Positions 1 to 21,064 of a DNA stretch of 21,064 bases are shown here, piece by piece. The notes below the pieces were generated by a model. That model saw nothing but the letters and a program-made list of their open reading frames with translations, was not told the origin of the DNA and ran no database searches. The stretch's first letter is position 1; every line of letters starts with the position of its first letter. This DNA is from Methanobacteriota archaeon (GTDB taxonomy: Archaea > JAADCQ01 > Methanopyri > Methanopyrales > Methanopyraceae), in NCBI GenBank assembly GCA_027064305.1, contig JAMOPY010000005.1, forward strand, positions 1 to 21,064. Direction: 5' to 3'. The translations under genes and the position numbers were made by a program.

Positions 1-15
1 GTCCTGCTGCACAAC
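1..15 (+). mobile_element. Intein C-terminal end (block G, VLLHN|S) within cdc48
   Basis: Translation VLLHN-SEKKIREIF replaces the conserved CDC48 KWVGE-SEK; penultimate His, terminal Asn and +1 Ser form a canonical splice junction. Confidence 0.85.
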
Positions 16-681
16 TCGGAGAAGAAGATCCGGGAGATCTTCCAGAAGGCGCGGCAGACGGCCCCGTGCGTCATCTTCTTCGACGAGATCGACGCGATCG
101 CGCCCAAGCGGGGCACGGAGGTGGGCGGTTCCCGGGTCACGGAGCGGATCGTGAACCAGCTGCTGACGGAGATGGACGGGATCGAGGCGGCCGAGGACGT
201 GTTCGTGATCGCCGCGACGAACCGCCCGGACATCCTGGACGAGGCGCTGCTGCGCCCGGGCCGGTTCGACCGGATCGTGTACGTGCCGCCGCCGGACGAG
301 GAGGCGATGAAGGAGATCGTGAAGATCCACACGCGGGACATGCCGCTCGCGGAGGACGTGTCCATCGAGGACATCGTGGAGATCCTGAAGCGTCGGGAGG
401 AGGAAGAGGACGCCAAGTACACGGGGGCGGACATCGAGGCGATCTGCATGGAGGCGGCCATGCTGGCCCTTCGGGAGGTCATCGACGAGCTGGAGCGGAT
501 CGAGGAGGAGGCGGAGTCGAAGAGGGAGCTGGAGGCGCGGAAGGAGGCGCTGATGGAGGAGCTCAAGGTGGAGAAGCGGCACTTCGAGAAGGCGGCGGAG
601 AAGGTGCCCCCGTCGGTCTCCAGGGAGCAGCTGGAGGAGTACGAGAAGCTGAAGGAGGAGTTCCAGCGGCTGGCGGGGTGA
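1..681 (+). CDS. cdc48: CDC48/VCP-family AAA+ ATPase, C-terminal part of D2 domain (5' truncated)
   Basis: Frame 1 is open from base 1: SEKKIREIFQKARQTAPCVIFFDEIDAIAP (Walker B), VNQLLTEMDG, AATNRPDILDEALLRPGRFDR (second region of homology), YTGADIEAIC; TGA at 679-681. Confidence 0.95.
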   Translation, partial: VLLHNSEKKIREIFQKARQTAPCVIFFDEIDAIAPKRGTEVGGSRVTERIVNQLLTEMDGIEAAEDVFVIAATNRPDILDEALLRPGRFDRIVYVPPPDEEAMKEIVKIHTRDMPLAEDVSIEDIVEILKRREEEEDAKYTGADIEAICMEAAMLALREVIDELERIEEEAESKRELEARKEALMEELKVEKRHFEKAAEKVPPSVSREQLEEYEKLKEEFQRLAG

Positions 682-684
682 GCG

Positions 685-1146
685 CTGCTCCTCCTCGCCG
701 ACCACATGCTTCTCCGCCTCTGCCGCTGGCTCCGCCTGCTCGGCTACCCGACGGTCTCGGCCCACGAGGTGGTGGACCCGAAGCGGGTGGAGGACGAGGA
801 CGCGGTCCTGCTGGAGTTCTGCCGGGAGCGGGACGCCCTGCTGATCACCCGGGACCGGGCCCTGGCGGAGCGGGCCCCGCGCTCCGTGCTGGTTCGCAGC
901 GACGACGTGCCCGGCCAGCTCGCGGAGGTGCTCGCGGCGCTGGGTGACGAGCCGTTTCTGGACCCGGACGAGTCCCGCTGCCCGGAGTGCAACGAGCCGG
1001 TGAGGCGCGTGAGGGCGGAGAACCCGGGGCCGTTCGAGGTCACGTGGAGGTGCCCCGGGTGCGGGAAGACGTACTGGGTGGGTGGTCACTGGAGGGACAT
1101 GGAGCGGGTTATCAGGGAGGTTGAGAGGAGGCTGCGGGGGAGGTAA
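685..1146 (+). CDS. Mut7-C (PIN-like) RNase domain protein with Zn ribbon
   Basis: LLADHMLLRLCRWLRLLGY, LLITRDRAL, RCPECN...CPGCGKTYWVGGH. Start placed at CTG 685 after GGGGTGA; the alternative is ATG 706. Confidence 0.85.
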   Translation: MLLLADHMLLRLCRWLRLLGYPTVSAHEVVDPKRVEDEDAVLLEFCRERDALLITRDRALAERAPRSVLVRSDDVPGQLAEVLAALGDEPFLDPDESRCPECNEPVRRVRAENPGPFEVTWRCPGCGKTYWVGGHWRDMERVIREVERRLRGR

Positions 1147-1147
1147 G

Positions 1148-1768
1148 GTGTCGGAGCGGTTGTCCCTGGAGGAGGGCGAGTTCCTGGTCCGGCTGGCCCG
1201 GGACGCGATCGTCGAGTACCTCCGGTCGGGCCGGAAGATCCGCCGGGATCCCCCGTCGGAGCGGCTGCGGGAGAAGCGGGGCGTGTTCGTCACGCTGAAG
1301 CGGCACCCGAGCGACGAGCTGCGCGGGTGCATCGGGTTCCCCGAGCCCGTGAAGCCGCTCGTGGAGGCGACGGTCGAGGCGGCGATCAGCGCGGCGACGA
1401 ACGACCCGCGATTCCCGCCGATGCGGGACCCGAGGGAGATGAAGGAGGTGCGGGTGGAGGTGAGCGTGCTCACGCCGCCGAGGCGCCTGGAGGTGAGCAA
1501 CCCCAAGGAGTACCTGGAGCGGATCGAGATCGGTCGTCACGGCGTGATCGTGCGCCGGGGCGCGAACTCGGGGCTTCTGCTGCCTCAGGTGCCGGTGGAG
1601 GAGGGCTGGGACGTGATGGAGTTCCTCTCGCACGCCTGCCTCAAGGCCGGGCTGCCGCCGGACGCGTGGTGCTCGCCGGACTGCGAGGTGTACGTGTTCG
1701 AGGCGCAGGTGTTCGAGGAGGTGGAACCGGAGGGTGAGGTCAGGGAGAAGCGGTTAACGGAGGAGTAG
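1148..1768 (+). CDS. AMMECR1-domain protein (AmmeMemoRadiSam A / TIGR00296-like)
   Basis: GVFVTL, LRGCIG, AATNDPRFPP, VEVSVLT, GRHG, GLLLPQV, CLKAGL; GTG start at 1148. Confidence 0.92.
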   Translation: MSERLSLEEGEFLVRLARDAIVEYLRSGRKIRRDPPSERLREKRGVFVTLKRHPSDELRGCIGFPEPVKPLVEATVEAAISAATNDPRFPPMRDPREMKEVRVEVSVLTPPRRLEVSNPKEYLERIEIGRHGVIVRRGANSGLLLPQVPVEEGWDVMEFLSHACLKAGLPPDAWCSPDCEVYVFEAQVFEEVEPEGEVREKRLTEE

Positions 1769-2374
1769 GCCCTCCCGGAGCCGGAAGGCCTCGAAGGCCT
1801 CCGCGTGCTCCGCGCCGATTCTGGCCCCCCAGTACCGCGAGGCCCGGAGCACGTGGTCCTCGCTGATCGCGCCGCGCTGAATCTGGGACTCGTGGGCCCG
1901 GAGGGCCTCCAGCTTCTCCTCGATCACGTCGGAGACGTCCACGTACAGGACCGGGCTGAAGTCCGGGGTGGTGGAGGGTCCCTCGCCCATCAGCACGCTG
2001 ACCTCGGGGAACTTGCTCACCGCGGCCGTGACCAGCCGGTAGGTGCGGCGGTGGTCCTGGTGCGTGTCCCGGGGTGAGTGGGTGAAGATCAGGTCCGGTC
2101 GGTAGCTTCTCAGGTACTCGCGGAGCGCGTCGACGCTCTCCGGGTCGACGGTGATTCGGCCGTCCTCGTGGTCCAGGAAGATGACCTCCTCCACGCCCAG
2201 GATCTCGGCCCCTCGCCGGGCCTCTCGCTCCCGGACCTCCGCCCGACCCCCGTTGTCCCCGCGGCTGAGCACGATCTCCAGGACCTCGTGACCGTCGCGG
2301 GTGAGCTTGCGGACCGTGCCGCCGCAGTGCACCTCCATGTCATCGGGGTGCGCGAAGACCGCCAGGACCCTCAA
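1754..2374 (-). CDS. PIG-L/LmbE-family N-acetylglucosaminyl deacetylase
   Basis: AHPDD, CGGT, REREARRGAEILG, DTHQDH, HESQ, AEAF; TTG start at 2374 overlaps the upstream TGA, with RBS GGAGGGGG. Confidence 0.9.
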   Translation of the reverse strand: MRVLAVFAHPDDMEVHCGGTVRKLTRDGHEVLEIVLSRGDNGGRAEVREREARRGAEILGVEEVIFLDHEDGRITVDPESVDALREYLRSYRPDLIFTHSPRDTHQDHRRTYRLVTAAVSKFPEVSVLMGEGPSTTPDFSPVLYVDVSDVIEEKLEALRAHESQIQRGAISEDHVLRASRYWGARIGAEHAEAFEAFRLREGLLLR

Positions 2375-3390
2375 GCCGAGTCCCCCTCCGAGGCCCGGCG
2401 GGTTCGCCGCCACACGTTCCCCCGCAGCGCCAGCCATAGGAGCCCGTAGAGGGCGGCCACCTCGAGGAAGAACGTCCAGAGGAACTGGGCCGGGACCGCG
2501 ATCAGGGCCCAGAGTGGACCCCGGCGCTTGAGGCAGTGGTGGGAGGACACCAGCGCGTAGACGAGCCGTCCGGTTAACGGGATGAGCAGGATCTTAAGGT
2601 TGAAGAATGGTAACAGGTACGTGGTGACCAGCGAGGTGGCCAGGGAGCCCAGCACGAACGTGGAGAACGCGATCCCGGGGGCGTTCCGGGCCGAGACGGC
2701 CGCGGCCGCGGCCTGGTACATGCCCGCCCACCATCGCGCCTGCTGCAGCAGGTTCTGCCGGAGGCCGGCCGGGTCGTCCATCCACACCTCCAGGTCCGGC
2801 CGGTACAGGAACCCGGCCTCCTCCCACCGGTGGGTGAGCCCCAGGGTCACGTCCTCCGCCAGGTTCTCCGGCAGTCCCTCGCTCTCCAGGAACTCCGCGC
2901 GGAAGAGGGCCCCGGTGGTGTAAACGGGGGCGGAGCCGACCGACCGGGCCCAGAACCGGATCCCGTCTCCGATCACGTCGAACTGCAGGGCCACCATCAG
3001 GCCGACGAGGTTTTCGCCACGGTACCGGATCCTCCCGAACGCGAGGTTCCCCCCGGTCCGGGAGAGGTCCGAGACCAGCCGTCGCACGTAGTCCCGAGAA
3101 CCGAGCTCGTCCCCGGCGTCCAGCAGGAGGACCCACTCGGTCGGGATCTCGGCCTCGCGCAGGGCGGCGTTCACCGTCTCACCCTTGACCCGGCCCCCGG
3201 CCAGGACCACCTCCACCCGATCCTCGCCCGAGAACCGGTCCCGAAACCGCTCGTAATCCCGCCGGGAGCCGGCCGCGATGATGACCTTCCGGACCTCCAC
3301 CCCGCGCTGCCTCAGGACGGACCGGATGGGCCGTTCCACGGCCTCCGTGGGCTCGAACTTGGCGGGGATCAGCAGCGTGATCTCGGGCAA
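2371..3390 (-). CDS. GT2 glycosyltransferase, processive synthase-like, with C-terminal TM helices
   Basis: LLIPAKFE, KGETVNAAL, LLLDAGD, TGALFR, LAED, QQARWWAG (QxxRW), hydrophobic C-terminus; TTG start at 3390 after a G-rich RBS. Confidence 0.85.
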   Translation of the reverse strand: MPEITLLIPAKFEPTEAVERPIRSVLRQRGVEVRKVIIAAGSRRDYERFRDRFSGEDRVEVVLAGGRVKGETVNAALREAEIPTEWVLLLDAGDELGSRDYVRRLVSDLSRTGGNLAFGRIRYRGENLVGLMVALQFDVIGDGIRFWARSVGSAPVYTTGALFRAEFLESEGLPENLAEDVTLGLTHRWEEAGFLYRPDLEVWMDDPAGLRQNLLQQARWWAGMYQAAAAAVSARNAPGIAFSTFVLGSLATSLVTTYLLPFFNLKILLIPLTGRLVYALVSSHHCLKRRGPLWALIAVPAQFLWTFFLEVAALYGLLWLALRGNVWRRTRRASEGDSA

Positions 3391-3407
3391 GGAGCCCCCC
3401 GACCCCT

Positions 3408-4493
3408 CTAGTACTCCCGGCACAGGTCCAGGAACTCGTCGAACAGCCACCGGGTGTCCCAGGGACCCGGGTTGGCCTCCGGGTGGAACTGGACGGAGAA
3501 CGCGGGCGCGTCCGTGTGCACGACGCCCTCCACGGTCCCGTCGTTCACGTTCACCCACCGGACCTCCAGCGGCGTGTCCTCCAGGCTCTCCGGGTCCAGC
3601 GCGAACCCGTGGTTCTGCGAGGTGATGTACACCCGACCGTCCTTCAGGTCCTTCACCGGCTGGTTGGCGCCCCGGTGGCCGAACTTCATCTTGAACGTGC
3701 GGCCACCCTCGGCCAGCCCGAGGATCTGGTTCCCGAGGCAGATCCCCATCAGTGGCACCTCCCCGACCAGCCGCCGGACCGTTTCGATGGTCTCCTTCAC
3801 GCGCGCCGGGTCCCCGGGCCCGTTGGAGACCAGCACCCCGTCCGGGTCCCGGTCCAGGATCTCCTCCGCCGGCGTGTCGTACGGGACCACCAGCACGCCG
3901 GCCCCGCGCCGGGCCAGCTCCCGCAGGATGCCCCGCTTCACCCCGCAGTCGATAACGATCACCTCGGGATCGCCCTCGGAGAACCGGTAGGGCTCCTCCG
4001 TGGAGACCCTGGGCACCAGGTCCAGCTCGGAGATGTGGGGCACCCGGCGCGCCCGTTCCACCAGCTCCTCCCGATCGGGCGGATCGTCCGGCTCGTAGGG
4101 CACGAGCACGCCACGCATGGCGCCCTCCGTGCGGATCCGGCGCGTCAGCATTCGGGTGTCAACGCCGGCCAGCCCCGGCACGCCGTTCTCCTCCAGGAAC
4201 TCGTCGAGCGTGCCCTCGGCCCGGGGATGCACCGGCCCATCGTGCAGGTACCGGACCACGAACCCCTCCACCTGCACCCGGTCCGACTCGCCCGCCCCCG
4301 GCAGGATCCCGTAGTTACCCTGCATCGGTGCGGTCATGATGAGGATCTGGCCGCGGTACGAGGGGTCCGTGAGCGCCTCCTGGAACCCGGTGTGCGAGGT
4401 GTTGAAAACGACCTCCCCCTCCGCCTCCCGGGGGCACCCGAAGAGCTCCCCGTGCACCACCGTCCCGTCCTCCAGCGCCAGGGCGGCCCGCAA
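3408..4493 (-). CDS. carA: Carbamoyl-phosphate synthase small subunit
   Basis: GEVVFNTSHTGFQEALTDPSYRGQ, SNGPGDP, GICLGNQ, KFGHRGANQP, SQNHGF, VQFHPEANPGP. Confidence 0.97.
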   Translation of the reverse strand: MRAALALEDGTVVHGELFGCPREAEGEVVFNTSHTGFQEALTDPSYRGQILIMTAPMQGNYGILPGAGESDRVQVEGFVVRYLHDGPVHPRAEGTLDEFLEENGVPGLAGVDTRMLTRRIRTEGAMRGVLVPYEPDDPPDREELVERARRVPHISELDLVPRVSTEEPYRFSEGDPEVIVIDCGVKRGILRELARRGAGVLVVPYDTPAEEILDRDPDGVLVSNGPGDPARVKETIETVRRLVGEVPLMGICLGNQILGLAEGGRTFKMKFGHRGANQPVKDLKDGRVYITSQNHGFALDPESLEDTPLEVRWVNVNDGTVEGVVHTDAPAFSVQFHPEANPGPWDTRWLFDEFLDLCREY

Positions 4494-4525
4494 GCTCGCG
4501 TCACCCCGACCCCACGCGGGCCCGT

Positions 4526-4540
4526 GGTAAAAGTATCTCC
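4526..4540. promoter_or_regulatory. Candidate TATA-like element in the divergent carA / HisA-like intergenic region
   Basis: Only AT-rich patch (GGTAAAAGTATCTCC) in the 62-bp divergent gap; reads ACTTTTACC on the minus strand about 35 nt upstream of carA. Confidence 0.4.
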
Positions 4541-4555
4541 TCGGGGGAACGCGGG

Positions 4556-5923
4556 TTGCTGACGGGGTTGAGGGCGACGCTTCGAAGGGTCTCGGACGCG
4601 CGCCTGGAGTCCCTGTCGGGCGAGCGGGAGTCGGACTTCCGGGTGTTCGTGCGGGGCGCCATCGGCGCGCTGAGGGATGGGATCCGGCGCCTCGGCGGGC
4701 TGAACCCGGAGGCGGCGGTCGGGTACGCCGCCGCCGAGCGCGGGTACCGGGTGGAGACGCTGCGGGAGCTCACCCGGGCCGTGGAGGGGAGGGCGGAGCA
4801 CCTGATGGTCCGGGCGCTGCAGCTGTACAAGGCGGCCTGCTGGGACCTGCTCGACGCGTCGGAGGAGTCCCTGGGCCTGGGGGTGGCCCTCGACCTGCGA
4901 GGGGGTCGGGTGGTCGTCCGTAAGAGCCCGGAGGAGCGGGAGTACGAGCCGATCTCGCGCGCGTACGACCTGCCCGACGACCCGCACGAGCTGGCGTCGG
5001 AGCTCGTGGACCGCTACGACCTGGACTTCGTCTACGTGGCGGACCTGGACGCGATCCTGGACGGGGAGCCCGGTGCGGACCTGGAGTTCCTGGAGTCCCT
5101 GGAGGTGCCCGCGCTCGTCGACGCGGGCCGGTGCGACGTGGATCTCCCCTCCCACGCCCGTAGGATCCTGCCGACGGAGTGCTACGAGGACGCGGAAGAG
5201 TACCTAAACGACCTGGAGGTGATGGAGGACGCGGTGGCGGGCCTGGACCTGGAGGGGTCGAGCGTGCTGGGGCCGTGGGAGCGGGTGGGTGAGTTCCTCG
5301 ACGAGACGGTGGAGCTGATCTGCGGTCGCCGTCCGGGCGTCGTGGTGGTGGACGTGGGGGCGGTCGGGTCCCGGGAGGGTCCCCCGTTCGAGGCGGGTCT
5401 GACCGTGGGGATGTACTGCGACGCGGTCGTCGGGGGCGGGGTCGGCCGCCCGGAGCACGTGGAGCTGGCGCTGGGAACGCCGGGCGTGGTGGGGGTCATC
5501 GTTGGCACGCTGCTGTTCGAGGGGGTGGATCCCGTGCGGTTGGAGGAGGCTAAGAGGCGCGGGCGGGAGCTCCGGGTCCATCACATGGGTCTGGAGGAGG
5601 AGTACCTGGAGCTCATCAAGGAGGGGAAGAAGACGGTGGAGGGGCGGGTGAAGGACGACAAGCGGGTGCGCATCAAGCCCGGGGACAAGATCCTGTTCAA
5701 TCGGCGGCTCCTGGTCGAGGTCGTGGACGTTCGGGAGTACGATTCGTTCGAGGAGATGCTGCGGGAGGAGGGGCTGGAGAACGTGCTGCCTAACGTGGAC
5801 TCCATCGAGGAGGGGGTGGAGGTGTACCGGCGGTTCTACTCGAGCGGGAAGGAGAAGATGTTCGGGGTCCTGGCCATCGAGGTGCGGCCGCTGATGGACC
5901 TGTTCGAGGACATCTGCGACTGA
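4556..5923 (+). CDS. HisA/HisF-related TIM-barrel protein fused to a C-terminal ASCH domain
   Basis: VALDLRGGRVV, VYVADLDAI, VDAG, DVGAVGSREGP, VVGGGV, VIVGT (HisA-like), then HMGLEEEYLELIKEGKKTVEGR...IKPGDKILFN...VREYDSFEEML...GVLAIEV (ASCH); no internal stop. Confidence 0.8.
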   Translation: MLTGLRATLRRVSDARLESLSGERESDFRVFVRGAIGALRDGIRRLGGLNPEAAVGYAAAERGYRVETLRELTRAVEGRAEHLMVRALQLYKAACWDLLDASEESLGLGVALDLRGGRVVVRKSPEEREYEPISRAYDLPDDPHELASELVDRYDLDFVYVADLDAILDGEPGADLEFLESLEVPALVDAGRCDVDLPSHARRILPTECYEDAEEYLNDLEVMEDAVAGLDLEGSSVLGPWERVGEFLDETVELICGRRPGVVVVDVGAVGSREGPPFEAGLTVGMYCDAVVGGGVGRPEHVELALGTPGVVGVIVGTLLFEGVDPVRLEEAKRRGRELRVHHMGLEEEYLELIKEGKKTVEGRVKDDKRVRIKPGDKILFNRRLLVEVVDVREYDSFEEMLREEGLENVLPNVDSIEEGVEVYRRFYSSGKEKMFGVLAIEVRPLMDLFEDICD

Positions 5924-5924
5924 G

Positions 5925-6725
5925 TCACTCCAGGATGGGCCCCTCGGGGCTGGGGATGAACCCGATCCGCTCCAGGAACTTGTCGTCGTACACGAGCTCG
6001 ACCTCGGCCCCCTTCAGGTAGGGGCCCACCCGGCTCAGGACGCCGGGGGCGTCGGTGCCCTCGGCGAGCACCACCTCGTTTTCCAGGAGGCCCCACCTCT
6101 CGATGCGGAGGACCCGGCGGCCGAAACCGGCCCGATTCAGGGCGCGCTGGAGCCGTTTCCGGGTGACCCCGGCGACGATCAGCCGGTCGTACGGGTCCGC
6201 GGCCATCTCGAGCAGGTACTCCACCTGCTCGTCCGTCAGCCGGGCCTCGATCTCGCCCTCCTCCTCGTTCACCTCCACGATCTCCACCTCGAGGGGGAGG
6301 TTCTCCACGAAGCCGAAGCTGCGCCCGATGTCGCGGACCGAGGCCTTCTCCCCGCCGAGCAGCTGCTCCCGGAGCCGGTAAAGGGGGACCAGCGCGTCCA
6401 CCACCCGGGGCCCCACCACGCCCACGTCCACGTAGACCCCGTACCCGACCCGGTAGAGGTCGATGATGCGCCCGTAGATCACGTCGCCGGGCGCGAGGTC
6501 GAACAGGGAGCGCACGGTGTCGAACTCGCCCACCAGGCGCTCGGCCGCCTCCTCCGCGTCCGGTCCTCGGAGTCGTAGTATCGCCCAGGAGCGGAAGTTC
6601 CTGCGGACCTCCTCCACCTCGACCTCCAGGTCGCCCAGCAGCTCGCGGACCTGGCTCAGCAGCGACTCCTCGGCCCCGCCGTCCCGGTACAGCTTCTCAA
6701 GGATCGTGACGTCGACCACGGGCAA
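5925..6725 (-). CDS. DUF2110-family archaeal protein (S1/OB-like)
   Basis: GDVIYGRIIDLYRVGYGVYVDVG, DALVPLYRL, FGFVENLPLEV, GTDAPGVLSRVG; TTG 6725 after GGTGA; typical position downstream of tfe and the HD gene. Confidence 0.75.
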   Translation of the reverse strand: MPVVDVTILEKLYRDGGAEESLLSQVRELLGDLEVEVEEVRRNFRSWAILRLRGPDAEEAAERLVGEFDTVRSLFDLAPGDVIYGRIIDLYRVGYGVYVDVGVVGPRVVDALVPLYRLREQLLGGEKASVRDIGRSFGFVENLPLEVEIVEVNEEEGEIEARLTDEQVEYLLEMAADPYDRLIVAGVTRKRLQRALNRAGFGRRVLRIERWGLLENEVVLAEGTDAPGVLSRVGPYLKGAEVELVYDDKFLERIGFIPSPEGPILE

Positions 6726-6729
6726 GCGA

Positions 6730-7254
6730 TCACCACCGGTCGAGCTCCGGCGGTACCGCGCCCAGCTCGGACAGCTCGCGGTGCAGCCGGATGAGCCGGC
6801 GCACGGGGGGCGCGTCCTCACCCATCCGCTCGGAGAACTTGCGGACGACGGCCTTGATCGGGACGTGCTCGGTCCCGAACGTCAGGTTGTCCGCGTGGGC
6901 GACGATCTTCTCCTCCAGCGTCTCGGGCACGTAATCCTTGGGAGGTAACCCCAGCTCCTCCGCCTCCTCCCGGGGGATCCCGGCGCCCACGTGCCGCTCC
7001 ACGATCCGGGCGACGGGCTCCGGGTACCCGAGCTCCCGGACGATCCGGGCGCCGACGACCGCGTGCTCGATGCCGTGCGTCTCCGCCCGGCCGATGTCGT
7101 GCAGCAGGGCCCCGGTGCGGACCAGGTCGACGTCCACGTCCTCCCGGCAGCGCTCCGCCATCTCGACGGCGAGCTCGCAGACGGCCCGACAGTGCCGGAT
7201 CACGCGCTCCGGGCAGCCGACCCGGCGCAGGTCTTCAATCGGGTCCCGATCCAC
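6730..7254 (-). CDS. HD-domain metal-dependent phosphohydrolase (TIGR00295-like)
   Basis: VIRHC, GALLHDIGR, HAVVGA, ERHVGAGI, PETLEEKIVAHADNL. Confidence 0.92.
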   Translation of the reverse strand: MDRDPIEDLRRVGCPERVIRHCRAVCELAVEMAERCREDVDVDLVRTGALLHDIGRAETHGIEHAVVGARIVRELGYPEPVARIVERHVGAGIPREEAEELGLPPKDYVPETLEEKIVAHADNLTFGTEHVPIKAVVRKFSERMGEDAPPVRRLIRLHRELSELGAVPPELDRW

Positions 7255-7816
7255 CGAGCCGTTCCCTGAGCTCCCGGAGCCGCCGGATCTCCTCTTTTAA
7301 CTCCTCCGCCAGCTCCTCCATCCGGCGGCGCTCCTCCGTCATGTCCACCTCCTGCAGCATCTCGCCGCAGTTGGGGCACCGGAACTCGCACTCCATGGCC
7401 TCCTCGAAGCTCAGGACGGGGCACTCCTCGTTACCGCAGTGGAACATCGGGTGGGACATGTCGTTGGTCAGCGCCCGCTCCACGTCCTCCAGCTCCCGCT
7501 CCTTGATCTCCAGGCCCCGGCGCAGCACCTCCCGCAGGTTCAGGCTCCAGGCGTAGACGGGGTACCGGTACTCCTTCCGCCGCTCCTTCCGGAAGGACAC
7601 CACGCCGCGCTCGTGCAGCTTGTACAGCACCTTCCTGACCTCCCGCGGATCCACCCCCAGCTCGCCCGCGATCTCCTCGTCGATGGCCTCCCGCCGCAGG
7701 ATGATGTCCACCGTCCGCCGCGCCACCTCCGGGTCGATCCCCTCCTCGTCCTCCAGCAGCGACAGGGTCACTTCTTTAATCACCTTTAGATCCTCCTCGG
7801 ACAGATTGGAATACAT
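7235..7816 (-). CDS. tfe: Transcription factor E (TFE alpha)
   Basis: Winged helix DEEIAGELGV...EVRKVLYKL, Y-x-W motif, Zn ribbon CGNEEC...FEEAMECEFRCPNCG. Confidence 0.93.
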   Translation of the reverse strand: MYSNLSEEDLKVIKEVTLSLLEDEEGIDPEVARRTVDIILRREAIDEEIAGELGVDPREVRKVLYKLHERGVVSFRKERRKEYRYPVYAWSLNLREVLRRGLEIKERELEDVERALTNDMSHPMFHCGNEECPVLSFEEAMECEFRCPNCGEMLQEVDMTEERRRMEELAEELKEEIRRLRELRERLGGSGPD

Positions 7817-7832
7817 CGGCGTTATCCGCCCC

Positions 7833-8516
7833 TTACAGGAGGCGTTTTAGGTGCGTAATAAACTTGTGTAACCGCCTGAAGGTATCACGGCGCGGGTGCA
7901 CAATCACAGCCGATCCCCTACCCTCCACGATCATCTCGGCGGCGCGCTCCGGATCCTCATCGTCGATCGTGTACCGGTCGATCCCCACCCCCTCCACGTA
8001 CTCCACGCCGAGCTCGTCGAGGATGCCCCGGATCCAGTCCGGCGTCCGCACCCCGATCAGCAGCCTCAGGCCCGCGTCCCGCGCCGCCCGCCCGAACCCG
8101 TGCACCACGGACGGGTGCAGCTTCGGCCCCAGGTCGTCCTTCCAGCCCCGCCTCGGCACCTTCCCCCGGAAGAAGGCCGTGTGCAGGGGCCCGCACAGCG
8201 TCAGGTACCGCGCCCCGTCCACGAGCCTCAGGGCCCCGAGGACGGCCTCCCGGATCTTCCCCTCCGGCACGCCCGTGGCCAGCGAGGTCCGATGAACGCC
8301 GATGTAGCCGGGGCTGAGGTGCAGCGCCAGCTCGTACCCCTCCTTCCTCAGCCGGTCCACGTACCGCACGTCCGGGTGGTACTTCTTCAGGCTGCCCGCG
8401 ACGGACCACACGATCCGACCTCCGAGGTTCTCCACGCGCCGCCGCGCCAGCTCCACCTCCGAGTCCGGCACCTCCTTCTTCGACGGGTGGTCGATGAACA
8501 CCAGGAACTCGCTCAG
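7833..8516 (-). CDS. Hypothetical protein, possibly a divergent NodB/polysaccharide deacetylase fold
   Basis: FLVFIDHP, GYELALH and AVIVHP resemble NodB motifs; start is CTG 8516 (RBS GGGGGAG) or GTG 8501. Confidence 0.55.
   Translation of the reverse strand: MSEFLVFIDHPSKKEVPDSEVELARRRVENLGGRIVWSVAGSLKKYHPDVRYVDRLRKEGYELALHLSPGYIGVHRTSLATGVPEGKIREAVLGALRLVDGARYLTLCGPLHTAFFRGKVPRRGWKDDLGPKLHPSVVHGFGRAARDAGLRLLIGVRTPDWIRGILDELGVEYVEGVGIDRYTIDDEDPERAAEMIVEGRGSAVIVHPRRDTFRRLHKFITHLKRLL
7855..7870 (-). promoter_or_regulatory. Putative BRE/TATA promoter of the tfe operon, embedded in the upstream gene's 3' end
   Basis: Minus strand ACACAAG-TTTATTAC about 40 nt upstream of tfe ATG 7816, in a conspicuous AT-rich patch. 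Confidence 0.55.
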
Positions 8517-8528
8517 CGGTACTCCCCC

Positions 8529-10703
8529 TCACTCCAGGTGCTTCAGCGGCTCGCGCCACCACGCCTCGAGCGTCTCCCGGCTCACCTCCAGCCGCGCCGG
8601 TCCCGCCTCGACCCGCAGCACCCCGTCCCCCGTCACCTCACCGACCACCTCGGCCGGGACGCCCGCCTCCCGCGACTCCTCCAGCACCCGGTCCGGCTCG
8701 TCGGTGACCACGAGCGCCCGCCCGTGGCTCTCCGAGAACAGCAGGTAGTCCCAGCGCGGCGCCCGGCCCGGGGCGCGGGAGAGATCCACCTCCGCCCCCA
8801 CCTCGCCCAGCGTCTCCGCGAGGACGACCAGGAGGCCCCCCGTCGAGACATCCCGGATCGCGGACGCGCGGGCCCCCCGCGCGAGGCGGCGCAGCAGCCG
8901 GTGCAGCCGGCGCTCCTCCCGGTACCGCACCCGGGGCACCTTCCCGCCCTTGATCTCGTGGTACTCGATCAGGTACAGGGAGCCGCCGAGCTCCGGCCGC
9001 GTCTCCCCCAGGAGGACGATCGACTCCCCCTCCTCCGGGGTCCTCGGGAAGTCCTCCAGGTGCTCCAGCCCCTCGATCAGGCCCACCGCCCCGACGACCG
9101 GGGTGGGGTTGACGGGGCCGTCCTCCTCGTGCTCGTTGTACAGGCTCACGTTGCCCCCCACGACGGGCACGTCGAACCGGCGCGCCGCCTCCGCGAGCCC
9201 CTCGATCGACCGCCGCAGCTGGTAGTACACCCGCGGGTTCTCCGGGCTGCCGAAGTTGAGGCAGTCGACGAGGCACAGGGGCCGCGCGCCCACGGTGGCG
9301 ATGTTCCGGAGCGCCTCCGCCACGCAGCCCTCCGTGCCCGCCTTCGGGTCGATCAGGACGTGCCGGGGGTTGGAGTCCGTGGTCAGGGCGAGGGCCCGGT
9401 CCTCCAGCCCCTCGTGCTGCAGCCAGAGCACCGCGGCGTCGTGCCCGGGCCCGACCAGCGTGCGCCCCTGCACCCCGTGGTCGTACTGCCGGTAGACCCA
9501 CTCCCGGAGGAGGGGGGACGCGTTCGGGGAGGAGAGGATCGCCCTCGCGGCGTCCTCCGGGTCGGGCTCCGGCACGTCCACGTCCTCGGGGTAGGAGTAC
9601 GGTTCCTCCTCCCACTCGAGCGTGGGCGCCCCGTCCGCGAGGAACTTGGCCGGGACCCGGGCGACGAGCTCCTCCCCGTCGCGGACCGTGAGGTACCCGT
9701 CGTCCGTCACCCGGCCCACCACGGCGGCCTCGAGCCCGTACCGCTCGCACACCTCGAGGACCTCGTCCACGTCCTCCGGCGACGTCACGATGAGCATGCG
9801 CTCCTGGGACTCGGAGAGCATGATCTCCCAGGGCTCCATCCCCTCCTCCCGCAGCGGGACCCGGGAGACGTCCACCTCGACACCGACGCCGCCGTCCGCC
9901 GCCATCTCGGCCGCGGCGCAGGTGAGCCCGGCCGCGCCCAGGTCCTTGCACCCCTTGACCAGGCCCCGCCGCACGAGCTCGCGCAGGGCGAGGATCAGCA
10001 GGCGCTCGGTGAAGGGGTCGCCGATCTGGACCGCGGGACGGTCCTCCTCCTCGGACGACTCGTCCAGCTCCTCCGAGGCGAAGGCCGCGCCTCCGATCCC
10101 GTCCCGGCCCGTGCGCGCCCCGATGAGGACGAGTACGTCCCCCGGCTCCTCCGCCCGACCGCGCACGATCTCGTCCCGACGCACCACGCCCACGCACATC
10201 ACGTTCACGAGCGGGTTGCGCGCGTAGGAGGGGTCGAACTCGAGCTCGCCGCCCACCGTGGGCACGCCGATCCGGTTCCCGTAGTCCGAGATCCCGCGCA
10301 CGACCCCGTCCACGAGGTAGGGCACGCGCTCCGCGTCCAGGGGGCCGAAGCGGAGCGGGTCCAGGAGGGCGATGGGGAAGGCGCCCATGGAGAGGACGTC
10401 CCGGACGATCCCGCCCACGCCGGTGGCCGCGCCGTTGTAGGGGTCCACGTAGGAGGGGTGGTTGTGGCTCTCGATCCCCACCACGAGCGCCCACTCGTCG
10501 TCGATGGCGACGACGGCCGCGTCGTCCCCGGGCCCCACGAGTACGTGATCCGCCTCGGTCGGCAGCTGTCGGAGGAGGCGCCGGGTGCTGCGGTACGCGC
10601 AGTGCTCGGACCAGAGGTTCTCGAACATGGCCAGCTCCGTCTCGTTCGGCTCGCGACCGAGCTCGCGGCGGATGAGCTCCAGATCCTCCTCGGTGAGCGT
10701 CAC
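8529..10703 (-). CDS. purL: Phosphoribosylformylglycinamidine synthase subunit PurL
   Basis: [70 protein letters not shown]. Confidence 0.97.
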
Positions 10704-10711
10704 GGGTGGGA

Positions 10712-10785
10712 CCCCCTCGGGGAGTGCGTAACGTCGTCACTCCCGGCCCCGAAGGTCAGCAGACAGCGGGCTCCTCATCGGGGGG
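10712..10785 (-). ncRNA. Box C/D 2'-O-methylation guide sRNA (dual guide, 23S rRNA)
   Basis: Minus strand: CCCCCCG ATGAGGA(C) GCCCGCTGTCTG CTGA(D') spacer GTGACGA(C') CGTTACGCACTCC CCGA(D) GGGGG; terminal C/G stem; both guides complement archaeal 23S rRNA motifs as recalled. Confidence 0.88.
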
Positions 10786-11665
10786 ATAAGTTGACCGCGT
10801 ACTCCCACAGCGGTCGGACGTCGAGCTCCCCCTCCAGGGTTCGCGTGCACATGGGGCAGGGCGTGATCACGGGCTCCCCGGACCGACGCAGCGCCCGGAC
10901 GGTGTCGGGCGAGGGCTCGCCGACCAGGGCCCCGCCCCCGCAGCAGCGGTGCCGTCGGGGTGGGGTGCGGACGTGGTCGGGCAGGGCGGACAGGACCGCT
11001 TCGTCCAGCCCGTGCCGGACGAGGTGGCACGGGGACTTGTAGGTGGCCCCCCGGGGCACGCCCTCGAACTCGGCGATGGCGGCGTAGTACAGGGGGCGTT
11101 CGCCCAGCACCTCGATGCAGAAGTCGAGGCAGCCGGGGCAGAACACGACCACCGCGTCGTACTCCTCGAAGAGCCGCCGCCACCGCTCCCGCACCCGCTC
11201 CGGCACCTCCTCACCCCGCTTCCGGGCGAAGTTCAGGCAGCAGGGCTCCTCGCGCCCCAGCGTGGCCAGCCCCGCCCGGCGCGCCAGGCGCAGCGCCGAC
11301 TCCAGCCACTCGCGGCGGCTGCGGATCGTGCAGCCGAGGACGGCGACGACGTCCCCGTCCAGGGGCTCCCCCTCGCCCTCCAGCTTCCTCGGGTAGGGGG
11401 TCCCGCTCCGGAGGGCGCGCTCGACGGCGCTCGGGGTCGGTTCCTCCGCCCGGAGCCCGGCGAGGAGCTCGGTGTGCGGGATCCCGTGCGGGCAGACCCG
11501 CTCGCAGAGCCCGCACAGCGTGCAGTCGCTGGCCAGCTCGAGGGCCTCCTCGAGACGTCCGGCGGCGGCGAGCGTGTTGAACCGGCGCCGGGGCACGTTC
11601 ATGGGGCAGCGGGACTCGCAGGCGCCGCACCCGTCGCACCGGGTGAGGGCCCGCCGCGGGTTCAC
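10775..11665 (-). CDS. HdrD/GlpC-like Fe-S oxidoreductase (2x[4Fe-4S] plus two CCG domains)
   Basis: [12 protein letters not shown] and [12 protein letters not shown]; GC...CC...CPGC and PCHL...CCGGG...CPMC; GTG 11665 overlaps the FAU-1 stop (GTGA). Confidence 0.85.
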
Positions 11666-13119
11666 GGCTCGAACCCCTTCCAGACGGGGTGCGGTCGGAC
11701 CTCCTCCAGCCCCCGCTCCTCCACGCGCTTGGCCGTTTCCCGGGCGAGCTCGGCGAGCTCCTCCGGGATCCAACCCTCGTCCACGGCCCGCTCCAGGTCG
11801 TCCTCGTCGATGATCTCGCGCTCGCCTTCCTCGGGCTCGACCACGTCGATCTCGAGGTCCACGTAGCGGGCCCCGTCCCGGGTGATCTCGACCGGCGTGT
11901 TGACGTTGTAGTACCGGCCCTTCAACTCGCCGTCCTTGTTGTAGTACTCGTGCACGGTGACCATGGAGCCGTCGGGGAGCAGGGTGATCGCGTAGTCGCC
12001 CTCCTCGATGGGCTTGTCCAGCCCGTCGTAGTACCCGGGCCCCTTCATGCGGCGCCGGACCTTGAGGAGCCCCTCCGTCGGGTCGTACGACTCGACCCGG
12101 GGCTCGCCGCCGAGCTTCTTCACGCCGCGCCCGGGCTTGACGTGGTAGATGTCGACCCGGTCCCCCTCGGAAGGGCCCTCGGAGCGGGTGAGGCACTCCA
12201 TGAGGCGCTCGGTGACGGCCTCCTCGTCGAGCCGCTCGAGGAAGGGCTCCACGGTGTCCACGGCGACGCTCGCGGCGCGGCTGCGGCACTTGAAGTAGTG
12301 GTGGCCGGTGATCGTGGGGAGGACTCGGGCGCGGACGCGGTCCAGCTGGTGCTTGGTGAGGGCGTGGAGCTCGACCTCGACCTCCCGGTACTCGACGATG
12401 GGGCCGGGCTCGTCCATCCGCTCGGCGCGCTGGAACAGTCGCTTCCGCTCCTCGATCAGCCGCTCGACCTCCTCGGCCAGCTCGTCCCCGGAGCGCCCCT
12501 CCGCGGCGGTGCGCCAGATGAGGCCCCAGCCCTCGGGCACGAGCGCCTCGCCCAGCCGCCGGAGCCGCTCCCGCTCCTTCTCGTCCCGGATCTTCCGGCT
12601 GACCTTGACCCCCTCCACGGGGAGCAGGACGGCGTACTCGCCCGCCACGGAGACCTCGGTGGTCAGCTTGAGCGGTCCCTCGGACACGGGCTGGGCGACC
12701 TGGACGACGACCTCCTCCCCCTCCTCCACCAGCTCCGACTCCTCCTCGCTCAGGAACCCGCGCAGGCCGGAGCCGAGGTCGATGACGGCCACGCCCGCCC
12801 GGTCGTCGATCTCCTCGACCACGCCCTTGAACACGCTGCCCTCGCCGACGCGCTCGGTCGTGACCGTGGCGAGCGTTTCCCGGCGGAGGAGGTCCAGGAA
12901 GTCCTCGACCGGCTCCCGCTCCCCGTGCACCTCGATCCCGTGGCGGTTCCTCGTGTCCCGCACGTCCACGTCCGGGGAGCCGTCCTCGAACTCCGCGTCG
13001 GGGAAGCGCTCGAGGATGTCGTCCGAGGGTTGGGTGATCCGGAGACCGTGATCCAGGCACAGCTTGGTGAGGGCCGTGGAGTATATCCCGCGGATCCGGA
13101 CGCGGTAGTCGTCGCTCAT
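11662..13119 (-). CDS. aubA: RNA-binding protein / ribonuclease FAU-1 (RNase G-like plus DUF402)
   Basis: [14 protein letters not shown]1 domain, [43 protein letters not shown]; ATG 13119 after GGGGTGT (alternative GTG 13128). Confidence 0.92.
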
Positions 13120-13144
13120 CCGGGACACCCCGGGGGGACAGGGG

Positions 13145-13444
13145 TTGGCCGGCGCCGACGTGCTGGAGGAGGTGTTCCGGGTGATCCGGCGGCGGATCGA
13201 GGAGCGGCCGGAGGGCTCCTACGTGGCCGAGCTGACGCGCGACGACGGCAAGCCCGCGTTGAACAAGATCTGCGAGAAGATCATCGAGGAGGCCGGCGAG
13301 CTGATCCTGGCCGCTAAGGACGATGACCGCGAGGGCGTGGTTTATGAATCCACCGACCTGATCTTTCACGTGATGGTGCTGCTGGCCTACCTGGACGTCG
13401 AGCTAGGGGAGGTGTTCGATGAGTTCGCGCGGAGGAGGCGGTGA
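13145..13444 (+). CDS. hisE: Phosphoribosyl-ATP pyrophosphohydrolase
   Basis: [41 protein letters not shown]. Confidence 0.95.
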
Positions 13445-13448
13445 GGAG

Positions 13449-13763
13449 CTGGAGCCGCCGGTGCCCGAGGACGCGAAGTACGCGTACTACGTGGTCCTGT
13501 TCCAGAACCCGGAGGACGGGGAGTGGGACCTGTTCGCGGTCATCCGCGGGTACCCGGGGCTCGAGGAGCCGTACGCCATCGCCGTGCACCTGGCCCGGAC
13601 GGTGGATGAGGCGCTGAAGGAGGTGGGTGAGGACCTGAAGGCGGAGCTGCAGGTGGTGCCCGTGGGCGGCGAGTCCGGGGTGCCCGAGTCGGAGACGGTC
13701 AAGCTGCTGGAGGCCGTGAACGAACTGCTGGAGGCGGCGAGCCGGCGTCGGGACGAGGGATGA
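13449..13763 (+). CDS. Small hypothetical acidic protein
   Basis: Host-like codon usage, fills the gap after hisE; start uncertain (CTG 13449 after GGTGA, or GTG 13461). Confidence 0.65.
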   Translation: MEPPVPEDAKYAYYVVLFQNPEDGEWDLFAVIRGYPGLEEPYAIAVHLARTVDEALKEVGEDLKAELQVVPVGGESGVPESETVKLLEAVNELLEAASRRRDEG

Positions 13764-13819
13764 CGACTTCTGAGGACGGTGACCGGACCCCGGGATGATC
13801 GGTGCGGGCGAGGCCGACC
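13758..13819 (+). ncRNA. Probable box C/D guide sRNA
   Basis: GG ATGACGA(C, 13760-66) 12-nt CTTCTGAGGACG GTGA(D') short CCG/CGG hairpin ATGATCG(C') 12-nt GTGCGGGCGAGG CCGA(D, 13814-17) CC; fills the whole intergenic gap. Confidence 0.7.
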
Positions 13820-15175
13820 ATGGCGGAGCGGGTGATCGTCGTCGGCGCGGGCCCGGCCGGGCTCTTCGCGGCCCGAGAGGTCGCCCGGCGCGCGGAGGGC
13901 GACGTCGAGGTGATCGTCTACGAGCAGGGCCCGGACGTGGACGAGCGGTTGGAGAAGGGCGAGGTGATGCGGGGCGTGGGCGGGGCGGGCGGCCTCTCCG
14001 ACGGCGTGCTCAACCTGCGCCCGGACGTGGGCGGGGACCTGACCGAGATCGTGGGGAACCGGCGCGAGGCCGAGCGGCTGGTCGAGTACGTGGACGAGGT
14101 CTTCCTGCGGCACGGCGCCCCGAGGGAGCTGCGCGAGCCCTCGGGCCCCAAAGCCGAGGAGATCGCCCGGCGGGCGGCCGCCGCGGACGTCGAGTTCGTC
14201 CGCATCCCGCAGCGTCACATCGGGTCCGACCACCTGCCGAAGGTGATCAAGTCCTTCGTCCGGGAGCTCGAGGACCTCGGCGTCCGGATCGTCACCAAGA
14301 CGCGCGTCGAGCGGATCCTGGCCTCGGAGGGGGAGGTTCGGGGCGTCCGCCTCGAGGACGGGCGCGAGGTCGAGGCGGACTACGTGATCGTCGCGCCCGG
14401 CCGGGTCGGCGCCGACTGGATGATCCGCGAGGCCAAGCGGCTGGGCCTCGGCATCCGCTACAACCCGATCGACGTGGGCGTCCGCGTGGAGGTCCCGAAG
14501 GTCGTGATGGACCCGATCGTGGAGGTCTCCCTGGACCCCAAGTTCCGCCTGCGCACGCCCACGTACGACGACCAGGTCCGCACCTTCTGCGTCTGCCACG
14601 GCGGGTACGTGGTCAAGGAGACGTACGAGGGGTTCGTGGGCGTGAACGGGCACTCGTACCGGGACCGCAAGTCCGAGAACACGAACTTCGCCTTCCTCGT
14701 CAGCGTCGACCTGACCGAGCCCGTCGAGAACACGATCAAGTACGGCCGGTCCATCGGCGAGCTCGCCACCACCATCGGCGGCAACCGGCCCATCCTGCAG
14801 CGCCTCGGCGACCTCCGCCGCGGCCGCCGCTCCACCTGGGACCGCATCAACCGCTCCCAGGTCACCCCCACCCTGACGGACGTGACCCCGGGCGACGTGT
14901 CCATGGCCCTCCCACACCGCGTCACGCTCGACATCATCGAAGGGCTCGAGATCCTCGACGAGGTGATCCCGGGCGTCGCCTCCGACTCCACCCTCCTGTA
15001 CGCGCCCGAGATCAAGTTCTACTCCGCCCGAGTACGGACGAACGAGGAGCTCGAGACCGCGGTGGAGGGCCTCTTCGTGGCCGGGGACGGGGCCGGCCTC
15101 TCCCGGGACATCGTCAACGCGGCCGCCACCGGCGTCATCGCCGGGCGCGCCGTCGCCGAGCGCGTGGGGGGATGA
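13820..15175 (+). CDS. FAD-dependent oxidoreductase (COG2509-like)
   Basis: VIVVGAGPAGLFAA, GVGGAGGLSDG, HIGSD, APGRVG, DVGVRVE, VRTFC, VNGHS, NTNFA, LLYAPEIKFYS, AGDGAGLSR. Confidence 0.92.
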   Translation: MAERVIVVGAGPAGLFAAREVARRAEGDVEVIVYEQGPDVDERLEKGEVMRGVGGAGGLSDGVLNLRPDVGGDLTEIVGNRREAERLVEYVDEVFLRHGAPRELREPSGPKAEEIARRAAAADVEFVRIPQRHIGSDHLPKVIKSFVRELEDLGVRIVTKTRVERILASEGEVRGVRLEDGREVEADYVIVAPGRVGADWMIREAKRLGLGIRYNPIDVGVRVEVPKVVMDPIVEVSLDPKFRLRTPTYDDQVRTFCVCHGGYVVKETYEGFVGVNGHSYRDRKSENTNFAFLVSVDLTEPVENTIKYGRSIGELATTIGGNRPILQRLGDLRRGRRSTWDRINRSQVTPTLTDVTPGDVSMALPHRVTLDIIEGLEILDEVIPGVASDSTLLYAPEIKFYSARVRTNEELETAVEGLFVAGDGAGLSRDIVNAAATGVIAGRAVAERVGG

Positions 15176-16155
15176 GCGTGCTCACCGCGGTGACGAAGCT
15201 CCTGCTGCTCGCCCCCCTGGCCCACCCCTCCGGCTGCTGCACGGTCCTGGTCCACGTGAAGGACGACCACTACGTGCTCGCCTACCGCCGGGACGCCAAG
15301 ACGCCCGCGGAGATCGTCATACAGCGGATTCAATGGGCCGGCAGGCCGGCGCTCAAGGAGTTCAAGCGGAACTCCGGCGGGTACTTCTGCCACACCGTCA
15401 TCACGCGCGACGGATGGATCCTCACGATCGGGGGCCGGGACTCCCCGACGATCAACCGGGAGCTCGAGCGGCTCGGGCAGCGGATCGTGGAGCGCGGGAG
15501 GATCGAGCGGGGGGACGTCCGGCGGGCGATGGAACTCCTCCGAGAGAACCGGTGGGGGCACTTCGTGGTCAAGGCCCCGGACGGCACGGTGGGGATCGCC
15601 GTGTACGACTACCGGGTCTCGGCGGGCCGGCTCGAGCGGTTCCGGCTCCGGGAGGGCGAGTACGTGAAGGTGACCAACAACCCATACTACTACGCCGTGG
15701 GCCGGTACCGGGAGTACGACGGGGACCCCGTCACCGCCGCGATCAAGGTCGCGGGCCGGGACACGTACGGGATCCACCGGCGGGACGTGATCACGTACAG
15801 CCTGGAGCCGTCCGGGCGCGGCCTCCGGATCCGGGTGTGGGCCTCCTACGACGGCGGCGCCATGGTGGGCGGGGCCCCGGGCGCCCCGGACCCCGTGAAC
15901 TTCCTCGGCCGGCGCGTGCCCGCCGATCAACTCCCGAAGATCCCGGCCCGCCGGGAGCTGGGGACGGTCACGCTGGAGCGGGAGCGGCCCAAGGCCCGGT
16001 CCTCCTCGGGCGGGTGGAGCGCGCTGGCGACGGCGCTGGCGGTGGGGGTGCCGCTGGCGGTCGGCGGCCTCGCGGCGGGCCGGTGGGTGAGAGGTCGCCG
16101 GTCTGGGGACGAATCGGGCGACCGCGGTGAGGGGAAGGGCGGGAGGAGGGGGTAA
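15172..16155 (+). CDS. Exported, C-terminally membrane-anchored protein with a possible N-terminal Cys nucleophile (Ntn-hydrolase-like)
   Basis: ATGA overlap with the upstream stop; hydrophobic N-terminus, then GCCTVLVH...AYRRD; C-terminal TM helix and basic tail. Confidence 0.7.
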   Translation: MSVLTAVTKLLLLAPLAHPSGCCTVLVHVKDDHYVLAYRRDAKTPAEIVIQRIQWAGRPALKEFKRNSGGYFCHTVITRDGWILTIGGRDSPTINRELERLGQRIVERGRIERGDVRRAMELLRENRWGHFVVKAPDGTVGIAVYDYRVSAGRLERFRLREGEYVKVTNNPYYYAVGRYREYDGDPVTAAIKVAGRDTYGIHRRDVITYSLEPSGRGLRIRVWASYDGGAMVGGAPGAPDPVNFLGRRVPADQLPKIPARRELGTVTLERERPKARSSSGGWSALATALAVGVPLAVGGLAAGRWVRGRRSGDESGDRGEGKGGRRG

Positions 16156-16167
16156 ACTATTTTAACG
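16154..16167 (+). promoter_or_regulatory. BRE/TATA promoter for tRNA-Ala
   Basis: AAACTATTTTAAC about 30 nt upstream of the mature tRNA 5' end, overlapping the upstream TAA stop. Confidence 0.7.
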
Positions 16168-16195
16168 TCCTTTAGGAACGACCGCGACCGGAGGC

Positions 16196-16272
16196 GGGCC
16201 CGCAGCTCAGCCTGGCAGAGCGCGGCCCTTGCGAGGCCGTGGCCCCGGGTTCAAATCCCGGCGGGTCCACCA
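16196..16272 (+). tRNA. tRNA-Ala(UGC), encoded CCA, C at position 8
   Basis: Acceptor GGGCCCG/CGGGTCC with G3:U70, D-stem GCTC/GAGC, anticodon stem CGGCC/GGCCG with loop CT-TGC-GA, T-arm CCGGG-TTCAAAT-CCCGG, ACCA end. Confidence 0.97.
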
Positions 16273-16322
16273 TCCGGGAATCGTTACATGATCCAAAACG
16301 ATAGCGGGGCGGGTTCCCGGGC

Positions 16323-17351
16323 ATGCGACGGCTCCTTCCCGCGGTGACGACCGCCCTGGCGGTCCTGGTGGCGGTCGTGGGGACGGGCACGATCGCCTTC
16401 AACCCGGTGGACAAGGTTCGGGAGTTCGACCCCAACCACGCGCTGAACTTCGCCAGGCAGGTGTGCAAGCTGGGTCCCCGGTACGGGGGCAACGACGCCG
16501 AGCTGAAGGCCGCGAACATGATGGAGCGGGAGCTCAAGAAGTACGGGCTGAACGTGTGGAAGGAGAAGGTGGACCTCGGCGGGGGCAAGTGCACGTACAA
16601 CGTGATCGGGGAGATCAAGGGGACGCGGGAGCCGAACAAGTACGTGATCGTGGGCTCCCACATCGACTCGCCGGGCTTCTGCGAGGGGGCGACGGACGAC
16701 GCGGCGGCCATGGGCATCCAGGTGGAGATGGCCCGCGTCCTGGCCAAGAACTTCCGACCGAGGAAGACGGTCCTGATCATCGGGTTCGGCGGTGAGGAGC
16801 TCTGGTTCAAGGGCTCGGAGGCGTTCGTGAAGAAGCACCCGGACATCGTGAAGAACTGCGAGGCCGTGATCGACCTGAACTGCGTGGGCGCGGGCGAGAA
16901 CGTGTTCCTCACGCGGCGCAGCGCCCAGCCGAAGCCGGTGGAGGGCGACCCGAAGCTGATCCGCCTGCTCGAGCAGTGCGCGAGGGAGCTGGGGCACCCG
17001 GTGACCGTGGGCGACACGACCTACCCGAGCGACACGTACCCGTTCTACCACAACCACATCCGGCGCGTGCCGGTGTGCCAGGTGATGAACCAGCCGTTCA
17101 AGGTCGCCCCGTGGAGTAGGTCCAACACGGCCGACAAGCTGGATCCGAAGGACATGGAGAAGACGGGTGAGACCGTCACGCTGGCCGTCGTGAAGCTGAC
17201 GAACGCGGAGCCCGCCGCGAAGCCGCTGTGGGAGGAGCAGCGCGAGCGGCAGCGGGCGCAGCAGCGGGGCTGGTTCACGCCCGTCTGGTGGGCGATCGCG
17301 CTCGCGGCCCCGCTGCTGGCGATCGCGGGTCGGAGGGGGCGGGCCCGGTGA
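16323..17351 (+). CDS. Exported M28-family peptidase homolog with C-terminal membrane anchor
   Basis: Signal peptide; NVIGEIKG, VGSHIDS, GATDDAAA, FGGEELWFKGS, SDTYPF; C-terminal TM and Arg tail. Confidence 0.85.
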   Translation: MRRLLPAVTTALAVLVAVVGTGTIAFNPVDKVREFDPNHALNFARQVCKLGPRYGGNDAELKAANMMERELKKYGLNVWKEKVDLGGGKCTYNVIGEIKGTREPNKYVIVGSHIDSPGFCEGATDDAAAMGIQVEMARVLAKNFRPRKTVLIIGFGGEELWFKGSEAFVKKHPDIVKNCEAVIDLNCVGAGENVFLTRRSAQPKPVEGDPKLIRLLEQCARELGHPVTVGDTTYPSDTYPFYHNHIRRVPVCQVMNQPFKVAPWSRSNTADKLDPKDMEKTGETVTLAVVKLTNAEPAAKPLWEEQRERQRAQQRGWFTPVWWAIALAAPLLAIAGRRGRAR

Positions 17352-17890
17352 GGGCCCTCCTCATCATCGACATGCTCCGGGACTTCGTGGAGGAGGGCGC
17401 CCCGCTGGAGGTGCCCGGGGCGCGCGACCTCGTCCCCACCATCGCCCGGTTGGCGGACGCGTTCCGGGAGGCCGGTGAGCTAGTGGTGCACGTGTGGGAC
17501 GAGCACTACCCCGGGGACCCGGAGTTCAAGGTGTGGGGCGAGCACGCGGTCGCGGGGACGGAGGGCGCCGAGCCGGTCGAGGGGCTGGAGCCGGAGGAGG
17601 GGGACGTGGTCGTTCGGAAGCGGAAGTACAGCGGGTTCTACGGCACGACGCTGGACTACGACCTGCGCGTCCGCGGCGCGAGGGAGCTGTACCTGACCGG
17701 GGTCTGCACGGACGTTTGCGTGCTCTTCACCTGCGCGGACGCGCTCATGAGGGGCTACGACGTTAAGGTGGTGAGGGACTGCGTGGCCTCCCTGGACGAG
17801 GAGGCGCACCGGTTCGCCCTCGAGCACATGGAGCGGCTGGGCGCGGAGCTCGTCACCTCGGAGGAGGTGCTGCGGGGGCTGGAGGGATGA
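17348..17890 (+). CDS. Isochorismatase-family cysteine hydrolase (nicotinamidase-like)
   Basis: [14 protein letters not shown]...[20 protein letters not shown]; GTGA overlap at the start. Confidence 0.9.
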
Positions 17891-19248
17891 CCCGGATCCT
17901 GGCGCTCGTGGACGGGGAGCACTACATCCCCGTCACCCGGGCCGCCCTGCGGGTGGTGGAGGAGGAGCTGGGTGAGCTGGTCGGGGCCGTGTTCATCGGT
18001 GGTACGGAGAAGATCGGGGAGCCGGAGGACGTCAAGCGGGAGCTGGGCGTCAGGGTCTGGCTGCCCGAGCGGGAGGACGAGCTGCCCCTGGGGCTGATCG
18101 AGGAGGTGGTGGAGCGCGAGGACGTGGACGTGGTCCTGGACCTCAGCGATGAGCCGGTGGTCTCCCCGGACGACCGGTTCCGGATCGCCGCGACCGTCCT
18201 CTCCGCGGGCGCGGAGTACTGGTGCCCGGACCTCAAGCTCAAGCCCGTGGAGATGCACGACGTGCTCGAGAAGCCGTCGATGCGGATCATCGGGACCGGG
18301 AAGCGGGTGGGTAAGACGGCCGTCTCCGCCTACTCGTGCCGGGTCCTGCACGCCCGCGGGTACAACCCGTGCGTGGTCGTGATGGGGCGCGGGGGCCCGA
18401 GGGAGCCGGAGGTGGTGCGCGGGGACGAGATCGAGCTGACGCCCGAGTACCTGCTGGAGCAGGCGGAGAAGGGCAAGCACGCGGCCAGCGATCACTGGGA
18501 GGACGCCCTGCTCAGCCGGATCCCGACCGTGGGGTGCCGGCGCTGCGCGGGTGGGCTCGCGGGCCGCACGTTCATCGACAACGTGCTGCAGGGCGCCGAG
18601 ATCGCCAACGACCTGCCGGCGGACTTCATCGTGGTCGAGGGCAGCGGCGCCGCCATCCCGCCGATCGAGACGGACGCGGGCATCGTCATCGTGGGCGCGA
18701 ACCAGCCGCTGCGCCACGTGACCGGGTACCTGGGCCCGTACCGGATCCGCATGTGCGACCTGGCGATCCTCACGATGTGCGAGGAGCCGATGGCGGACGA
18801 GGATAAGGTGCGCCGCGTCGAGCGGGGCGTCCGGCGCGTGAAGGACGGGCTGGAGGTCGTTCGGACCGTCTTCCGGCCCAAGCCCGTGGAGGACGTCTCC
18901 GGGAAGAAGGCGGTCTTCGTCACCACCGCGCCGGAGGCGGTGGTGCCCAAGCTCGTGGAGCACCTGGAGTCCGAGTACGGGTGCGAGATCGTGGGCACGT
19001 CCCCCCACCTGAGCAACCGGCCGAAGCTGCGCCGGGACCTGGAGCGGTACGTGGACGAGGCCGAGGTGCTGCTCACGGAGCTGAAGGCCGCGGCCGTGGA
19101 CGTGGCCACCCGGGAGGCGCTCCGGGCCGGGCTGGACGTGGTGTACGTGGACAACGTGCCGATCGCCGTCGGCGGCGACTACGACCACGTGGGCGACGCG
19201 GTCGAGAGCGTGGCGGAGCGGGCGATCGACCGGTTCGAGGGCGACTGA
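17887..19248 (+). CDS. cpgS: Cyclic 2,3-diphosphoglycerate synthetase
   Basis: [79 protein letters not shown]. Confidence 0.93.
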
Positions 19249-19249
19249 G

Positions 19250-19483
19250 TCACTCCCCCGCGTCGATCCCCAGCACCACCTCCAGGAACGCCCTCCACAC
19301 GTCCTCCCGCTCCACGTACTTCTTCCCCCGCGCCGCGGCCAGCCTCCCCGCCCGCTCCCCGATCCGCTCCGCGAGCCGCTGCACGCTGTCCCGAAGGACC
19401 ACCGGGGCCCGGCGGCTGACCCTCATCCCGTCGCCCGCCGCCCGCAGCTTACGCTCGAACGGTGCCACCGGCAGCTCCGACAC
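19250..19483 (-). CDS. Archaeal histone-fold protein (singlet, divergent HMf-like, 77 aa)
   Basis: [66 protein letters not shown] aligns with HMf ELPIAPIGRIIK..GAERVS...A..LA..AGRKTI..EDI..A; GTG start with a G-rich RBS. Confidence 0.85.
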
Positions 19484-19514
19484 CGCACCCAGCCCCCGAC
19501 CAGGGGAGCGGGCC

Positions 19515-20297
19515 TTGGCCGAGGTCCGGGTGCTAAAAGAGCCCACGCCCCGGGAGCTGGAAACCCTCGCCCGGGACCTGGGCAAGCGGCCCGTCCTGAT
19601 CGCGGGGATCTGCGAGGCCGAGTACCGGGGCCGGGCCGAGTCCCGGGCCGGACCCGCCCTGCGGCTGGCCATCTGCAAGCCGGACGGCACCTTCCTCCTC
19701 CACAACGCCCTGGAGAAGCGCGAACCCACCAACTGGAACCCCGCCCCCTCCCGACAGTCCCTCGAGGTGCGGGACGACCTCGTCGTCCTCCGCTCCCGCC
19801 GCCTCGACGTGAAGGAGGAGGTGATCGTCTACTTCCACCGCGTCCTCCTCGCCTGCTCCCTCCCCAAGGAGGGGGCCCGGAGCGAGCGCTCCGTGTTCTC
19901 CCTGTTCCGCTCCGAGGAGGACATGAAGCGCCTCATCTGGCGGAACCCGGACGTCATCGAGCCCGGCTTCCAACCCGTGCGGGAGGAGGTCGAGTGCCGG
20001 GCCGGCATCGCCGACGTGGTCGGGTACGACGCCGACGGCCGCCTCGTCGTCCTCGAGCTCAAGCGGGCCCGGGCCGGCGTCGACGCGGCCTCCCAGCTCC
20101 GCCGGTACGTGGAGGCCTTCCGCGAGGAGCGGGGCGAGGAGGTGCGCGGCATCCTCGTCGCCCCCTCCATCACCGACGGCTGCCGCCGCCTCCTGGAGAA
20201 GTACGGGCTCGAGTGGCGACGACTGGAACCCGAGGCCACGGACCGGGACGGAAAGGGCGATGGCCAGCGCACGCTCACCGACTACCTGGGGGACTGA
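19515..20297 (+). CDS. nucS: Endonuclease NucS/EndoMS
   Basis: [60 protein letters not shown]; C-terminal PIP box QRTLTDYL; TTG start. Confidence 0.93.
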
Positions 20298-20299
20298 CC

Positions 20300-20950
20300 G
20301 TGGTCCGCGTCAAGATCTGCGGGATCACCCGGACCCGGGACGCGCGACTCGCCGAGGAGGCCGGGGCCGACGCGATCGGCTGCGTGACCGAGGTCCCCGT
20401 CCCCAGCCCCCGGTCCGTGGACGCGGAAACGGCAAACGAGATCCTTTCCACGGTATCTCCATTCGTTTCCAAAGTGACGGTGGTGATGGACGACCCGGGA
20501 GTGCTCGAGCGCGTGGAGGAGGCCACCGTCGCCCAGCTTCACGGGACGGAAAGCCCGGAGGACTGCGAGCGGGCGAGGGAGCTCGGGTACGAGGTCATCA
20601 AGACGCTGTGGGTCGACGCGTCCGGGCGCCTGTGGCTGGGGGACGACCGGGTCGACGACGAGACCCTGTCCGGGTACCTGGAGGTCGTGGACGCCCTCCT
20701 CCTGGACACCAAGTCCGAGCAGGGTGGCGGCAGCGGACGCACCCACGACTGGTCGGCCTCGGCCGAGGTCGTCGAGCGGGTGGACGTCCCGGTGATTCTC
20801 GCCGGCGGGCTGAACCCGGAGAACGTCGAGCGGGCCGTCAGGGAGGTGCGACCCCACGCCGTCGACGCCTCCTCCGGCGTCGAGCGGGAGCCGGGCGTCA
20901 AGGACCCCGAGGCCGTGAGGAGGTTCATCCACCGCGCCAAGCACGCGTGA
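20300..20950 (+). CDS. trpF: Phosphoribosylanthranilate isomerase
   Basis: VKICGITR, GADAIG, SPRSV, QLHGTESPE, LLLDT, GGSGRTHDW, ILAGGLNPENV, VDASSGVEREPGVKD. Confidence 0.96.
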   Translation: MVRVKICGITRTRDARLAEEAGADAIGCVTEVPVPSPRSVDAETANEILSTVSPFVSKVTVVMDDPGVLERVEEATVAQLHGTESPEDCERARELGYEVIKTLWVDASGRLWLGDDRVDDETLSGYLEVVDALLLDTKSEQGGGSGRTHDWSASAEVVERVDVPVILAGGLNPENVERAVREVRPHAVDASSGVEREPGVKDPEAVRRFIHRAKHA

Positions 20951-21064
20951 TCACCAACCCTCCGTCCACCCCACCCGCTCCCTACGCCCCGACCACGACC
21001 ACGCCCCCACCCCGAGCGCCAGCCCGACCAGCACCAGCAACAGCAACCGCTGCAGCCACACCGG
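20951..21064 (-). CDS. C-terminal end of a membrane-anchored protein (5' part outside the window)
   Basis: Minus frame from 21064: PVWLQRLLLLVLVGLALGVGAWSWSGRRERVGWTEGW*, stop directly abutting the trpF stop. Confidence 0.6.
   Translation of the reverse strand, partial: PVWLQRLLLLVLVGLALGVGAWSWSGRRERVGWTEGW

Follow-up and report, generated by a model that had tools for sequence, protein, structure and literature searches.

The closest described system is the C/D sRNA set of Methanopyrus kandleri, for which 126 sRNAs were reported (Su, Tripp & Randau 2013, PMC3695527); a part of Dennis 2015 (PMC4644070) gives the count as 127. These sRNAs are 55–97 nt long, abundant in small-RNA libraries, closed by weak terminal stems and mostly directed at rRNA, and most of them were reported to be circular (PMC3695527).

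Box C/D sRNAs that share sequence with a neighbouring gene have also been described. Passages of Lui et al. 2018 (PMC6009581) present 23 Pyrobaculum cases in which box C provides the stop codon for the gene upstream, and discuss excision from the mRNA and interference of L7Ae with translation. According to parts of the review PMC7994747, Tripp 2017 found that 25% of sRNA genes contain a stop codon belonging to the gene upstream, in nearly half of these cases within box C, and that the boxes are essential to maturation and the flanks irrelevant. The same parts state that many sRNA genes have a neighbouring gene no more than 25 nt away, and that promoters of their own are absent from most. Furthermore, the L7Ae 5'-UTR k-turns treated in passages of Daume et al. 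2017 (PMC5539422) likewise place a k-turn that can bind L7Ae just before a start codon.

The locus studied here lies at positions 10712 to 10785 of the window, the whole 21,064-nt stretch of DNA that was analysed. It is the same kind of RNA as the M. kandleri set, from another species. The genome has 70% G+C and the sRNA uses the box C/box D pair AUGAGGA/CCGA, whereas the orthologue in the congener G002 uses AUGACGA/CUGA. We consider it highly probable that the locus encodes a bona fide archaeal box C/D sRNA with two guides, both predicted to be active. It is a typical dual-guide box C/D sRNA, and its arrangement is already known in heat-loving archaea. A stop codon in box C is likewise seen in the sRNAs of Lui et al. 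and Tripp. Unlike the cases in those passages, the sRNA here fills the 71-nt spacer and also covers the ribosome-binding site of purL. The k-turns in the passages of Daume et al. are dedicated mRNA elements, whereas the k-turn here belongs to a complete guide RNA and its effect on purL is hypothetical. Given its deep coverage in small-RNA runs, the G002 orthologue very probably figures in the published catalogue already. This particular sRNA is not mentioned in the portions of the main texts of PMC3695527 and PMC4644070 that were covered.

Comparison with Rfam found no family at its gathering score. At E<=10 the only hits were to two archaeal C/D sRNA families, both below threshold: sR42 (RF01127), with 15.5 versus 38 bits, and sR40 (RF01297), with 15.0 versus 50 bits. 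The consensus of sR40 resembles the sRNA in its boxes and in its end pattern (AUGAGGA ... CUGACC ... CCCCGAGG). Membership in sR40 or sR42 was rejected, as the scores were far below gathering and the guide regions differ.

For a Methanopyrus-like genome that lacks annotation, the analysis contributes one well-supported guide RNA and, from the same scan, about 30 more. Its most useful output is the prediction of methylation sites in the GTPase-associated centre of the 23S rRNA.

Anatomy of the element and its flanking genes

The features of the locus are collected in Table 1. Direct reading of the minus strand confirmed the complete C/D'/C'/D layout with a terminal stem that the original prediction had placed at these coordinates.

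Table 1. Features of the box C/D sRNA and of the genes around it (positions in the window)
Feature	Position	Strand	Basis or remark
Entire box C/D sRNA gene, about 74 nt, both strands of the terminal stem included	10712..10785	-	direct reading; alignment; orthologue RNA
Terminal stem, 5' strand, CCCCC	10780..10784	-	pairs with 10716-10712
Box C, AUGAGGA	10772..10778	-	UGA 10777-10775 is the stop of the Fe-S gene
D' guide, GCCCGCUGUCUG, 12 nt	10760..10771	-	G10764 is N+5
Box D', CUGA	10756..10759	-	alignment
Internal loop, 15 nt, variable	10741..10755	-	direct reading
Box C', GUGACGA	10734..10740	-	direct reading; alignment
D guide, CGUUACGCACUCC, 13 nt	10721..10733	-	A10725 is N+5
Box D, CCGA	10717..10720	-	direct reading
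Terminal stem, 3' strand, GGGGG	10712..10716	-	5 bp with 10784-10780
Shine-Dalgarno-like GAGGGGGUCC for purL	10709..10718	-	covers GA of box D, the entire 3' stem and three nt beyond it
Fe-S oxidoreductase-like gene, 2x[4Fe-4S] ferredoxin and CCG domains, 296 aa	10775..11665	-	most likely start GTG 11665
RNase E/G and DUF402 gene, preceding the Fe-S gene	11662-13128	-	domain search
purL (FGAM synthase subunit II)	8529..10703	-	GTG start at 10703; TIGR01736

The final codons of the Fe-S gene contain the 5' strand of the terminal stem. This strand belongs to a run of six C at 10785-10780, in which C 10785 is unpaired, and G 10779 stands between the stem and box C. The two guide spacers agree with the expected length of about 12 nt and with the range of 11–13 nt found genome-wide. 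Both internal boxes of a D'/C' motif were found around the loop. This loop holds a possible CC-UUCG-GG mini-hairpin, and it is the longest D'-C' loop among the 32 matches of the genome scan described below.

Compared with RUGAUGA/CUGA, each terminal box carries one change, G at position 5 of box C and C at position 2 of box D. In a k-turn these two positions normally form a U.U pair, which stacks on the tandem G.A pairs. In this sRNA the G can pair with the C, so that a G-C pair replaces U.U. Both GA dinucleotides of the k-turn are intact in AUGAGGA and CCGA, and the 5-bp stem adjoins them. The minimum free energy fold of the sRNA was unremarkable (z = -1.42), single-sequence folding being uninformative for the box C/D sRNA class.

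A strict four-box regular expression gave 32 matches in the real genome versus 0 in the reversed genome; the 32 include one or two overlapping registers of a single locus (C12). AUGAGGA served as the C box in 16 of the 32 matches and CCGA as the D box in 25, and AUGAGGA/CCGA was the commonest box pair in this genome. Across the 32 matches, position 5 of box C and position 2 of box D co-vary. Complementarity to rRNA of 9 nt or more was found for at least one guide in 27 of the matches, and 12 had double guides within 100 nt.

Upstream of the sRNA, an open reading frame at 10775..13369 on the minus strand is terminated by the TGA at 10777-10775 within box C, which bears out the proposal that box C contains the stop codon of the Fe-S gene. 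Its family matches (4Fe-4S dicluster and CCG cysteine-rich domains) are confined to the last third, and no NCBIfam equivalog reached its cut-off. The real start of the Fe-S gene is most likely GTG 11665, because the reading frame with high third-position G+C (GC3) switches near 11650 and because this GTG overlaps the stop of the preceding open reading frame as GUGA.

Downstream, purL was identified with 996.8 bits by TIGR01736, versus a cut-off of 525.75. Its GTG lies 13 nt past box D, and the whole 71-nt spacer between the Fe-S gene and purL is filled by the sRNA. The 3' end of the 16S rRNA of this genome reads ...GGAUCACCUCCA. When GAGGGGGUCC was paired with it by hand, 9 of the 10 positions paired (one of them as G.U, with one mismatch), 5 nt before the GUG. 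The ribosome-binding site of purL is therefore likely to consist of the GA of box D, the 3' stem and three further nucleotides, and the 3' stem thus stands where this site had been expected.

Predicted targets in the 23S rRNA

The assembly of this genome (1.21 Mb, 50 contigs, 89% complete) contains a 16S gene, and searches with a covariance model and by blastn with congener 23S rRNA found no 23S rRNA in it. Because of this gap, the pairing between guides and target rests on the 23S rRNA of the congeners, which was available for four of the five (G001, G002, G004 and G005). In all four, the D' guide is Watson-Crick-paired to AGACAGCGGG over 10 contiguous nt, and the D guide to GAGUGCGUAAC over 11. 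The two sites are 41 nt apart, with the D-guide site downstream. In the 16S rRNA of the genome itself, the best matches of the two guides were just 8 and 6 nt.

The N+5 nucleotide of the D' guide, G10764, stands opposite a C that MAFFT, run against E. coli rrlH, aligns to E. coli C1049. That of the D guide, A10725, stands opposite a U that the same alignment places on E. coli 1090, which is an A in E. coli. The duplexes span 1046-1055 (D') and 1087-1097 (D) in E. coli numbering. This numbering is consistent with the thiostrepton-contact adenines A1067 and A1095. By the usual helix limits, the D' target presumably corresponds to distal helix 42, on its 5' strand, and the D target to helix 44 with its loop. 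The two targets would then flank helix 43 of the GTPase-associated centre on both sides. The original prediction had named C1049 and U1090 within helices 42 to 44 and had set a threshold of at least 9 nt of complementarity, and on the congener 23S rRNA the sites, the helices and the threshold were all borne out, position 1090 being U in these archaea.

Passages of Dennis 2015 (PMC4644070) call for pairing of 9 bp or more, Watson-Crick at N+5, and require the two targets of a double guide to lie within 100 nt of each other on one rRNA. In the four congeners the duplexes of 10 and 11 pairs include the N+5 pair, Watson-Crick in both, and the distance between the targets falls within that limit. 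The chance expectation was assessed with 20000 shuffles per guide, scored against the congener 23S rRNA and the 16S rRNA of the genome. A shuffled D' guide reached at least 10 nt in 1129/20000 and a shuffled D guide at least 11 nt in 122/20000, while both did so in 3/20000. Shuffles in which both guides reached at least 9 nt within 100 nt numbered 22/20000. Taken alone, the D' match is weak evidence, because guide and rRNA are both G+C-rich.

A second sRNA, C42+15117, is predicted for the same region, at the E. coli equivalents of 1075 and 1097, and its target shares 4 nt with that of the D guide. Two ribose methylations are thus predicted in the GTPase-associated centre by the sRNA in the window, and four together with the second sRNA (E. 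coli 1049, 1075, 1090 and 1097). A thiostrepton-resistance methyltransferase 2'-O-methylates A1067 in the GTPase-associated centre of bacteria and confers antibiotic self-resistance. It too places a ribose methyl group in this rRNA domain (helices 43-44), but it is a protein-only enzyme and acts on another nucleotide. A literature search returned, by title or abstract, no mapped archaeal methylations in the GTPase-associated region of the 23S rRNA, and this centre is not among the methylation hotspots named in the covered portions of Dennis 2015 (PMC4644070).

Conservation in the genus and RNA at the orthologue

A 381-nt query consisting of the element and its flanks found one syntenic place in each of the six genus genomes, with identities of 94% and 90% in two genomes and 71–74% in three. 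The element precedes purL in all six. Cores of 11 nt of the D' guide and 12 nt of the D guide are invariant across the six genomes, and the D'-C' loop is rewritten. The variation in the boxes stays within what is permitted: AUGAGGA or AUGACGA for box C, CUGA or CCGA for box D' (CCGA in four of the six orthologues), and CCGA or CUGA for box D. Exceptions are box D of G001, which reads CUUA and should damage the k-turn, and the C' box of G004, which is degenerate.

The terminal stem is CCCCC/GGGGG in this genome, AUCCC/GGGGU in G001 and G002, and GGGUCC/GGACCC in G004. Changes on both sides were found in 3 of the 6 stem pairs. The covariation score was 0.425 versus a shuffle mean of 0.152, and none of 500 shuffles reached it; coming from six related sequences, this score is supportive and does not amount to a probability.

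The Fe-S gene stops at the UGA of box C in five of the six genus genomes. In G005 the stem is one C shorter, which shifts the frame, and the Fe-S gene reads through box C and the D' guide to the UGA of box D'. This frame shift may be real or may be an assembly error in a genome of 260 contigs. The start of purL lies 11–13 nt past box D in five of the six genomes; in G004 it lies 28 nt from box D and has a separate GGGGUGA site. A strict exact-pattern search for the D guide hit four of the six genomes of the phylum of G000, which comprises the same six genomes only; the two genomes that it missed deviate in a box. The exact pattern, which shifted or diverged guides escape, was found in 0 of the 133 genomes of the phylum of G011.

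RNA from the orthologous locus was available as contigs, rather than raw reads, from four size-fractionated libraries (X1 to X4) of one 2013 study (P1, organism A). The orthologue in G002 lies in L013, on the minus strand at about 1718-1646. An RNA of about 70 nt had been expected, and contigs of 68–71 nt spanning 1647/1651 to 1716/1718 of L013 were found at this congener orthologue in 4/4 runs. Their mean word depth was 677–1461 versus 3–6 on the flanking coding regions; one depth figure is given per contig, and contigs neither measure the level nor prove the ends. Poly-T loose ends were found before L013 positions 1649, 1650 and 1651 and correspond to A-tailed 3' ends of a minus-strand RNA; the four loose ends are single records, three in X1 and one in X2. 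The 3' ends of the orthologue accordingly fall after CUGA-GGGG, CUGA-GGGGU and CUGA-GGGGUC, and the 5' end lies 2–5 nt before box C. Further contigs measured 59–60 nt, 30 nt of which fall in the 3' end region; this is the length expected of a circular-junction unitig at k=31, and no joint was listed.

The genome itself encodes the proteins of the C/D RNP. All scored over the Pfam cut-offs, fibrillarin with 345.7 bits, Nop with 252.4 and L7Ae with 102.4. The genes for fibrillarin and Nop5 lie next to each other on C40, and the genome encodes two proteins of the L7Ae family.

Biogenesis and the junction with purL

One strand carries a run of genes in which the Fe-S gene follows the RNase E/G-like gene and is itself followed by the sRNA, by purL and by others. 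The sRNA is most likely released from an operon transcript, because no TATA-like element was found 25–35 nt upstream when the six orthologue sequences were read by eye and because the same-strand genes are tightly packed. The bound proteins would shield the body of the RNA and nucleases would trim the remainder. From what is established for C/D RNPs, L7Ae would bind the C/D k-turn and the C'/D' motif, and Nop5 and fibrillarin would then assemble on the sRNA. Once AGACAGCGGG is bound by the D' guide and GAGUGCGUAAC by the D guide, fibrillarin would 2'-O-methylate the nucleotides that correspond to E. coli C1049 (a C) and 1090 (a U). We infer methylation at both predicted sites, as well as co-transcription and this route of processing.

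The evidence above also bears on readings in which the locus is no methylation guide at all or is a guide of another kind. Short boxes and G+C-rich guides match easily, as the shuffled D' guides show, and the fold of the sRNA is inconspicuous, which is what a chance motif in an intergenic spacer, devoid of RNA function, would look like. However, such a motif would have to match with both guides at once, which happened in only three of the 20000 shuffles, and to show the full set of boxes, for which the reversed genome gave no match. It would also have to keep its guides invariant in six genomes, acquire a covarying stem and yield an abundant RNA of the right size at the orthologue, so that its probability is close to negligible. 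The position of the two targets, which bracket helix 43 at a distance of 41 nt, would also suit a folding chaperone for the three-way junction of helices 42-44, which would keep the two strands separate during the folding of helix 43, methylation occurring at one site or at none. A role as chaperones was proposed for double guides in passages of Dennis 2015 (PMC4644070), and the second sRNA on the same region, with its overlapping target, would fit it as well. The chaperone role in place of double methylation is nevertheless very unlikely in our view, since both N+5 pairs are Watson-Crick within perfect duplexes, as methylation needs, and no finding speaks against methylation.

With respect to the origin of the transcript, the sRNA might instead have its own promoter, or contain that of purL, in which case there would be no polycistronic precursor and no link between maturation and the mRNA. 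An A/T-rich CTTAT stands just before the stem (TTTAT in G001, G002 and G003), and TATA-like motifs occur at about 20% of archaeal C/D sRNA genes according to a part of the review PMC7994747. No RNA contig at L013 bridges the sRNA and its flanks, which fits a separate transcript, but the uncovered stretches at 1620-1636 and 1722-1772 prove nothing on co-transcription. The A/T-rich element, however, abuts the 5' end of the RNA (1716-1718 in L013) and does not lie about 25 nt upstream of it, is absent in G004, and encodes conserved Leu-Ser codons of the Fe-S protein. Together with the tight same-strand packing, which includes the GUGA start/stop overlap one gene upstream, this makes a separate promoter very doubtful, and we retain release from the operon transcript as the preferred origin.

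Release from such a transcript raises the matter of purL. Coupling of sRNA maturation to purL expression is plausible and has been published in general form. Maturation would remove the ribosome-binding site of purL from the downstream fragment, and maturation and translation of purL would therefore be mutually exclusive on any one molecule. A dual use of the element, in which the k-turn and the terminal stem act in cis on purL and the site is either buried by L7Ae or the full RNP on the unprocessed transcript or removed by excision, agrees with the overlap of GAGGGGGUCC with box D and the whole 3' stem, with its pairing to the 16S rRNA and with the close spacing of the purL start in five of six genomes. 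The 3' ends at the orthologue, after GGGG, GGGGU and GGGGUC, suggest that the mature RNA carries the site away. Translational repression by L7Ae through 5'-UTR k-turns is described for Sulfolobus in passages of PMC5539422, and a 5' overlap reduced a downstream reporter in Tripp 2017 as related in a part of the review PMC7994747. Several findings weaken the exclusion of purL translation by maturation. The overlap is dispensable, given that purL of G004 starts farther away behind its own GGGGUGA. The end CCGA-GGGG(G)UC is also that of at least three other sRNAs, C23+67133, C36+48500 and C42+15117, after which no gene start was found, and the sequence therefore need not have evolved as a ribosome-binding site. 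Moreover, a supported gene start lies within 20 nt past box D in about 10 of the 32 pattern matches, which fits plain compaction of the genome, and with gene order conserved throughout the genus the link to purL is not independent evidence. Dual use is for these reasons rather unlikely.

The further proposal that the sRNA doubles as a switch for purL, in which each transcript would become either a guide RNP, with the site lost or buried, or a template for PurL, since box D and the 3' stem make up the site, is distinctly unlikely. If true, it would tie the first committed, ATP-costly purine steps to the demand for ribosome-modification guides, and the neighbouring RNase E/G-like gene of the same operon could supply the cutting.

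The sandwich of the sRNA between two genes offers a clean natural test case for the published and little-tested idea that excision of an sRNA competes with expression of its host mRNA. This arrangement is not unusual, in this genome or in print. By a rough test (open frame of more than 390 codons, third-position G+C of at least 0.9), the UGA of box C terminates a coding frame in 5 of the 32 pattern matches, perhaps in a sixth. A box C stop and a gene start within 20 nt occur together in two of the 32 only, the sRNA at 10712..10785 and C39-3810.

Predicted guide targets in 23S helices 42-44

As listed in the table, two further box C/D sRNAs of the same genome (G000) had guides directed at the 23S rRNA. 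The sRNA on contig C42 had 10-nt matches in the same rRNA region as the sRNA of the window, with predicted methylation sites (N+5) at E. coli-equivalent positions C1075 and 1097. Its D' target had 4 nt in common with the D target of the window sRNA. For the sRNA on contig C39, the D guide was directed to E. coli-equivalent A1029. Helices 42-44 are therefore predicted to carry at least four ribose methylations.

Coordinates of the features
Feature	Position	Strand	Remark
Second sRNA	G000, contig C42, from 15117	+	outside the window
Further sRNA	G000, contig C39, from 3810	-	outside the window
D'-C' loop of the window sRNA	window 10741-10755	-	15 nt
Altered 5' stem and shifted end of the Fe-S ORF, orthologous locus L011 (G005)	about 1712-1690	-	stem one C shorter
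RNase E/G + DUF402 domain gene	window 11662-13128	-	adjoins the Fe-S gene upstream
Example of a long spurious ORF	window 7896-11042	+	not a gene
tRNA gene	window 16196-16269	+	Rfam match above gathering

Box pairing and the D'-C' loop

Across the whole G000 genome, position 5 of box C co-varied with position 2 of box D among the 32 four-box matches, with G/C, C/C, U/U and other combinations at 16, 7, 6 and 3 loci, respectively. In this genome of 70% G+C, C/D k-turns with the canonical U.U pair were in the minority, and a G-C pair mostly stood in for it. A G-C pair likewise takes the place of U.U in the k-turn of U4 snRNA. The D'-C' loop of the window sRNA was the longest among the same 32 matches (median about 5.5 nt). 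It contained CC-UUCG-GG, possibly a UUCG mini-hairpin, and comparison of the orthologues showed that this motif was not conserved in the congeners G001, G002 or G004.

Variation among orthologous loci

The shorter 5' stem of the G005 locus shifted the Fe-S reading frame, which crossed box C and the D' guide, stopped at the UGA of the D' box and ended in ...SPDEEPAVC. Either this variant is real or the assembly is in error here. Box D of the G001 locus (L014) read CUUA and not CUGA or CCGA, with loss of the G of a sheared pair. The G004 locus (L015) was without a good C' box, and its sRNA was separated from purL by 28 nt with a GGGGUGA site of its own.

Surroundings in the window

The RNase E/G-DUF402 gene, which we take to be FAU-1-like, overlapped the Fe-S gene start with its stop (GUGA); a protein that cuts or binds RNA may therefore be encoded in one operon with the embedded sRNA. 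Antisense or out-of-frame ORFs of great length, such as one of 1048 aa across purL on the plus strand and the 864-aa extended form of the Fe-S ORF, were rejected as by-products of the 70% G+C; the real reading frames were singled out by third-position G+C. Throughout the window, the tRNA gene was the sole Rfam match above gathering.
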